Positions 1 through 64,000 of a stretch of DNA of 64,000 bases are shown here, in pieces. Source of the stretch: Leptonemataceae bacterium (GTDB taxonomy: Bacteria > Spirochaetota > Leptospiria > Leptospirales > Leptonemataceae); assembly GCA_965227295.1 (NCBI GenBank), contig OZ245742.1, positions 1,824,001-1,888,000 on the forward strand. Reading direction: 5' to 3'. Position numbers and translations under genes: made by a program. A model generated the notes under the pieces. That model was not told where the DNA came from. It did not search any database and saw only the letters and a program-made list of their open reading frames with translations. The number at the start of each line of letters is the position of its first letter. Within the stretch, counting starts at the first letter, position 1.

Positions 1-678
1 AAAAATTCGCGCCTCGACGCGCGGGGGCAGGCAGAGTTCGTACATGCCGTCGTCGCGCTTGCGAAAGGCCGAGGCGAGATAGGCCTGGAATACGGCGTCG
101 TCCCAGGCCTTGAATCCCGGGTGCATGCGATACGAACGCTCCACGAGTTTCATGCTTTTGAATTCGGCGCGTCGGCGTTCCGCCGCTTCGGCCAGGGGAT
201 GCGGAAACAACGGCAGGAGCCAGGCCAGCAGCGGCGTAAGCACCGTCGGATCGAGCAGGGCCAGGGCGCGAATGCGCGCGGTTTCGCCGGCGGCGCGGGC
301 CCGCTCTTCTTCGAGGGCCGCCAGGAGAGAGGACGTCGCCCCACCGATGCTGTGACCGACGACCAGGATGCCGCCGGCTGCATCGATCCTACCGCTTTCG
401 CTGAGGAAATTCAGCAACGCCATGGCCTGGTCGCGAAAGAAGTTCCAGTCCTCAAAGTCCTCCGTCGGCTGCGAACGGCCGTGGCCGACAAAATCCAGGG
501 CGAAAACGGGATGCCCGGCCGCCGTTAAGGCCTCAAAGAGGCGTGTGTAGGTGAGCGCAGGATAGCCGTTGGCGTGGAAAAACAGGATCGGCCGGCGCTC
601 CCGGTGCATCGGCTCCAGCTGATACCAGGCGAGCTGGATGTTGCGAAACTTGAGCTGGCCTGTCTGCATGGCGGGCAT
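1..678 (-). CDS. alpha/beta hydrolase (3' end runs off the window)
   Basis: Hand translation of the minus strand from ATG 678 (or 669): MPAMQTGQLKFRNIQLAWYQLEP...ILFFHANGYP...ALDFVGHGRS...LVGHSIGG. It has HANG and GHSxGG nucleophile-elbow motifs. Not in the ORF track because it is truncated. Confidence 0.85.
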   Translation of the reverse strand, partial: MPAMQTGQLKFRNIQLAWYQLEPMHRERRPILFFHANGYPALTYTRLFEALTAAGHPVFALDFVGHGRSQPTEDFEDWNFFRDQAMALLNFLSESGRIDAAGGILVVGHSIGGATSSLLAALEEERARAAGETARIRALALLDPTVLTPLLAWLLPLFPHPLAEAAERRRAEFKSMKLVERSYRMHPGFKAWDDAVFQAYLASAFRKRDDGMYELCLPPRVEARIF

Positions 679-709
679 CGGAGCGCGAGCCTCCCGTGTA
701 CCACCTCTC

Positions 710-725
710 TGGCAATCCTTTTGCA
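710..725 (+). promoter_or_regulatory. candidate sigma54 (-24/-12) promoter
   Basis: TGGCAATCCTTTTGCA: GG-N10-GC spacing with TTGCA, ~200 bp upstream of the sigma54 activator gene. Confidence 0.5.
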
Positions 726-922
726 CGGAGATGTGCCTGTTTCGCGGCATTTGTAGGAACTCTTACAGGAATCATGCTTAAAAAAACCGCAGGTTGGGTA
801 AATTTTTAGTGTGTGTGCAGGAGGCTCCGGAATGATGTGCAGGGAGAAGCGGCACTTTGTTGTGAAACGAGCATTGCCTGTGAGCGGTGCTCGTAGTATT
901 CTCATCCTATTGTGGAATATTT

Positions 923-3034
<2,112 letters not shown>

Positions 3035-3044
3035 TGCCGACGAA

Positions 3045-4040
3045 CTACAGTTGATTCCTTCGAAAGTATTCGTTTACCGACATGCCCGCATGGCGCGCGA
3101 AGATTCTCCGAAAGTGGCTGATGTCGTCGTAACCGACCTTGCCGCAGACGGCTTCGATGGACGCGCCGTTCCCTTCGCTTAACAACCGCCGGGCGACATC
3201 TACGCGATAGCGCTGGAGGTACTCCAGGGGCGAGTCGCCGGTGGAACGTTTGAAACGTCGTTTGAAGTTGCGTTCGCTCATGCCCGTGCGTTTGGCCAGG
3301 TCCGCGATCGTCAGCGGGGCGGCGTAGTTTTCGTGAATGTGGCGCTGGGCCACCGCCACGGCATCGTCTTCATGATGTGTCTGAGATTCCAGGGTGGCGT
3401 AGCGATTCTGGGAGCCGCGATCGATGTCCAGCAGCAACGCCCGGGAACATCGATAGGCGGTTTCAAAGCCGAAGAAACGCTCCACGATCCTGAGTGCCAG
3501 GTCGGCGAAGGCGTACCCGCCGCCGGAGCATAAGATGCGGCCGCCGGAATCCTCGGTGACCATCTCTTCCGGGCGCAGTTTTACTTTCGGAAAGAGCGAG
3601 CGAAAATGATCGGCATCGGCCCAGTGCGTCGTCGCCGTGCGCCGATCCAGCAAACCCGTGTCGGCCAGGGCGAAACCGCCGCGGGCGATACCGGCCACCA
3701 CCGAGCCCTGGGCGTACATCTTCGTAATCCAGCGACCGGCGGTAGGCCGCAGGTCTTCCAGGCTGTGCGGATCGGTATGACCCGACGCAACGAGTACGAC
3801 GTCCGTCTCTTCAATTTCGTCGATGGAACGATCCGGATCGACCTTCTGCGCGGCCGGGCGGCAGAGTACGGCGTTGCCGTCAGGCGTCGCTATGTCCACC
3901 GTGAAGTGCGGCTGAGTCTCCGCGTCGTGGATTTCATCCCAGAGCACTCCCGCCTCGGAGAGGATTTCGTGCAGTCCGTAGACCTGGGTAATGGAAGATT
4001 TTCCTAAAGCGAGTATGGTGGCGTGTTTGGTGTTCGGCAT
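3045..4040 (-). CDS. GlxA-family AraC regulator with DJ-1/PfpI domain
   Basis: ATTHW in the DJ-1-like domain; C-terminal AraC HTHs (LAKRTGMSERNFKRRF; VGYDDISHFRRIF). Confidence 0.92.
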   Translation of the reverse strand: MPNTKHATILALGKSSITQVYGLHEILSEAGVLWDEIHDAETQPHFTVDIATPDGNAVLCRPAAQKVDPDRSIDEIEETDVVLVASGHTDPHSLEDLRPTAGRWITKMYAQGSVVAGIARGGFALADTGLLDRRTATTHWADADHFRSLFPKVKLRPEEMVTEDSGGRILCSGGGYAFADLALRIVERFFGFETAYRCSRALLLDIDRGSQNRYATLESQTHHEDDAVAVAQRHIHENYAAPLTIADLAKRTGMSERNFKRRFKRSTGDSPLEYLQRYRVDVARRLLSEGNGASIEAVCGKVGYDDISHFRRIFARHAGMSVNEYFRRNQL

Positions 4041-4151
4041 AATCAACTGATCGGGCCGGCCGAGAGATGTGGCCGGTCTAATCCGCTGCTCTTTAGCGTA
4101 GTAGCAGACCGACCGGGCGGCAAGGCCTCATTGGTTAAGTGTGCCAGACTG

Positions 4152-4643
4152 TCAGGGTGAATCAAAAAGTGTGCGGCCGGTTTCGCGGGCCTCGAAGATG
4201 AACGGCAGTACGTGGCGAGCGGTAGGTACCAGATCCAATTGCAGCGCGTCTTTGCGCGGGTAGTATTGAAAAACGTCGGCCTCGCCGTCCACCGCCCGCA
4301 ATTTTCCGGCAACGTGCCGCGCTTCAAAGATACTCGAAACGTAGGCGACGCGATCGCCGTTCGTGTACTCCAGTACCATGTCTTCGCCGCCGAACACGCC
4401 CAGCACTCGCAGGAGTTCTACGATGAGTCCGGTTTCTTCGTAGACCTCGCGCACCGCGGCCCGGGCCGGGCTTTCTCCAGGATCCACGGCGCCGCCGGGT
4501 ATGCCCCAGCGACCGTTCTCGCTGAGGCGAATCATCAACAATCGATCCTGATTGTCGAAAATTGCGCAGCCGGCGGCGGGCGTGAGCACGAGATCGGTGC
4601 CGATCTTTTTGCGCAGATTCTTAAGATACTCGGAGATGGGCAT
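4152..4643 (-). CDS. NUDIX hydrolase
   Basis: Nudix box GGAVDPGESPARAAVREVYEETGL. Confidence 0.93.
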   Translation of the reverse strand: MPISEYLKNLRKKIGTDLVLTPAAGCAIFDNQDRLLMIRLSENGRWGIPGGAVDPGESPARAAVREVYEETGLIVELLRVLGVFGGEDMVLEYTNGDRVAYVSSIFEARHVAGKLRAVDGEADVFQYYPRKDALQLDLVPTARHVLPFIFEARETGRTLFDSP

Positions 4644-4644
4644 G

Positions 4645-5853
4645 TTACTGAGCGCGAACCGTGCCGGGCAGATCCGCGGAAGTCGTCGCGGGGTTCGCCG
4701 TGGTTGCCCGGCCGTCCTTCGCCGTCAGGCGATCGCCTTCGCCGAGTAAGAGGCCGATCCACGGATGCAGTTTCGCGAGACCGTGCAGGGCCAGGGCCAG
4801 CGGCCAGGCCAGACCGAGCACCAGGGTTATCCGCAGGCCGAACGGTAACTTTGCCAGAGCGAACATTAAGATCGGATGGCTCAGGTACACGAGGAAGCTG
4901 ACCCGCGCCAGTTCCCGCAGGCGGTTGCCGGAAGGCCGTTCCGGCAGGTGCGCGAGCCAGGCGATCCACAGCACGGCATACAGTGCCACGACCGGCCGCC
5001 ACACCCGGCCTGCCGGGTCCGGATGCGTTGCGCCGAAGAACGTGGACGTGCAGAAGTCGTAGAAGACCAGGATGAATCCCACGGGCAACAGTGCCGTGAC
5101 TACGCGAAAGCGTCGGCGGGGTTCGGCGAAGAACGCCGGCCATGGCGCGGGCGCATCGGCTTGTTGCCCGCCGGAAGACTCGCCCAGCCATTTACCGTAG
5201 ACGAAGAAAGGCAGCGCGTAGCTGAACAGGATCGTCCAGGCCACGACACTGCCGCCGGCCGCCGCCGCGCTGATGGCCCGGCTGTCCCGGGCGATCGTAA
5301 TGCCGAAGGATTCGAGCAGGCCCATGGAAGCGTGCGGATCCAGGAAGATGTAAGTGAGAACCGACGGCACGCAGAGCAACAGCGCCGTGCTTACCCGGAA
5401 ACGCAGGCGGCGGAGCAGCGGGTACGCCAGGTAGAGATACAACAATACCGCTACGAAATAGAGATGAAACAGATGCGCACCGCCGGGCAGGCCGGCCAGG
5501 AAGTAGGTGAGGCTGAGTTCACTCTTGCCGCGCAGGCCGTGGTAGAGAAAACCGAAGACCGACATGATCAAAAAAGGCGGCAGGATGCGCAGGGCCCGGT
5601 TACGATAAAAGTCGCTTGTTCGAAAGTTAGTGGCCCCGCCGCCGTAGAGCCGGTGCGCGCCGAAGGCGTAACCGGACAGAAAGAAAAACAGGAGCGTTGC
5701 GGGTTTGCCGAGTTGGTTGATCACGGCTATGAGCCAGGCGCCGACGGACTCCCGACCCGTGCCGAGCTCGACGAAACCGTTCCAGGTCGCGTGATTGAAC
5801 ACGATGCAGCAGACCGCGATGACGCGCAGCAGGTCGGTGGCGAACCGGCTCAT
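4645..5853 (-). CDS. acyltransferase-3 family membrane protein
   Basis: DLLRVIAVCCIVFNH, FFFLSGY, FYRNRALRILPPF, HLYF, SFLVYLSHP; many TM segments. Confidence 0.9.
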   Translation of the reverse strand: MSRFATDLLRVIAVCCIVFNHATWNGFVELGTGRESVGAWLIAVINQLGKPATLLFFFLSGYAFGAHRLYGGGATNFRTSDFYRNRALRILPPFLIMSVFGFLYHGLRGKSELSLTYFLAGLPGGAHLFHLYFVAVLLYLYLAYPLLRRLRFRVSTALLLCVPSVLTYIFLDPHASMGLLESFGITIARDSRAISAAAAGGSVVAWTILFSYALPFFVYGKWLGESSGGQQADAPAPWPAFFAEPRRRFRVVTALLPVGFILVFYDFCTSTFFGATHPDPAGRVWRPVVALYAVLWIAWLAHLPERPSGNRLRELARVSFLVYLSHPILMFALAKLPFGLRITLVLGLAWPLALALHGLAKLHPWIGLLLGEGDRLTAKDGRATTANPATTSADLPGTVRAQ

Positions 5854-5991
5854 ACGACCATCCCCTCGCGAGCAGCGTCACGCGAAAGTACTATTCGGCC
5901 CGAATCGCGGAGAAAAGGGCGGGGCTGCGTAAGATCTTGCAACCGGCTAAAAAGAGTTGAGTATTATCTTACGCCCCGCGCCTCGTGCTGT

Positions 5992-7044
5992 ATGCATCGA
6001 GTTGTCGCAGTCTGCTTTGTGGTGTCTGTTTTCTTTTCGGTGACGCCGGGGTTCGCTCAGGAACCGGCCGGCCCCGCCGCGGAAGAAGGAGCCGAAGAAT
6101 CCATTGCTGATGCGCAAGACGAACCGGGCGAGCGCAGGTCGCGGCTGCGCTTCAGTCTGGGCTACTGGGCGGGCCCGGAAGACGCGGATTACATTGAGCA
6201 TCTGCGCGACGACCTTACGTTCGCCGGCCTCTCCCCGCGATCCCTCATAGACAACCCCGGTCCGAAGCCGACCGAGGCTACGCCCGTGGCCCTCGAATTC
6301 TGGACGCCGCTCCAGGTCGGTGATCTTTCGCTGCGCCTGGAACACTACGTGACCGGTACTTCGTATCGCGACGGGAGCGGGCTGACCACCGGCGGCACGC
6401 TGTTCTTTTTCAATCATGATCGCTACCGGCGCGAACGTCTGCATATCTTCCTGGGCTATCGCCTGGGTTTTCTGGAGGATCGATTGCACGTCACGCCGCG
6501 CCTGGGCTTGCGTCGTTACGGCGAGACCTCGGACCTGGGGCTCGCCGGTGTTCAGCCCGACTTCGTTCAGTTGATTGCCCAGGTTCGTGATGTGAACGGG
6601 GAAGGCACGGTGGCCGGGTTGGACCTGGAGTATCTTCTCCTGGAAGATCTGTCCGTCCTCGGAACCTATGCCCGCAGTGTGGGGCCGATCGACGGGGACA
6701 TGAACCTCGCGTCCCTGAACGCTGCTGCGGCACGCTCGGTCTTCGGATCGGCAACGTCGTTATCTTATGCCGGCGCCGTCGCCGATCATCTGCACATCTG
6801 GCGTTCGTGGTCGCTGGCACTGTCGTATCGAGTCTTCGAGGGCGTGCGGATCGCCGCCGGTTATCGGAAAGAAACCATCAGCGTCCGTTATCCGGACTAC
6901 TTCACTTTCTCCGCCGCACTCGGAGGGGGGTTCATCGAGATATCTCCCACCGAACTCGTTACGAATCGCATTAGCTATGATCAGGCAAAGCTTTCAGAAA
7001 AGAAGGGCGTTTTCCTGGAAGCCAGTTATGAGCTTGGTCTATAA
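5992..7044 (+). CDS. putative outer-membrane beta-barrel protein
   Basis: Signal peptide from ATG 5992, alternating amphipathic strands, C-terminal GVFLEASYELGL. The upstream part of the 722-aa ORF is an antisense shadow of the acyltransferase. Confidence 0.75.
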   Translation: MHRVVAVCFVVSVFFSVTPGFAQEPAGPAAEEGAEESIADAQDEPGERRSRLRFSLGYWAGPEDADYIEHLRDDLTFAGLSPRSLIDNPGPKPTEATPVALEFWTPLQVGDLSLRLEHYVTGTSYRDGSGLTTGGTLFFFNHDRYRRERLHIFLGYRLGFLEDRLHVTPRLGLRRYGETSDLGLAGVQPDFVQLIAQVRDVNGEGTVAGLDLEYLLLEDLSVLGTYARSVGPIDGDMNLASLNAAAARSVFGSATSLSYAGAVADHLHIWRSWSLALSYRVFEGVRIAAGYRKETISVRYPDYFTFSAALGGGFIEISPTELVTNRISYDQAKLSEKKGVFLEASYELGL

Positions 7045-7062
7045 TATGTAAGAAATCAAGGA

Positions 7063-8073
7063 GTGATCATGTTGCAGAATCGAGTGCGTTTTATGTTCGC
7101 CGGCCTGGCATTGGCCGGGTTGCTTTTGCCGGCCGGCCTGGCCGCGCAGGATCGTTCGCCGGAATTGCGTTTTTCCATCGGTGCCTGGGCGGGTACGGAG
7201 ACGTCGGAGTGGGTCGGCCGACGGCACCTGGACTATCTTTTCGCCGGCTTTACGCCGGGCGTTTTCGTACAGGATCCGGGCGCTTCCGGTACGGCGGCCC
7301 TTCCGCTGGGATTGGAATTCTTTCTGCCGGCCGGCCCCGGGGATGTGATGGTCGGCCTCGAAGCATTTTCCACCGCCACGAACTACACCGCCACGGGCAT
7401 TGCCGTGTCCCCCCTCGCGATTTACGACATTCAGCATTCGGACTTCGCTCGCGCGCGCCTGGATTTTTCGCTGGGCTATCGTGTTCCGGTGACGGCGGAG
7501 TTTTCGTTTACGCCGGTGATCGGCCGGCGTGGTTTCGCGGCTTCGGCGAATACGAGCCTGCTCGGCATCGGCCTCGCGAGTTTCGCCTCGGAGGATGAAG
7601 AGTACCAGGCGAATGCCGCGGCGGGCTACATCGGCGTCGACCTGGAGTATCGCTTTACTCCGGAGTTCAGCGGCCTGGGCGGCTTTCGCTATAGCATTAC
7701 GAAATCCGGCGGCGATGTATCGACGACCAGCGAGGGTTTCGGCGCGAGCACCAGCGGCACCGGCAGCTATTACATTGGAGAGACCTCAGCGGCGTACGAG
7801 TACTCGTTTCAGCGGATTGAGCTGGGGCTGGGCTATTATCCCACCGCGAACGTGCGCCTGGCGCTGGGCTTTCGCGGCGAGACGGTGCAAACGCGGTATC
7901 CGGATTACCTGGAGTACGGCCTCGGCGTATCCACTGCCGGTGGGACAGTGTCGCCTCTGCTGTTGTTTTCGCTGGATGAGTTCATTACCGATCGTTTCTT
8001 CGTGTTTGATCGCGAGGAAAGCGAAGAGTTCAGCGGCATCTTCTTCGAGTTTACGTACATCCTCGATCTGTAA
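7063..8073 (+). CDS. putative outer-membrane beta-barrel protein, paralog of the previous gene
   Basis: Signal peptide; blocks shared with 5992-7044 (LRFSxGxWAG, LxFAG, LGYR, GxDLEY, RYPDY); C-terminal GIFFEFTYILDL. Confidence 0.8.
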   Translation: MIMLQNRVRFMFAGLALAGLLLPAGLAAQDRSPELRFSIGAWAGTETSEWVGRRHLDYLFAGFTPGVFVQDPGASGTAALPLGLEFFLPAGPGDVMVGLEAFSTATNYTATGIAVSPLAIYDIQHSDFARARLDFSLGYRVPVTAEFSFTPVIGRRGFAASANTSLLGIGLASFASEDEEYQANAAAGYIGVDLEYRFTPEFSGLGGFRYSITKSGGDVSTTSEGFGASTSGTGSYYIGETSAAYEYSFQRIELGLGYYPTANVRLALGFRGETVQTRYPDYLEYGLGVSTAGGTVSPLLLFSLDEFITDRFFVFDREESEEFSGIFFEFTYILDL

Positions 8074-8088
8074 GCGGCGTGGTCGCGG

Positions 8089-9324
8089 TTATTCCTGCGA
8101 CCGCGGTTCCCTTAAGATCATAAAACCGAAGATTACCAGCAAATTCAAAAGCGTGGCGCCGAAGAAGACCGGAAGAAACATGGACGTCTCCGTGGCGGTG
8201 TTCTCCGGCGCCCACCATGCCAGAAAGTCCGGCCCGATCTGTGTAAACAGCAACGTGCCGAAGAAGACGTTGCCGATCATGCCGCCCAGGCTGTGCGCCG
8301 CGACGTGATAGATGCCGTAGACGCTGCCGTAGAGATGATCCGGGCAGGATGCCTTCAGCCAGTAGATGGCCCCGATGTAGTAGCCGGCGAAGTGGACACC
8401 ATGCAAGAGCTGCGAGACCAGAACGGGAAGCGGTTCATAGCCGAGGATGGACAGCGTGAGCAAGCCGAAGCGCCCCGCCGCGGCGCCGGCGGCACAATAA
8501 AACAACCAGCGAATGCCGGGGCCGCGCGCAATGCGCTCCGTAAACATCAAAAAAGGTATCTCTAACAGCACGGCGACGAGCCAGCCGGAATAGACGAGGC
8601 CGGTGCCGCCGCTCAGTTCCCAGAAACGGCCCAGGTAGTTGTCCACCACCTGGAAACAAAAGAAAAACGTAAACGATAACCCGAGGAAAGCTAAGGCGCG
8701 ACCGGAATGCGAAAAGAAGCGCACGGCATCCAACAGGCGGTACTCCTCGTGGGATTTGCGCCGTTGTGCGACCATTAACGCGAAGGGCACGCACGCCAGG
8801 TAGGCGACGGCCCCCACGCGTCCGCCGTCGCCGGGACTGAAGTCCGGGAGCAGCGCCTCGTGATTCGCCGCAAGAAAGCTGCCGAAGAAAAACGGATCGG
8901 TCACGATCCACATGACGAGCTGGAACGCGAGGAAGCCCGTGGTCCCCGCGGCCCGGATGCGCGAGTACGGCCCGGAGCCGACGTCTTCGAGGATGGCGAT
9001 CGATATGAGCTGCACATTAGCGGAGAGCAGGAGTCGCGTGAGCGCGGAGAACAGGATCGTGAGGCCCGGGGAATCGGGCAGGGCGTAGAGGAGGTACTGT
9101 GTGGGCGCGATGAGGATGAGCCCGGTCACGAGAAAACCACGGATGCGCCGGTAGCGATCGGAGAGCCAGCCGATCAAGAAGTAACCGACGGGGTACGCGC
9201 CCTCGGCCGTAAGAAAGATGAGATACGAGTCCTGCTTGAAGTTCTGCAACACGTAGGGCGACAGGCCGGAGAGATACGAGCCCAGGCCGATGAAGTACAG
9301 AAACAGCAGCGCCACGTAGTGCAT
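8089..9324 (-). CDS. MFS transporter
   Basis: About 12 TM segments, GWLSDRYRR motif A, YSRIRAAGT, AVLLEIPF, SQLLHG. Confidence 0.88.
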   Translation of the reverse strand: MHYVALLFLYFIGLGSYLSGLSPYVLQNFKQDSYLIFLTAEGAYPVGYFLIGWLSDRYRRIRGFLVTGLILIAPTQYLLYALPDSPGLTILFSALTRLLLSANVQLISIAILEDVGSGPYSRIRAAGTTGFLAFQLVMWIVTDPFFFGSFLAANHEALLPDFSPGDGGRVGAVAYLACVPFALMVAQRRKSHEEYRLLDAVRFFSHSGRALAFLGLSFTFFFCFQVVDNYLGRFWELSGGTGLVYSGWLVAVLLEIPFLMFTERIARGPGIRWLFYCAAGAAAGRFGLLTLSILGYEPLPVLVSQLLHGVHFAGYYIGAIYWLKASCPDHLYGSVYGIYHVAAHSLGGMIGNVFFGTLLFTQIGPDFLAWWAPENTATETSMFLPVFFGATLLNLLVIFGFMILREPRSQE

Positions 9325-9449
9325 GCGCCGCCACGTTCGGCGGGGGGAGTGTGCTTGTCAGCTTTAAGAAATCACGGGGATATAATAGAAGAAGCCAGGC
9401 TTGCGGTTCTTCGGTTGACCCGGCAAATCCCGCGCACCATCCTGGCGGG

Positions 9450-10199
9450 ATGAGTGCAGACATCTTAAGCGTGAAAGATAAAACCATCATCGTCACCGGT
9501 GCGTCCCGGGGCATCGGCCGGGCCATTGCGGAGACGTTGCGGGACCGCGGGGCCGTGGTCTACGGCACCGGCAGCCGGCCGGAATCCATCGAGTGGATGA
9601 ACGCGGACTCCGCCGTGCAGGGGCGCGTCGCGAACGTCCGCGAACCTGGTGCCATGGCCGAGATCATTCAAGAGGTCCACGACAAACACGGCCGCCTGGA
9701 CGTGCTCATCAACAACGCCGGCATCGCTTCGAACACGCCGGCCTCATCTTTCAAAGAAGATGAAATGGAAGCCATCATCGATACGAACTTCAAAGGTCTC
9801 TTTCGCGCCTGTCAGGCGTACTACAAACTACAGCGCAAGTCCGGGGGCGGCAACATCATCAACGTCGCTTCGATTCTGGGCCTGGTGGGAACGACGCTGG
9901 CGTCCGTCTACTGCGGAACGAAAGGCGCCGTCATCAACATGACTCGCGCCCTGGCCGTGGAATGGGCGTCCTCGGGTTTTCGCTTGAACTGCATCTGCCC
10001 CGGTTTCATCGAAACCGATATGACCGAAATGATTCAGAAGCGTCCGGCGGTAATGGAAAAGATGCTTGAGGCCGTGCCCATGAAGCGCATCGGCCGGCCG
10101 GACGATCTCGTGGGCGCCGCCGTCTTTCTTGCGAGCGACGCCTCAAAGTACATGACCGGGCAGACCGTGGTCGTAGACGGCGGCATGATTGCCCAGTGA
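9450..10199 (+). CDS. short-chain dehydrogenase/reductase
   Basis: TGASRGIG, NNAG, YCGTK catalytic motif, ICPGFIET, DGG. ATG 9450. Confidence 0.95.
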   Translation: MSADILSVKDKTIIVTGASRGIGRAIAETLRDRGAVVYGTGSRPESIEWMNADSAVQGRVANVREPGAMAEIIQEVHDKHGRLDVLINNAGIASNTPASSFKEDEMEAIIDTNFKGLFRACQAYYKLQRKSGGGNIINVASILGLVGTTLASVYCGTKGAVINMTRALAVEWASSGFRLNCICPGFIETDMTEMIQKRPAVMEKMLEAVPMKRIGRPDDLVGAAVFLASDASKYMTGQTVVVDGGMIAQ

Positions 10200-10211
10200 G
10201 TCAGGAGTAAC

Positions 10212-11213
10212 ATGATGCGACAAACAGCTAAGATTCTTGCGCTTGCCTCGGCAGCGTTCGCACTGAGCACCTGCGCCGAGCTGCAAAAAATGGTCGGCGT
10301 GGATCGGGATCCGTCCATTAACTTTGAGAAAATCGAACTTACCGGCATTGACCTGGAAAAACTCAGCGTGCGCCTGCATACCAGGCTGGACAATCCGTAC
10401 GCCTTCGCCCTGCCCCGGGCCGCCACGGATTTCGGCCTGGAGATCGAGGGCGCAAAGCTGGCGCAACTCAAGACGGATCTTTCGAACGGCGTGGCCAAAC
10501 GTTCCGAAACGCCGATCCCCTTCGATGTGGAGATTCCGTACAAGGGCATCCTGGAAGTGTATCAACGTTTGCCGGGCAAAGAGACATTCAACGTGCGCCT
10601 GAACGGGCCGGCGCAGCTCTTTTTGCCGGAACAGGCGCGGCTCCCCGGCCTGCCCGAATCCATGACGTTGGACCTGGACCAGAGCCGGGAAATTCCCGCG
10701 CTGCGGCCGAACATTGAGGTGCGGAACTTCTCGATTCAGAAGCCCACGAGCAGCGACCTGGTGTCGGCGGTGGGCCCGGTGCTCGCCGTCGCGCTGGAAA
10801 CGTACCTCAATCGATTGTTAGGCGACGGCGGCAGCCCCCCGGGTGCCGCCACGGCGATCCTCGGACGTCTGGACTATCGCCTCAAGACCGAGTATGAACT
10901 GGTATTAAAGAACGAAGCCGCGGCACAGATGGACTTCACGAAAGTAAACTACGCGCTGGCTTTAGAAGGCCGGCCGTTTTTCGAAGGCATCGGTACGGAG
11001 ATCGTGAAGGATGAACTCACCGGCGCTTCGATCGTGAAAGTCCAGACGGAGTTTCCGATTGTATCGATCACGTCTTCGATTGCCCGGGCCATAAAGTACA
11101 AGAATGCGAACTTCCGGCTGAGCGGTGATGCCGGTCTGGATCTTCCGGACTTCCCGGTGAGTGATCTGCTCAAGCTGAAATTCGATAAGGCCGGCAAACT
11201 GGACTGGCAGTAA
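10212..11213 (+). CDS. lipoprotein with LEA_2/WHy-like domains
   Basis: Lipobox-like ALSTC; LEA_2-like DNPYAFALP and a second beta-rich repeat. Confidence 0.7.
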   Translation: MMRQTAKILALASAAFALSTCAELQKMVGVDRDPSINFEKIELTGIDLEKLSVRLHTRLDNPYAFALPRAATDFGLEIEGAKLAQLKTDLSNGVAKRSETPIPFDVEIPYKGILEVYQRLPGKETFNVRLNGPAQLFLPEQARLPGLPESMTLDLDQSREIPALRPNIEVRNFSIQKPTSSDLVSAVGPVLAVALETYLNRLLGDGGSPPGAATAILGRLDYRLKTEYELVLKNEAAAQMDFTKVNYALALEGRPFFEGIGTEIVKDELTGASIVKVQTEFPIVSITSSIARAIKYKNANFRLSGDAGLDLPDFPVSDLLKLKFDKAGKLDWQ

Positions 11214-11221
11214 GATTTTAT

Positions 11222-11341
11222 AACCACCGAAGCGCCGAGGCCACCGAGTTTAAGAAATCAGAGAGCACACATAGCCCGAACGCTTTCGGTTACGAATACT
11301 CTTCCCCATCTTTCCTCGGCGACCTCGGAGCCTCGGTGGTC
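11222..11341. mobile_element. ~120-bp MITE-like element with GxxExxY-type terminal inverted repeats
   Basis: Left ACCACCGAAGCGCCGAGGCCACCGAG, right CTCGGCGACCTCGGAGCCTCGGTGGT. The right end, including AATACTCTTCCCCATCTTTCCTCGG, matches the GxxExxY right end at 40913-40960. Confidence 0.7.
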
Positions 11342-11343
11342 CA

Positions 11344-13815
11344 ATGTCTTCTATGATAGACCGCATCATTGATACCTTACGCAGCCTTTACGAAGGCGCG
11401 GCGGATCGATTGTATCGCATCAGCCTGCGCCTGGGCCCGTTTCTCGATAATCTGCGCGACCTCAGTCGCGAACACTGGCAGAAGCTGCTCATCTTCGGCA
11501 TCGGCGGGCCGGCGCTGTTTATTGCCGCGTTTTCGGGCATCGTCTTCGGTATGTACCTGGCGGATCGTTCCGAATTGATCGTTGAGCTGGACGAGTACCG
11601 GGAGTGGCTGCACGGCCGCGGCCGCAGCGAAAAGAAACCGGCTATCGTTATCTATGACGTGGGCGGCCGGCCCATCGGTGAATATCTTCCCGAACGCGGC
11701 TCGCGGATGACCATGAACGTTTGCGGCGAGGCGACCTGGCTGAAACACGCGGTGGTCTCCGCGGAAGATCGGGAGTTCTTCGATCACGGCGGGGTATCGT
11801 TGCGCGGCATCGTACGCGCAATCTACAATAACGTGCGCACGCTGTCGTTGCGCGAGGGCGGCGGTACCGTAACGCAACAGGTCGCGCGCAATCTGTTTAC
11901 CGATCGTGCGCGTTCGTTTACGCGTAAGCTCTACGAGACGTACGCCGCCTGGCTCATTGAAAGCAAACTCACGAAGGACGAGATTCTGTGTTTGTACTTA
12001 AACAAGATCTACATGGGCGAAGGCCGCATCGGTGCGGAAGAAGCGGCGTGGTTTTACTTTCGTAAGCCGCCGCAAAACCTCAACGCCGCCGAGGCGGCCA
12101 TGATCGTCGGCCTGTTCCCGAGCCCGGTGTACTACAGCCCGCTGAACAACATCGAACTATCGCTCAAGAAACAGCGCCTGGTCCTGGATGCCCTGGAAGA
12201 AGCGGAGCACCTGACCGAAAAAGAACGCAACATCGCCTACCAGGCCTTCCTGAAAAAGTACCGCGTGGAAACCGGCGGCGAAGATCCCGATCCCGGTGAG
12301 ATCGGCCGCTACGGCGCTTCGCGAGACTTCCGTTACAATGCCGCGCCGACGGCCAACGAGCACGTAAAGGACGTTTTGCATTCGAACAGTCTGATCCAGG
12401 AAGAGGTCGTGCGCGAAGGCGGCCTGCGCGTGTATACCACCATCGACCTGGATCGCCAGCGCGGCGCGCTGCAGGCGTTGCGGAGCAGCGTCGCCCAGGC
12501 GCGCGCTAAGATCATTTCAAACAATGCTAACAACAAAAGCTTCGAGGCGCGGGAGATCGAAAAAATTTCCCGGCGCATGAACGGGGCCTTCGTGGCCCTG
12601 GACTCGAACACCGGCGACATCCGCGCCATGGTGGGTGGTTACGCGGTGAACGAGGGCACGATGACCCGCCGTGTCTGGGCCATGCGCCGGCAGCCCGGTT
12701 CCACGATCAAGGGCGCGTTGTACGCCGTGGCCCTGGATGAGGGCGTCTACAGCGTGAACGATGTCGTCATCGACGAGAAGATCAGTATCGGCGGCTACAG
12801 TCCGCGCAACTGGAACGGCAAGTATTTAGGACCGGTGCCGTTGCGTCAGGCGTTGGCCATGTCCATCAACACGGTGGCGGTGAAGACGCTGGATCGCGTG
12901 GGCATCAGTCGCTTTCGCAATTTCTTATCGTCCGCCCTCGACCTGAGCTTTTTTGAATCGGGGGATCGCTTCCCGGGGAACTTGAGTCTGGCCCTCGGCT
13001 CCGGTGAAGTCACGCCCATGGAACTCGCGCGCATTTATGCTACCATCGAAAACGGCGGCCGGGTGGTGGAACCGCGGCTGATTACACGCATCGAAGATCG
13101 CGACGGCAAAGTCATTTACCAGGACTATCGGCGGCGGGACGACGGGGCGTTGGTACTCGGGGAGTACGCCTGCGCCGAGGCGGTGAAACTCATGCAGTCC
13201 GTCTTTGATCCGGAAGTCGAAGGCACGGTGAGCTACATCGGCAAACGTCGGGCCGGCAATCCGAATTATCTGCCGTTCCCCATCGCCGGCAAGACCGGGA
13301 CCGTTCAAATAGTAAAAGAGACCCGCAAAAAATATCCGGGCATGCGCGGCGTGCGGGACGCCTGGTTCGTGGGTCTCACGCCGGGCGAGGCGGCGGTGGT
13401 GTGGCTGGGCCACGACGAGGGCGCTCCCTTCCGCGGCTCCGGCAGCCAGGCCGCGAGCGTCTGGGCCGGCTACGCCCAGGCGTCGCTGCGCGGCAAGGTC
13501 TCCCGGGAGTGGCCGCGGGTGGACGAAGTGGAGATCGAGGATCCCGTGATTGAACTGGAGGAACCGTCGGACGAACAGGACGGCGACGATTCCTTAACCG
13601 GCGATGATCAGGAGTTAGTCGACACCGAGGCCGACGAAGTGCCGGAGCAAGACCCCGTGAAGGAGCCGGCGGAAAAACCGGAGGACACGGCGAGCCCGGG
13701 AGATGCGACGGGCGACGCGACAACGAATAAAGAACCCGCGAAGGAACCCGAGAAAAAACCGGAGGAAACTACGCCACCGCCGGTGAAGAAAGCGGAAGAA
13801 ACGGTGTCGCCGTAA
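11344..13815 (+). CDS. class A penicillin-binding protein (PBP1A family)
   Basis: Transglycosylase motifs EDREFFDHGG, GGGTVTQQVARN, LYLNKIY; transpeptidase SxxK (PGSTIK), SIN, KTGT; acidic C-terminal tail. Confidence 0.93.
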   Translation: MSSMIDRIIDTLRSLYEGAADRLYRISLRLGPFLDNLRDLSREHWQKLLIFGIGGPALFIAAFSGIVFGMYLADRSELIVELDEYREWLHGRGRSEKKPAIVIYDVGGRPIGEYLPERGSRMTMNVCGEATWLKHAVVSAEDREFFDHGGVSLRGIVRAIYNNVRTLSLREGGGTVTQQVARNLFTDRARSFTRKLYETYAAWLIESKLTKDEILCLYLNKIYMGEGRIGAEEAAWFYFRKPPQNLNAAEAAMIVGLFPSPVYYSPLNNIELSLKKQRLVLDALEEAEHLTEKERNIAYQAFLKKYRVETGGEDPDPGEIGRYGASRDFRYNAAPTANEHVKDVLHSNSLIQEEVVREGGLRVYTTIDLDRQRGALQALRSSVAQARAKIISNNANNKSFEAREIEKISRRMNGAFVALDSNTGDIRAMVGGYAVNEGTMTRRVWAMRRQPGSTIKGALYAVALDEGVYSVNDVVIDEKISIGGYSPRNWNGKYLGPVPLRQALAMSINTVAVKTLDRVGISRFRNFLSSALDLSFFESGDRFPGNLSLALGSGEVTPMELARIYATIENGGRVVEPRLITRIEDRDGKVIYQDYRRRDDGALVLGEYACAEAVKLMQSVFDPEVEGTVSYIGKRRAGNPNYLPFPIAGKTGTVQIVKETRKKYPGMRGVRDAWFVGLTPGEAAVVWLGHDEGAPFRGSGSQAASVWAGYAQASLRGKVSREWPRVDEVEIEDPVIELEEPSDEQDGDDSLTGDDQELVDTEADEVPEQDPVKEPAEKPEDTASPGDATGDATTNKEPAKEPEKKPEETTPPPVKKAEETVSP

Positions 13816-13938
13816 ACGTCGGTGACTCCGGCGTCTTCATCGCAATAATCGCTACGAAGCTGAGCACAATCCAGCGTTATTGCAGCACCACCCCGTTAAT
13901 TGCTTGAAATCCGGGGCGGCAACCGGCACGATTCTGAC

Positions 13939-14148
13939 GTGAAACGTCTGTTCCCCTGGCTGACCGTTGCATTCCTGGCCGCGCTCGTGACGTTCACCTT
14001 TCTCGCGCGCTTTGCCCCGGAAACCATCGGCAGCGCAGCCGCTGCCCTTGCAGCACAACGCAACGCCGACGTGCAAAACGCGCGCGATCTCACAAAGCCC
14101 GCGGCCAACGCCAAAAAAATTCTGGCGCCCGCGCCCGAGGCGAAGTAG
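13939..14148 (+). CDS. small membrane-anchored hypothetical protein
   Basis: GTG start, MKRLFPWLTVAFLAALVTFTFLARF hydrophobic helix; ends 9 bp before the next gene. Confidence 0.5.
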   Translation: MKRLFPWLTVAFLAALVTFTFLARFAPETIGSAAAALAAQRNADVQNARDLTKPAANAKKILAPAPEAK

Positions 14149-14157
14149 AATCGCAGG

Positions 14158-15510
14158 ATGTCCGCGTATCTTTCACCGGAGTTTCTCGCGAAGCTCGATC
14201 CCGTCACGCTGGCGGTGCCGTTTTTTATCGCGCTCATATTCATTGAGGCGCTTGCGGCCTGGCTGTCGCGGCGGCAACGCGGACGTCGGCTGTATCGCTG
14301 GAACGACAGCATCAGCGCGCTCAGCACGGGGCTTATCTTTTCGATCGCCGGCGTCGCCGTCACCGCGGGTGCGCTCTATGTTTACGCCCTTGTGGGAAGC
14401 ACGCTGCCGCTGGGCGACACATTGTTGCGTAAGATGGGATTGCCGGAGGTTAGTCTCGCTTCGCCCTGGTACATCTGGCTGATCGTTCTCGTCGTCGTCG
14501 ACTGCGTCTATTACTGGTTTCATCGCGCGTGCCACGAGGTGCGCTTTCTCTGGGCGTGTCACGTTACGCATCATTCCGGCGAAGAGTTCAATCTCTCGAC
14601 GGCGCTCCGCCAGTGTGCGTTCCAGCGCGTCTTCGAGTATTCGTTTTACTTACCGCTGGCCGTCGCGGGCATACCGTGGCAGATGATGTTCATTTGCCAC
14701 GGCGGCGTGAAGATCTATCAGTTCTGGGTGCACACGCGCATCATCGGCAGGCTGGGGTTTCTGGAAGCGTTCCTGCTCACGCCGTCCCATCATCGTGTGC
14801 ACCACGGCCGGGACCCGCGCTACCTCGATAAAAATCACGGTGGTATCTTCATTCTCTGGGATCGTCTGTTCGGAACCTACGTCGAAGAAAGTGACGAACC
14901 GCACTACGGTCTCACGAAACCCCTGGCGAACTGGGATCCGTTGTGGGCCAACGTCCACGAGTACGCCGGCATCTGGAACGACGCGAAACGTACTCAAAAC
15001 TGGCGCGATAAGATCGGCGTCTTCTTGAACAAACCCGGCTGGCGTCCGTCGGACCTGGGCGGGTCCTTGCCGGTGCCGGAGGTCGGTGCATCGTATCGCA
15101 AGTACGATCCACAGCTCAGCGCCGGAGAAACCGCGTACGCCTTCGCGCAGTTCGTCCTGCTCACGGTGGCAGCGTTGTTGTTTCTCAAGGCGGCTAAGGG
15201 TACCGCGACTTCGGCAGCACTGTTGTCGCTGCATCCGGTACTCATCGCCGCCTGGGGCGTATATATTGTGATCGCCCTCGCGAGTGTCGGCACCTTCCTG
15301 AACTACGGAATGTCCCGACGCAGCACCATCTTCGAAGTCACTCGCCTGGGAATTGTCGTCGTGGCGATGCCCGAACTCGCGTTTGTACATGATTGGCCGG
15401 CAGCCGTGGCCGGCAGTGTGACCGCCCTGGCCCTGGGCTCCATCGGATGGCTCATGCTCGTGCGTCGCTCTTCGTTTGACGTGGAACCCGCCGCCCTGCA
15501 TCGGGGCTAA
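14158..15510 (+). CDS. sterol desaturase/fatty-acid hydroxylase family, alkylglycerol monooxygenase-like
   Basis: His boxes HRACH, HVTHH, HHRVHH; YLDKNHGG; WDRLFGT; C-terminal TM extension. Confidence 0.9.
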   Translation: MSAYLSPEFLAKLDPVTLAVPFFIALIFIEALAAWLSRRQRGRRLYRWNDSISALSTGLIFSIAGVAVTAGALYVYALVGSTLPLGDTLLRKMGLPEVSLASPWYIWLIVLVVVDCVYYWFHRACHEVRFLWACHVTHHSGEEFNLSTALRQCAFQRVFEYSFYLPLAVAGIPWQMMFICHGGVKIYQFWVHTRIIGRLGFLEAFLLTPSHHRVHHGRDPRYLDKNHGGIFILWDRLFGTYVEESDEPHYGLTKPLANWDPLWANVHEYAGIWNDAKRTQNWRDKIGVFLNKPGWRPSDLGGSLPVPEVGASYRKYDPQLSAGETAYAFAQFVLLTVAALLFLKAAKGTATSAALLSLHPVLIAAWGVYIVIALASVGTFLNYGMSRRSTIFEVTRLGIVVVAMPELAFVHDWPAAVAGSVTALALGSIGWLMLVRRSSFDVEPAALHRG

Positions 15511-17354
15511 TGCTCAGAGAACTCGTACGCCAGTGCCTGTCCGATGCCGTGGACGCCGCGGAGAATCTCGGTCCGCATACGGATCGCCCGGACATTCGCG
15601 TGGAGTACGCCCGCGACGAGAAGTTCGGTGATTACGCCTGCACCGTCGCCATGGACAAACGCTTCCGTGAACTCTACGCGGAGCGCGAGCCGTCGTTCAA
15701 GAATCCGAAGAACTTCGCCGGCGCCCTGCTAGAGGCCGTCGAGTCTTACGACGGCGCACGCCCGCCGGAAGAACGTCTGTTCGCGAGCATTGACGTGGCC
15801 GGCCCAGGCTTTCTCAATCTTACGATCAGCCCGGCGGCGCTGTGGCGCTACGCAAAACTTGCCGCGGACGATCGCGCGAAGTACGGTCACAGCACAAAAG
15901 CGAATCCGCGCAAGATCATCTTCGAGTTCGTGTCCGCAAATCCCACCGGTCCGTTGAACGTCGTCTCCGCGCGCGCGGCGGCCCTGGGCGACGCCTGCTG
16001 TCGATTGCTCACGGCCTCCGGCGAGGACGTCACTCCGGAATTTTATGTAAACGACTACGGCAACCAGGTGGAACTCCTGGGCCGCAGTTGTCTCTTGCGT
16101 TACGCCGAAAGCGAAGGCCTCGCGCTCAAGTTTTTCGATGCCGAAGCGAAGGTCTATCCGGACGGACCGGGCCTGCCGTTTCCCTCCGGCGGCTATCACG
16201 GCGAGTACATCCCCGAGGCCGTGGCCGCGGTGGTGCAAAAGCGCCCGGAGTTAAAGTTAACAGAGGACGCCCTCGCGAAACTGAAGGACCTGGCTCAGCA
16301 GAAGGACGTAGCCGAAAACTTCATCGAAGAGGACGAGACCTTCTTGCAGTGCGCCCGGGAGTTCGGGGCCGCAACCATCGATCACTTCCTGTCGACGCAG
16401 CAGCGAGACCTGAAGCAATTCCGCGTAAACTTCGCGAACTTTTTTCGCGAGAGTTCGTTGCATTCCGACGGGCGGGTCCTCGCGGCCCGGGAGAAACTCG
16501 GCACGCACGTCTATGAAGAAAACGGCAAGGCGCTCTTTCGCAGCACGGACTTCGGCGACGACAAGGACCGCGTCATCATTCGTGACGACGGCCGACCGAC
16601 GTACCTCCTCGCCGACATCGCCTATCATCACACGAAGATCGAGCGCGGCTTCTCGCAGATTTACAATATCTGGGGACCCGACCACCACGGCTACATCGCC
16701 CGGCTGGCCGGAGCAATGCGGGCCATGGATTTTCCCGAGGACGAGTTCCGCGTGTTGATCGCGCAGCAGGTGCGTCTGCTGCAAGACGGCGCCGAACTGA
16801 TCATGAGCAAACGCAAGGGGCAACTGATCACCATGGCCGAACTCATGGAAGAGGTTCCCGTGGACGTGTCGCGCTATTTCTTCGTAATGCGCACATTCGA
16901 ATCGCACCTGGACTTCGACCTCGACGAGGCCCGGGACACGTCCGACAAAAACCCGTACTACTACGTCGCTTACGCTCACGCGCGCATCCATTCGATCTTT
17001 CGCAACGCGGCCGAGCGGGACCTCGGCGTGTTAAAAGACGTCGCGGCCTGGCAAGGTGCAGTTGATTTGGAGTTAAGCGAAGAACGCCGACGCCTGCTGG
17101 TGCTGCTCGCGCGATTCCCCGACGAAGTCGCCGACGCCGCCCTGGCGCTGGAGCCGCATCGTCTCGTGACGTACCTCTACGAACTCGCCACGGCATTGTC
17201 GCGGTTTTACGGCAAGAAAGAGAACAAGGTCATCGACCACGAGGCGCAGACCGCCGCGGCGTTGCTGTCCATCCTCGATGCGGTGGCGGTGTGCCTTAAG
17301 AACGGCCTTGAAATGCTGGGCATGGAAGCCCCGGATCGCATGGATCAAAAGTAA
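15510..17354 (+). CDS. argS: arginine--tRNA ligase
   Basis: FGDYA, AGPGFLN, EFVSANPTGPL, YVNDYGNQ, DIAYH, WGPDHHGY, MSKRKG, YYVAYAHARIHS. Confidence 0.97.
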   Translation: MLRELVRQCLSDAVDAAENLGPHTDRPDIRVEYARDEKFGDYACTVAMDKRFRELYAEREPSFKNPKNFAGALLEAVESYDGARPPEERLFASIDVAGPGFLNLTISPAALWRYAKLAADDRAKYGHSTKANPRKIIFEFVSANPTGPLNVVSARAAALGDACCRLLTASGEDVTPEFYVNDYGNQVELLGRSCLLRYAESEGLALKFFDAEAKVYPDGPGLPFPSGGYHGEYIPEAVAAVVQKRPELKLTEDALAKLKDLAQQKDVAENFIEEDETFLQCAREFGAATIDHFLSTQQRDLKQFRVNFANFFRESSLHSDGRVLAAREKLGTHVYEENGKALFRSTDFGDDKDRVIIRDDGRPTYLLADIAYHHTKIERGFSQIYNIWGPDHHGYIARLAGAMRAMDFPEDEFRVLIAQQVRLLQDGAELIMSKRKGQLITMAELMEEVPVDVSRYFFVMRTFESHLDFDLDEARDTSDKNPYYYVAYAHARIHSIFRNAAERDLGVLKDVAAWQGAVDLELSEERRRLLVLLARFPDEVADAALALEPHRLVTYLYELATALSRFYGKKENKVIDHEAQTAAALLSILDAVAVCLKNGLEMLGMEAPDRMDQK

Positions 17355-17374
17355 CGGCGGAGACACGCACTGTG

Positions 17375-18103
17375 ACACGCCCCGAATCGTGATGTAAGTG
17401 GTGGCCAGTGTACATTAAGACTTTTATGGGTACAACTGGTTCCAGCTGACGTACGGAGGTCATGCCGGGGACCTTGGTAAGGCGGACCGGAACGGCGTCG
17501 TCGCTGCGGAAAAAACATCAAGCGAAGGCGCACCGGAACGGCGTTTTCCTCGCAGCATTCGCCAACGGAGCTGAGTCACAAACCGACGTCCGGGTCGAGA
17601 CGGACAGTCTAAACAAAACGAAAATCCACAACTCCCGCTCAGCCGTAGCCAAAAAAATAACTTCACCGTTGCGCAACTTACTTCGTGTTTCTCACGGCAA
17701 CAGTCACGAACCGCAGTCCTTGAACTACCGGAAACGCCCGGGCAGTTCGCACACGCCCCGAATCGTGGTGTAAGTGACGGCCAGCTTGTATTAAGCCTTT
17801 TTTGGGTACAACTGGTTCCAGCTGACGAGCGGAGGTCGGGCAGGGGAGCATGGTAAGGCGGACCGGAACGGCGTCGTCGCTTCGGAAAAAACATCAAGCG
17901 AAGGCGCACCGGAACGGCGTTTTCCTCGCAGCATTCGCCAACGGGAGCTGAGTCACAAACCGACGTCCGGGTCGAGACGGACAGTCTTAACAAAACGAAA
18001 ATCCACAACTCCCGCTCAGCTGTAGCAAACAAGTCCCTTCACCGTTGGGCGACTTGTTTCATGTTTCTCGCGGCGACGGTTGCGAACCGCTGCTCTTCTA
18101 CCG
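17375..18103. repeat. tandem duplication of a ~376-bp non-coding unit (copies start at 17375 and 17751)
   Basis: Both copies begin ACACGCCCCGAATCGTG and share long identical blocks. They differ by substitutions and small indels. Confidence 0.93.
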
Positions 18104-18114
18104 CTGAGTGCGGC

Positions 18115-18951
18115 TCAGTTCTGTAACGGCACCGCGTTCCCATCCATGACGAACTGCTCCGGTTCACGAAGGAACCTGCGCAGGTCGTCGGCGATGTCCT
18201 GGCGCGTGTAGATCATGTTGTAACCGTTGCCGGCGCCGGAGACGAGGCGGAGGCGAGCCCGGGGAAGTTTCGCGGCAAAATCGGTGAGTTCGTAGGCGTA
18301 GAACTTCGCCGCAATCAAGAATACCGGCCCGGTGAGATTCATGGAGGCCACTTCGCTAAGATCTTTCCGGTAAAACTTACGATTCGGTGAGAGCAGAACC
18401 AGGCAGTCCACCCCCGGCAGGCTTTCGGTCATGAGCAGATTCGAATAAAAGTCCCCGGCGACGAGGCATATCGAATCGCTCCGGTTTCCCAGAATCTGTG
18501 CCGTATCTTTCAGCGCGCCCAGCACGGCCCGGAAGTCGTGCAACAAGGCCGCGACCTGCTCGCGATTCTTCGTGAGCTCGGCGGCGGTCTTTGCGCCGTG
18601 CAGTTTCGTACGCACCACGGGGCGATGACCGCGCGGAACGAAAAAAGCCGCGTGAAACTCGTCCCGCATGCCGGCGACGAGTTCGCCCAGATGCTCGTGG
18701 GACGTCGTGTAGAGATCGGGAACGAACAAAACCAGACGGCGGGCGTTTTCGTTTTTCGACGGATAGATCACCAGGCGACTGCGATAGCCGTCCAGGGAGG
18801 GGACGTTGAGTTCGTAGCGCAAGCCGCTGCCGCGAACCTCGTAGCGCTCGATGTCGTACCAGAGTGTGGCCGGGGTATGCCACTCACCCAGGGGCTGCGC
18901 CGCCGCACTCGCCGCGGCACACAGAACGGCGATCACCAGGGCGAGGCGCAT
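18115..18951 (-). CDS. secreted hypothetical protein, possibly a degenerate alpha/beta-hydrolase fold
   Basis: Signal peptide; hydrolase-like strand pattern but no GxSxG (ICLVAGDF). Confidence 0.7.
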   Translation of the reverse strand: MRLALVIAVLCAAASAAAQPLGEWHTPATLWYDIERYEVRGSGLRYELNVPSLDGYRSRLVIYPSKNENARRLVLFVPDLYTTSHEHLGELVAGMRDEFHAAFFVPRGHRPVVRTKLHGAKTAAELTKNREQVAALLHDFRAVLGALKDTAQILGNRSDSICLVAGDFYSNLLMTESLPGVDCLVLLSPNRKFYRKDLSEVASMNLTGPVFLIAAKFYAYELTDFAAKLPRARLRLVSGAGNGYNMIYTRQDIADDLRRFLREPEQFVMDGNAVPLQN

Positions 18952-18955
18952 AACA

Positions 18956-19771
18956 CTAACCTTGCCTCACGTAACGTTTAGAAAAATCGAACGACTGTCC
19001 GCGCAGCTCTGCCCGCTTTCCATCGATGAGAAACTCCACCCGGCGCAGTTCGCTGCTTACGGCGAACAACGAAGCGGTCAATGCCCGAAAGTACGCGTTC
19101 ACCAGTTCCGCATGATTCGGCGTATTGCCCTCCCCGTCTTCGCGGCCCTGAAAAAATCGTTCCAGTTCCTCTTCAATCGTCGCCGCGCGCAGGTCCAGCA
19201 CGAGCCCCTGTTGCTCCTCGTTGTACCAGGCTTTGCGGATCGCGAGACCGAAGTCCGGCAGGGGTTCCAGGTTCGCATTGTGACGGCCGCTCCGCGCCTC
19301 CTGCAGCCCCGTGGGCCGGCTGATGGCGTGGGCGATTTCCACGGCTCGTTCTTCCGGAGCCGATGAAAGATGCAACGGCCGCGCGGCGACGGTGAGTTCG
19401 CCGGTGTTCCGGTCCACGCCGTAGATTTCTATGAGGTCGCGGCTGTCGACCACCGGCGGATAAAAAAACGTCCCCGGCACAAGCAGGCGAAAGGGATTCG
19501 TGCCCACCAGCGTAAAAAAACCGACGAACATAATGACCAGGGCCCACAGGACCGTCACGAAACGACTGCGTCGACTCACGGAAAGATCCGCGACGTAGGC
19601 GAGGAAAGCCGCACGCGCCCGGCCCGCGTACTCCGGCATGCGGCGCAGATGATCCGGAAGCGTGAGCAGAAATTCCCGGATCCGGGGCGCAAGACTCGCC
19701 GCGAGTTCGTTCGCGCGGCGGCTGAGATCGCCAAAGCGGGGAAGGGGAGATTTTTTAACTTTTTCGGACAT
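18956..19771 (-). CDS. membrane-anchored hypothetical protein, C-terminus resembles GerMN
   Basis: One TM segment; C-terminal ALTASLF...RRVEFLIDGK. Confidence 0.7.
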   Translation of the reverse strand: MSEKVKKSPLPRFGDLSRRANELAASLAPRIREFLLTLPDHLRRMPEYAGRARAAFLAYVADLSVSRRSRFVTVLWALVIMFVGFFTLVGTNPFRLLVPGTFFYPPVVDSRDLIEIYGVDRNTGELTVAARPLHLSSAPEERAVEIAHAISRPTGLQEARSGRHNANLEPLPDFGLAIRKAWYNEEQQGLVLDLRAATIEEELERFFQGREDGEGNTPNHAELVNAYFRALTASLFAVSSELRRVEFLIDGKRAELRGQSFDFSKRYVRQG

Positions 19772-19804
19772 AGGATTACTTCACTAATAATTACCAAGAA
19801 TAAG

Positions 19805-20626
19805 CTACATAAACCAGAATCGGTCTCCACGATTGAAGCGAGCCACGCCGTCGGCGAAGCTCCGGCTGCGAATCACCGGAAAGAAGTTGCGCGCCTCCAA
19901 TTGCAGGGCCTCTTCGAGACCCAGGTGCGCGCCGAAGATCGCCGAGGACAGGTCCGCCATGAGCGCGTCCCGGGGCTGCACACAGATTTGCTCCGCCACT
20001 CGAAAGGCCCGCTGCAAACCGCGGCCCTTCGGCGTAAGCTCCCAGACCAGGCCGATCTCGTGCGCGCGTTTCGCGCGAATGCGCTGGCCGGTGATGATCA
20101 ACGGCAACGCCTGGGCCTGGCCGAGCAACCGCGGCAAATACACCGTGCCGCCGTCTACGAGGGGCACGCCCCAGCGCCGGCATGCCACGGAAAACAACGC
20201 CTGCTTTTCGGCAATGCGGATGTGACCGTGACAGAAGAGTTCCAGGCCGCCGGCGTAAGTGTAACCGTGCGAAACGGTAATCACGGGCTTGCTCTGCACG
20301 ATGCGCGTGCCGCCCATGGGACCGGTGCCGTTCTTTACGTACTCGGCGACTTCGGCATCGCTCGCGTTCATATCCGCGAGTTGGTCCAGCGCGCTCAGAT
20401 CGGCTCCGGAGCAAAAGGCCTTGTCCCCGGCCCCGCGCAGGATCGCCACGGTGAGTTCGTCGTCGTCCCCGAATCGCTGCCAGGCTTCGAGGAACAGCCG
20501 CGCCGTTTCACCGTCGATGCAGTTGTGCATGTCCGGCCGATTGATGACGATCTCGAAGATCGATCCACCGGGACCGTGCTCATCTTCCACGCGATGGACT
20601 TTCGTTAATAGAGGGGCGTCACTCAT
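19805..20626 (-). CDS. enoyl-CoA hydratase/isomerase family
   Basis: INRPDMHN, AFCSGADL, KPVI, AGGLEL, WGVPLVDGG. ATG 20626. Confidence 0.93.
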   Translation of the reverse strand: MSDAPLLTKVHRVEDEHGPGGSIFEIVINRPDMHNCIDGETARLFLEAWQRFGDDDELTVAILRGAGDKAFCSGADLSALDQLADMNASDAEVAEYVKNGTGPMGGTRIVQSKPVITVSHGYTYAGGLELFCHGHIRIAEKQALFSVACRRWGVPLVDGGTVYLPRLLGQAQALPLIITGQRIRAKRAHEIGLVWELTPKGRGLQRAFRVAEQICVQPRDALMADLSSAIFGAHLGLEEALQLEARNFFPVIRSRSFADGVARFNRGDRFWFM

Positions 20627-20736
20627 AGGTCGGCTTCGCGCTATGATTCTCGCACATTTCGGCGGCGCCACAACGATTTTCCAGGAATTACGCGGCAAAC
20701 GTTGACAGCGATTTCAGGCGATGCGACGTAAGGCGG

Positions 20737-21558
20737 ATGAAACGATCGCCCCTTTCCGTGATTCTGGCCGGCCTGGCCCTGATCGCCTTCGCGATCTATA
20801 TGGAGTCGACGGCGGGACTGCCGCCGATATCGGACGACGCGCCGCTCCAACCGGCGATCCTCTACTTTGAGCTGGCCGAGAATCGCGCTGAGGTCGAACA
20901 GGCCCTGACCCCCGCCGACCCCGACTATCGCTTCGAAGGCGAAACGGCAGCCGACTGCGTCCCGGGCCCGGTATGCATGCGCCGCCGGGCGGACCTGGTG
21001 AACACACTGGATGCCGGCCTGCTGATCCTCTATCCCCTGTACTTTCTTACGATCTTTGCCTGGCTGCGCGGGGACAGCGGGACGATCTTTTTAATCGGGC
21101 TCATGACAGTGCCGATCATGGTGATCGGTGATGTTCTGGAAAACGCACGCCTCTTTGAACTGACCGCGCTCCTGGACCAGGCGGATGCCGGAATCCAGGG
21201 CCTCGATCCGATCTTCGAGCGCGTCGTGCAGCATCTCCAGCAATACACGCGACTCAAGTGGGGCGCGATCTTCGCGGCCTGCCTGGCCGTGGGGGCGCTC
21301 TACAGCCGCCGCATCTTTGCCGGAGATGGGACGGCGGTCGTCAGCGGTGCGGTCTACCGCGCACTGGACCGCTGGCTGCCGCTGATTGCGGCGGTAGTTT
21401 TCGTCGTTACGGGCGCCGTGGGATCATTCAGCCTGTTGCCCGGCGAGCGCAGTGCCCTGCCATCGGCCTTTGCCGGAATGTTCCTGGGCTACCTCCTTGT
21501 GTTCGTCCACGCTGTGACTGCCGCGCTCGCGGAACGCTCGCGTCGAAAAGCCGGTTGA
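20737..21558 (+). CDS. hypothetical integral membrane protein
   Basis: Several TM segments, GDVLEN and KW motifs, host-like codon usage. Confidence 0.75.
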   Translation: MKRSPLSVILAGLALIAFAIYMESTAGLPPISDDAPLQPAILYFELAENRAEVEQALTPADPDYRFEGETAADCVPGPVCMRRRADLVNTLDAGLLILYPLYFLTIFAWLRGDSGTIFLIGLMTVPIMVIGDVLENARLFELTALLDQADAGIQGLDPIFERVVQHLQQYTRLKWGAIFAACLAVGALYSRRIFAGDGTAVVSGAVYRALDRWLPLIAAVVFVVTGAVGSFSLLPGERSALPSAFAGMFLGYLLVFVHAVTAALAERSRRKAG

Positions 21559-21648
21559 CGGTGGACGGCTCTACGGATTTGTTTCCAAATTCCGGCCGAT
21601 AATGCAATATCCGGTCGGCGGAGATCCTGGCTGCCGGATTTTCGGAGC

Positions 21649-21721
21649 GCTGCCTTAGCTTAGTTGGTAGAGCAGCTGACTTGTAATCAGCAGGTCGTGG
21701 GTTCGATTCCTACAGGCAGCA
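21649..21721 (+). tRNA. tRNA-Thr(TGT)
   Basis: Acceptor GCTGCCT/AGGCAGC, anticodon arm GCTGA-CTTGTAA-TCAGC, T loop GTTCGATTC. Confidence 0.97.
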
Positions 21722-21731
21722 CAGTGAAAAG

Positions 21732-21813
21732 GGGCAGATGCCCGAGTGGTTAAAGGGAGCAGACTGTAAATCTGCCGGCGTAGCCTACGAAGGTTCGAAT
21801 CCTTCTCTGCCCA
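21732..21813 (+). tRNA. tRNA-Tyr(GTA)
   Basis: Acceptor GGGCAGA/TCTGCCC, anticodon arm GCAGA-CTGTAAA-TCTGC, long variable arm, GTTCGAATC. Confidence 0.97.
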
Positions 21814-21816
21814 GAT

Positions 21817-21860
21817 CGGCGCGGGGCATACATACTCTTCCAGGTGTATGCCCCGTGCCG
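21817..21860 (+). terminator. long hairpin after tRNA-Tyr
   Basis: CGGCGCGGGGCATACA...TGTATGCCCCGTGCCG, a 16-bp stem with one G-T pair; no clear U tract. Confidence 0.5.
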
Positions 21861-21890
21861 AATGTGTTGTCACACAAAAGTCGTATGTGG

Positions 21891-22016
21891 CTCAGCCGTA
21901 GCCACATCAAAGCCTTCCTCATTGCGCAGCTTACCTTTCGATTCTCACGGTCCACACCGTGAACCACGGCTCTTGAACTACCCGAAGCTTTCCATTGGTT
22001 CGGTCACGCCCCAAAT
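21891..22016. repeat. third, partial and diverged copy of the 376-bp repeat unit
   Basis: CTCAGCCGTAGCCA...TTGCGCAGCTTAC...TTCTCACGG...CTTGAACTACC...CACGCCCCAAATC is collinear with 17638-17764. Confidence 0.75.
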
Positions 22017-22491
22017 CTAGCGTGCTGCTGAAAAAGTCATTCGAAAGCGGACCGATTTGCTTTAAGTTCTTCTACGAAAGCTTTAGTATCGTAGCCTTTG
22101 TCGGCGCCCAGAGTGACGCGGGGCCGATGATTGCTTCGGCGTAGTTCCTTCATGAAGATGGCTGCCGCATCGCGTTCCGCCGTGCCGGTCGCGCGTGTCA
22201 CGGCGAGGCAGTTCCGATTTTCCATAAGGACATGCCCCATATACACCAGCCGGGCTATCGATGGGCGACCGAAGGCCGGATACATTTCATCAAATCGATC
22301 GCTAAGATTCGCGAGGACCGCATTCGTCAGCTTGCGAATGTCACGCAACGGATGGTTGGCCGGAATCCGGTCCTCCATTGAAACATGACTCCAGATACTC
22401 GGTTGCTTTTCTTCTTCGCCGCGCATGCGACGAAATCTGAACAAGCACCGCTAAATCGCCAGGAGCATTCGACTTTTTCAGCAGGCACTAG
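22017..22491 (-). mobile_element. internally deleted IS5-family element
   Basis: 14-bp perfect IR core CTGCTGAAAAAGTC (22025-22038 / 22471-22484) with CTAG at both ends. ORF 22037-22426 joins the transposase N-terminus (RIPANHPLR...GRPSIA) directly to YMGHVLMENRN...GADKGYD. Confidence 0.88.
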
Positions 22492-22507
22492 AGCAAGTCG
22501 CTCGTTT

Positions 22508-23572
22508 TCAAAAAATGTGATCGTCCAACCCGAGCGTCACCTTGCCCCGCGGCCCTTCGAAGGAGACGCGGTTGATGTACACGGCCCTGAGCGGTTGCGA
22601 CTTGCCTTTGACGCTCAGTTCCACTTCTTCCAGGGTATCGGCGTCCACGCTGTCGTGGGCAAGTTGAATCGTGTCCGCTGACGCAAGGATGCTGTTCGGC
22701 CGCGCCGCGCGTTCCAGTCGCGCCGCCGTGTTCACCGCGTCGCCGATGAACGTGAGTTCCATGAAATCATCGGAGCCGATGCTGCCGAGGATGCAGGTGC
22801 CGGTGTGAATGCCGATGCGTAACTGCACTTCAGGTTGATCTTGTTTCGTGCGAAAAAGGTTGAGAATGTTGAACTGCTTCTGGATTTCGATGCCCGAGAT
22901 CAACGCCTTTAAGGGATCCTCAAAGACAGCGAAGATGGAATCGCCCATGATCTTGTCGACGAAGCCGCCGTTGTGCAGGATTGTCGAAGAGGTGGCGCCG
23001 ATGGAAAGATTGAGCATATCCAGGATTTCGTCCGGAGAGTTCTGTTCGGCGAGGGCGGTGTAGGAAACCAGGTCCGCGAAGAAAAACGTAAACACGCGCG
23101 ACTCGTTGGGAATGTAGTCGTAGCCGGAGTCCACCGCGCTCCGGGCCCGTTTGATCAACTGCCGCGAGATGTAGCGCTTCATCAACTGGTGCGCGCGCAG
23201 GTTGACTTCGTAGTTCCCGGTGTCGATCTTGACGCCGGGACCCGGGTCGATGTCCTGCAGGATCATGCGGTAGTAGCCGTCTTCGTCCCGGTAGCCGGAG
23301 ATCTGGTACAGTCGGGTTTTGCCGTCGGCGGAGCGCAGAAGGGCACGGTAGTTTTTGAACGGCTTCTCCCAGATTTTGCGACGAACGAAAAGATCCTGGA
23401 AGAATTCCATGCTCAGAAAACGCAGCACGGTATGTCGGCGGGCTTCTTCCCGATCGTAGCCGAGAGTTCGCAGCAGGCGAGAGGATACGGCTTTGATCTT
23501 GAGGTCGGGGCCGACCACGACAGGATGAAACTCCAGCCGGCCCAACAGGGAATGCAGATCGAAGGCGCTCAA
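22508..23572 (-). CDS. class III adenylate/guanylate cyclase with PAS-like N-terminus
   Basis: FADLVSYT, VDKIMGD, RIGIHTG, GDAVNTAARLE, VKGK. Confidence 0.93.
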   Translation of the reverse strand: MSAFDLHSLLGRLEFHPVVVGPDLKIKAVSSRLLRTLGYDREEARRHTVLRFLSMEFFQDLFVRRKIWEKPFKNYRALLRSADGKTRLYQISGYRDEDGYYRMILQDIDPGPGVKIDTGNYEVNLRAHQLMKRYISRQLIKRARSAVDSGYDYIPNESRVFTFFFADLVSYTALAEQNSPDEILDMLNLSIGATSSTILHNGGFVDKIMGDSIFAVFEDPLKALISGIEIQKQFNILNLFRTKQDQPEVQLRIGIHTGTCILGSIGSDDFMELTFIGDAVNTAARLERAARPNSILASADTIQLAHDSVDADTLEEVELSVKGKSQPLRAVYINRVSFEGPRGKVTLGLDDHIF

Positions 23573-23655
23573 CTTAACATATCCCTGATCGTTCAGGATT
23601 GTCGGTCAAGCTGAAATCCTGACAGTCCGGGACTAATTACTTAAAAATATTTATT

Positions 23656-25077
23656 ATGCGAAGAGAGCAGTATTCGGCCGAACTCAGTGTTGCGTTGGCC
23701 TCGTTGGCGGAAGAGATCACTCCGGCCTCTCGCGCGAAGCTGGCCGGCCTGTTGCTGCACGACATCGAACGCATGCGTCGGGCCTTCGGTCCTTCTCTCA
23801 AAGATGAAGACAGCGGCTATCTGGATGCGGCCGCCGTGACCGTGCGCCGGGAACTCGCGGACATTGCGGCCGATGAAGCGGGTCAGGCCTGCCGCGCTCC
23901 ATCTGTCCTGCGCCGTTTCGACCAACGCTACGGTACGGAGCGGTCCGCGGCCTTCGCGGCGTTATTGTACCACTGCGCCTGGTTGACGGCGGCGTCCCGG
24001 GACGGCGTGGACTCGGACGAGGAACGCGTGCTGCACGAACTCTGGGCGGAGCTCGGTCGTCCGGCATCCGAAAGATCACGCGCTGCTTTGCAGGAGGATG
24101 CATCGGCGCCGAACGAACTGGATCGCAACGAAGTCGGAGAAGATCTGGACGCGGCGTTGAACGAACTGCAATCGCTGATCGGTCTGGATGAAGTGAAGTC
24201 CCAGGTGTTCACTCTCGTAAACTTTCTGAAAGTCCAGGCGGAACGCAAGCGTCGCGGCCTGGGGGAAACTTCCACGTCGTTGCACTGCGTGTTCATGGGA
24301 CCGCCGGGTACCGGTAAGACCACGGTGGCGCGGATCTTAAGTCGCATTTTTCATCACTCAGGATTTCTCGAAAAAGGGCACCTGGTGGAAACAGATCGCG
24401 CGGGACTGGTGGGCCAGTACATCGGTCACACGGCGAAGAAAACCGAGGAGCGCGTGCAGGAAGCGTTGGGCGGCGTGTTGTTCATCGACGAGGCTTACGC
24501 CCTCAAGGTCGAAGACGGCGGCCGGGACTTCGGCCAGGAGGCCATCGACATTCTCATTAAACGCATGGAGGATTTACGCGAGGAGTTCGTGCTCATTGCC
24601 GCCGGTTATCCGGACGAGATGCAGCGCTTCGTGCAGTCGAACCCCGGTCTGGAATCGCGCATCAATCGGTACATTCGTTTTGATCACTACAAACCCGACG
24701 CGTTGTTGTCCATCTTTCGCTTGTTCTGCGAGAAGGCGGCTTATCGTCTGGAAGATGCGGCCGCCGATCGCTTACGGCGGGTCTTCGCGGAGGAATACGC
24801 GAATCGCGGGCGTACGTTCGGCAACGGCCGATTGGCGCGCAACCTGTTCGAGAAAATCATCGAACGCCAGGCCAATCGCCTGGCGCAGCACGTGCACAGC
24901 TTAAGTGATGATGATTTAGTATTAATCACCGTAGCGGATGTCGTCCCGGGCACTACTCCGGAGCCGGAGGGCGGGCCGGAGCCTGCCACGGTTGAAGAGG
25001 GCCCCGTCGATCAGGGCCCCGCCGATCCCCGAACCGCGGAGACGCCGGAGTGGTTGAAGCGCCGCCGTCGTCCTTAA
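23656..25077 (+). CDS. AAA+ ATPase, CbbX/SpoVK family
   Basis: LIGLDEVK, GPPGTGKT, LVGQYIGHT, LFIDEAY, AGY, NPGLESR, FGNGR. Confidence 0.92.
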   Translation: MRREQYSAELSVALASLAEEITPASRAKLAGLLLHDIERMRRAFGPSLKDEDSGYLDAAAVTVRRELADIAADEAGQACRAPSVLRRFDQRYGTERSAAFAALLYHCAWLTAASRDGVDSDEERVLHELWAELGRPASERSRAALQEDASAPNELDRNEVGEDLDAALNELQSLIGLDEVKSQVFTLVNFLKVQAERKRRGLGETSTSLHCVFMGPPGTGKTTVARILSRIFHHSGFLEKGHLVETDRAGLVGQYIGHTAKKTEERVQEALGGVLFIDEAYALKVEDGGRDFGQEAIDILIKRMEDLREEFVLIAAGYPDEMQRFVQSNPGLESRINRYIRFDHYKPDALLSIFRLFCEKAAYRLEDAAADRLRRVFAEEYANRGRTFGNGRLARNLFEKIIERQANRLAQHVHSLSDDDLVLITVADVVPGTTPEPEGGPEPATVEEGPVDQGPADPRTAETPEWLKRRRRP

Positions 25078-25092
25078 TCAGGACCGTATCGT

Positions 25093-25677
25093 ATGCCGGA
25101 ATTCAGCCGCGAGCAAGTCGAAGCGTTACTGCGGGCCTATCCCGACGGTCTGCGCTTGCCGAAGCTGGACCTGGCCGGCCTGGACCTGGCGTACCTGGAC
25201 CTGCGTCGCAGCGATTTTACCGGCAGCGATCTACGGGGAACGGATTTCACCGGGGCGAATCTGGACGGGGCGTGTTTTTCGCGCTGCCGACTGGATGCCG
25301 TCAACTTTCGCGACAGTAACCTGCGCGCGGCGAACTTTAACGGGGCCGCCGGTGCCCGGATACTGTTCACCGGAGCGGATGCCCGGGACGCCTCTTTCGT
25401 GTACGCGAGGTTCGAAGAGGTCGGCTTCGTCAACGCCGCGTTGCACAACGCCGGCTTCGTATGTACGGCTCTGCCCCTGGCGGATCTCAGCGGCGCGAAC
25501 GCGGAGGCCGCTAACTTCATCGGAGCGGACCTTACGGGTGCGCTGCTGCGGGGGACGTTGCTTGCCGGGGCCTCGTTCGCCGAGGCCGACGTCTCCCGCT
25601 GGGCCCTGGACGAGGCGCAACGGGAGGCGATCATCCTGCGCGACGCGGATGAGGGTTACTACGGCGAGCCGGTGTGA
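25093..25677 (+). CDS. pentapeptide repeat protein
   Basis: Continuous A(D/N)(L/F)xx repeats. Confidence 0.92.
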   Translation: MPEFSREQVEALLRAYPDGLRLPKLDLAGLDLAYLDLRRSDFTGSDLRGTDFTGANLDGACFSRCRLDAVNFRDSNLRAANFNGAAGARILFTGADARDASFVYARFEEVGFVNAALHNAGFVCTALPLADLSGANAEAANFIGADLTGALLRGTLLAGASFAEADVSRWALDEAQREAIILRDADEGYYGEPV

Positions 25678-25735
25678 ACACCGGTCCCGGGAGTGCTCCG
25701 CCCGGGAGAGCACTCCGTCGCAGAACCCGCCGACG

Positions 25736-27010
25736 CTATTGAAAATCGCCGAGGGTTACCCCGCCGGGATTCGCGGCGCCGCTGGATACGGCGTACGGAG
25801 GATTGAAAACGATCGTCGCGGTGTTCGTCGCCGGTACGTTTTCGTATACGTAGTTGCCTGAATCAGTCGTGACGAAGGCGTCCAGCCGGCCGTCGCCGGT
25901 GAGATGCCCGAGTTCCACGGAACCACTATCGCGGCGTTCGTACGATATGAACGCGGCGGCGAAATTCGGGCGGCCGTAAAGTTCCATCTGATTTTCCAGG
26001 ACGTAGTCGCGTTCTTTCGAAGTGTTCGCAACGAACGCATCGATATCGCCGTCGCCGTCCAGGTCACCCACGGCGACGTCGTTGGAAGACGTTTCGCCGA
26101 GGTCGGGGAGTTGTTTGACGGTAAAGATCGCGCTGCCGTCGTTTTCGTAGAAGACGTTCGCCGCACCGTAGTTGGATACGATGACGTCCATGTCGCCGTC
26201 TTGATCGAAGTCCGCGGCCGCGGCGCCGGTGGATGTATCCATGGTCGTACTGATGACGTCGCGAACGAAGAAGCCCGATCCGTCGTTGTAATAAAGCTGA
26301 TTCTGTTCCGCCGCGGCGTTGGCGATCACGGCGTCTTTGTCGCCGTCGCCGTCAAAGTCCGCGAGCGCGACGCTCTCACTCGTGTTCGTCGCGACGTTCG
26401 CGTCCGCCTGAGCGAAGCTGCCGCCGCCGGTGTTGCGATACACTATGTTCTGGTGGTCGCGGTTTACCACGAACGCCTCGGGTCGGCCGTCTCCGGTGAG
26501 ATCGGCCACCGCGACGTCGGCGCTGTCGTTCGTGCCGCTGCCGGCCTGATTTACCGTAAAGTTTCCCTGACCATCATTTAAGAACACCAGGTTCTCGGCC
26601 GGCCCGGTAACGAGGCCCGCTCCGAGTTGTTCGATATTGGCGGAGAATGCATCCAGGTCACCGTCCCCGTCGAAATCACCGCTCGCCATACCGAGGGTGA
26701 GAGTTTCTTTCGAATGCGTTTGAGACGGGAGGAACGCCCCCGTCCCGATATTTGCATAGAACGTATCTTTCTCATCGAAGCTGCCGACGAGGGCGTCGTC
26801 TGTGGGAACCGCGGGTTGTGAGAGGCCGGCGGCCGCGACGAGACCGGCGGCAACCAGGGGAGCCGGGACGTCATCATTTCCGCCGCCCGTGAAGGCGGGG
26901 CCGTTACCGCCGCAGTGAGCAAACGTCGCAATGATTCCAGCGGCGCAGAGCGCGGCGCATCGGCGACCCCACTGCGGGTGAGAATCGTATTGCATGTGTA
27001 AATGTTGCAT
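25736..27010 (-). CDS. FG-GAP/VCBS repeat lipoprotein
   Basis: Lipobox-like FAHC; six GDFDGDGD(L/K/I)D-type repeats. Start uncertain (27010 or 26995). Confidence 0.88.
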   Translation of the reverse strand: MQHLHMQYDSHPQWGRRCAALCAAGIIATFAHCGGNGPAFTGGGNDDVPAPLVAAGLVAAAGLSQPAVPTDDALVGSFDEKDTFYANIGTGAFLPSQTHSKETLTLGMASGDFDGDGDLDAFSANIEQLGAGLVTGPAENLVFLNDGQGNFTVNQAGSGTNDSADVAVADLTGDGRPEAFVVNRDHQNIVYRNTGGGSFAQADANVATNTSESVALADFDGDGDKDAVIANAAAEQNQLYYNDGSGFFVRDVISTTMDTSTGAAAADFDQDGDMDVIVSNYGAANVFYENDGSAIFTVKQLPDLGETSSNDVAVGDLDGDGDIDAFVANTSKERDYVLENQMELYGRPNFAAAFISYERRDSGSVELGHLTGDGRLDAFVTTDSGNYVYENVPATNTATIVFNPPYAVSSGAANPGGVTLGDFQ

Positions 27011-27113
27011 AATCGTACTGTAGGAACTTCGTCGGGCGATTTCAACCAGGCGTGAAGCCCGGATCGTGCCGGATACACGGTTGCAGAAAAAACGCCGCTG
27101 CGCACAGTGCGCT

Positions 27114-28715
27114 ATGACGACGGAACGCTTCACGAAGCTTTCTCTGGCCGCGCGCGGTGAGCGGGCCTACAATTATCTGCGCTGGTTTCTGCTGTTTGTG
27201 TTCTCCGCCGCGGTGGCCAGTTCGGCCCTGAACGGCGTCCTGCCTCCGGCCACTCTGCCGTATTTTATGGCCGGCCTCGGGCTCTTCGCCTTCGCGGCCG
27301 TGCTGTCGTTCATACTCCAGCGCTTTGCTCGTTTTCACGTCTCGTTCACGTACGTATTTTTTACCCTGGAGTGCGTCGGCCTGTTGATCGTAAACATGAG
27401 TTATCTCAGCATCGAAGGCCGCGCGCAACTCGCGCCGCTGCGCAATAACGTCTTTTACGCGGTCTATGCCCTGTTGATCATCGGCGGAGTGCTGCGTTTT
27501 TCGCCGGTGTTTAATCTTATATCCGGCAGCGTACTGGCCGGAATCTACCTGGCCGTTCACTTCGTCGCCATGGCGGTCGTGCCCGGACTTTCGTTCTCCG
27601 GCGCCCGGGCCGTGAGCCCCGAGTATCACGTCGCCGCTGTGGACATGGTCATCGGAGCCGTGTTCATTTTCGTGGGCGGGTTGATACTGGCCGCCGCGAC
27701 GCGGTACGTGCGGCGTTTGTTGATCCAGGCGAGCGATTCCGATGCGCAGAATGCGGAGACCCTGGGCTGGCTGGAAGCGTTGATCGGCGACGCGGCGAAC
27801 ACCGTAAACGCCGTGGCCGGTACCGCTCAGGAACTGGATGCCATTACCGCCGAAGACGAGGTCAGCGAACAACAGCGCGTGGCGGCCATCGAAGAAACCT
27901 CGGCCACTACCGAAGAAATGAACGCGGCTATGAATGCCGTGAGCCGGCAAACTCACAACCAGGATAACTTATGCGATGAAAATCTTACGTCCGTGCAGGC
28001 GTTGAATCGTTTGCTGGACGAAGTCCTGGAACTGAGTCGTTCCATCTCCGCCGAATCGCGGGAGATGCTGGAGCAGGCCGCCGCCGGGGAGACCCGCATC
28101 AACGAGGCCGTCGGAGTGATCGAGGGCATTGAAGCGCGCACCGACGAGGTGGCCGAGGCGCTCACCGTAATCAACGGCATTGCCGATCGCACGAATCTGC
28201 TGGCGCTGAATGCCGCCATCGAAGCGTCCCGGGCCGGGGAAGAAGGTCGCGGCTTTACCGTGGTCGCCGACGAGGTCGGAAAGCTCGCCGAAGAATCGTC
28301 ACGCAACGCGAAAAAGATCGAGGGCAGCATTCGCGATACCAAAGACGTCGCCCGCCGCGGCGTCGAATACTCGGCATCCACTCTGGAAGCATTGCGTCGC
28401 ATTATCGGTGGTATTGAAACGTTCGTCCAGCGCATGGAAGCCGTTCACGGTCGTTTGCAGGAACAACACAGCGCCGGGCAAACGGTGCTCTCGCAGACGG
28501 AGCGCATTCAATCGATGGCCCGGGCCATTCGCAAGGCTACTGACGAACAGCTCTCCGGGCTGCGGGAGATTCAAAATTCCATGACGGACATTACCAAACG
28601 TTCGGAGACGGCGAAGGAGTCCGCCGAAAAGATTCGCACGGTGGCTTCGAACCTGGCGCGCAGCAGCGCCGAACTGAACGAACGCATCGAAAGCGCGCGG
28701 CAAATGACTGTTTGA
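27114..28715 (+). CDS. methyl-accepting chemotaxis protein
   Basis: N-terminal TM bundle; signalling hairpin [33 protein letters not shown]. Confidence 0.95.
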
Positions 28716-28736
28716 TCGGCGGGCGTCTTCGCGCCG

Positions 28737-29894
28737 TCAACACGCATCTCCGCCCCCGTCGACCAGAGCGCGCCACTCATTCTTTTGTGCATCGAAGATG
28801 TGAATCGTGTAACCCGCGGCGTCGAAACCGTAGTGCAGGAAGATGATCTCCGGCGCGCCGTCGCCATTCACGTCGACCAGGTTCGAAAAGTAGTACCGGC
28901 CGCCGTAGCCCATCTGATCCCCGGAGAGTTTTTCGAATTTCTCGAACTCCACGGCGTCGACGCTGCGCCGGTCCTTGCGCAAACGTACGATCAGCGCCAC
29001 GTAGTACTGTTCCGGAGCCCAGGCATCGTCTTTCATGATCGCCGCCACCGAGAAGCGGGCGACGGCGTAAGTGGCTTTGTCGCGAAAGTTGCGAAAGCGA
29101 TACAGGGCGTCGTACTTGAAGTTCTGCTTGAGTTGCTCCGACGGCACGCCGCCTTTCGCGAAGACCAGGCGCGCCCGGCGCGAGAGTTCTGTGACCAGGT
29201 CCTCGAAGTCCGGATGAGGCTCGTGTTTCGCGTCCGGCAGGTTCTCGGCGATGCGCGTTAACTGAAAATCACGGAGACTTACGCCGGCGCTGACCACGTA
29301 CGGCCGGTTGAACCGCGACTTCAGCCCCGGGTTCGGTGCGCGCAGCCCTTCGTTTACCTGGCAGCCGCCCACCTCACCGTACTCCAGGCCGCGGATGATG
29401 CCCGTCTCAATGCCGCCGTCGCTGGCTTCGAGTTTCGCCCGGCGTCGTGCCGCATCCTTCGCCCACATCAAGTAGGCCTTATCGTTCCCGGAAACACCGA
29501 CCCACTGCTGCTTTGCGCGCAGCGCCAGGGGCCGGACCTGCATGTCTTCGCCCTCATGGGATCGAACCAAACCGACAAAGGCCGCTTCGGTCATTTGATC
29601 CGGCGATACCGGCGAAAGAAAATCCATGGCTGCGAAGCCTTCGAGCTTTCCTTTTTCGTAGCGGACGCGCACCCACTGGTAGCCGCCTTCGAACTTCCAG
29701 TCGTCGTCCAGTATCGTGAGTTTCGCCCCGCGCGGCGCGGCGCCGACGATTTTACCGCCCGGTGTCGCGCGCAGGTTGAGCGGATCCTTTTCGGTGAGCA
29801 CATAGTAGACGTCGCCGGTGGATTGGGCGGAGAGCATCATGGCTCCGAAGGCTAAGATAAATCCAGTAACGGTTAAGGAGGCGTAGTATCTCAT
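28737..29894 (-). CDS. secreted SH3b-domain protein
   Basis: Signal peptide, PLNLRATP...WVRVRY...GF SH3b; C-terminal DVNGDGAPE. Confidence 0.8.
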   Translation of the reverse strand: MRYYASLTVTGFILAFGAMMLSAQSTGDVYYVLTEKDPLNLRATPGGKIVGAAPRGAKLTILDDDWKFEGGYQWVRVRYEKGKLEGFAAMDFLSPVSPDQMTEAAFVGLVRSHEGEDMQVRPLALRAKQQWVGVSGNDKAYLMWAKDAARRRAKLEASDGGIETGIIRGLEYGEVGGCQVNEGLRAPNPGLKSRFNRPYVVSAGVSLRDFQLTRIAENLPDAKHEPHPDFEDLVTELSRRARLVFAKGGVPSEQLKQNFKYDALYRFRNFRDKATYAVARFSVAAIMKDDAWAPEQYYVALIVRLRKDRRSVDAVEFEKFEKLSGDQMGYGGRYYFSNLVDVNGDGAPEIIFLHYGFDAAGYTIHIFDAQKNEWRALVDGGGDAC

Positions 29895-29999
29895 GGCTGG
29901 TCCCTGAATAATGTACAGGCGAGCCCGTTTGCGGCGGGGCGCCCAAAACTAAAAAAACCTCTAAAACTACACGATGTTTTTGCACGGCGCGGCCGCGAT

Positions 30000-30032
30000 A
30001 AAAAAAAGGCCCCCACGCGGTGTGGAGGCCTT
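30000..30032 (-). terminator. intrinsic terminator
   Basis: Minus strand AGGCCTCCAC-ACCGC-GTGGGGGCCT followed by a T run. Confidence 0.85.
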
Positions 30033-30060
30033 CACGGATGCACATTCGTCAGAATCAGCT
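30000..30060 (-). ncRNA. candidate ~60-nt sigma54-dependent small RNA (or attenuated leader)
   Basis: Bounded by the sigma54 promoter at 30071-30086 and the terminator at 30000-30032. Confidence 0.55.
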
Positions 30061-30070
30061 ACTGGAACAG

Positions 30071-30086
30071 TGCAACGGCCGTGCCA
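30071..30086 (-). promoter_or_regulatory. sigma54 -24/-12 promoter
   Basis: Minus strand TGGCACGGCCGTTGCA, an exact match to TGGCACG-N4-TTGCW, in an intergenic region. Confidence 0.8.
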
Positions 30087-30244
30087 TGATAGACGGCCCT
30101 GGAATCCGGGGGTTCACGGAAAACAGAACGGGCGCTCTGCCGTTCTGGCAGGGGAATGCCGGATCGGCAGGGCTGAAACCGAACGCCGACGTCGGCGTCT
30201 TACGAGCACAGGGCTGATGTGGAAAAGAATTGCCGGGGGCACCG

Positions 30245-30285
30245 GTGTATATACACTGTCCGTCCCGAATCGCATCGGCTATAAT
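30245..30285 (+). promoter_or_regulatory. 12-bp palindrome and -10 box upstream of thiolase
   Basis: GTGTATATACAC (30245-30256); TATAAT (30280-30285). Confidence 0.45.
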
Positions 30286-30318
30286 TAGCGTATTTATTGG
30301 AAGCAACAGGAGCGCAGC

Positions 30319-31590
30319 ATGAGTGATAAACCCTACATCCTGGGCGGGGCCCAGACCGACTTCGCCCGGAACTGGTCGAAAGAGGGCAAGACCTTCGTTT
30401 CGATGTTCCGCGAGATCGTCGAAGACGGACTGATGGCCGTGGGCCTGGACTACGACGAAATCATCCGCCTGAACAAAGAAAATCGCGTCGCCGTTTTCGT
30501 CGGCAACTTCGACGCGGAGCAGTACGCGAATCAGGGTCACCTGGGCGCGTTCCTGACCGAAGTGCACCCGGCCTTCTACGGCGTGCCTGGCGCTCGCTAC
30601 GAAGCGGCCTGCGCTTCCGGCTCCGTGGCCCTCGACGCCGCCGGCACCAAAATCCGTGCCGGTGACTACGACGTCGCCATCGTCGTCGGCCTGGAAGTGA
30701 TGAAGACCGTTTCGTCCGCCGTGGGTGGCGACTTCCTCGGCACCGCGGCTTACTACGAAAAAGAGGCGAAGGGCATTGAGTTCCCCTTTCCGAAACTCTT
30801 CGGCAAGCTGGCCGACGTTATCGTCGAACGCGCGAAGATCAAAGAAGACCGCGTTATGCAGGATCTCGCCGAAATCTCCCGCATCAACTACGACAACGGC
30901 AAGAAGAACCCGAAGGCGCAGACCCGGAACTGGTTCATGAACAAGGACCACGCCACCACCCGCGGCGGCGACTACAACATGGAAGTGGGCGGACGCCTGG
31001 CCATTACCGACTGCTCTCAGGTAACCGACGGCGCGGCGCTGTTAGTCCTGGCATCTCCGGCTTACGCGAAAGAGTTCGCGCAAAAGACCGGCAAGAAGAT
31101 CCAGGACTACACCGTTCTGAAAGGCTGGGGCCACCGCGTGGCGCCGATCCAGTTCGTGAACAAGGTCGAAGAATCCAAAGACGACGAGTTCATCCTGCCC
31201 TGGACCCGCCAGGCCGTCAAAGACGCCTACAGCCGCGCCGGCCTGGACATCGACAAAATCGACGTCATCGAGACCCACGACTGCTTTACCTCGAGCGAGT
31301 ACGCGGCCATCTCCGCCTTCGGAATCACCGGCCCCGGCGAAGAGTACCAGGCCATCGAGGACGGCGTCATCGACTTCAAAGGCAAGAAACCCATCAATCC
31401 CAGCGGCGGCCTCATTGGCGCCGGTCACCCCGTGGGCGCTTCCGGCGTTCGTATGGCCCTCGATGTGCACAAGCAAGTGAACGGCCAGGCCGGCGACTAC
31501 CAGGTCGAAGGCGCGAAGAACGGCATTATGCTGAACATCGGCGGCTCGGCGACCACGAACATGACGTTCGTCATCGGGAAAGATGACTGA
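30319..31590 (+). CDS. thiolase (acetyl-CoA acetyltransferase, SCP2-type)
   Basis: [31 protein letters not shown]. Confidence 0.93.
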
Positions 31591-31627
31591 GCTAAGTTAA
31601 TTTGCCGGTGGTTAACGCCGGTGAAGC

Positions 31628-31668
31628 AAAAGAGCGGCCGCTTCGGGATTCCGGGCGGCCGTTTTTTT
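31628..31668 (+). terminator. intrinsic terminator (probably bidirectional)
   Basis: AAAAGAGCGGCCGC...GCGGCCGTTTTTTT after thiolase. Confidence 0.85.
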
Positions 31669-31758
31669 GTGCGCGGGCTTTGATTAAGTGTCTAACGAAA
31701 AAGACAACCTTTGACTCAGGAAGATCAGCATCCTGAGCACTCGCGAAAGATCGTCATC

Positions 31759-32199
31759 TTAGCTCGCCGTAACATCCCGCCCGCTCAACTCAAACGCCGG
31801 AGCCGCGGCGAGCAGATGGCGGTCGTTGCTGTAGACTTCTTCGAAACCGTGCAGTTGCGCCGTGGCGAGATGCACCGCGTCGTTCGTTCGCAAAAATAGT
31901 TTTTTGGGCAGCGCCGCGAACTTCTCCCCCACCGCGCTGCGTACTGCTTCAGTGAGGGGATAGAAGTTCCAGACGCCGTCCACCTCGTCGGCTTCGAACC
32001 AGCGCAATACTTTGCGCGCCTCGGCCTTACTCAAACGGCCTTCGCGATAGTGACGATGCACGCCGGAATAAAATTCCAGGCGGCCAAGCACGGAACTGGC
32101 GAGCCCCGCGTCGTGTTCGTACGCGGCCGCACGGACAGCCCCGGCACCGGCCTCGTGAAGATAGCACTTCAAGATGTAGGCGGTATCGAAGTAGAGCAT
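31759..32199 (-). CDS. vapC: PIN-domain toxin (VapC family)
   Basis: YFDTAY, conserved E, LRTNDAVHLATA, SNDRHL. Confidence 0.9.
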   Translation of the reverse strand: MLYFDTAYILKCYLHEAGAGAVRAAAYEHDAGLASSVLGRLEFYSGVHRHYREGRLSKAEARKVLRWFEADEVDGVWNFYPLTEAVRSAVGEKFAALPKKLFLRTNDAVHLATAQLHGFEEVYSNDRHLLAAAPAFELSGRDVTAS

Positions 32200-32244
32200 G
32201 GGCGCCTCGCTACGGATTGTGAGTGGAGTTGTTTCGCCTTCGAT

Positions 32245-32499
32245 TCAGCGGGCGTCGCGTTCGGCGGAAACACCGGCGGCGGAGTCCGCGTCACCCAGGA
32301 ACGGAAGCTTGCGGATGTCTTTCTCACGATTCGGCAGGGCCGGACCGCCCAGCTCCATGGCGGAATAGTGACGCAGCACGGCCACCGGGCGGCCACGATC
32401 GGTGACAACGACGCTGCGCTCCCGGGCCGCCTTGCGGACCCAGTCGCCGGTGCTTTCGTGCAGTTCACGGATGGAGACGGAGTTGATGGGAGCGCTCAT
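32245..32499 (-). CDS. Phd/YefM-family antitoxin
   Basis: SVSIRELH...VVVTDRGRPVAVL; ATG 32499; upstream of vapC. Confidence 0.88.
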   Translation of the reverse strand: MSAPINSVSIRELHESTGDWVRKAARERSVVVTDRGRPVAVLRHYSAMELGGPALPNREKDIRKLPFLGDADSAAGVSAERDAR

Positions 32500-32517
32500 G
32501 TGACACATTGTGTCACA
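32499..32517. promoter_or_regulatory. toxin-antitoxin operator palindrome
   Basis: TGTGACAC-ATT-GTGTCACA, a perfect IR abutting the antitoxin start codon. Confidence 0.75.
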
Positions 32518-32608
32518 AAAATCCAACGCAAGCAACAAAAAAATCGCGGTCGAATAAAAATCTCGGAATAAGAATACCCTTCTCCGACCGGTACCACGAT
32601 CCTCGGTC

Positions 32609-33118
32609 ATGCTCCGGAATCTCTGCATCATCCTGCTCATAGTCGTGTTGCCGCTCTCGCTGCCGGCCGATACCGTCACCGAAATCGTCGTTCGCAGCGG
32701 CACACTGGACGACGCGGATCGCGAGGCACCGCTGGCCGATTCGGTGAAAGACTACGCGCCGCTCCTCAAAGCCGCGAACGAGATTCTGGAGTTGTTCCAG
32801 GCGAAAGAACATCGCAAGATCTACGACACCTACTTCAGCAAAGAGATCACCTCCCAGCTTTCGTTCGAAGAGTTCCGCAACCTGAGCATTCGCGTGGAGC
32901 AGGCCTCGGGCAAAATGGAATCGTTCAAGAAGCAGCAGTGGGATTTCCGGCACCTCAAGGCCGGGGAGCGCGAGTACCTCTCGCTGCAAAAGATCGTCCA
33001 CTTCGAAAAGAACTCGTTCGCCTTCGTGTTCACGGTTACGCCGGATCAACAAACGAAATTGATCGGCTTTCGCTTCACGCCCATCGAACTGGAGCGTCGC
33101 GGTAAGCGGCCGGAGTAA
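32609..33118 (+). CDS. secreted hypothetical protein
   Basis: Signal peptide, host-like codon usage, 11 bp upstream of the amidase. Confidence 0.7.
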   Translation: MLRNLCIILLIVVLPLSLPADTVTEIVVRSGTLDDADREAPLADSVKDYAPLLKAANEILELFQAKEHRKIYDTYFSKEITSQLSFEEFRNLSIRVEQASGKMESFKKQQWDFRHLKAGEREYLSLQKIVHFEKNSFAFVFTVTPDQQTKLIGFRFTPIELERRGKRPE

Positions 33119-33129
33119 GCGAGGACAAC

Positions 33130-34680
33130 ATGCCGAAACTCCTGAGCGATGCGGAAATCTTAACTGCCGGTGTCCAGCAGTTAGTCGATGCATACCAGAA
33201 GAAACGCTGCACGCCGTCCCGGGCGGTGGAGGTTTTTATTGCTCACCAGGAGCGCCTGAATCCGCGGCTGAACCTCGTTACTGCCGATCGGTACGCGGAA
33301 GCGCGCAAAGAAGCCGCTGCCGCGGATCGCAAGTGGAAGTCCGACCGCGTGTCGGCACAGCAGCCGTTGCTCGGCGTACCTGTGAGCATGAAGGATTCCT
33401 TTCACGTCGGCGGTATGGCGACGCAGTGCGGCGTGGATGCCGAGCGGCTGATGCAGCGCGCCCCGGAAGCGGGGGCGTTGTTCCGCGAACCACAGGCGCA
33501 GGACGGCAACCTCGTGGCAAAACTACGGGCGGCGGGGGCCATCATTCTGAACAAGTCGAACACGCCGACGTTTTGCTTTTGCCAGGAAAGCGACAGCTAC
33601 GGCTTCGGCCGCGCGAACAATCCCTGGAACCCCGCGTACACCACCGGCGGTTCGTCCGGCGGCGAGGCCGCCCTGATTGCCGTGGGGGGAGCGGCCGCCG
33701 GTTTCGGCTCGGACATCGGCGGCTCCATTCGTTTTCCCGCCCACTTCAACGGCGTGGTGGGTTTTAAGAGTGCGGCGCACAGCATCGCGGATCCCGGCCA
33801 TTTGCCGGGCGCGGCGAGCGAAGCCTGGCAACGCATGGGCGTTTTCGGACCGATCACAAAGTCCGTAAGTGATGCGGCGTTGATGTTTGCGATTGCGGCG
33901 AAACCGGAGCTGAAGTTCCAACCACCGGCGCGCGGCAAAATCGCGAAAGATCTGCACGTCCTGACCTTCGGCGACATTCCCGAAACGAAGACCCGCTGTA
34001 CGCCGGAGACGCTTGCGGTGTTGCGTCGTGTTCAGGACTGGTTCCGGGAAAAGAACGTAAGCGTCAGCGAAGAACGGCCCGCCGCCATCCGGCAGGCCGC
34101 GGACATCTGGCAACTCTACATGAGCGAGGACGGCGGCGCCTACATCGGCGGCCTGGCTTACCCGCACGCGCAAAAGACTTCCGGCAACGCGCAGAAGCCC
34201 GGCCCGGGATTGCGAAGGTTTCTTGCGGACTTCCTGAAAGCGAAGCTCGGCCTGCGCGCCCATCAGCACCCGTATCTCTCCTGGGGGCTCATGGGCACCG
34301 CACTGTTCCAGCCGTCGGCGAAACAGCTGACCTGGATGCAGGCGCAACTCGACGCGGCCCGCGCCGAAATCGGCCAAATCTTAGGTGCCGGCGGCCTCAT
34401 GTTAACGCCGGTGTATCCGTCGCCGGCAAAGGCGCACGGCGAAGTCTACAGCGAGATCTTTCACATTACGAAGACGTTTCGCCGGGTGTTGCCGTTCATG
34501 GCGCTGATCACGAACCTGGGCCTGCCCGCGCTCTCGCTGCCCCTGGGACAATCGCGCGACGGGATGCCCATCGGCCTGCAGCTCGCCGCGCTGCCCGGCA
34601 ACGAGAAGCTGCTCTTCGAAACGGCGCTGGTGCTGGAAAAAGAATTCGGCGGCTATCACCGCTGCACGGCCTACGACTGA
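33130..34680 (+). CDS. amidase signature family protein
   Basis: GVPVSMKD, GGSSGG, GSDIGGSIRFPA, PIGLQ. Confidence 0.93.
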   Translation: MPKLLSDAEILTAGVQQLVDAYQKKRCTPSRAVEVFIAHQERLNPRLNLVTADRYAEARKEAAAADRKWKSDRVSAQQPLLGVPVSMKDSFHVGGMATQCGVDAERLMQRAPEAGALFREPQAQDGNLVAKLRAAGAIILNKSNTPTFCFCQESDSYGFGRANNPWNPAYTTGGSSGGEAALIAVGGAAAGFGSDIGGSIRFPAHFNGVVGFKSAAHSIADPGHLPGAASEAWQRMGVFGPITKSVSDAALMFAIAAKPELKFQPPARGKIAKDLHVLTFGDIPETKTRCTPETLAVLRRVQDWFREKNVSVSEERPAAIRQAADIWQLYMSEDGGAYIGGLAYPHAQKTSGNAQKPGPGLRRFLADFLKAKLGLRAHQHPYLSWGLMGTALFQPSAKQLTWMQAQLDAARAEIGQILGAGGLMLTPVYPSPAKAHGEVYSEIFHITKTFRRVLPFMALITNLGLPALSLPLGQSRDGMPIGLQLAALPGNEKLLFETALVLEKEFGGYHRCTAYD

Positions 34681-35837
34681 GACGCCGCGGGTTCTGCGTT
34701 TTTCGGCGCGGGAGCGGCGGTACAGCTTTGCGCCGCCGCCTCCAGGCGACCGACCGCCGCCGTGAACTCGGCGCGTTGTTTTTGCAGACTCTGCTCCAGA
34801 TCGACGAGGCGTTTAATGTAGGTATCCTTCGACGCCGCGAGCTGTTGTTCCAGGCCACGCGACTTTTCGTTCGCCGCGACGAGTTGCTGCTCGGCCGACC
34901 GCCGTTGGGACACGGCCGCCTGTAGCTCCGTTTCCACTTTCCCGCGCAGGCCCCGAATCTCCTCGCTCATACCGCCGATCCTCTCCTGAGCGATCTCGAC
35001 TTCCGCCTCCAGCTCCGACTTCTCCTGCTGTAACGTACTCACCAGCGCCCGGGCATCGCTTAGCTTTTTCTCGGCGACGGTTATGCGATCCGCCGCATCC
35101 GTTTCGGTTCTTGCCGCCCTCGCCTCCGCGGCCGCGCGCTCCTGCTGTGCCGTGCCGATTTCCTGCTGTGCCGCGGCCAGGCTCGCGCTCAGCCGTTCGC
35201 GTTCTTCTCGCAGTATGATGATTTTGCCCTGCTCCCGGGCCAGTTCGGTGCGGGCCTCCGCTAACTTCTCCTCGGCGGACTTTACCTGCTGGAGCAGATT
35301 CTCGCTCAACGCCTGGAACTGCTCGACGATTTCCGCCGCGCCGCCACGCAGGCTGCTGCGTACATCACCGAGATTCTTCGAGAGGCGATCGAACTCCTCG
35401 CGGCTCTGGCGGTCCGACTCAATGCGGCTTTCGAGCAGCATGATGTGCCGGATGCTGTCCGCGCCGAACGAGAACACGGCGTTGAACGCGAAGAAGACGA
35501 TGCCGACGAGCCCCACCATCGTGACCTTGCGCCGGCCCGTCTCCGGATCCATCACGGAAAGATCGTTGAGGGCCGCGTAAATTCCGAAGATGGTCGCGAA
35601 GGCCGTGGCGATGGCTTTAATATAGAGGAAAATCGCGTCACGATCGGCGTCGCCCAGGAAGAAGAGGAGGATCAGCGCCACAATCCAGAGTACGTAGCCG
35701 AGCACGGCGACCACGCGCAGAAAACCGCGGCGGCCTTCGCGGCGCACCGAAAGAAAGACGAACAGCGCGCCGGTAAGCAAAAACACGGCGCTGAAGCCGT
35801 ATTGGAGGATGTCGACAATTGCATTGTAAGGAAACAT
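34671..35837 (-). CDS. membrane protein with a long coiled coil
   Basis: Four N-terminal TM helices followed by ~240 aa of heptad-rich sequence. Confidence 0.75.
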   Translation of the reverse strand: MFPYNAIVDILQYGFSAVFLLTGALFVFLSVRREGRRGFLRVVAVLGYVLWIVALILLFFLGDADRDAIFLYIKAIATAFATIFGIYAALNDLSVMDPETGRRKVTMVGLVGIVFFAFNAVFSFGADSIRHIMLLESRIESDRQSREEFDRLSKNLGDVRSSLRGGAAEIVEQFQALSENLLQQVKSAEEKLAEARTELAREQGKIIILREERERLSASLAAAQQEIGTAQQERAAAEARAARTETDAADRITVAEKKLSDARALVSTLQQEKSELEAEVEIAQERIGGMSEEIRGLRGKVETELQAAVSQRRSAEQQLVAANEKSRGLEQQLAASKDTYIKRLVDLEQSLQKQRAEFTAAVGRLEAAAQSCTAAPAPKNAEPAASQS

Positions 35838-35961
35838 ATCCGCGCCTCAAATAAACGATTGCCACATTTGTGTACAACCGCTGTCATCGTGCTGCACGTA
35901 GCATTGCACGATGTCCTCTGCCGTGTCTACGTTATCTTCATCGTCTCAGGCCCCAGCAACT

Positions 35962-36864
35962 ATGACCCGGCCCGTCCACGTTTCATCCGATCTCACCGGC
36001 GCGCGCGGCCATCGGCTTCGCCTGTACGCGCATCGCGGCGCGAACTTCATTCATCCGGAGAATACCATGCCGGCCTTCCGGCGGGCACTGGCCGACGGGG
36101 CCACACACCTGGAGATGGACGTCCATCGCACGGCGGACGGGGAGATCGTCGTGCATCACGATGCCACCGGCGAACGCCTGGCCGGGGTCGCGAAGTTCGT
36201 GCGCGATTGCAGCGTGGCCGAGATACGCGCCTGGGACGCCGGCGCGCGCTTTGAACGTCGCGGGAATCTCGCGGGCGAAGCGGCGCCGGAGCGCTACGAG
36301 GTGCCGCTCTTCGGCGAGGTCCTGGACGCCTTTCCGAAAGTTACGGTGAATGTGGACATCAAACAGCACGATGACATTGCGGTGGGCGACGTGCTGCGGC
36401 TCATCGAAGGCCGCGGCGCCACCGGCCGCGTGGTGATCAACAGCTTCAGCCCGCGCGTCATTGCCCGGGTGCGGCGCTTCGGTTATCCCGGCGAAACCGG
36501 CGTGTCCGTCCCCGATCTTTTACGTTTGCGCTACTATCCGCGCTTTTTGTTGAACCCGGCCATGATCCGCGGCGAGGCGTTGCAGATGCCGGTGCACAGT
36601 GAGGTGAAGTCGCGCTACCTGCGATTTCTTCTGGGTTCGCACGTGCACTTCGATCGGCCGGAGCTGTTGCGTCGTGCGCACCTGGCGGGCGTGCGCGTGG
36701 ACTTCTGGGTCGTGAACGATCCCATGGAGGCCCGGCGATTGCTGGAGTTCGGCGCGGACGGCATCATGACCGACGACCCCGCATCGATTGGGCCGATTTT
36801 CCTGGAGTATGCGCGTTCCAGCGGCCGCGCCGTGGACGGCGGAGATACGGAAAAAACTTCTTAA
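35962..36864 (+). CDS. glycerophosphodiester phosphodiesterase
   Basis: AHRG, PENT, EMDV, HHD, WVVND, GADGIMTDDP. Confidence 0.93.
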   Translation: MTRPVHVSSDLTGARGHRLRLYAHRGANFIHPENTMPAFRRALADGATHLEMDVHRTADGEIVVHHDATGERLAGVAKFVRDCSVAEIRAWDAGARFERRGNLAGEAAPERYEVPLFGEVLDAFPKVTVNVDIKQHDDIAVGDVLRLIEGRGATGRVVINSFSPRVIARVRRFGYPGETGVSVPDLLRLRYYPRFLLNPAMIRGEALQMPVHSEVKSRYLRFLLGSHVHFDRPELLRRAHLAGVRVDFWVVNDPMEARRLLEFGADGIMTDDPASIGPIFLEYARSSGRAVDGGDTEKTS

Positions 36865-37060
36865 TTCTTAGAAAAAAGGGACTTGCATTTCTGCGCCTGG
36901 CTTATAGAAACAAGTTCGTATTGCGGTACTTTCTCTCATCGCACGCTTCTCATTCGTCTTTGAGCATCGCCTCAGCGGTGCCGGTCTCTCGCAGACCCTT
37001 TCCTCACACACAAAACATTTTTTGTTACTCCCTGCTTCCCGGGGTTCGGCGAGGTTTATT

Positions 37061-37204
37061 TTGAAAAGAATCCGTCCCGGCGACAAAACCAACCAACTGC
37101 GCGGAGCTTCCTACGATCTGCTGGAACGCCTGCGCCGCAAACTCAGGCCCTCACCGGCCGAACGGAGATTCTGGCGACACTGGCAATTCGCCGCTAAGTT
37201 TTAA
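37061..37204 (+). pseudogene. possible N-terminal remnant of a DUF559-like endonuclease
   Basis: GASYDLLERLRRKLRPSPAERRFW resembles the typical DUF559 start (ARxLRxxxTxAExxLW), then stops early. Confidence 0.35.
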
Positions 37205-37253
37205 GAATGTATTCTTAGTACTTGCACGCCCTGAAGATGATGAGGCAATAATC

Positions 37254-37481
37254 TTTTGGGCGCGTCGCCTTCGGCGACCGGGCTGCTACGGGCGCCGCTA
37301 TCGCTTCGGTCGCGCTACGCGCGACGGCCTTCGGCCCCCTTCGCATCCCTCGCGCTTGAATTCCGGTGCTCTTCGCGCGAGCGATTGGAGGGGTGGCCGA
37401 AGGCCAGTCTCGGCCGCAGGCCGAGACCGCAGCGAAGCGGAGCCCCGGAAAGCGCGGTCGCCGAAGGCGACGCGCCCAAAA
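37254..37481. repeat. REPIN-like inverted doublet of a palindromic REP-type unit
   Basis: 27-bp perfect terminal IR TTTTGGGCGCGTCGCCTTCGGCGACCG; several internal GC hairpins with TTC/GAA/GCA triloops. Confidence 0.85.
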
Positions 37482-37555
37482 AATCCCTACTTCATATTCT
37501 TCGGGGCGGCGAAAAAATTCTGGCCCTTCTACTTGTCTTCGGCGATTTTGCGCGC

Positions 37556-38935
37556 ATGGCCACGCATTCCCGCACTCGCGAAGAACTCATTCGAGAAATC
37601 AAAGACTCCGGTACGCAGAAGATCAAAGTCGCCATCACGGACATCGACGGGGTCCTGCGCGGCAAGTACATCCACGTCGATAAATTCCTGGGCGCCCTCG
37701 AAAAAGGCTTCGGCTTCTGCAACGTCGTCTTCGGCTGGGACGTCGCCGACGAAGTCTACGACTACGTTCCATACACCGGCTGGCACACGGGATACCCCGA
37801 CGCGAACGCGCGTATCGATGAAGGCACCTATCGTCGCGTGCCGTGGGACGAACACGTGCCGTTTTTCCTGGCCGACTTCGAAAGCGAAGGCGGCGGACCG
37901 CTGGCCGTATGTCCGCGCCAGGTGTTGAAGCAGGTCATCGCAAAGGCCGCGTCCATGGGCTACAGCGCGAAGTTCGGCGTAGAACTCGAGTTCTTTAACT
38001 TCGAAGAGAATCCCGCCTCGTTGCACGAAAAAGGGTTTCGGGACATGGATTCGCTCACGCCGGGCATGTTCGGTTATTCCCTGCTGCGCAGCTCGTACGA
38101 TCAGCCTTACTTTCGAAACTTAATGGACGAACTCGGTCAGTTCGATGTGCCGCTCGAAGGCCTGCACACGGAAACCGGTCCCGGCGTTTTCGAAGCCGGC
38201 ATCTACGTCGCCGATGCCCTGGAAGCCGCCGACCGCGCGGTGTTGTTCAAGAGCGGGGCGAAAGAGATCGCGTATCGTCACGGCATTGTTCCGACGTTCA
38301 TGGCGCGCTGGAATACGAAGCTGCCTGGTTCCAGCGGTCACGTGCACCAGAGCCTGTGGAACCAGGACGGCTCGCAGGCGCTCTTTCACAACGAGAACGA
38401 TCCGCATAAAATGAGCGATATTTTCAAAAATTACCTGGCCGGTCTCATCCACTGTCTCCCGGAAGTGCTGCCCATGCTCGCGCCGAACGTGAACAGCTAC
38501 AAACGGTTGGTCGAGGGTTTCTGGGCGCCGACGACCATGACCTGGGGTGTCGACAATCGTACGGTGGCGCTGCGGGTAATCCAGGGCTCCGAGAAATCCA
38601 CGCGCGTCGAAGGGCGCATCGGCGGCGCGGACATCAATCCCTACCTGGCCGTCGCCGCGTATCTGGCCGCGGGGCTCTACGGCATCGAGAAGGGGCTCAA
38701 GCTGGAGCAGGCGGCCGTCACCGGCAACGGCTACGAAATCAAGGACCCGCACATTCCGCGACTCGCTAACAATCTCAAAGATGCAGCTAAGATGATGCGC
38801 GATTCCCTGGTCGCCCGGGACCTCTTCGGCGCGGACTTCGTCGAACACTACACCACCACGCGACTCTGGGAAGTCCGCCAGGCCGAGCAGGCCGTAACGG
38901 ACTGGGAGTTGAAGCGGTACTTTGAGATTATCTGA
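37556..38935 (+). CDS. glutamine synthetase-family gamma-glutamyl ligase (PuuA-like)
   Basis: DIDGVLRGK, ELEF, HTETGPG, GSSGHVHQS, NSYKRL, WGVDNR, EGRIGGADINPY. ATG 37556. Confidence 0.92.
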   Translation: MATHSRTREELIREIKDSGTQKIKVAITDIDGVLRGKYIHVDKFLGALEKGFGFCNVVFGWDVADEVYDYVPYTGWHTGYPDANARIDEGTYRRVPWDEHVPFFLADFESEGGGPLAVCPRQVLKQVIAKAASMGYSAKFGVELEFFNFEENPASLHEKGFRDMDSLTPGMFGYSLLRSSYDQPYFRNLMDELGQFDVPLEGLHTETGPGVFEAGIYVADALEAADRAVLFKSGAKEIAYRHGIVPTFMARWNTKLPGSSGHVHQSLWNQDGSQALFHNENDPHKMSDIFKNYLAGLIHCLPEVLPMLAPNVNSYKRLVEGFWAPTTMTWGVDNRTVALRVIQGSEKSTRVEGRIGGADINPYLAVAAYLAAGLYGIEKGLKLEQAAVTGNGYEIKDPHIPRLANNLKDAAKMMRDSLVARDLFGADFVEHYTTTRLWEVRQAEQAVTDWELKRYFEII

Positions 38936-38961
38936 GCGTTTTCACCGCTTCGAAGAATAGA

Positions 38962-38996
38962 TTGACACCGAGGACCGAGGCCCCGAGGGAAAGATG
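38962..38996 (+). repeat. solo GxxExxY-type terminal repeat
   Basis: TTGACACCGAGGACCGAGGCCCCGAGGGAAAGATG matches the GxxExxY left end at 40371. Confidence 0.75.
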
Positions 38997-38999
38997 AGT

Positions 39000-39071
39000 C
39001 CTATCTCTTGCCCGGCGCGCAGCGTCCGGTGCGGCCGTGAGGACGCAGCGCGTTAGCGCGCAAGAGATGGG
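39000..39071. repeat. nested palindromic (REP-like) hairpin
   Basis: Outer ATCTCTTGC/GCAAGAGAT and inner GCGTCC/GGACGC stems. Confidence 0.5.
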
Positions 39072-39176
39072 CCGCAAATGCAACCAGCATAACACAGGAT
39101 GTGTTATGCGTATGAACTGAAAACAGGAACCGTGCACAGGTGAAGGCAGGATGCCTGAGCCGGTGCGCAACTATAT

Positions 39177-40361
39177 ATGAAAGAGATACATAAATTTAGT
39201 TTCCCCACCCAGATCTTCTTCGGCGCGGGTGCGCGGCATTTGCTGGCGCGCGAGTTAAAACAACGCGGCGTGGAGCGGCCGGTCATCGTCACCGATGACA
39301 TGATCGCGAAGCTGCCGTTCACCGGCGAACTCAAGGACGAGCTGACCCAGGCCAATCTGCAAACGGCCGTTTACGCCGCGCCGTCCGGCAATCCGGTGGA
39401 GTCCCACGTAACGAACGGCGCCGCGGCCTATCGCGAGCATAAGGGCGACGCCATCATCGCCATGGGCGGCGGCGCGGCCGTGGACATCGCGAAAGCCGTG
39501 GCGGTGATGATCGATCATCCCGGCAAACTCTTCGATTACGAGGACGGCCGGGAAGGCGCGCCGCCGATTCTCAAAGAAAAAATTCCCGTAATGGTCGCCA
39601 TCCCGACGACCGCCGGTACCGGCAGCGAGGTCGGGCGGAGCACGGTTATCTCCGAAGAAGATACGCACATCAAACGCATCATCTTCTCGCCGTACATTCT
39701 GCCCGTCGCCGTCTTCGCCGATCCGGAACTGTTGCTCGGCCTGCCCGCCGGCGTTACCGCCGCCACCGGCATGGACGCACTGACGCACTGCATCGAAGCG
39801 CGCCTGGCGAAGGGCTTTCATCCGTTCTGTGACGGCCTGGCCATGGAAGGCATGCGCCTGTGCGCGGAATCGCTGCGAGACTGCGTAACTTTCGCCGAAC
39901 AGAAGTCTGGCGCGACTCCGGAACATGTGCATGCGCGCGGGCTCATGCTCAACGCCTCGATGATGGGCGCCGTCGCTTTTCAAAAAGGCCTCGGTGTTAC
40001 GCACAGCCTGGCGCATTCGCTCTCGACGGTCCACGATCTGCATCACGGCCTCGCGAACGGCATTATGCTCGACTACGCCATGAAGTTCAACGCCGACGCC
40101 CCGGAGCTGGCGGACGTCTTTTCTCAGATGGCCCGCATCGTTCGCGCGCCGCAAGAAACACCCGCCGGCTTCGTGGACTGGCTGGCGAAACTCAAGGCCG
40201 ACTTAAAGATTCCCGCGGGGCTCAAGTCTCACGGACTCGGCACGGAGAAGATCGACGACCTCGTTAAGTTCGCCTCGCTGGATCTTTGCCATACGCTGAA
40301 TCCGAGGGGAGTGAGCGAGGGGGACTTCCGGTCGATGTACGAGGCCGCGCTGAGTGCTTGA
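39177..40361 (+). CDS. iron-containing alcohol dehydrogenase
   Basis: GGG..D, IPTTAGTGSE, DALTHCIE, HSLAH, HHGLAN. Confidence 0.95.
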   Translation: MKEIHKFSFPTQIFFGAGARHLLARELKQRGVERPVIVTDDMIAKLPFTGELKDELTQANLQTAVYAAPSGNPVESHVTNGAAAYREHKGDAIIAMGGGAAVDIAKAVAVMIDHPGKLFDYEDGREGAPPILKEKIPVMVAIPTTAGTGSEVGRSTVISEEDTHIKRIIFSPYILPVAVFADPELLLGLPAGVTAATGMDALTHCIEARLAKGFHPFCDGLAMEGMRLCAESLRDCVTFAEQKSGATPEHVHARGLMLNASMMGAVAFQKGLGVTHSLAHSLSTVHDLHHGLANGIMLDYAMKFNADAPELADVFSQMARIVRAPQETPAGFVDWLAKLKADLKIPAGLKSHGLGTEKIDDLVKFASLDLCHTLNPRGVSEGDFRSMYEAALSA

Positions 40362-40370
40362 AGAGGGATG

Positions 40371-40960
40371 GACTCCGAGGACCGAGGGGTCGAGGGGAAG
40401 ATGGAGGGATGTTGGTTGATTTGAGTTGATTTGCAATTTTTTGGAGAGGGCGATGAAAAAGGTGGAACGATTTGCGGCTTTGGTGCCCTCTCCGGGCATG
40501 AGATTTCCGCGTGGATCGTTTCCGACCGACCGCATCACCGAAAAAATTATCGGCTGTGCCATTGAAGTTCATCGAAATCTCGGTCCGGGGTTACTCGAGT
40601 CGGCCTACGAACTTTGTCTGGTATATGAGTTGGAAAACGCGAACTGCTCGTTTCAACGCCAGGTAGAACTCCCGCTGACTTACAAAGGACTTCATCTGAG
40701 TGCAGGATACAGGATGGACTTCATTGTTGAGGGACGCGTTATCATTGAGATCAAAGCCGTCGAATCGATCAAGCCGGTGCATTACGCCCAGCTGATGACA
40801 TACATGCGCCTCAGCCAGAAACCGACAGGCTTGCTACTGAACTTTCACAGCCCCTACATGCGCACCGGCATCAAAAGACTGAGACTCCAGACATAACAAA
40901 CCAATGTTCATGTATGAAATACTCTCCCATCCTCCCCTCGGTTCCTCGGTCCTCGGAGTT
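40371..40960 (+). mobile_element. GxxExxY cassette bounded by ~40-bp imperfect terminal inverted repeats
   Basis: Left GACTCCGAGGACCGAGGGGTCGAGGGGAAGATGG; reverse complement of the right end AACTCCGAGGACCGAGGAACCGAGGGGAGGATGG. Confidence 0.75.
40453..40896 (+). CDS. GxxExxY protein (PD-(D/E)xK nuclease-like)
   Basis: [52 protein letters not shown]. Start 40453 (GGAG RBS) or 40498. Confidence 0.95.
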
Positions 40961-40971
40961 AACGATTCCCC

Positions 40972-41835
40972 ATGACCTCCCCGTTACACATAGGCGTCGC
41001 CGCGTGTTTCTTTCACCCGGATCCGGAGCGGAACATCTTCAAAGGCAAGACCCTGCTCTACGCCGAAGAATCCATGCTGCACTATCTCATGCGGAGCGGG
41101 GCGTTGCCGCTCCTGCTGCCGTCCGCCCACGCCGGTTTCGACGCCGCGGCGGTGATCGACGGAGTGGACGGCCTCTTGCTCCAGGGCGGCTCCGATGTTT
41201 CGCCCTTAAGTTACGGTGAAGAGCCATTAGACGAAGCCTGGGCCGGCGACCGCGTGCGGGACCTCTACGAAATCGAACTGATCCGTGCGGCCCTCGCCGC
41301 CGGCAAACCGGTCTACGGCATCTGCCGCGGGCACCAGATCCTCAACGTCGCCCTCGGCGGATCACTCTATCAGGACATCGGCACGCAGTTGCCGCAGGCG
41401 ATCGTTCACCGCGATCCCGACGTCTACGATCAACTGCGCCACGAAGTGCGCATCGAATCAACGAGCCGGCTCGGCGATCTATACCGAAAGTATTACGGCG
41501 AGGAAATCAGGAGCGGCACGGTGAACTCGGTGCATCACCAGGCGGTGAAGGACCTTGCGCCGGGATTTGCCGTGGAAGCGCGCTCCGCTGAGGACGGCAT
41601 CATCGAAGCGATTCGCCTGGTTGATCCCGCCGCGGCGAATCTTCCGCAAAACACGCCGGATCACGCGGATCCGCCGTATGCGGCGGGCGTGCAGTGGCAT
41701 CCGGAGTTTCAGTATGCCGGGCGGGACGACGCGCTGCTTTCGCCGGAGCCCATGCTCACGGAATTCTTACACGAGGCTTCCCGCCGCAGACTCCAAAAGG
41801 AAAAAAGTCTCGCGGAGGAGAGCCGCTCCCACTAA
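40972..41835 (+). CDS. gamma-glutamyl-GABA hydrolase family (peptidase C26, PuuD-like)
   Basis: GLLLQGGSD, GICRGHQ, VNSVHHQ, VQWHPE. Confidence 0.93.
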   Translation: MTSPLHIGVAACFFHPDPERNIFKGKTLLYAEESMLHYLMRSGALPLLLPSAHAGFDAAAVIDGVDGLLLQGGSDVSPLSYGEEPLDEAWAGDRVRDLYEIELIRAALAAGKPVYGICRGHQILNVALGGSLYQDIGTQLPQAIVHRDPDVYDQLRHEVRIESTSRLGDLYRKYYGEEIRSGTVNSVHHQAVKDLAPGFAVEARSAEDGIIEAIRLVDPAAANLPQNTPDHADPPYAAGVQWHPEFQYAGRDDALLSPEPMLTEFLHEASRRRLQKEKSLAEESRSH

Positions 41836-41849
41836 ACGTTCCTCAGGCT

Positions 41850-43232
41850 ATGCTGAAGGTAATCAACCCCGCGACGGAAGAGCTCATCACCGAACTCGAG
41901 GCCGACGACTCGCGCTCCATCATCGAAAAGTACAACCGCGCCATGTCCGCGCAGTTGGAATGGATGCAAACGAAGCCCGGGGAACGCGCCCGGGCCTTGC
42001 AAAAGTTCCGGGACCTGCTCGTGGAAAAGTCCGGGACCCTCGCGCGCACCCTTACCGAAGAAATGGGCAAACCCATCCGTCAGGCCCGGTCCGAAATCGA
42101 CGCCACGACGGCCCGCGTGGATTTTTTCTTAACCAACTTTCAGCGATTCTTAGCGGACGATCAAGTCCTCTCCCGGGAACAGGCCGCCGACGGTCGCACC
42201 GCCGAGCGCATCTCTTACGAACCCCTGGGCGTCATTGCCAACATCAGCGCGTGGAACTATCCGTACTTCGTGGGCTCCAACGTCTTCGTACCGGCGCTGC
42301 TCACCGGCAACGCCGTGCTCTACAAACCGTCGGAGTTTGCCTCGCTGACCGGTTTGTCCATCGCCGAACTCCTCATGGAAGCCGACGTGCCGGACGAGGT
42401 GTTCATCCCGATCATCGGCGGCGCCTTCGCGGGTCAGGAGTTGCTGAAGTGGCCGGTGCAGGGCGTCTTCTTTACGGGTTCGTTCCGTACGGGCCGCGCC
42501 ATCGCGGATATTCTTTCGCGACGCTTCACGCGATTGCAGCTCGAACTCGGCGGCAAGGATCCCATCTTCATTGCGGACGACGTGGATGTAGCCGCTGCCG
42601 CCGCCGCCGCTGCCGACGGCGCGTTCTACAACACCGGGCAATCCTGCTGCTCCGTGGAACGCATCTACGTCCACGAAAAAATTTACGACGCCTTCGTGGA
42701 GGCTTTCGTCGAGAGCGTAAAAGGTTTCGTCGTCGGCGATCCTTTGAACGAGGACACCTACATCGGTCCGCTGACGCGCAAGGAACAACTGCGCACGCTC
42801 AAACAACAGGTGGAGGACGCCGTGGCCAAAGGCGGCGACCTCAAACTCGGCGGGAACGTCATGAATCGTCCCGGTTATTATTTCGAACCGACGGTCATCG
42901 CCGACGCCACCCACGACATGGAACTCATGACCGAGGAAAGCTTCGGTCCCGTCATCGGCATTCAAAAAGTCTCCAGCGACGTCGAGGCCATGCACTTAAT
43001 GAACGACACCCGCTACGGTCTCACGGCCGGCGTCTTCTCGAACGACGGCGAACGCGCGGAACGCATTCTCGCTAAGATCAACGCGGGTTCAGTTTACTGG
43101 AACTGCTCCGACCGCGTGTCGCCGCGTCTCCCGTGGTCCGGCCGCGGCGATTCCGGCATCGGTGTTACGCTCGGGGAAGACGGGATTCGCACGTTCCTGA
43201 AACCGAAGGCGTGGCATCTGCGGACGCCTTAA
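41850..43232 (+). CDS. aldehyde dehydrogenase
   Basis: INPAT, AWNYP, KPSE, FTGS, LELGGK, GQSCC, EESFGP. ATG 41850. Confidence 0.95.
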   Translation: MLKVINPATEELITELEADDSRSIIEKYNRAMSAQLEWMQTKPGERARALQKFRDLLVEKSGTLARTLTEEMGKPIRQARSEIDATTARVDFFLTNFQRFLADDQVLSREQAADGRTAERISYEPLGVIANISAWNYPYFVGSNVFVPALLTGNAVLYKPSEFASLTGLSIAELLMEADVPDEVFIPIIGGAFAGQELLKWPVQGVFFTGSFRTGRAIADILSRRFTRLQLELGGKDPIFIADDVDVAAAAAAAADGAFYNTGQSCCSVERIYVHEKIYDAFVEAFVESVKGFVVGDPLNEDTYIGPLTRKEQLRTLKQQVEDAVAKGGDLKLGGNVMNRPGYYFEPTVIADATHDMELMTEESFGPVIGIQKVSSDVEAMHLMNDTRYGLTAGVFSNDGERAERILAKINAGSVYWNCSDRVSPRLPWSGRGDSGIGVTLGEDGIRTFLKPKAWHLRTP

Positions 43233-43256
43233 TACAATCATACAAAAGATAAATCT

Positions 43257-43283
43257 ACCACCGAGGCTCTGAGTCACGGAGGG
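43257..43283 (+). repeat. degenerate GxxExxY-type terminal repeat
   Basis: ACCACCGAGGCTCTGAGTCACGGAGGG matches the reverse complement of the 11341 end (ACCACCGAGGCTCCGAGG). Confidence 0.6.
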
Positions 43284-43399
43284 CGTTGGGCGATCCAACT
43301 CCTTAAGTAATGTTACGTGGATGTTAGTATCCTTGCCCTTCCCGACGTAGTGAGAGGCCCGGAGAGATTGGGACCTGCCGGGCGCATGGATGCTTGGTT

Positions 43400-43525
43400 T
43401 TTTGGGCGCCTCGCCGCTGCGCGGCGACCGGGCTGCTACGGGCTCGCGCATTCGCGCTCGTTCCTCCGCGCCTTCGGCGCTCCGGCATTGCGCCTGACGG
43501 CGCAACCCTCCGCATCCCTGGCGCG
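43400..43525 (+). repeat. single REP-like unit related to 37254-37355
   Basis: Shares TTTTGGGCGC, GGCGACCGGGCTGCTACGGGC and CGCATCCCT, with different internal hairpins. Confidence 0.8.
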
Positions 43526-43826
43526 GGAGAGATTTCACTTCACGATAAGATCCTGTCGTTCGAGATGCTCAGAAACAGTCCCTCCTAACAGGTCCGATTC
43601 TATGCTCAAGATTTCGTGAGCCTGTAAGGCTATTCCCCTGGTGTAGGCTTCCGTATGGTGGACTCGGATGGTCTGCGAACCATCGGACTCGGTTTCTACC
43701 CGCTCGAAGACGTTCATCTCGGTCACCTGGTTTGCCTGAATAATCCCAATGATAATGGGCATTTTCTGCTTATCCAGGGCAAGGGGAGCTCCCGAAAGTC
43801 CTCTAGGGCAAAAGAATGATACTTCG

Positions 43827-44519
43827 TCACATGCTTTGCACGATGTTGTGGCGACGGAGTTCCACGCGGAACTCACGCGATGCATACTGCACGCCCTGAT
43901 CCGAATGGAACATCAGCCCCTTGCCCGGCGGCCTCGTCTTCACGGCCATATCCAGCGCCGCCACGGCGAGTTGCGCAGGCATACGATCCTGCACGTCCCA
44001 ACCGATGATGCGACGCGAGAACAGGTCCATCACAACGCATAGATAGACCCAGCCAATGCGCGTTTTCAGGAACGTGATATCCGAAGCCCAGACACGATTA
44101 GGTTGCGCCACGTTGAAGTTACGGCCGAGAAAGAAACTCCTCGCGATGAGCTTCCATGAACTCGAAAACTACAGTTCTCTCGATAGCATGGCCGCGAACT
44201 TTTTTAGGATCGTGTTATCCATCTTCAGTTCGGCGTTCTCTTTACGAAGCTGCTCCAGTTCCTCTTCGACGCTGAGCTTGCTGCGCTTCTCTTTGCCTTT
44301 TTCTTCTTTGGCCTCTCGATCCATATACTCCTTCTTCCACTCACGCAAAGTCCAGTAGCTGATCCCCAGCGACGCCGACACTTCTTTGAGGGTGCGCTCA
44401 CCCTCCACGACGGCCTTCACGGCCTCCTCGCGGAATTCCCGCGGATACCTCTTCTTTTTCACTCTGACCTCCTTATTCAGGACGCCCGATTTAGTGTATC
44501 AGTTTTCGGGGATAAGCCA
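43827..44519 (-). mobile_element. truncated IS3-family element
   Basis: IRL TGGCTTATCCCCGAAAACTGATACAC at 44519. OrfA 44169-44462 (RYPREFREEAV, HTH and leucine zipper). OrfB is internally deleted, keeps WASDITF and HSDQG, and lacks the C-terminal E motif and IRR. Confidence 0.9.
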
Positions 44520-44548
44520 CTCCGGCCCTCGGAGTCAATCTTCCCCCC

Positions 44549-47083
44549 TCACTCAAACCCCATCACGAACTTCTCGCACTCCTCCGCCACCATCGGTTTC
44601 GCAAAAAGATAGCCCTGATAGTACCGGCAACCCAACGAACGAAAGAACTCCAACTGTTCGTCGGTCTCCACACCCTCGACGATCACATCGAAGCCCAGGT
44701 TTTCGGCGAAGGCCACCAGGCCGCGGACGATGCGTTCGTCCTCATTGATGTTCTCCACGAACGAACGATCGATCTTAATGGTATCGATGGGAAAACGGCG
44801 CACGTAGGTCAACGCGGCACCGCCGACGCCGAAGTCGTCGACGTGAAACCGAATGCCCACCGCAGTGAGTTCTCTCATGACCCGTAAGACCGGAGCCGCA
44901 TCGTCATCACCCACGATGCCGCGCTCGACGATCTCCAGCTTGAGCCGCCCGGCATCGAAACCGGTGCGACGAACGATGCGCTGAACCATGGCCGCAAAGT
45001 CCGGGTGCACTAACTGTCGCGGAGTGACATTTACCGAAAGTTCCACCGGTGGATGTGCCGTTTCCCCCGCCGCCTGCAGGCACCGGCAGGCCTCTTCCAA
45101 CACCCACTCGCCGATCTCCAGAATCAGTCCGCGCTCTTCCGCCAGGTCGATGAACTCCCCCGGCGGTATCAGGCCGTGGACGGGATGCATCCAGCGGATG
45201 AGCGCCTCCACTCCGCGCACGGTCCGATCCTCCACGTCGATCTGGGGCTGATAGTACAATACAAAGCGCCCGTCCGGGGATTCCCCGTCTTCATCGCCGC
45301 GACCCATGGCGCGGATCAGGGCTTTCTCCGTTTCGAAGAGGCGCGCCGTGCGGCGGTTCATCTCGGCGTTGAATAACTGTACATGGTTTTTATGCAGCTT
45401 GGCTCGTGCTAAGGCAATCTCCGCATGACTTAGTAATTCTCCGGCACTCCGACCGTCCATGGGATAAAACGCCAGACCGGCACTGAAGGTTACGGGAATC
45501 TCTTCGCCGCCCACTTCAAAGGGCTTGAGACGAAACAAATCCTGTAAACCTTCCGCAAAGAACACGGCCTGGGCCGTGTCGTGGATGCCCGGAAGAAAGA
45601 CGCCGAACTTGTCACCGCTCAGCCGGGAAAGCGTAAATGCCTGGGGCACGAACTGCTGCATACGATCGGCGATGGCCCGGAGCAATTCGTCCCCCGCCGG
45701 GAAACGAAACAGGTCGTTAATCTCGCGAAAGTTATCGATGTCGATATAAAGCGTGGCGATCATGCCGCCGACGTTCGTGGCGGTATCCATGGCCGCGACC
45801 TCGGGGCGCCGGGCCGCGCGAGCCACCGCCTGGTCCAGGCGATCAAGAAACAGCGAGCGATTTGCCAGTCCGGTCAACGAATCGTACAGGCGCGATCGTT
45901 CCCGTTCCTCTTCGACGCGTTTGCGCTCACCGATGTCCGAGAAGACGACCTGGATGGCATCGTGACCGAACCAGTTGACCTTCGCCGCCGCCACCTCCAC
46001 GTCCGCGGTACTACCGTCTATGCGCAGGAACTGCTCTTCTCGCAACGGCAGGATGCGCCCCATCGGATCGTTCAATAAACTGCGCATGCGCACCTGCACC
46101 CGCGCCCGGTAGGCCGGATGCACGTACTCCAGAACCCGGCGATCGGCGTTGAGTTCTTCCACGGTCTTCACGCCGAAAAATTCAAGGCCCCGCGGATTCA
46201 TGTACAGGATGCGCTGACCGTCGTGTACCAGTTGCGGCAACGGCAGGAGTTTCGTAAGATTCAAAAAAATGTCGTCGGAAACCCGCAGAGCTTCGCGGGC
46301 TCGCGTGCGCATCAAATGCGCGTCGTAGAACAACCGGCGCAGCGGTAGTGCGACGGCTTCGATTTCCTCGCGCGAAACGTCTGTCCGCGCGGAGACGAAC
46401 ATCATCAGGCCGATCAACTGTGAGCCGCCCAGTGAACGGCCGAGTTCTTGAAAGAGATCCGTGTCGCGGATCTCCACCGTATGAAAGGCGTTCGCCCGAT
46501 TTATACGGCGCAGCAAGGCGGACAGACGCTCGTAACTTCTACCACATAGAACATAAGCCAGATCCCGAAACACGCGCCGTCCCGAGTCGGCATATCCGCG
46601 CAGATCCAGACTGCGTTCGACGTAGGCGTTCAGTTCGGCCGGATCACGCACCGCCAGGTAGCCGTCGTAATCGGGGGCCGCGGCCAGGCCGGACTTCGTA
46701 ATGCAATCGTAGGCCATGCTGCCGGGCTGAGCGCCGTCGATCTCCGCAAGATGACGCCGACCGGTCATCAGCAGGGCCGCCCGTTCCTGCCAGAACCACT
46801 TCACGGCGACGGCGAGATGGCGGTACTGAGAACGGCGTCCGCGATCGTCCGTGAACGGCCCGTTCGGATTTTCTTCGTAGACGCCGAAGAAGATCGACCG
46901 TAACTTCAGCTCAGGATATTCTTGTATGATGCGCTGGCACTCAAAGTACAGCGACTCATACCTGGGTTCCACGTGAGAGACGCAGGCCCGCCACTGTCGG
47001 CGCATGCGTTGCCAGAACCCCGGCGATTCGCGATGTTCCTCTGCGAAACCGTCCCTGTCGTCGAAGGAGGCCACGCGGTTCAA
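44549..47083 (-). CDS. PAS-GGDEF-EAL protein, likely c-di-GMP phosphodiesterase
   Basis: [10 protein letters not shown], degenerate SGDKF, EALIRW, DDFG, KID, EGVE, QGY. Confidence 0.93.
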
Positions 47084-48480
47084 AACCTCGCGTTCCCTGG
47101 CGTGCGCGGGAACGGAACCACATCGCGAATATTTTCCATGCCGCTGATGAATTGCACCAGGCGTTCCAGGCCGAGACCGAAGCCGGCATGGGGCGCGGAA
47201 CCGTAGCGCCGCAAATCCAGATACCAGGCGTAGGCGTCCAGGTCCAGGCCGTGTTCCTGCATGCGTGCGGAGAGTACGTCGATGCGGGCCTCGCGCTCGC
47301 TGCCGCCGATGATCTCGCCCACACCGGGAACGAGCACGTCCATAGCGCGCACGGTCTTTTCGTCGTCGTTGAGTTTCATGTAGAAGGCCTTGATGTCCTT
47401 GGGATAATCGGTGAGGATCAGCGGCTTACGCAGATGTTCTTCCGTTAAGTAGCGCTCGTGTTCACTTTGCAGATCCACGCCCCAGTTTACCGGAAACTCG
47501 AATTTCTTTTTCTTTGACGAGGCGGCCTGTTCGAGGATCTCGATCGCCTCGGTGTAGGTCATGCGTTCGAAGGGCGCTTCGGCCAGGTTTTCCAGGCGGG
47601 CGATGGTTTCTTTATCGATGCGTTCGTTGAAAAAGTCGAGGTCCGTGCGGCAGTGTTCCAGGACGTAGCGAAAGATGTACTTCAGAAAATCTTCGGCCAA
47701 CTGCGCGTCGTCCTCCAGATCGGCGAAGGCCATCTCCGGTTCGATCATCCAGAACTCGGCCAGGTGCCGGGAGGTGTTTGAGTTTTCCGCGCGAAAAGTG
47801 GGTCCGAAGGTATAGATGCGCCCCAGGGACATGGCGTAGGCCTCGCCTTCGAGTTGTCCGCTTACCGTCAGGTACGTGGGGATGCCGAAGAAGTCCTCGC
47901 TCCATTTCACCGCGCCGCCCTCGCGCGGGACCATGTTCAAATCAAAACCGGTCACCGCGAAAAGATGGCCCGCGCCCTCGGCGTCGTTGCCGGTAATGAT
48001 GGGCGTGTGAATGTAGTGAAAATCGCGTTCCTGGAAAAAGCGATGCACGGCGTGACTCACGGCGCTGCGCAAACGAAAGACGGCGCCGAAGGTATTCGTG
48101 CGCGGACGCAGGTGCGCGATCTCCCGCAAAAATTCAAAGCTGTGCCGCTTTTTTTGAATGGGGAATTCCGGCGGAGCCTCGCCCAGGAGTCGCACTTCGG
48201 TGGCATGCACTTCTACGGACTGGCCTTTGCCCGGCGAAGCCTTTAAGGTTCCCGTAACATACACCGCGGCACCGGTGGCGGCATGAAGCACTTCGCTTTC
48301 GTAGTTCGGCAACTCACCGGGCGCGACAACCTGAATGCTCGTAAAGATGGAGCCGTCGTTCAGTTCCAGGAACGAGAAGCCGCCTTTGGAATCACGGCGA
48401 CTGCGTACCCAGCCGGCCAGTTTCACCGTGCGATCATCTCCCGGTGTGGTCAGCAACTCTCGGATCAGCGTGCGCTCCAT
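47080..48480 (-). CDS. asnS: asparagine--tRNA ligase
   Basis: [55 protein letters not shown]. Confidence 0.97.
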
Positions 48481-48576
48481 ACATACAGCGAATCATCCAG
48501 CGGAACGAACGTAAAGCGGGATTTCCGCAATAGACACAAGCGTTGACGTACGAATGCAAACGAGATGCAATGCACC

Positions 48577-49176
48577 ATGCTGGAGTTCTGGTACGAATTC
48601 GCGAGCACGTACTCTTATCTGACGGCACCGCGCATTGCGGACGAAGCGCGGCGCGCCGACGTCCCCCTTGTCTGGCGACCGTTCCTTTTGGGGCCGATCT
48701 TTCAGCGCCAGGGCTGGAAGGATTCGCCGTTTAATATTTATCCCGCGAAGGGTCGTTACATGTGGCGGGACCTCGAACGCCGGGCCCGGGCTTACGGCTA
48801 CAACTTTCGCAAACCTTCACAGTTCCCGCGAAACGGCCTGCGCGCGGCGCGCATTGCCGTAACCGGCCAGGACGAGGACTGGATCGGCGAGTTCACGAAA
48901 CGCGTCTACATCGCAAATTTTGAAGAGGACCGCGACATCGCCGGGCGCGACGAACTGGAACGCATTCTGCGCGAGCTGAGCCTCGATGTCGACGCCATCC
49001 TCGGTGCGGCGGCGTCGAACGAAACGAAACAAAAGCTGCGCACCCAGACCGAAGAGGCGCAGGCCCTGGACATCTTCGGCGCGCCGGCGTTCATCGTACG
49101 AAAAGACGGGCAGGAGCCCGAGCTGTTCTGGGGAGACGATCGCCTGGCAGACGCGCTGGAGTGGGCGCGGCGTTAA
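48577..49176 (+). CDS. 2-hydroxychromene-2-carboxylate isomerase / DsbA (kappa-GST) family
   Basis: EFWYEFASTYSYL, WRPFLLG, IFGAP, FWGDDRL. Confidence 0.9.
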   Translation: MLEFWYEFASTYSYLTAPRIADEARRADVPLVWRPFLLGPIFQRQGWKDSPFNIYPAKGRYMWRDLERRARAYGYNFRKPSQFPRNGLRAARIAVTGQDEDWIGEFTKRVYIANFEEDRDIAGRDELERILRELSLDVDAILGAAASNETKQKLRTQTEEAQALDIFGAPAFIVRKDGQEPELFWGDDRLADALEWARR

Positions 49177-49194
49177 CCGAATCGCAAACCGACG

Positions 49195-49848
49195 TTAAGT
49201 TTTGTGGGCGAGGCCGGTGAAGTAAATGCCGGCGTGCTCGACGCAGGCGCGTTCTACGGCCTGGGGATCGTCTTCTTCGCCGTGTAAGATGAACGAGTTG
49301 ATGATGCCCACCATGGATGTGGAATACAGGCGGACGATGTAAGCGAGTTCCTGGGGCGTGGCGCTGACCTGAATTTCTTTTTGCGCGGCGGCGTGTTCCA
49401 GGAGGAGCAGAAGCGGCGTGGCGGCCCGGCTGGTTTCGGTCTCGATGGCCGCCTGGAGTTCCGGATTATCGCTGGAAAAGTCGCCGCGGCGTACGAGGAA
49501 GAGGGCGCGGTAGTGGCGGCCGTGGTTGCGGTAAAAATCGCAGAAGAGGCGCGCGCAGCGAATGAATTCGCGGCGGATTTGTTTCGCAGAGGGCTTAATG
49601 TCCGCGAGCAGATCGGCCAGAATGCGCAGTCCCTCTAACTTAATGTGAGCGTATATTTCCTCTTTGCCGCTGAAGTGTGCATAGATGGCGCTTTTGCCGT
49701 AACCCACGGCCTCGCAAATTTCCCGGATGCTTACGTTCTCGTAACCGCGGCGCAGAAAGAGATCCCGGCTCTTGCGCAAAATCAGTCGCTTGCGTTCTTC
49801 GAGGCGTTTCTTTTTTTGCGTAGTGAGTGCGGCCTGGGAAGTGGACAT
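49195..49848 (-). CDS. TetR/AcrR regulator
   Basis: GYENVSIREICEAVGYGKSAIYAHFSGKEEI. Confidence 0.92.
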   Translation of the reverse strand: MSTSQAALTTQKKKRLEERKRLILRKSRDLFLRRGYENVSIREICEAVGYGKSAIYAHFSGKEEIYAHIKLEGLRILADLLADIKPSAKQIRREFIRCARLFCDFYRNHGRHYRALFLVRRGDFSSDNPELQAAIETETSRAATPLLLLLEHAAAQKEIQVSATPQELAYIVRLYSTSMVGIINSFILHGEEDDPQAVERACVEHAGIYFTGLAHKT

Positions 49849-49897
49849 CGGACTGCTTTGATGAAACCGTCGGCGCCGCCCTTCTGTAAAGTAAGAT

Positions 49898-52012
49898 TTA
49901 CGTTTGTTCGTCGGCGCTCAGTACGAAGGACTCGGCCACTTCGTTGAGTCGGCGTGACTCCAGGTCCAGACGCGAAACCGACTCGGCGATGGTGTCCGCG
50001 TTGCGGGCCGTGCCCTGAGCCACATCGTTGATTTGATCCAGGGTGCGCGCCATCTCGGTGGTCGTCGCGGCTTCTTCGGCGCCGGCCCTGGCGATGCTGC
50101 GGGCCGTGTCGCTTAACTCATGAATGTTAGTGCGAATGCCTTCGCTGGTACGAGCCTGGCCCTGGGTGATCTTGCCCATCTCTTCGCCGAGGGACTGAGC
50201 GAGTTCCGCGGATTTGCGCATCTCTTCGACGGCGGTATCCAGTCCGCGGGTAAGCTTCGCACCCTCGGCCACCCGGGCGCGGTTGACGTCGACCAGGTGA
50301 CGAATCTCTTTGATCGCAGAGCCGGACTGATCGGCGAGTTTGGAAACTTCGTCGGCCACCACGGCAAAGCCGCGGCCGAATTCACCGGCGCGCGCGGCTT
50401 CAATCGAAGCGTTGAGCGCGAGCAGGTTCGTCTTTTCGGCGATGCCGGTAATCACATCGACGATGTGCAGGATGTCGTCGGAACTCGCTTCAATGTTTTG
50501 CATGCCTTCGATGGAGCTCAAGCTCACGTTGCGGGCCTGATCGGCGCGGGTAACGGATTCGCGCGCGGTATCGTTCACCACCGAAGCCTGCATGGTGAGT
50601 CGTTCGATGGAAGCACCGAGTTCTTCTTCCACGGCCTGCGTCGCCGCGCTCACGCGCCGGGACTGATCTTCCACCATGGACTGAATCTCTTTCGTCGTGG
50701 ACGCGACTTCTTCCATGGTGGCCGAGGCTTCCTCCACGGCCGAAGCCTGAGTCTGCGCGCCGTTGGAAAGTTCGTAAGCCGTCTGCGAGAGCGCGTTCAT
50801 TTCATTCGAAACCGAACGTGAGACTTCCCGGATGTGGCGGATCTTTTCCGCCAGGCTGTCCAGAAAGCGATGTACGTTCACGGCGGTCATGCCGGCCTCA
50901 TCGAGGCTCTGTGCGCCTCGCCGCCGCGACACGTCGCCTTCGCCGAGGCGATGCACCATGTCGTAGACGGCCTCGATACTGCGCAGCACCGCGGTGGAGT
51001 ACGTGAACGCCAGTGTGCCCGCGACGATCATCGCCGCGAAGGTGAACACGCCCAGCCAGATGCCGTACACGGGAGCGACGTTGGTAAGATCGTACGATGT
51101 ACTTGCAACGCTGACGAGCAGCCGGCCGTCGGAAGCGGACGTCCAGACCAGCAGCGCGTTCCTGCGGCCGTCATAGACGCTACCGGACTTTCCCGAGAAG
51201 GCCCGGGGCGCCGGGAAGCCGAATACACGCTCAAAATCCTGGACCTGCTTCAGATAGGCTGTGCGGGTGGATTCCGTGCGCGCGGCGGATCCGTTTTCGC
51301 TATGAATTAACATGTTATGATATTCCGTCAAATCAGCGGTAGATTTGCTCACGATGCCGCGCAGGGTCGTGTAGAAGCCCAGGCCGCCCAGCCAGACGGT
51401 ATAGCCCACGGCGAACAGGATGACGGCCAGAGATTGCTTCAAGCGCAGCCCGGCCCGGGTGCGGCGCAGATCCAGATTCCGGCGCACGCACTCGGCGGAC
51501 ACCTGTTCCGTCGCCGGGCCGGCCACCAGGCTTATGGCCCCGTAAATCAGAGCCGGGCAGGCGATGCCGCCGGCAACACCGCCGACCCATACGCTCATCG
51601 CGGACAGCACGCTATAGCCCGCGTAGATCCAGTAGCCGAAGTAGACGGCGGTGACGACGAACCAGATCACGGCGTAGATCGTGGTGGCGAAGGCGGGAAA
51701 GGCGAGCAAGCGTCGCAGCAGGGCGAGCGCGGCGCGATCGTCGTGGGCCGCGCGATTTGCAAACAAACGGTGGATTGCCGTACGCAAGGCCCGGGCACGC
51801 AGGATCAAGGCGAGCAGTCCGGCAATCAAGCCGACTCCCCAGGCTGCGAAGCCGGCTCCGCCGAGAGCGGACCAGTCCGACGGATGACTGTAGGACATGT
51901 AAAAGACGGCGCATATCCACAAAAAATTCCAGATGCTCCAGAGCGCCGTGTAAGTCGGGACGAGATACGGGAAACCGATGCGATCGGATTTTTGCAAAGT
52001 AGCGGCGTTCAT
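49898..52012 (-). CDS. methyl-accepting chemotaxis protein
   Basis: Multi-TM N-terminus, [37 protein letters not shown]. Confidence 0.95.
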
Positions 52013-52095
52013 TCAGAGAATGAGAAACGCAAAAGCGTACGCCGTCAACATCCAAATCTTTATCGAATGAAATTCTAATACTCTGATGCAGGAAC

Positions 52096-52836
52096 TTATA
52101 ATAAATCTAAATTAATATAATCATCAGTTTGTATGCGGCGCACGATCTCGCGTACGGCGGAGCGCACGTTTTTCAGGCGAACGATATCCTGACGTACTTC
52201 GATTTCCAGGCCGGCATATTCCCGCTCCGGGAAGCTTTTGCGCAGAGCCGTGGTGTGACCGTCGGAGATTCCGCGATACGGTTGGTTGCGATGCACGGCT
52301 ACCGATTGGCCGTGCACGGTCGGGAGGACGGCCTGGAGGTCCCGAATGAACGCATCGGCGAAGGGTCGTTCGCTGCGGCGGGAGGGATCGTAGAGAATAC
52401 CGATGCCGGTCTTGCGAATGAGCGCGGACTCGTTCTGTCCGAGGACCGGAGTGAACGTATGAATGCTTAAGTGCAGGACGAAGGTTCCCGTTTGTGTTAA
52501 GTCGTGGATCGCCTCGCGCACCCGGCTGCGAAACGGCTCATAGTAGTTACGCAAGAGGGCGTCGCGCTCTTCTTGCGGGAGCAGCCGCGAGAACTCCGAA
52601 AAGAGCCGACGATGATGCACGGAACGGTTCAGGTCGATGAGCAGGCGACTCATTTCGCCGGCGGCGGCAAAGTCCGCGCGGTCTTTCAATTCTGCGAAAA
52701 GCTTTCGCGCTCCCGGATCGTAGCCGCGATGACCCTGCAGGGCCTGGTGGGCCTCGGGACTCAGGAAATACGGTCGATACGCGGGCGGAACAAAGTTCAC
52801 CGCGTGTTCGCAGGTGAGAACGAGTCGGATTTGCAT
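52096..52836 (-). CDS. N-formylglutamate amidohydrolase family
   Basis: LTCEHA, YDPGA, SRLLIDLNR, SIHTFTP, NQPY, EIEVRQD. Confidence 0.9.
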   Translation of the reverse strand: MQIRLVLTCEHAVNFVPPAYRPYFLSPEAHQALQGHRGYDPGARKLFAELKDRADFAAAGEMSRLLIDLNRSVHHRRLFSEFSRLLPQEERDALLRNYYEPFRSRVREAIHDLTQTGTFVLHLSIHTFTPVLGQNESALIRKTGIGILYDPSRRSERPFADAFIRDLQAVLPTVHGQSVAVHRNQPYRGISDGHTTALRKSFPEREYAGLEIEVRQDIVRLKNVRSAVREIVRRIQTDDYINLDLL

Positions 52837-52840
52837 GATC

Positions 52841-54106
52841 TTACAACGCGAGGCCGTTGCGGCTCAGACAGTCGGCGAGGCCCTGGTAGACGGTGAGCAG
52901 GGCCAGGTGGTCCCGGCCGAGTAAAAAGCGTTCGCGGATGTACTCCGCGAGACTGCCCCGGTGGAGGACGGCGCGCAGAATGTTTCGTGTGTCGTCGGAA
53001 AGATCGTCGGCGACGTCCGTAAAGAGCCGCCGCCAGACGTCGTTCATGGTGGGCACAGCGCCGCCGGGCCCTGTCAAATCACTAATATTAATTCCAAATA
53101 AGTTAAGATAGTTACCGTACAGCTCTATTTCCCTGAGAACCGCGCGGTCCGCGCGGCGTACGCAACGCCGGTAGATTCGGTACAGGTCGCCGGTATCCAC
53201 CGCGCACTGCTCCGCGTACGAAACCAGGCGTTCGTCCACGAGTCGCCGGAGCAGGGCGACGACGATTTCGGCGCAGGCCAGGTCGGCGGCCGGGCATTCC
53301 TGCAAATCCATGATGCGAATTTCGATCGCGCCCCGGTCGAAGCGGGCGATGGCGCCGCGGGAGTTCAACCAGTACGGTTCGAAGATGCCGTCCGGATCGT
53401 GGGGTTTTACGGCGGCCATCATGGGTGCGAAGATCCGGCTTTCGTAAGCGGCTTCGTCAAAGACGGCCTCGGGGATCACCTGTCCGGCGATTTCCGGGAT
53501 GCGCTGTTGGTTCTTTTCGTAGACGGCCAGGCGCGTATCCAGTTCGCCGGTGAGATGATCTTCGAGAATGGGTGTGCTCGCACAGAGCGCCGGCAGCAGC
53601 GGCAGGACGATGCGTACGGCGGCGTGCAGGCGGCCGAACTCCTCGTCGTTCGCGAACGGCAGGTTAATGTGCATTGACTGTAAGTTACGCCAGCCGTGCC
53701 CGCGACTGTCGAAGATGCGGTCGTAGAGTCGGTAGATTTCACTGTTTTCGTGGGGCCAGAGTTCCGATTCGTGCGGACGCAGGAACGGATGGGCGCCGGT
53801 GCCGAGCAAGCGCGCGTTATGAGCCGCGAGGCCGCGATTGGCCTCGCTAACGCTTTCGTGAAAAGACGCCGCGAGGCCGGCGAGCGTCCGTGCCGGGCCG
53901 TCGGTCTTGAACTCGACGACGTGATTCACCAGTTCGTTGGACCAGGCGATGCCGCGTCCGGCGACGTACTCGCCGCAACCGGCCTTGCCGCTGACGTCCT
54001 GGAAGAGTTGATCGCAAATGGGCGCCACGGTGAGGTCGTCGCGGTGGACGATCATATACTCCAGTTCTATGCCGTAAGCTTCGAATAAATGTAACTTAGC
54101 GCTCAC
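52841..54106 (-). CDS. glutamate--cysteine ligase family 2 (GCS2) carboxylate-amine ligase
   Basis: GIELEYMIV, NELVNHVVEFKT, GAHP, SMHINLP, IEIRIMD. Confidence 0.9.
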   Translation of the reverse strand: MSAKLHLFEAYGIELEYMIVHRDDLTVAPICDQLFQDVSGKAGCGEYVAGRGIAWSNELVNHVVEFKTDGPARTLAGLAASFHESVSEANRGLAAHNARLLGTGAHPFLRPHESELWPHENSEIYRLYDRIFDSRGHGWRNLQSMHINLPFANDEEFGRLHAAVRIVLPLLPALCASTPILEDHLTGELDTRLAVYEKNQQRIPEIAGQVIPEAVFDEAAYESRIFAPMMAAVKPHDPDGIFEPYWLNSRGAIARFDRGAIEIRIMDLQECPAADLACAEIVVALLRRLVDERLVSYAEQCAVDTGDLYRIYRRCVRRADRAVLREIELYGNYLNLFGINISDLTGPGGAVPTMNDVWRRLFTDVADDLSDDTRNILRAVLHRGSLAEYIRERFLLGRDHLALLTVYQGLADCLSRNGLAL

Positions 54107-55635
54107 GTGCGATCCTGTTTGCCCGGGGCCGCCCGGCGTTGCTCCAGGCGTTTGCGAAACGTCATCATGATCGTTCGATAGAGTTCGTCGCCGAGGACGC
54201 CGTCTTCCACCCCGCGTTCAATGCTGGGATTGTCGTTGACCTCGATGACCGCGGCGGTTCCGTCGGCGAGTTCTTTGAGATCCACGCCGTAGAAACCGTC
54301 ACCGATCAGAGCCGCCGCGCGCAGGGCCGTGCTGATGACGTTCTCCGGGGTTTCACTTACGGGCACGCTGTCGAACTCGCCTTCGAAATCCCCGGCGGTG
54401 CGTTTGTTCTGTCGCGCGTCCCAGTTGTAGATCTGCCAGTGCCCGCGGGCCATGTAGTAGCGACACGCGTACAGCGGCGCGCCGTCAATGAGGCCGATGC
54501 GCCAGTCGTAGTCGGTGGGCAGGAACTCCTGGGCGATGATCAAATCCGAAAGGCCCAGCATGCGATCGAGCTTCGCGCGGAGTTCCTCCGGGTTCGCGGC
54601 CTTCTCGACGCCCTGGGAAAACGACGAGTCCGGTAGCTTTAACACGCAGGGCAGGCCCAGTTCCGCTTCCACGCGTTCGCGGTTTTCGGTGTGTACGATC
54701 ATGGTACGCGGCGTGCGGATTTTCGCACGACCTAAGAGTTCGGCGAGATACACCTTGTTCGTGCAACGTAAGATCGAGTCCGGGTCGTCGATGACGATGA
54801 GTCCGTCCGCCGCGGCCTTGCGGGCGATTCGGTAGGTGTGGTGATTGACCGCCGTGGTTTCGCGAATGAACAGCGCGTCGAACTCGCCGATGCGCCCGGC
54901 GTCGGTGCGCGTTAACATTTCCGTACTGAAACCTAACGATTGGGCGGCCTCGACGAATTTCGCGATGGCCCGTTTGTCCGAGGGCGGCGCCGCTTCCTCG
55001 GGGTTCGTGAGGATGGCGAGATCGTAGACGAAGGGGTCTTTCTTTACGCCGGGGAAACGCTTGCGGGCGAAGACTTCCCGCGCCGCGCTGCGCAGCACCT
55101 CGCGATCGCCGACGTCCTCCGGAATTTCTTTCAGGCCCAGAAAACGTACGCTGTGGACGGTCCAGACGTTCTGTTTGTTGAGCACGAAGCGCGCGCGCAG
55201 ATACGGTGCGCGAAACAGTTCGTAGAGTTGCCGGCTGAGTTTCGCCAGCTCCGGCACCACCGAGCGGCCGAAGTAGATGTTCGATTCGAAGAATGGTTCG
55301 CTGCCGCTGATGCGGCGGAGCGTGCGTTGCACGAGATCGTCGAGTTCGTCGCTGACCACGCGAACGATGGAGCGGTCGCGGAGATCCTGGATGGTCATTA
55401 CCGTGGGCATCACGCGATGTTGCCGTGCCTCGGCCAGGAGCGATACGTAATATCCGCGCGTCTGATATTTGTACTCGCGGCAGAGATTGTAGACGTGCGC
55501 GTTCTTGATCGCGGCGAAGGACGGGTCCGTGAGATACTCCTGAGCGGTGACGATGCGCAGGGCGCCGTCGTCCTCGATGAAGTCGGCGACGAGTTTGCGG
55601 TCCGCGGGATGAGTGAGGACGACGATTTTTTCCAT
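54103..55635 (-). CDS. RimK-family ATP-grasp ligase with N-terminal RLAN domain
   Basis: N-terminal NLCREYKY..GYYVSLLAEAR; CTNKVYL, LKLPDSSFSQGV, QEFLP, GVDLK, EVNDNP. Confidence 0.9.
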   Translation of the reverse strand: MEKIVVLTHPADRKLVADFIEDDGALRIVTAQEYLTDPSFAAIKNAHVYNLCREYKYQTRGYYVSLLAEARQHRVMPTVMTIQDLRDRSIVRVVSDELDDLVQRTLRRISGSEPFFESNIYFGRSVVPELAKLSRQLYELFRAPYLRARFVLNKQNVWTVHSVRFLGLKEIPEDVGDREVLRSAAREVFARKRFPGVKKDPFVYDLAILTNPEEAAPPSDKRAIAKFVEAAQSLGFSTEMLTRTDAGRIGEFDALFIRETTAVNHHTYRIARKAAADGLIVIDDPDSILRCTNKVYLAELLGRAKIRTPRTMIVHTENRERVEAELGLPCVLKLPDSSFSQGVEKAANPEELRAKLDRMLGLSDLIIAQEFLPTDYDWRIGLIDGAPLYACRYYMARGHWQIYNWDARQNKRTAGDFEGEFDSVPVSETPENVISTALRAAALIGDGFYGVDLKELADGTAAVIEVNDNPSIERGVEDGVLGDELYRTIMMTFRKRLEQRRAAPGKQDRT

Positions 55636-55647
55636 GAGCGGGAGCGA

Positions 55648-56355
55648 TTAATATGGCTCGATTACGAGCAGGTTCGAGTCGTAGGTGAGTACGCCGAGGA
55701 GAACGGAGTGGATCAACCGGCCGGCATCCACCCGATAAAAATGATCACTGGAAATGGGATTCTCTTTGTACGGATCCGCGACCAGTACCTCGGAACTCTG
55801 CGCATCGTAGCCGCACAGCACGACGAAGTGGCCGGTGGGATCGCCGCGCACGTCGTCGTAGATCGCGCGATTGTCTTCGTCGGTAAACTCGCGTTTGCTG
55901 TTGTAGAGATACGTAACACTCAGGCCCGTGATGACGGGACGATTATCGTGCAGCAACTCGTGGAGCAACTCCGGTTGTAGAATGGGAAAGAGTTCGAGGC
56001 GCCCGCCGAGCTCCAGGAAACGCACGTAGGCCCGGGTGGCCTCGTGCAGCTTGCGTCCGGGTTTGTGCCGTAGCTGCTCGCGTAGTTTTTCGATGAGGGC
56101 CTCGGAGTCCAGTCCGGCCCAGGTGGGATCGAAGATGCGCAGGTTGTACGTAACAATTTTTGCCTGGAAGTTACGCTGAAGTGCGTCGATGCCCAGCAGC
56201 ACCGCCAGGGTGCCGCCGTCTTCGAGGTACCGGACCTGTTGGATGAGGTCGAGGAGCTCGATGTCGAGGCCGTAGTACCGGTATACGGCTTCGAGGGAGG
56301 TGGGCCCGCAGGTAACGTCGTCGGGTTGGGGTAAGATCCGTATGTTCGCGTTCAC
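55648..56355 (-). CDS. peptidase C39-like family protein
   Basis: QPDDVTCGPTSL (Q..C), GHFVV, ADP catalytic pattern. GTG start. Confidence 0.87.
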   Translation of the reverse strand: MNANIRILPQPDDVTCGPTSLEAVYRYYGLDIELLDLIQQVRYLEDGGTLAVLLGIDALQRNFQAKIVTYNLRIFDPTWAGLDSEALIEKLREQLRHKPGRKLHEATRAYVRFLELGGRLELFPILQPELLHELLHDNRPVITGLSVTYLYNSKREFTDEDNRAIYDDVRGDPTGHFVVLCGYDAQSSEVLVADPYKENPISSDHFYRVDAGRLIHSVLLGVLTYDSNLLVIEPY

Positions 56356-56442
56356 GCTTTGCTGCGGAATAAGCTAATGCCGGTCGAAAAGGCAAGCATT
56401 ATTCTCCTTGACCGGACCTCGCGACGCGTTTTTTTATAGTCT

Positions 56443-56949
56443 GTGATTCTCCGGCGAGCAACAGCCACGTTTTTGCTTGCGTACTTTGCGTGGGCTGCCT
56501 TTGGTTCGGTCTTTGCCGGTGAGCATGTCCATCACGACGCCTCCGGCAGGACCGTTCACCGTCACGAGGAGAACACGCATCCGGGTGACTCGCACCAGCA
56601 TTCCGACGGTGCCGACCATACGCACCGCCACCATCATCATAAGAAGAAAGCTACCGGTTCCGCCGCCGCTCCACGAGTCGGCGGGGAAGTATCTCGCCCG
56701 CAGGCCCTTTCCCACGACGCGGCGTCGCTGCTTTCATCATTGCTGTCCGGTCTCTCCATCGAACGCAGTGTCACTGTGCCGGCACCCGTGCAGGCGTTCC
56801 TCGCGCCGCCCGTCCATCGTGGCCGGGCTCGTGCGGCGAAACCGGTCGGTTTCGTGCACATTCGCGAAGGGCCGTGCATAGCAACCCCGTCCGCTTTTCT
56901 CAAAGTTCAGCATCCTCGCCCCCCCGCCCATCCTCTAACATTAACGTAA
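56443..56949 (+). CDS. His-rich secreted hypothetical protein (possibly decaying)
   Basis: Signal-like N-terminus, then HVHH...HRH...HQH...HTHRHHHH; precedes the metal-efflux remnants. Confidence 0.55.
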   Translation: MILRRATATFLLAYFAWAAFGSVFAGEHVHHDASGRTVHRHEENTHPGDSHQHSDGADHTHRHHHHKKKATGSAAAPRVGGEVSRPQALSHDAASLLSSLLSGLSIERSVTVPAPVQAFLAPPVHRGRARAAKPVGFVHIREGPCIATPSAFLKVQHPRPPAHPLTLT

Positions 56950-56986
56950 CGTAAGTTACTCAACGAAGCGTTGGCGCGCGTACAGC

Positions 56987-58690
56987 GTGCTCGACAGACT
57001 CATTCGTTTATCGCTCGCACGGCGTGGTGTCGTGCTCGGCGCCCCCGGAGTCACCGGCGTGCGGAGTTCTTCGAAGCGCGGCATCGCTCTGGTGCGCGCG
57101 GACTTGCCGGATGATGTGCGCGCCCGCCTGGGACCGATCAGTTCGATCATGGGAGAAATTCTTTTGATCGGTCTGACGGCGGAAGACGATGCGACGTCGC
57201 TGCGGGACGTCCGCACGTTTGCGGGACGAATCGAACGAACCCTGGCCGATCTGCAACGGGAAGCCGGCGACGGCATTGACATTCACGGCGACCTTTTTCG
57301 CCAGGCGGCCTTCATTGAACGGGCGGTGGACAACGTGCTCGAAGCGGTGCGGGACGGATCCCTGATCGTCGCGATTGTGCTAATATTATTTCTATGGAAC
57401 TTACGGGCGGCCGCCATTACATTGCTCGCTCTGCCGTTGTCGCTTTTCGGCGGGATTGCGGCGCTGAGCGCGCTGGGCTTCGGTGTGAACACCATGACCC
57501 TGGGAGGCCTGGCGGTGGCCGTCGGGGAACTCGTGGACGATGCCGTCGTGGATGTGGAGAACTGTTTCGGGCGGTTGCGGGAGAACCGGCTGCTCGCCGA
57601 ACCCCGGCCGGCCCATCAGGTGATCTTTGAAGCTTCTTCCGAAATTCGCAACAGCATCGTGCTCGCGACAATCACCGTGATTTTAGTGTTCGTGCCGCTC
57701 TTTTTTCTCGGCGGAGTTGAAGGCCGGCTCTTCCAGCCCCTCGCCGTAGTAAGAGCATGATCGTGCGTTTGCTGAAGTCCGCGCAGGAACGTAACCTGAG
57801 ACGAATCATCCGGCGTCCCTGGCCGCCCGTAATTACTGCCGCGTTGTTGTTTATGGCAGCCCTCGCGGCAATTCCATTCCTCGGTCGTGCGTTCTTGCCT
57901 GCGTTCAACGAAGGCACGCTCACCATCGAGGTGCTGTCGAAGCCGGGCACCGCGCATCCCCGGTGTTGTCGACCTGCGTTCCGAACAGATGTCGCCGGCG
58001 CCGGAGTATAAGGTCGTTGTGAATCACGAGGCGGCGGGGCGTTACGGTCTGCCGGTGCCGGAACTCGTGCAGGGCCTCGAGGCCGCGCAGGGCGGGACGG
58101 TCGTCGGTCGTGTTCTGGAAGGCGATCGATTCGTGCCGGAACTTCTGCGTCTGGACGAACAGTCTCGGGCGCCCGAACGCCTGGCCCGGTTTACGCTGCG
58201 ACATCTGCCGGACGGCACGCCGATCCGTTTAAGTGACGTGGCCGATCTCTACGAAAGCGAGGGCCCGTACGAGATTCAACGAGAGGACGGAGAACGGCGC
58301 CTCGCGGTGGAACTCAACTCCGCCGCCCGGCGCATGTTCTGGCTGTCCCTCCTGGCAGTGCTCGGAATCAGCGCCGTCGTCTACGCTAACTTTCGGTCAA
58401 TAATTCTTACAGTGCAGATCCTCCTGAATCTGCCGTTCGCCTTGATCGGCGGGGTATTCGCGCTGCTCGTGACGGGCACGCCTCTGTCCGTGGCGAGCCT
58501 GGTGGGCTTCGTCGCTCTGGCCGGCATCGCCGCGCGGAACGGCATCCTGATGATTTCGCACTTTGAGCATCTTATGCGCGTCGAGGGTGAGCCCTTTTCC
58601 GTGGCCACCATCATCCGCGGCGCCCTGGAGCGACTCACACCGGTTCTCATGACGGCGGGCACGGCGATCCTGTTGCCCTGGGGGCGGAGT
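56987..58690 (+). pseudogene. CusA/CzcA-family RND permease pseudogene with multiple internal deletions
   Basis: Ordered fragments MLDRLIRLSL, PISSIMGEI, TLGGLAVAVGELVDDAVVDVEN, FLPAFNEG, GIAARNGI, ERLTPVLMTA across three frames in ~1.7 kb, against ~3.1 kb for an intact gene. Confidence 0.88.
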
Positions 58691-59226
58691 CCCCGCGCCC
58701 CCTGGACCTCGAAGCGTATCTCGAACGTGCGGTGCAACACGCGCCGGCCACACTTTCGTTCGAAGCCTACGGCGGTTACGGCCCCGACCGTGACGCCATC
58801 GATCCGAAGCGGCCGGAGCTGGGAGCCGGACTGCGCATTCGTTTTCCGTTGTATGCGTCCCGGGACCGCGAGGCGCAACTGGATGCCGGCCGCGGAAGAA
58901 TCGAAGCCCTGCGGTTCGAAGCGGAGCAGGAACTGCGCGAACTCCGCGTGGAACTGCACGAGCGGCACGCCGGCATCGAACGCGATCGTGTCATTGTGAA
59001 AGAACTGGAAGGCCTTATCGAAGCGGCCGGCCGCAGCCTGCGCCTGGGCTACTCGGAGTTTCGCCGCGGCCAAAAAGGCCCCGCGGACATGATCGATGCC
59101 GTGGAAACTCTGTTTGAACTGCGCCGGGAACGCCTGAACAAGCTGTTCCGCCTGCGGCTCGCCCTCTTCGAAGAGTATTCGCTCTTAATGTTAAGCAAAC
59201 AAAAATTAAAGGAGAATGAACCATGA
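58690..59226 (+). pseudogene. TolC-family outer-membrane factor fragment (C-terminal part)
   Basis: GAGLRIRFPLY strand, coiled coils, EFRRGQK...DMIDA; no signal peptide or N-terminal half. Confidence 0.65.
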
Positions 59227-59487
59227 ATCGAACTGCAAACTTTTACGCCCCGGGACTGGCCGTGCTGTTCATTGGGATAACGGCTCTCGGTGCCCACGAC
59301 GAAGGCCACGAGGTGCCGGATCAACTGCCGCCCATCGGCCCCCACGGCGGCAAGTACGGCAAGATGGAGCGTCACTTCGCCGAGATTACGGTGCAGGGCG
59401 ACACCGTGACGGTTTATATTCTGGAGCCGGACGTGAAACACGTTGCCGAAGACGCCACGGGCGTTACCGCGGCGTTGAGCCGCCGGT
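59223..59487 (+). pseudogene. truncated periplasmic metal-binding-type protein
   Basis: GGAGAA RBS, signal peptide, HDEGH and GPHGG; runs into the convergent mscS gene. Confidence 0.55.
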
Positions 59488-60315
59488 TCACTGCGATCCG
59501 ATCATATGAACGTCCATCTGCGGAAACGGAATGGAGATGCCGGCGCGATCAAAAGCGGGTTTTACGCGATCGCGCAGATCCCGGCGAACGTCCAGGAAGT
59601 CCGGCGTGCGCACCCAGGGGCGAATGATCAGGTTTACGCTGCTATCCGCGAGGGCGTCGACGGAAATGATCGGCTCCGGATCGTCGAGGATGCGTTCGTC
59701 GGCGGCCAGCATTTCCGCGAGCACGGCCTTCGCTTTTTCGATGTCGTCGTTGTAACTGATGCCGAAGACGAGGTCGATGCGCCGCGTATCCCGGGCGGTG
59801 TGGTTGACGATGAGCCCGGAGTACACGTCGCCGTTTTGTACGATCATGACGCGGTTGTCCCGGCTGCGCAGGACCGTACTGAAAATGGAAATCTTTTCAA
59901 CGATGCCCTCGGTGCCCGCGGCTTCGATGTAGTCGCCGCTGCGAAAGGGCTGGAAGACAATCAGCAGAATGCCCGCCGCGAAGTTTCTCAGAAAACCCTG
60001 GAGCGCGAGGCCGATGGCGAGGCCGGCCGCGCCCAGCACCGCCACGAGAGACGTGGTTTCCACGCCGAGTCTTCCCAGGGCCGCAATGACCACGATCGCG
60101 AGCAACGAGATGCGCACCACCGATCGCAGAAAGTTCTTTTGCGCGTCGTCAAGAGATGTACGCCGCAACGTCCGGCCGAAGATTGCGACCAGTACGCGGG
60201 TTACGACATAACCCAGCAGTAGAATGAGCAGGGCGATGAGGACGTCTACGGTCCCCGGGAGGATATGTTCCTCGAAGAATGTATGCCAATCGAGAGATTC
60301 GAGCCAGCTGATCAT
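59488..60315 (-). CDS. mscS: small-conductance mechanosensitive channel
   Basis: LGAAGLAIGLALQG, PFRSGD, GISYNDD, ISIPFPQ. Confidence 0.93.
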   Translation of the reverse strand: MISWLESLDWHTFFEEHILPGTVDVLIALLILLLGYVVTRVLVAIFGRTLRRTSLDDAQKNFLRSVVRISLLAIVVIAALGRLGVETTSLVAVLGAAGLAIGLALQGFLRNFAAGILLIVFQPFRSGDYIEAAGTEGIVEKISIFSTVLRSRDNRVMIVQNGDVYSGLIVNHTARDTRRIDLVFGISYNDDIEKAKAVLAEMLAADERILDDPEPIISVDALADSSVNLIIRPWVRTPDFLDVRRDLRDRVKPAFDRAGISIPFPQMDVHMIGSQ

Positions 60316-60350
60316 ACCATAAACGTAAGCACACGGCTCGCGTTCGTCAT

Positions 60351-61376
60351 TTATGAAAGATAGTCCAACTCGTCGAGTTCTTCGTACTCTTCGAGCTGAT
60401 CGTGGACGACGCCGGGATCGTGAAAAGTCGCCACATGAAACAGGGCGTCGCCGCGGTTTACGAGAGGCATGCGCAACTGGCCGACAATGATGCCGGTCTC
60501 CTGGACCGTTACGGTTCGTTCGCGTTCGCCGAGGGGACCGGAGATGGTCGCCAGGGGCTGGCCCTCTTTCACCAGGTCCCCGGGGTACTTCAGAGCCCGA
60601 AAGATGCCCGAGCGGTTCGCCCGGATCCAGTAGGAGCCCAGGGCGATGTAGGCCTCCTGCTGCTTAACTTTAGCTTCGCGAGCCTTAGTGGGCAGCATGC
60701 CGATGTAGCGCATTACGGACATGACGCCCCGCAAGCCGGTGCGCACCGCGTTGCCGTCGAAACGCAACGCCTCGCCGCCCTCGTAGAGTAAGATCGGCAG
60801 GCCGCGTTCCACGGCCGCCTGGCGCAGCGAACCGTCGCGCGTCGCCGAATTCAAAATTACGGGCACGCCGAAGGCCTCGGCCATGCGTTTGGTTTCGTCG
60901 TGATCCAGGCAGGCGCGAATCTGCGGCAGGTTCGTACGGTGCACGGCGCCGGTGTGCAGATCGATGCCGTGGGTGGAGCGTTCGACGATGTCGCGCATGA
61001 ATACGTGGGCGACCTGGGCCGCCAGGGAACCCTGCTTCGAACCGGGGAACGATCGGTTGAGATCCCGACGATCGGGGAGGTAGCGCGAACGATTGTTGAA
61101 GCCGTAGACGTTGACGATGGGGATTGCGAGCAAGGTTCCGCGCAGGCGCCGCAGACTTTTTTGCGCGAGCAGGCGATGAATGATTTCCACGCCGTTGATT
61201 TCGTCGCCGTGGATGGCCGCGGATACGAAGAGTACCGGCCCGGCCTGCCGGCCGTGAACCACGTGCACCGGGATCGACATTTCCGTATGATCGTACAGGC
61301 GGGCCACGCGCAGGCTTACCGTGCGGCGCTCGCCGGCCTGGATGCTGATGTCTCGAAGAACGAAGGGTTCCTGCAT
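60351..61376 (-). CDS. succinylglutamate desuccinylase/aspartoacylase (M14-like) family
   Basis: AAIHGDEING, RDLNRSFPG, IDLHTG, YEGGE. ATG 61376. Confidence 0.92.
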   Translation of the reverse strand: MQEPFVLRDISIQAGERRTVSLRVARLYDHTEMSIPVHVVHGRQAGPVLFVSAAIHGDEINGVEIIHRLLAQKSLRRLRGTLLAIPIVNVYGFNNRSRYLPDRRDLNRSFPGSKQGSLAAQVAHVFMRDIVERSTHGIDLHTGAVHRTNLPQIRACLDHDETKRMAEAFGVPVILNSATRDGSLRQAAVERGLPILLYEGGEALRFDGNAVRTGLRGVMSVMRYIGMLPTKAREAKVKQQEAYIALGSYWIRANRSGIFRALKYPGDLVKEGQPLATISGPLGERERTVTVQETGIIVGQLRMPLVNRGDALFHVATFHDPGVVHDQLEEYEELDELDYLS

Positions 61377-61498
61377 TCGCTGGTACGAACATAACACTCG
61401 CCATCCGCCCGGCGAGCAGAATTTGGATTGCCGCGGTTTGCCCGCGGCGGGAACTGATCCAACTTTATGGGAGTTGCGGGCTATGCCCGCGTACGTGT

Positions 61499-61738
61499 AT
61501 GCGTAACATCTTGATGATCCTCATGGCGTTTCTTGTAAGCGCTTCTTTCTCCATCGGAGCGGCTCCGGCCGATTCCGGTTCCGTTCGTTTGGTCGGTCAG
61601 GACGACATGGAAGACTATGACGACGGTCAGGATCCTGACGACGGTGGTACCGATGACGGCAGCGCCGAAGAAGGCGACGAAGAATATCCCGAGGACGGCG
61701 ATTCCGGAGACTATCCGGAAGACGACGGTGACTATTGA
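61499..61738 (+). CDS. small secreted, extremely acidic peptide
   Basis: Classic signal peptide followed by a D/E/G/Y-rich tail with a YPED repeat. Confidence 0.7.
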   Translation: MRNILMILMAFLVSASFSIGAAPADSGSVRLVGQDDMEDYDDGQDPDDGGTDDGSAEEGDEEYPEDGDSGDYPEDDGDY

Positions 61739-61798
61739 TCCGGTCCCTGGATCATAAAAAAAACTTTCAATACAAAACGCGGCGGGACTCCTTGTTCC

Positions 61799-63835
61799 GT
61801 GCTCGCCGCGTTTCTTCCTGCCACGCGCTCGCTGCTCTTCGGCCTTTGGTTCGGCGGGCTGATCTGCATTCTGCTTTCCGCTGAGCTGTCCGCGCAGTCT
61901 GTCGACGCGAGGGCCGCGGGCCGTCTCATGGATCTCCGCGCTTACATCGAAGCGCCGGGCGAAAGCCTCACTGCCGAAGAAGCCGTGCAATTGCAAAAAC
62001 GCAAAGGCGTTGTCCGGCCTCTTGAAAATCTTTACTTCGGTCGCCTGGAACAACCGGTGTGGTTTTACTTGCGCATTCGCAATTCCCGGCCGCTTGCCCA
62101 GGATTACGTGCTCTTTGCCGGGCCAGCCTACCTCGGTCGCGTCGATTTGTTCCCCGTGAACGACGGCACCGTGGATCACACAAACGCGCAGCACACCGGC
62201 TTTCTGCTGCCACTCGAAGAGCGCAGTACCTATCATCATGAAATCATCTTTCCCGTAACCGTCGCCGCGAATTCGGAACAGGCTTACCTTCTGCGCGTGC
62301 ATAACCGCGGCCCGCCCCTGCGCCTCGACATGAGCCTGCGCACCGCCGAAGACTTCGCTGACGCCGATAACTTCGAAAGCCGGGTCTTTCTGATCTTTTA
62401 CGGGATTCTGATTTCGCTCATCGTCTACAACGGCCTGCTGGCGCTGGCCACCCGCGAGCGTGTCTACCTTACCTACGTGTTCTACGTCCTCGGTATGATG
62501 TCGGCCCAGGCCATGCTCGAGGGACACGTGCCGTACGTTCTGGACGTGCCCGCGCAGTTCAAGTACGGACTGCGTTTTCTGACGGCCTTCGCCGCGTTTC
62601 TTGCGGCGGTGTTGTTTTGCAATGATCTGCTTACGTACGTGCGAACCCACCGTGTTTTGCGCCCGGTTTCGCTGGCTCTCTACGGCCTCTACGCGGTGAT
62701 GATGCCGCTCGGATTTTTTCTGCCGCCGGGCCTCGTAAACATCATGTTGAGCATCTTTTTGCTTTTGGGACTGCTCTTTGTTCTGACGGCCGGCGTGATC
62801 GGAGTGCTGCGCAGGGATCGCACCGCGCGCATCTTTATGCTGGCCTGGGTCGCGCTCTTTTCTTCGGGGGTGATCTTCGCCGTTTACAATCTGGGCTGGA
62901 TTCCCGGCGGGGAATGGGTCTATCACGTCGTGCAGGTCGGCGTCGTCCTGGAGGCCTGGCTGTTGTCCTTTGCCCTGGCCGATCGCATCAATGTCATGAA
63001 GCGCAGCCTGGAAAGTTATGCCCGGGACCTGGAACAAAAGATCGCCGAGCGGACTTCGACGCTCGAAAAGTCGCTGGAGGATTTAAGGCGCCATAGCGCG
63101 CTAATTTCCTACGAAATGGAGTTAGCCGGCGGAATCCAGCGTTCGCTCCTGCCGCCGAACTCCTACTCGGACGCGCGCTGCGAATTGCGCGCCTGGGTGC
63201 GGCCGTTGCAGGAGGTCGGCGGCGACTTCTTCGTCGTGCTCGAATCCCGGGGGCGCACCGTGGTGGCGCTCTTCGATGTTTCCGGTCACGGGGTCCCGGC
63301 CGCGTTGTTGACCATGCTGGCACGGATCTATTTTACCGAAGCCGCCGACAAACACGGTCATCCGCGGGAAATTCTGATTCACGTGCATCGTCTGTTCGAG
63401 GGCGCGTTGCAGGGCAGCGGTTCGTACTTAACGGCGGCGGTCATCGTACTGCGCGACGGCGGGCGGGTGGAATTTGCGGGGGCCGGACACCGGGACGTCT
63501 TTGTCTATCGCCAGGCAAGCCGGAACGTGGAGCGCTGGTCGTCCGGGCCCTTTCTGCTCGGGTTGCTCGACGAAGCCGACGCTGACAGCCTCATCGACTA
63601 TCAAATCGAAAGCCTGGCTTCCGGCGACCGCCTGTTACTCTACACGGACGGCGTTACGGACACGCAAAACACCGCGGGCGAAATGTTGCCCGAGGAGATC
63701 CTGGAGCGCGCTTTCGTAGGCGCCGGCGACCAACCGGATCGGGCGTTGCAGTCGGTCGTTCGCATTTGGGAAGATCACGGTGCCGGCGGCCTCTGCGAAG
63801 ACGACTGCCTGCTGTTGTGGATGAAGATTCACTGA
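61799..63835 (+). CDS. 7TM-DISM receptor with SpoIIE (PP2C) phosphatase
   Basis: DISMED2-like periplasmic part, 7 TM segments ending LSFALADRI, coiled coil, GGDF, DVSGHG, LYTDG, DD. Confidence 0.92.
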   Translation: MLAAFLPATRSLLFGLWFGGLICILLSAELSAQSVDARAAGRLMDLRAYIEAPGESLTAEEAVQLQKRKGVVRPLENLYFGRLEQPVWFYLRIRNSRPLAQDYVLFAGPAYLGRVDLFPVNDGTVDHTNAQHTGFLLPLEERSTYHHEIIFPVTVAANSEQAYLLRVHNRGPPLRLDMSLRTAEDFADADNFESRVFLIFYGILISLIVYNGLLALATRERVYLTYVFYVLGMMSAQAMLEGHVPYVLDVPAQFKYGLRFLTAFAAFLAAVLFCNDLLTYVRTHRVLRPVSLALYGLYAVMMPLGFFLPPGLVNIMLSIFLLLGLLFVLTAGVIGVLRRDRTARIFMLAWVALFSSGVIFAVYNLGWIPGGEWVYHVVQVGVVLEAWLLSFALADRINVMKRSLESYARDLEQKIAERTSTLEKSLEDLRRHSALISYEMELAGGIQRSLLPPNSYSDARCELRAWVRPLQEVGGDFFVVLESRGRTVVALFDVSGHGVPAALLTMLARIYFTEAADKHGHPREILIHVHRLFEGALQGSGSYLTAAVIVLRDGGRVEFAGAGHRDVFVYRQASRNVERWSSGPFLLGLLDEADADSLIDYQIESLASGDRLLLYTDGVTDTQNTAGEMLPEEILERAFVGAGDQPDRALQSVVRIWEDHGAGGLCEDDCLLLWMKIH

Positions 63836-64000
63836 TGCATTAAATGATAAAGAAAGTTTAACATTTGATGAGGCGTAATTCTTTACATATTCACCAGAAT
63901 TTATGGTGTAATGTTAGAGAAGTACTAAAAGTTATTCGGTTTCTTCAACTCCTGCTTGTCCCTGGACACGGTCCATGCTAAGACGATCTCTATTCCAGGG

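Follow-up and report, generated by a model that had tools for sequence, protein, structure and literature searches.

The inverted repeat that lies directly upstream of a PBP1A-family penicillin-binding protein gene in this Leptonemataceae bacterium is one of roughly 200 hairpin-forming repeats dispersed in the genome. It is read here, with a probability of about 0.6, as a gene-less member of a hairpin-repeat superfamily that is linked to GxxExxY nuclease genes and moved in trans; by analogy with REPIN-RAYT, we infer that the GxxExxY nuclease moves the repeats. The repeat lies in the window (the whole 64,000-nt stretch of DNA that was analysed), which also holds a gene-carrying relative. The original prediction regarded the likeness between the two as the strongest evidence in the window that the ends are mobile. 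Taken alone it is not; that evidence comes from the genome-wide census of copies and from the empty sites in related genomes.

The window element and its family

The gap between the stop codon of a LEA_2-type gene (TAA, 11211-11213) and the PBP1A start codon (ATG, 11344) measures 130 nt and is occupied by an inverted repeat of 118 nt (Table 1). The inverted-repeat element of about 120 bp that had been predicted at this place is real, with a small correction at its right end: the core stops 3 nt (CCA) before the ATG, where the original prediction had placed the end at 11341, 2 nt before it. The arms are near-perfect complements, each made of three tandem 8-nt units of the type CNCCGAGG, and the interior carries a module that is common to A-type copies (see below) and the 3' flank of the GxxExxY gene. 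Folded as RNA, the gap reaches -51.2 kcal/mol (z -7.07), a value equalled by 0 of 200 shuffles; folded as DNA it reaches -26.1 kcal/mol (z -4.96). A terminator scan of 11214-11343 calls no terminator-like site, and there is no T-run, the post-stem sequence being CCAATGTC. No promoter-like site is called at the element, and a permissive Rfam scan of window positions 10000-42000 returns two tRNAs and chance matches, none of them at either element.

Table 1. Features discussed in the text (window coordinates) and the three arm types counted genome-wide
Feature	Position	Strand	Details
LEA_2-domain protein gene (called a lipoprotein gene in the original prediction)	10212..11213	+	PF03168, E 2.2e-9
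Left flank, probably element-borne	11208..11222	+	Would supply the LEA_2 gene with its TAA stop and one additional Gln codon
B-type gene-less hairpin repeat, core	11223..11340	.	118 nt; sequence, folds, family profile match, B arm-pair list
Left arm, ACCACCGAAGCGCCGAGGCCACCGAG	11223..11248	+	Three CNCCGAGG-like units in tandem; B 18-mer matched with one mismatch
Window element interior	11249..11314	.	A-rich spacer and module (GAGAGC..CATAGCCCG..TTCGGTTACGAATACTCT)
Right arm, CTCGGCGACCTCGGAGCCTCGGTGGT	11315..11340	+	Inverted copy of the left arm; exact B 18-mer match on the minus strand
Right flank, probably element-borne	11341..11356	+	Would supply the PBP1A ATG (11344) and pyrimidine-rich TCTTCT
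PBP1A-family penicillin-binding protein gene	11344..13815	+	TIGR02074, 443 bits; Transgly and Transpeptidase domains
Solo A-type arm	38965..38988	+	29 nt past the stop of a glutamine-synthetase-like gene
Gene-carrying element, A arms (40372-40395, 40936-40959)	40372..40959	+	588 bp; long closing stem in RNA fold
GxxExxY / PDDEXK_3 nuclease gene	40453..40896	+	TIGR04256, 150.7 bits (cut-off 35); D89-E99-K101 intact
Solo arm, three unlike units (CACCGAGG, CTCTGAGT, CACGGAGG)	43257..43285	+	24 nt past an aldehyde dehydrogenase stop
Arm type A, ACTCCGAGGACCGAGG			Arms at 0/1/2 mismatches: 158/259/286
Arm type B (window element), ACCACCGAGGCNCCGAGG			Arms at 0/1/2 mismatches: 24/42/72
Arm type C, CCACAGAGG... 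/ CCACAGAGGCACAGAG			Arms at 0/1/2 mismatches: 30/42/57

The right end of the element (11292-11341) aligns with the right end of the GxxExxY copy (40913-40962), about 29 kb downstream, at a local score of 29; of 1000 dinucleotide shuffles one scores as high, and of 2000 random intergenic 50-mers drawn from the same genome with family loci masked none does. The kinship of the two ends had been predicted, as had its extent: the alignment goes beyond the CCGAGG units and takes in the subterminal AATACTCT..CCCAT. A profile built from 36 other copies, with the window copy left out, matches the window element at E = 2.1e-10 genome-wide.

The family was counted with models of its ends and of the whole element. 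An end model built from 5 sequences and searched in the 5.94-Mb genome at E<=1 gives 293 end matches, which form 105 convergent pairs of 77-184 bp; the full-element profile (36 oriented copies, 112-123 nt) finds 159 loci at E<=1e-3 and 129 at E<=1e-5, and 99 of the 159 are near full length (at least 80% of the model). The original prediction had proposed such a count, and named a lack of further copies and a non-significant end alignment as outcomes that would speak against it; the family is dispersed, with many further copies genome-wide, and the alignment is significant. Copies are about 75% identical to each other by BLAST of a canonical copy, so their spread need not be recent. Three arm types are distinguished (Table 1), for which reversed-pattern controls give counts of 0-1. 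The B type comprises 11 arm pairs, the window copy and two very short ones among them. C-type arms number 40 in the genome, including those of 10 gene-less hairpins of 102-151 bp.

All types follow one architecture, in which three tandem 7-8-nt units of the type C-N-C-N-GAGG are inverted around a poorly conserved interior; pairwise identity in an alignment of 36 A copies is 88% for the arms and 51% for the interior. The B units (CACCGAGG) differ at one position from the C units (CACAGAGG) and from the CACGGAG units of relatives, and the A units have the CCGAGG core of B in a different spacing. The interior holds a loose module, GGAGAGC..CATAGCC..TTCAGGCTACGA..GCTCTCC, which the window B copy and some of the C copies have as well. 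RNAalifold, run on a MAFFT alignment of the 36 A copies, recovers the arms alone, and interiors folded by themselves as DNA are weakly structured (median z -0.8; 7 of 36 below -2), for which reasons strong compensatory evolution in the interior was dropped as an explanation. Copies of about 175 nt (for example G000:C1:3384661-3384842, 3397993-3398170 and 5233925-5234102) consist of the right-hand ~80 nt of the model twice, head to head, with two inner modules and one arm pair. The flanks outside the core are loosely conserved, with a purine-rich stretch and then TTT on the left, and AAA and then a pyrimidine-rich stretch on the right; pairing between the two flanks of a copy was considered and rejected, their complementarity being equal to that of permuted partners. 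No target-site duplication is found in 99 copies at k of 2, 3, 4, 5, 6 and 8 nt and offsets of 0-5, again in comparison with permuted partners.

The genomic setting was taken from a purpose-made crude gene caller (4789 genes), by which 96 of the 105 arm pairs are intergenic. Among 101 near-full copies, 67 lie between same-strand genes, 19 between convergent and 6 between divergent genes, and 9 overlap a called ORF; start codons and these 9 'in gene' cases are unreliable with this caller. Divergent spacers are depleted: they hold 6 of 92 copies, where their number would predict 18.5% (p 9e-4) and their length 26.6% (p 9e-7). By the crude calls, copies lie a median of 8 nt past the upstream stop and 16 nt ahead of the next start, and the orientation of the elements is unrelated to gene direction (28 same, 24 opposite). 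Set against these medians, the window copy, 9 nt past a stop and 3 nt ahead of a start, is typical of the family. Element-free spacers have a median of 37 nt, and therefore the elements sit in ordinary short spacers; the idea that insertion deletes the native spacer is unsupported, since 37 nt is close to the residual 8 + 16 nt.

The original prediction derived the window element from the GxxExxY copy in the same window. The window element has B-type arms and that copy A-type arms, and no GxxExxY gene with B arms is present in the genome, whose 2 GxxExxY genes have A and C arms; the window element therefore cannot have come from the in-window copy by a simple deletion. The B population could be an orphan that has outlived its gene, or it could be served by the A-type enzyme; A and B have the CCGAGG core in common, and one hairpin (G000:C1:4520377-4520511) is a hybrid, B-type in its left arm and A-type in its right. 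Beyond this genome, a 110-nt hairpin with arms that match the B type and an unrelated interior occurs in a Gemmatimonadetes MAG (JAIOPJ010000021.1, L119:901-1010). It is the one clear hairpin among the matches listed in a contig scan with the B 18-mer, which are mostly single, probably coding, and in high-GC genomes.

Solo arms and other repeats also occur in the window. Between the solo A-type arm at 38965-38988 and the Fe-ADH gene lies a separate GC-rich inverted repeat (about 39004-39070); the Fe-ADH gene itself is bracketed by like-oriented left arms, that of the solo arm and that of the GxxExxY copy. The solo arm at 43257-43285 has no partner arm within 650 nt. A unit of about 376 bp is present in two tandem copies that are 91-96% identical (17375-18097), and a third, weaker partial copy lies about 3.9 kb away at 21903-21974, near two tRNA genes (21649-21813). 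An inverted repeat of 73 nt (37227-37299 and 37436-37508, 78% complementary, arms 136 nt apart) overlaps the called 5' end of the glutamine-synthetase-like ORF.

Empty sites in related genomes and the PBP1A junction

The arms are specific to this lineage among the genomes compared. The A 16-mer (<=2 mismatches) has 286 matches here and 0-10 per genome in 60 relatives, which is no more than the reversed control gives; B arms number 42 here and 0 in the 60 relatives, and the canonical copy finds BLAST matches in 0 of 40 relatives. The two same-genus genomes (G001 and G002) are distant, with PBP1A proteins 65-66% identical to the one considered here. In both of them LEA_2 is directly followed by PBP1A, and the spacer, without the element, is 9 nt in G001 and 42 nt in G002; a comparison of this junction across strains had been proposed in the original prediction. 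Four A-type junctions (korA|korB, oppA|oppB, oppB|next gene and X|serS) are likewise empty in both congeners, and the spacer between Fe-ADH and a glutamine-amidotransferase-like gene (GATase), compared in G002 only, is 18 nt there and lacks the GxxExxY copy. All 6 of the 6 junctions are empty, five having been checked in both congeners and Fe-ADH|GATase in G002. By this comparison the window element is an insertion at the tight lipoprotein-PBP1A junction that postdates the split of the lineage from its congeners. Similarly, the 588-bp GxxExxY unit reads as an insertion relative to G002, because Fe-ADH and GATase are 18 nt apart in that genome. Contigs from two sequencing runs, probably of the source DNA, are identical to the window and show no joint or variant.

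Two of these junctions give an indication of how much sequence came with the elements. The oppA|oppB spacer is 2 nt in G001, and the flanks of 11 and 13 nt found here must therefore have arrived with the element. At X|serS the stop codon of the upstream gene lies directly against the core, and the protein that this gene encodes is shorter here by about 7 residues. Other details of the congeners are noted as they stand. At the G002 empty sites oppB|next and korA|korB, small GC-rich hairpins lie just past the stops, one of them followed by a T-run; hairpins of this sort might be the kind of site that elements enter. In G001, the match to the GATase homologue (L112, around 1501-2361) has one in-frame TGA, and the gene upstream of this homologue differs from the Fe-ADH arrangement of G002.

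At the window element, the flanks CAGTAAGATTTTATA (left) and CCAATGTCTTCT (right) resemble the family flank pattern and fall in the zone that is element-borne at other junctions. For these reasons the flanks (about 10-13 nt) probably donated the present LEA_2 stop codon and PBP1A start codon. The LEA_2 protein has one extra residue (Q) before its stop compared with both congeners, and the PBP1A N-terminus is 5 residues shorter than in both, with an MSS start in place of MNK; the PBP1A protein scores 443 bits against TIGR02074, below the cut-off of 508.75 bits. The element has probably replaced the stop-start junction between the two genes in this way, supplying a new stop and a new start codon. 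The original prediction held that the element forms the 5' UTR of PBP1A, to which it probably adds more, as the flanks seem to supply both the upstream stop and the PBP1A start. A Shine-Dalgarno-like GGTGG (11335-11339) lies in the right arm, 4 nt ahead of the ATG, and is paired in the predicted RNA stem; in the PBP1A mRNA the element stem would then pair this site, and an effect of the element on PBP1A expression is plausible.

GxxExxY genes and their arms

The two TIGR04256 (GxxExxY) genes of this genome lie one between A arms and one between C arms. The in-window ORF also scores 145.8 bits against PF13366 (cut-off 22). In its element, the right 58 nt match positions 61-118 of the gene-less profile, and the left arm is intact (87-117). 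The second gene (genome positions 978925-979266) is flanked by a 32-nt, 94% complementary repeat of CACAGAGG units. Flanking inverted-repeat scores for the two genes are 46 and 54, and the maximum of 300 random sites is 35.

GxxExxY genes are also found in 17 of the 60 relatives (18 of 61 genomes with this one), at 1-3 copies each. Flanking inverted repeats were scored at 26 of 29 loci in 16 genomes, three loci being too near contig ends; 14 of the 26 exceed the 95th percentile of a null of 300 random sites and 10 exceed the 99th, and the other 12 have no significant flanking inverted repeat. Loci above the null mostly have tandem-unit arms, with units such as CACGGAG, CACGGGG and CGCGAAG. A degenerate arm pattern is present in 10 of the 18 genomes that have GxxExxY and in none of the 43 that lack it (Fisher p 5e-7, an overstatement given the relatedness of the genomes); because the pattern came from gene flanks, about 2 matches per gene are built in. 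Arms clearly outnumber genes only in G000 (the genome considered here), G006 (27 arms, 1 gene), G008 and G019.

Residues G44, G46, E49, Y52, D89, E99 and K101 are invariant in 22 aligned GxxExxY sequences. An AlphaFold model of the 147-aa protein has a mean pLDDT of 88.1, and Foldseek returns weak neighbours, the best being Cas4 SSO0001 (E 9.7e-4, TM 0.43-0.48), then lambda exonuclease and Hjc; a sequence search of the PDB with the protein gives no match at E<=1. The protein is a minimal PD-(D/E)XK nuclease with an apparently intact active site, the structure speaking for the nuclease fold only. A Y1_Tnp/RAYT gene (PF01797) has no match in the genome, in a search whose control was positive in 6 of 14 known genomes, and the 596-bp GxxExxY copy alone accounts for adjacent convergent end pairs 300-3000 bp apart in this genome.

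Possible mechanisms and known systems

In the mechanism preferred here, the arms would be binding and cleavage sites of the GxxExxY nuclease, which would copy gene-less hairpins in trans, as RAYT does with REPINs, and without target-site duplication; insertion would favour short spacers just past stop codons. These data would also fit the invasion of already existing hairpins by a nuclease gene. The hairpins would in that case be the primary replicators, or host elements, and GxxExxY a selfish passenger that homes into them or is captured by them. The A-type gene copy does look lodged inside a hairpin, with the right part of the gene-less consensus and the left arm retained; a gene is present in just 1 copy out of about 143 of type A and 1 out of about 20 of type C, the B population has none, and the genes are patchy among the 61 genomes. 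A homing gene, however, should fill many targets and not one per population, and arms of this kind are missing from all 43 genomes without the gene. Moreover, no other candidate enzyme is found, there being neither a Y1_Tnp gene nor, among adjacent convergent end pairs 300-3000 bp apart, another longer copy with these ends, and the passenger explanation is considered unlikely, if the most serious competitor.

Two further explanations have considerably less in their favour. The original prediction named the element a MITE of the GxxExxY family. Terminal inverted repeats, small size, many copies and intergenic sites would all suit a classical MITE, that is, an insertion sequence shortened by internal deletion and dependent for its movement on a DDE transposase encoded elsewhere, but the 99 copies examined against permuted partners have no target-site duplication, and a transposase-bearing parent with matching ends is not found, the sole adjacent convergent end pair 300-3000 bp apart being the GxxExxY copy. 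Arms built as arrays of short units, in an element that is a hairpin from end to end, do not suit a MITE either, and the MITE label is abandoned as highly improbable. Selection by the host of a non-mobile structural signal (a terminator, mRNA stabiliser or protein-binding site) is improbable as well: absence from the orthologous junctions of the congeners and from 60 relatives, orientation independent of gene direction, and the position of 67 of 101 copies inside same-strand gene strings speak against it, as does the lack of a T-run or terminator-like call at the window element. What such a signal would explain is the closeness of copies to stop codons, their depletion between divergent genes, and arms that are far better conserved than the interior.

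The closest analogue appears to be the REPIN-RAYT system with a different enzyme, and not a classical MITE, because no target-site duplication, no Y1/RAYT gene and no transposase-sized copy is found. REPINs are described as REP doublets that form hairpins and are accompanied by one copy of a Y1 HUH transposase gene (Bertels and Rainey, 2011; PMC3116915). The likenesses are conserved short inverted doublets around a less conserved spacer (PMC3116915), a hairpin-forming and extragenic nature with tens to hundreds of copies, no target-site duplication seen here, and several populations, each with its own repeat-flanked single-copy gene, which holds for A and C and not for B. The differences are that the linked gene here encodes a 147-aa PD-(D/E)XK nuclease and not a Y1 transposase, that the arms here are three tandem direct 7-8-nt units and a REP is an imperfect palindrome, and that the populations here are missing from congeners, whereas REPINs are described as mostly vertically inherited and long-lived (10.1101/2022.05.22.493013).

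Other small elements resemble the repeats in part. This likeness is seen in size, in terminal inverted repeats and in copy number for bacterial MITEs such as Correia/NEMIS, RUP and BOX, which are small and non-coding, have terminal inverted repeats and many copies, and are often near genes and co-transcribed. The present family differs from them in having no target-site duplication, no IS parent found, ends that are short-unit arrays, and gene-carrying relatives that all hold a nuclease. Intervening sequences of 23S rRNA carry a small ORF in a long hairpin, and the gene-carrying copy here similarly folds with a long closing stem around its ORF; it differs in lying between protein-coding genes, and not in rRNA, and in its ORF family. 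E. coli REP/BIME elements stabilise mRNA and affect neighbouring genes, and work attributed to Liang, Rudd and Deutscher from 2015 reportedly found lowered expression for genes with a REP no more than about 15 nt from the stop codon. The window element is comparable in being a stable predicted hairpin 9 nt past a stop inside an operon; organism and element family differ.

A wider proposal, put forward tentatively and with less confidence than the reading of the window element itself, is that REPIN-like intragenomic replicators form a second class, so far unrecognised, whose catalytic partners are the GxxExxY proteins, with arm-unit specificity, horizontal arrival and orphan survival as its properties. 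The nuclease would read arms of three 8-nt units, and the variable base (A, C or G in CAC-N-GAGG) would set the population served. Populations would arrive horizontally, to which the identical B arms of the Gemmatimonadetes MAG hairpin may point, and burst within one species; hairpin populations could persist as orphans once the gene is lost. Flanks that carry a stop and a start codon would let elements occupy operon junctions, that of lipoprotein and PBP1A among them, without breaking either gene.

A search of the accessible literature found no published account of hairpin repeats paired with a GxxExxY nuclease. GxxExxY is rarely named there, and a passage that mentions the domain does so in passing and holds nothing on repeats; the function of PF13366 is listed as 'Unknown' in a 2012 survey (PMC3424549). 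A functional link would assign a role to the PF13366 family, which is present across prokaryotes and viruses, and would mean that REPIN-like populations can be run by a PD-(D/E)XK nuclease and not by an HUH transposase. In the organism, roughly 200 stable hairpins lie within a few bases of stops and starts in operons, one of them directly before a major peptidoglycan synthase gene; these hairpins are likely to shape operon expression and gene ends, and will mislead the automated calling of start and stop codons.

Follow-up and report, generated by a model that had tools for sequence, protein, structure and literature searches.

The spacer between the Fe-ADH and PuuD genes of the Leptonemataceae bacterium genome studied here (G000) is occupied by a block of DNA at positions 40362–40971 of the window (the whole 64,000-nt stretch of contig OZ245742.1 that was analysed), which alignment of the same junction in related genomes shows to have entered the spacer in this lineage. 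The block holds two inverted arms around a small, intact GxxExxY nuclease gene, and the explanation we favour, with about even confidence, is that it is the gene-bearing member of a family of selfish elements which combine a nuclease with a repeat and have gene-less derivatives. Reading it as a mobile element is supported by comparative genomics, which points to the insertion itself, to arms found family-wide around GxxExxY genes, to gene-less derivatives, and to the co-occurrence of gene and repeat.

A repeat search and a reading of positions 39900–41400 identified two inverted arms of 33 nt each (88% complementary, with 522 nt between them), and in each of these three CCGAGG-type words are followed by a purine-rich tail (GAAGATGG / GAGGATGG). 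The left arm, of a type we refer to as the F1 family, lies at 40372–40404 on the forward strand and comprises three words, ACTCCGAGG ACCGAGG GGTCGAGG, and a GGAAGATGG tail, and the right arm at 40927–40959 is also of F1 type but on the reverse strand, where it is the reverse complement of the left arm type (ACTCCGAGGACCGAGGAACCGAGGGGAGGATGG). A preliminary description of this DNA had noted inverted repeats bracketing the gene, and its arms are real, but conserved sequence runs some 10–12 nt past the ends it reported, into an outer left flank (AGAGGGATGG, 40362–40371) found directly 3′ of the Fe-ADH stop codon (TGA, 40359–40361) and an outer right flank (TAACGATTCCCC, 40960–40971) which adjoins the PuuD start codon at 40972, so that the block fills the whole spacer from the ADH stop to the PuuD start. 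The outer left flank matches the purine-rich outer consensus common to both sides of the short elements described below. We note that the PuuD start is preceded by the C-rich TAACGATTCCCC and has no obvious Shine-Dalgarno sequence, with the nearest GGAG being the arm terminus 13 nt 5′ of it, and that likewise no obvious Shine-Dalgarno sequence is seen 5′ of the start of another gene following an element insertion (gene f, G000 4007025).

Between the arms, the intact GxxExxY / PDDEXK_3 gene (40453–40896, forward strand, 147 aa; recognised as an ORF with profile matches) is preceded by a T-run and a Shine-Dalgarno-like GGAGAGG (40443–40449, forward strand) located 3 nt 5′ of the ATG which may function as such, and the T-run and GGGAGAG motif upstream of the ORF start is found again within short gene-less elements. 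The gene is followed by a 3′ inner segment (40897–40926) and, when a profile of 40 short F1 elements was compared with the window, positions 1–79 of the profile aligned to 40959–40878 on the reverse strand (nhmmer E 7.2e-10); the alignment runs past the right arm, so the 3′ inner segment of the gene-bearing element is also aligned. The preliminary description had further remarked that the gene is more AT-rich than its neighbours and interrupts a catabolic operon between Fe-ADH and PuuD, and both points hold: the element has a GC content of 51.0% compared to 62.0% for ADH, 62.8% for PuuD and 59.8% for the genome, and the neighbouring genes, with Pfam matches to Gln-synt_C, Fe-ADH, Peptidase_C26 (PuuD-like) and Aldedh, are a puu-like amine catabolic cluster. 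It had also stated that no DDE, HUH or integrase gene is present, and in searches of Pfam and NCBIfam we found PDDEXK_3 / GxxExxY to be the sole ORF match in the element, with no other ORF giving a transposase-like match. Elsewhere in the window there is a solo F1-type arm (ACACCGAGGACCGAGGCCCCGAGGG, 38965–38989, forward strand) between the glutamine-synthetase-like and Fe-ADH genes, within their spacer, for which no facing partner was found, and a gene-less element of 116 nt with arms of a third family (F3, ACCACCGAGGCGCCGAGG...), which form a facing pair at 11224–11339 (G000 1835224–1835339). Two short ORFs lie ~3 kb downstream of the element (43827–44462, reverse strand), and by eye these resemble IS3-family transposase pieces (OrfA-like MKKKRYPREFREEAVKAV... 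plus an integrase-core-like fragment).

The ORF at 40453–40896 matches both PF13366 PDDEXK_3 (E 8.8e-43, 145.8 bits, cut-off 22) and TIGR04256 GxxExxY (E 2e-44, 150.7 bits, cut-off 35). In an alignment of 76 homologues, G46xxE49xxY52, D89 and K101 do not vary and E99 shows at least 90% conservation, and with D89, E99 and K101 all present this copy keeps the D...EIK residues as had been proposed. An AlphaFold2 model produced from 76 sequences has a pLDDT of 89.1 with a low-confidence N-terminal extension (residues 1–26), and the best matches in structure searches using the model are all PD-(D/E)xK nucleases (Z values of 7.9 for BpuSI, 7.8 for Cas4 SSO0001, 7.7 for the Spirosoma restriction-endonuclease-like protein 3ijm and 6.4 for Hjc). 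The model therefore supports a predicted nuclease fold with an intact D-ExK for the GxxExxY protein, but as the Z values are middling and the fold matches generic (best Z 7.9), no subfamily can be assigned and no mechanism named. A PDB sequence search with the nuclease gave one match at E 0.04 which we disregarded. A profile search of the genome found only two GxxExxY genes in G000, and the second of these (978925–979266, reverse strand) is framed by inverted arms of another sequence, TTTGCCACGGAGGCACAGAGGACACAGAG, which we refer to as F2.

We compared the ADH–PuuD junction by a DNA search of 30 relatives followed by local re-alignment, and found that the spacer of 610 nt in G000 is 18 nt in G002 (like G001, a genome of the same genus), ~40 nt in G014 and 6 nt in G007, with the two genes overlapping in G005 (ATGA). 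The search for an empty ADH–puuD junction that the preliminary description had suggested was thus successful in four relatives, and junctions of 0–40 nt mark the block in G000 as an insertion. In the other congener, G001, the same junction contains an unrelated insert of ~750 nt with its own ORF (ATGAAAACGAAAAGG...; L004, G001:C2, locus ~650–1500), and as this and the G000 element are found at exactly the ADH–PuuD junction, it has been hit twice independently. No ADH–PuuD join lacking the element is present in the contigs of two DNA/unknown runs for this organism, both from a single study. One of these runs may be the genome's own source, and an empty allele missing from contigs alone proves nothing. 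Contig joints of ~530–550 nt and at 38988/40935 were considered as excision products and rejected, with other genomic copies matching both arms.

The same comparison was made for short elements using a 7-kb region of G000 which contains four of these and both congeners, whose genes have only ~70–80% identity to those of G000. Three short G000 elements sit in spacers which are 90–145 nt shorter in G001 (38 nt in G001 vs 128 nt in G000 between genes a and b, −4 vs 141 nt between f and g, and 120 vs 239 nt between g and h). At the f–g junction, G000 keeps the stop and start codons of two genes that overlap in G001, but has 9 nt, the element and 19 nt between them. This arrangement suggests that the purine-rich and T-rich outer flanks arrived with the element, which would place the true ends ~10–20 nt outside the arms. 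The flanks of the GxxExxY loci of G000, G001 and G002 show no synteny with one another.

When we searched G000 for the three arm cores allowing up to 2 mismatches (F1 CTCCGAGGACCGAGG, F2 CCACAGAGGCACAGAG and F3 CCACCGAGGCGCCGAGG), 298 F1, 57 F2 and 66 F3 matches were found (~420 in total, with some F2/F3 matches counted under both families and a few 2-mismatch matches in coding DNA), and these form 141 facing pairs. This is the search of both ends against the whole genome which had been proposed earlier, and it finds the arm present hundreds of times; a three-word pattern similarly gave 254 matches compared to 3 for a backwards-read control, so the repeat is far beyond chance. Most facing pairs are intergenic hairpin elements of 100–180 nt (lengths cluster at 107–111, 119–136 and 159–178 nt), and only two pairs have lengths of 201–2,800 nt, these being the gene-bearing elements of 586 nt (F1) and 446 nt (F2). 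The single genome G000 therefore includes two cognate gene/arm pairs, F1 with CCGAGG words and gene 1 and F2 with CACAGAG words and gene 2, plus the gene-less F3 family, and comparison of the arms shows each nuclease gene to be paired with an arm family of its own. Our best reading of the more than 100 short hairpin elements is that they would be gene-less relatives of the gene-bearing element. Arms are also mosaic in G000, with stacked F1 + F3 arms, an F3/F1 hybrid element, arms of four or more words and minimal hairpins of 33 nt. Such forms are seen at G000:C1 239215–239400, 2417225–2417450, 4520365–4520530, 2230040–2230072 and 3109470–3109505, and include an arm with a four- to fivefold expansion of the GGGAACGT unit, an F1 arm stacked 15 nt ahead of an F3 arm, an F3 left arm with an F1 right arm, and two abutting arms that make up the 33-nt minimal hairpins.

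The short elements are extragenic. In a rough ORF-based gene map, 107 of the 121 paired elements are intergenic where 15% would be expected at random, the median distance to each neighbouring gene is 12–13 nt, and spacers between divergent genes are depleted (8/107 elements vs 19% of all spacers), with no bias in orientation relative to transcription (17 vs 14). The outer flanks on both sides are C-poor, with purines prevailing at −12 to −5 and T at −4 to −2. The preliminary description had found no target-site duplication at this one locus, and this can now be extended to 92 elements, which as a set show no duplication beyond the shuffled level (at k = 4 there was 1 observed and 1 shuffled, and at k ≥ 5 there were 0/92), with duplications of 2–3 nt falling beyond the resolution of this test. 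Upstream stop codons are very often 0–10 nt from the arm in G000 (mode 9–10), and many flanks consist of TGA or TAA plus AGA-rich sequence. At two junctions the stop triplet is found again at the far boundary (TAA...TAATG at f–g and TGA...ATGA at ADH–PuuD), and these two cases might point to elements that insert at stop codons and duplicate 3 nt.

Within the elements the third word is ~90% conserved, though it was not used in detection, and left and right arms match at variable positions no more often than shuffled pairings (0.355 observed vs 0.39 expected). As the third word is kept and there is no left–right co-variation, it is the words that are conserved and not merely the pairing. The cores have a median identity of 0.49 and their folding is only weakly above that of shuffled sequences (median z −0.83, n = 40), and RNAalifold analysis of 40 aligned elements recovered the arm pairs and nothing else. 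No two copies are near-identical (core identity to the nearest neighbour reaches 0.81 at most, with a median of 0.70), and so no recent burst or movement is seen.

Further analysis of GxxExxY loci indicates that arms are a trait of the gene family. At least 583 confirmed loci were found in one scan, and we examined 80 of these from many phyla, 77 with enough flank, among which 61 have an inverted repeat between the upstream and downstream sequences with a score of at least 30 while 16 score below 30. Nearly all of these repeats are of the form (TTC)ACC-ACAGAG-N-CACAGAG-N-CACAGAG, with a word variant that is specific to the element and common to both arms (e.g. CACGAAG, CACAAAG, CGCAGAG or CACCGAG); the CCGAGG variant of G000 is a divergent one with 7+8-nt spacing. 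Because the consensus is common across loci, mismatched arm pairings also score at least 30 in 48/77 cases, and we therefore added a strict word test in which 45/77 loci have inward-facing arrays on both sides compared to 4/77 in the opposite orientation and 0/77 at a distance of 600–800 nt. A backwards-read control is invalid for periodic arrays (it gave 19/77 in the strict word test), and we have relied on the orientation and distance controls instead. By these measures an association between gene and arms is shown across phyla. The question raised earlier of whether every GxxExxY copy has such repeats receives a mixed answer, as most of these diverse loci do but 16/77 score below 30 and the genes of G001 and G002 have none. 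As a general rule, GxxExxY homologues do not lack flanking repeats, the repeats do not occur independently of genomes carrying the gene, and the gene is not syntenic and vertically inherited at the G000 site without an empty allele, any of which the preliminary description had considered as evidence against its proposal.

The arrays are unevenly distributed among the relatives. The three-word pattern gave 7 matches in G001 (control 3) and 5 in G002 (control 2), both of the same genus as G000, compared to 33 in G006 (control 4), 14 in G020 (control 0) and 11 in G008 (control 3), with 0–9 matches in most other relatives. Together with the empty sites in the congeners, these counts show a lineage-specific expansion of the arrays. 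A long tandem array in G010 ((CAGAGAAT)n, G010:C1:1639130–1639310) is one-directional, inflates the pattern count and is not an inverted-arm element. When loci from 15 relatives were scored against mismatched controls, 8 were above every control, 1 was tied and 6 were not. A search for the exact F1 16-mer in 185,579 species genomes, a collection from which our own genome may be absent, found at least 78 loci, all single matches with the third word in 1/78 and a partner arm in 0/78; we considered whether these might be real elements and read them as chance. As those listed are isolated matches, the CCGAGG variant appears private to this lineage.

A GxxExxY match is present in 51 of 201 genomes from the phylum. 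Array-rich genomes (with at least 10 arrays above the control) number 11, and 10 of these 11 carry the gene, so that 10/51 gene-positive genomes are array-rich compared to 1/150 gene-negative genomes, in a tally that includes non-independent kin and in which AAG-type words escape the pattern. The remaining 41 gene-positive genomes have fewer than 10 arrays by the three-word pattern. By way of illustration only, among the matches listed the gene has an array at a distance of up to ~60 nt on each side in G062, G157 and G000, and on a single side in G055, G071 and G178. The array-rich genome without a GxxExxY match is G106 (99% complete, with 21 three-word arrays compared to 2 in the control), and G206 from the same genus as G106 has 4 gene matches; G106 may have lost the gene while its repeats survived. 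Outside these genomes, tblastn gave no match to the nuclease in 50,697 phage records at E 1e-5, and a match in 8 of 72,556 plasmid records, mostly very large replicons.

In the explanation we favour, the element consists of two inverted arms of three phased 7–8-nt words enclosing one small PD-(D/E)xK nuclease gene, with CCGAGG being the variant here of a widespread CACAGAG-type word. The nuclease would bind the word arrays in a sequence-specific manner and cut at or near the arm or hairpin, so spreading or maintaining the elements in the way that RAYT does for REPINs, using metal-dependent PD-(D/E)xK hydrolysis in place of HUH tyrosine transesterification and leaving no target duplication. By this analogy we infer that the nuclease may recognise and mobilise the arms, as suggested in the preliminary description. 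That description's candidate autonomous member stands to the extent that the block looks like the full-length form of the gene-less elements, more than 100 in number, whose arms it shares, but autonomy presumes such recognition and mobilisation of the arms by the protein, with no recent mobility seen among the copies, and autonomy and any current activity of the element are what we infer. A wider proposal, which we advance tentatively and with lower confidence, is that this might be a new class of mobile DNA in which the sole protein, a PD-(D/E)xK nuclease of ~120–150 aa, reads phased 7–8-nt words at both ends, moves or copies the element without target duplication, and seeds long-lived gene-less hairpins in many phyla, with paralogues co-diversifying with their words (CCGAGG vs CACAGAG). 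If this were true, elements of ~450–600 bp (446 and 586 nt between the outer arm cores) would be the smallest autonomous elements known.

The gene may instead be a passenger. The hairpins would then be REP/BIME-like repeats which are kept or spread by another host function (hairpin replication slippage, recombination or an unrelated enzyme), and GxxExxY would be a selfish or accessory gene, e.g. a defence or addiction nuclease, which travels inside them without acting on them. F3 arms without a gene, the hybrid F3/F1 and stacked arms, the mosaic arms of variable word number, the GxxExxY genes without arms in the congeners and the array-rich G106 without a gene all fit with this. We nonetheless think it unlikely, as GxxExxY is the sole cargo between arms in G000, twice and with a different arm family each time, and because the gene–arm association holds in many phyla with 10/11 array-rich genomes carrying the gene. 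An endonuclease of the homing type is quite improbable in our view. A free-standing GxxExxY homing-like enzyme would cut empty or arm-containing sites, and recombinational repair would then copy the cassette into them, using the arms as repair homology or target mimics. This is consistent with the predicted PD-(D/E)xK fold and intact catalytic residues, the lack of target duplication and the non-syntenic loci among congeners. However, the insertion sites share only a compositional flank consensus which seems to arrive with the element, and there are two gene copies to more than 100 gene-less elements.

An explanation at the level of RNA also needs to be weighed, in which the arms would act as a long stem of the operon transcript (IVS/REP-like) which is cut by RNase III or stabilises upstream mRNA so that the cassette is tolerated in operons, and host selection would keep the short elements as regulatory or insulating hairpins. 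As RNA the arms can pair in a stem of ~38 bp around the ORF (MFE −230.5 kcal/mol, z −3.9), and we found no promoter-like or terminator-like sites inside the element. A terminator role was rejected, as there is no terminator-like site in 38900–41100. The GxxExxY gene is co-oriented with its upstream neighbour at 54/75 loci and with its downstream neighbour at 58/73 (by a rough ORF heuristic), and this and the lack of an internal promoter suggest that the element gene is probably expressed by read-through from the operon. While these findings, and the placement of elements a median of 12–13 nt from genes and often right after stop codons like REPs, are in keeping with a function in RNA, the words are conserved while variable arm positions do not co-vary, one word type is kept across phyla, the short elements have no orientation bias (17 vs 14), and their cores exceed shuffled sequences only weakly in folding (median z −0.83). 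The pattern of conservation speaks for recognition of the words. Furthermore, 0/97 GxxExxY loci are flanked by 23S rRNA (blastn of the G000 LSU), no Rfam family matches 38500–41500 at E up to 1, and the four-helix IVS protein TIGR02436 has no match in G000. We consider a role in RNA to be less likely again than a passenger gene, if not as improbable as homing, and retain the selfish nuclease-plus-repeat element as the favoured explanation.

GxxExxY is a very widespread family without a known function (51/201 genomes of the phylum and at least 583 loci in one scan), and linking it to phased word arrays as a defined DNA partner makes that function directly testable. With two gene/arm pairs of different words, G000 is a good test bed with a built-in specificity control. 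Passages of earlier papers give PF13366 as of unknown function (PMC3424549) and place a GxxExxY domain adjoining a CRISPR-associated RT (PMC8934634), and we found no description of a GxxExxY gene–arm system in the full texts of the literature searched. Should the nuclease drive the repeats, the REPIN/RAYT lifestyle would have been invented a second time, independently and with a different chemistry, and a large class of intergenic hairpins found inside operons or right after stop codons would be explained.

The G000 elements can be compared with several known systems. MITEs and their autonomous IS or transposon parents (e.g. Correia and Nezha) have terminal inverted repeats, and short gene-less copies outnumber the gene-bearing parent. 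The same is seen here, where the more numerous short copies share the ends of the gene-bearing copy and presence or absence differs between related genomes, but G000 elements have no target-site duplication and no DDE, HUH, serine or tyrosine recombinase, and their arms are far better conserved than the cores with no near-identical copies such as would be left by a recent MITE burst. BIMEs are mosaic REP clusters of enterobacteria, and the stacked arms, two-family hybrid arms, variable unit number and minimal hairpins of G000 resemble them, although the phased-word sequence logic and the associated nuclease gene are different. The intervening sequences of 23S rRNA can carry an S23p / four-helix-bundle ORF and so also place a small ORF within inverted repeats able to form a long transcript stem, but none of 97 GxxExxY loci is in 23S rRNA, and the protein belongs to another family.

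The closest parallels we draw are with REPINs, REP doublets accompanied by the REP-associated tyrosine transposase RAYT (PMC3116915, PMC3337134 and PMC5581495). In both systems an enzyme gene of low copy number lies between inverted copies of a repeat that also makes up extragenic hairpin doublets, tens to hundreds of them. Every enzyme paralogue comes with a separate repeat family (here gene 1 with F1 and gene 2 with F2), and the elements leave no target duplication, sit after the 3′ ends of genes and avoid divergent promoter spacers. The differences lie in the enzyme, which here is a PD-(D/E)xK nuclease of ~120–150 aa whereas RAYT is a Y1 HUH (IS200/IS605-like) transposase, and in the repeat, which here consists of arms of three phased 7–8-nt words whereas REP is a single palindrome with a GTAG/CGTC tag. 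RAYT genes are vertically inherited at a conserved locus, in contrast to the G000 element which has no conserved locus in congeners and a datable insertion, and GxxExxY genes with similar arms are found in many phyla.
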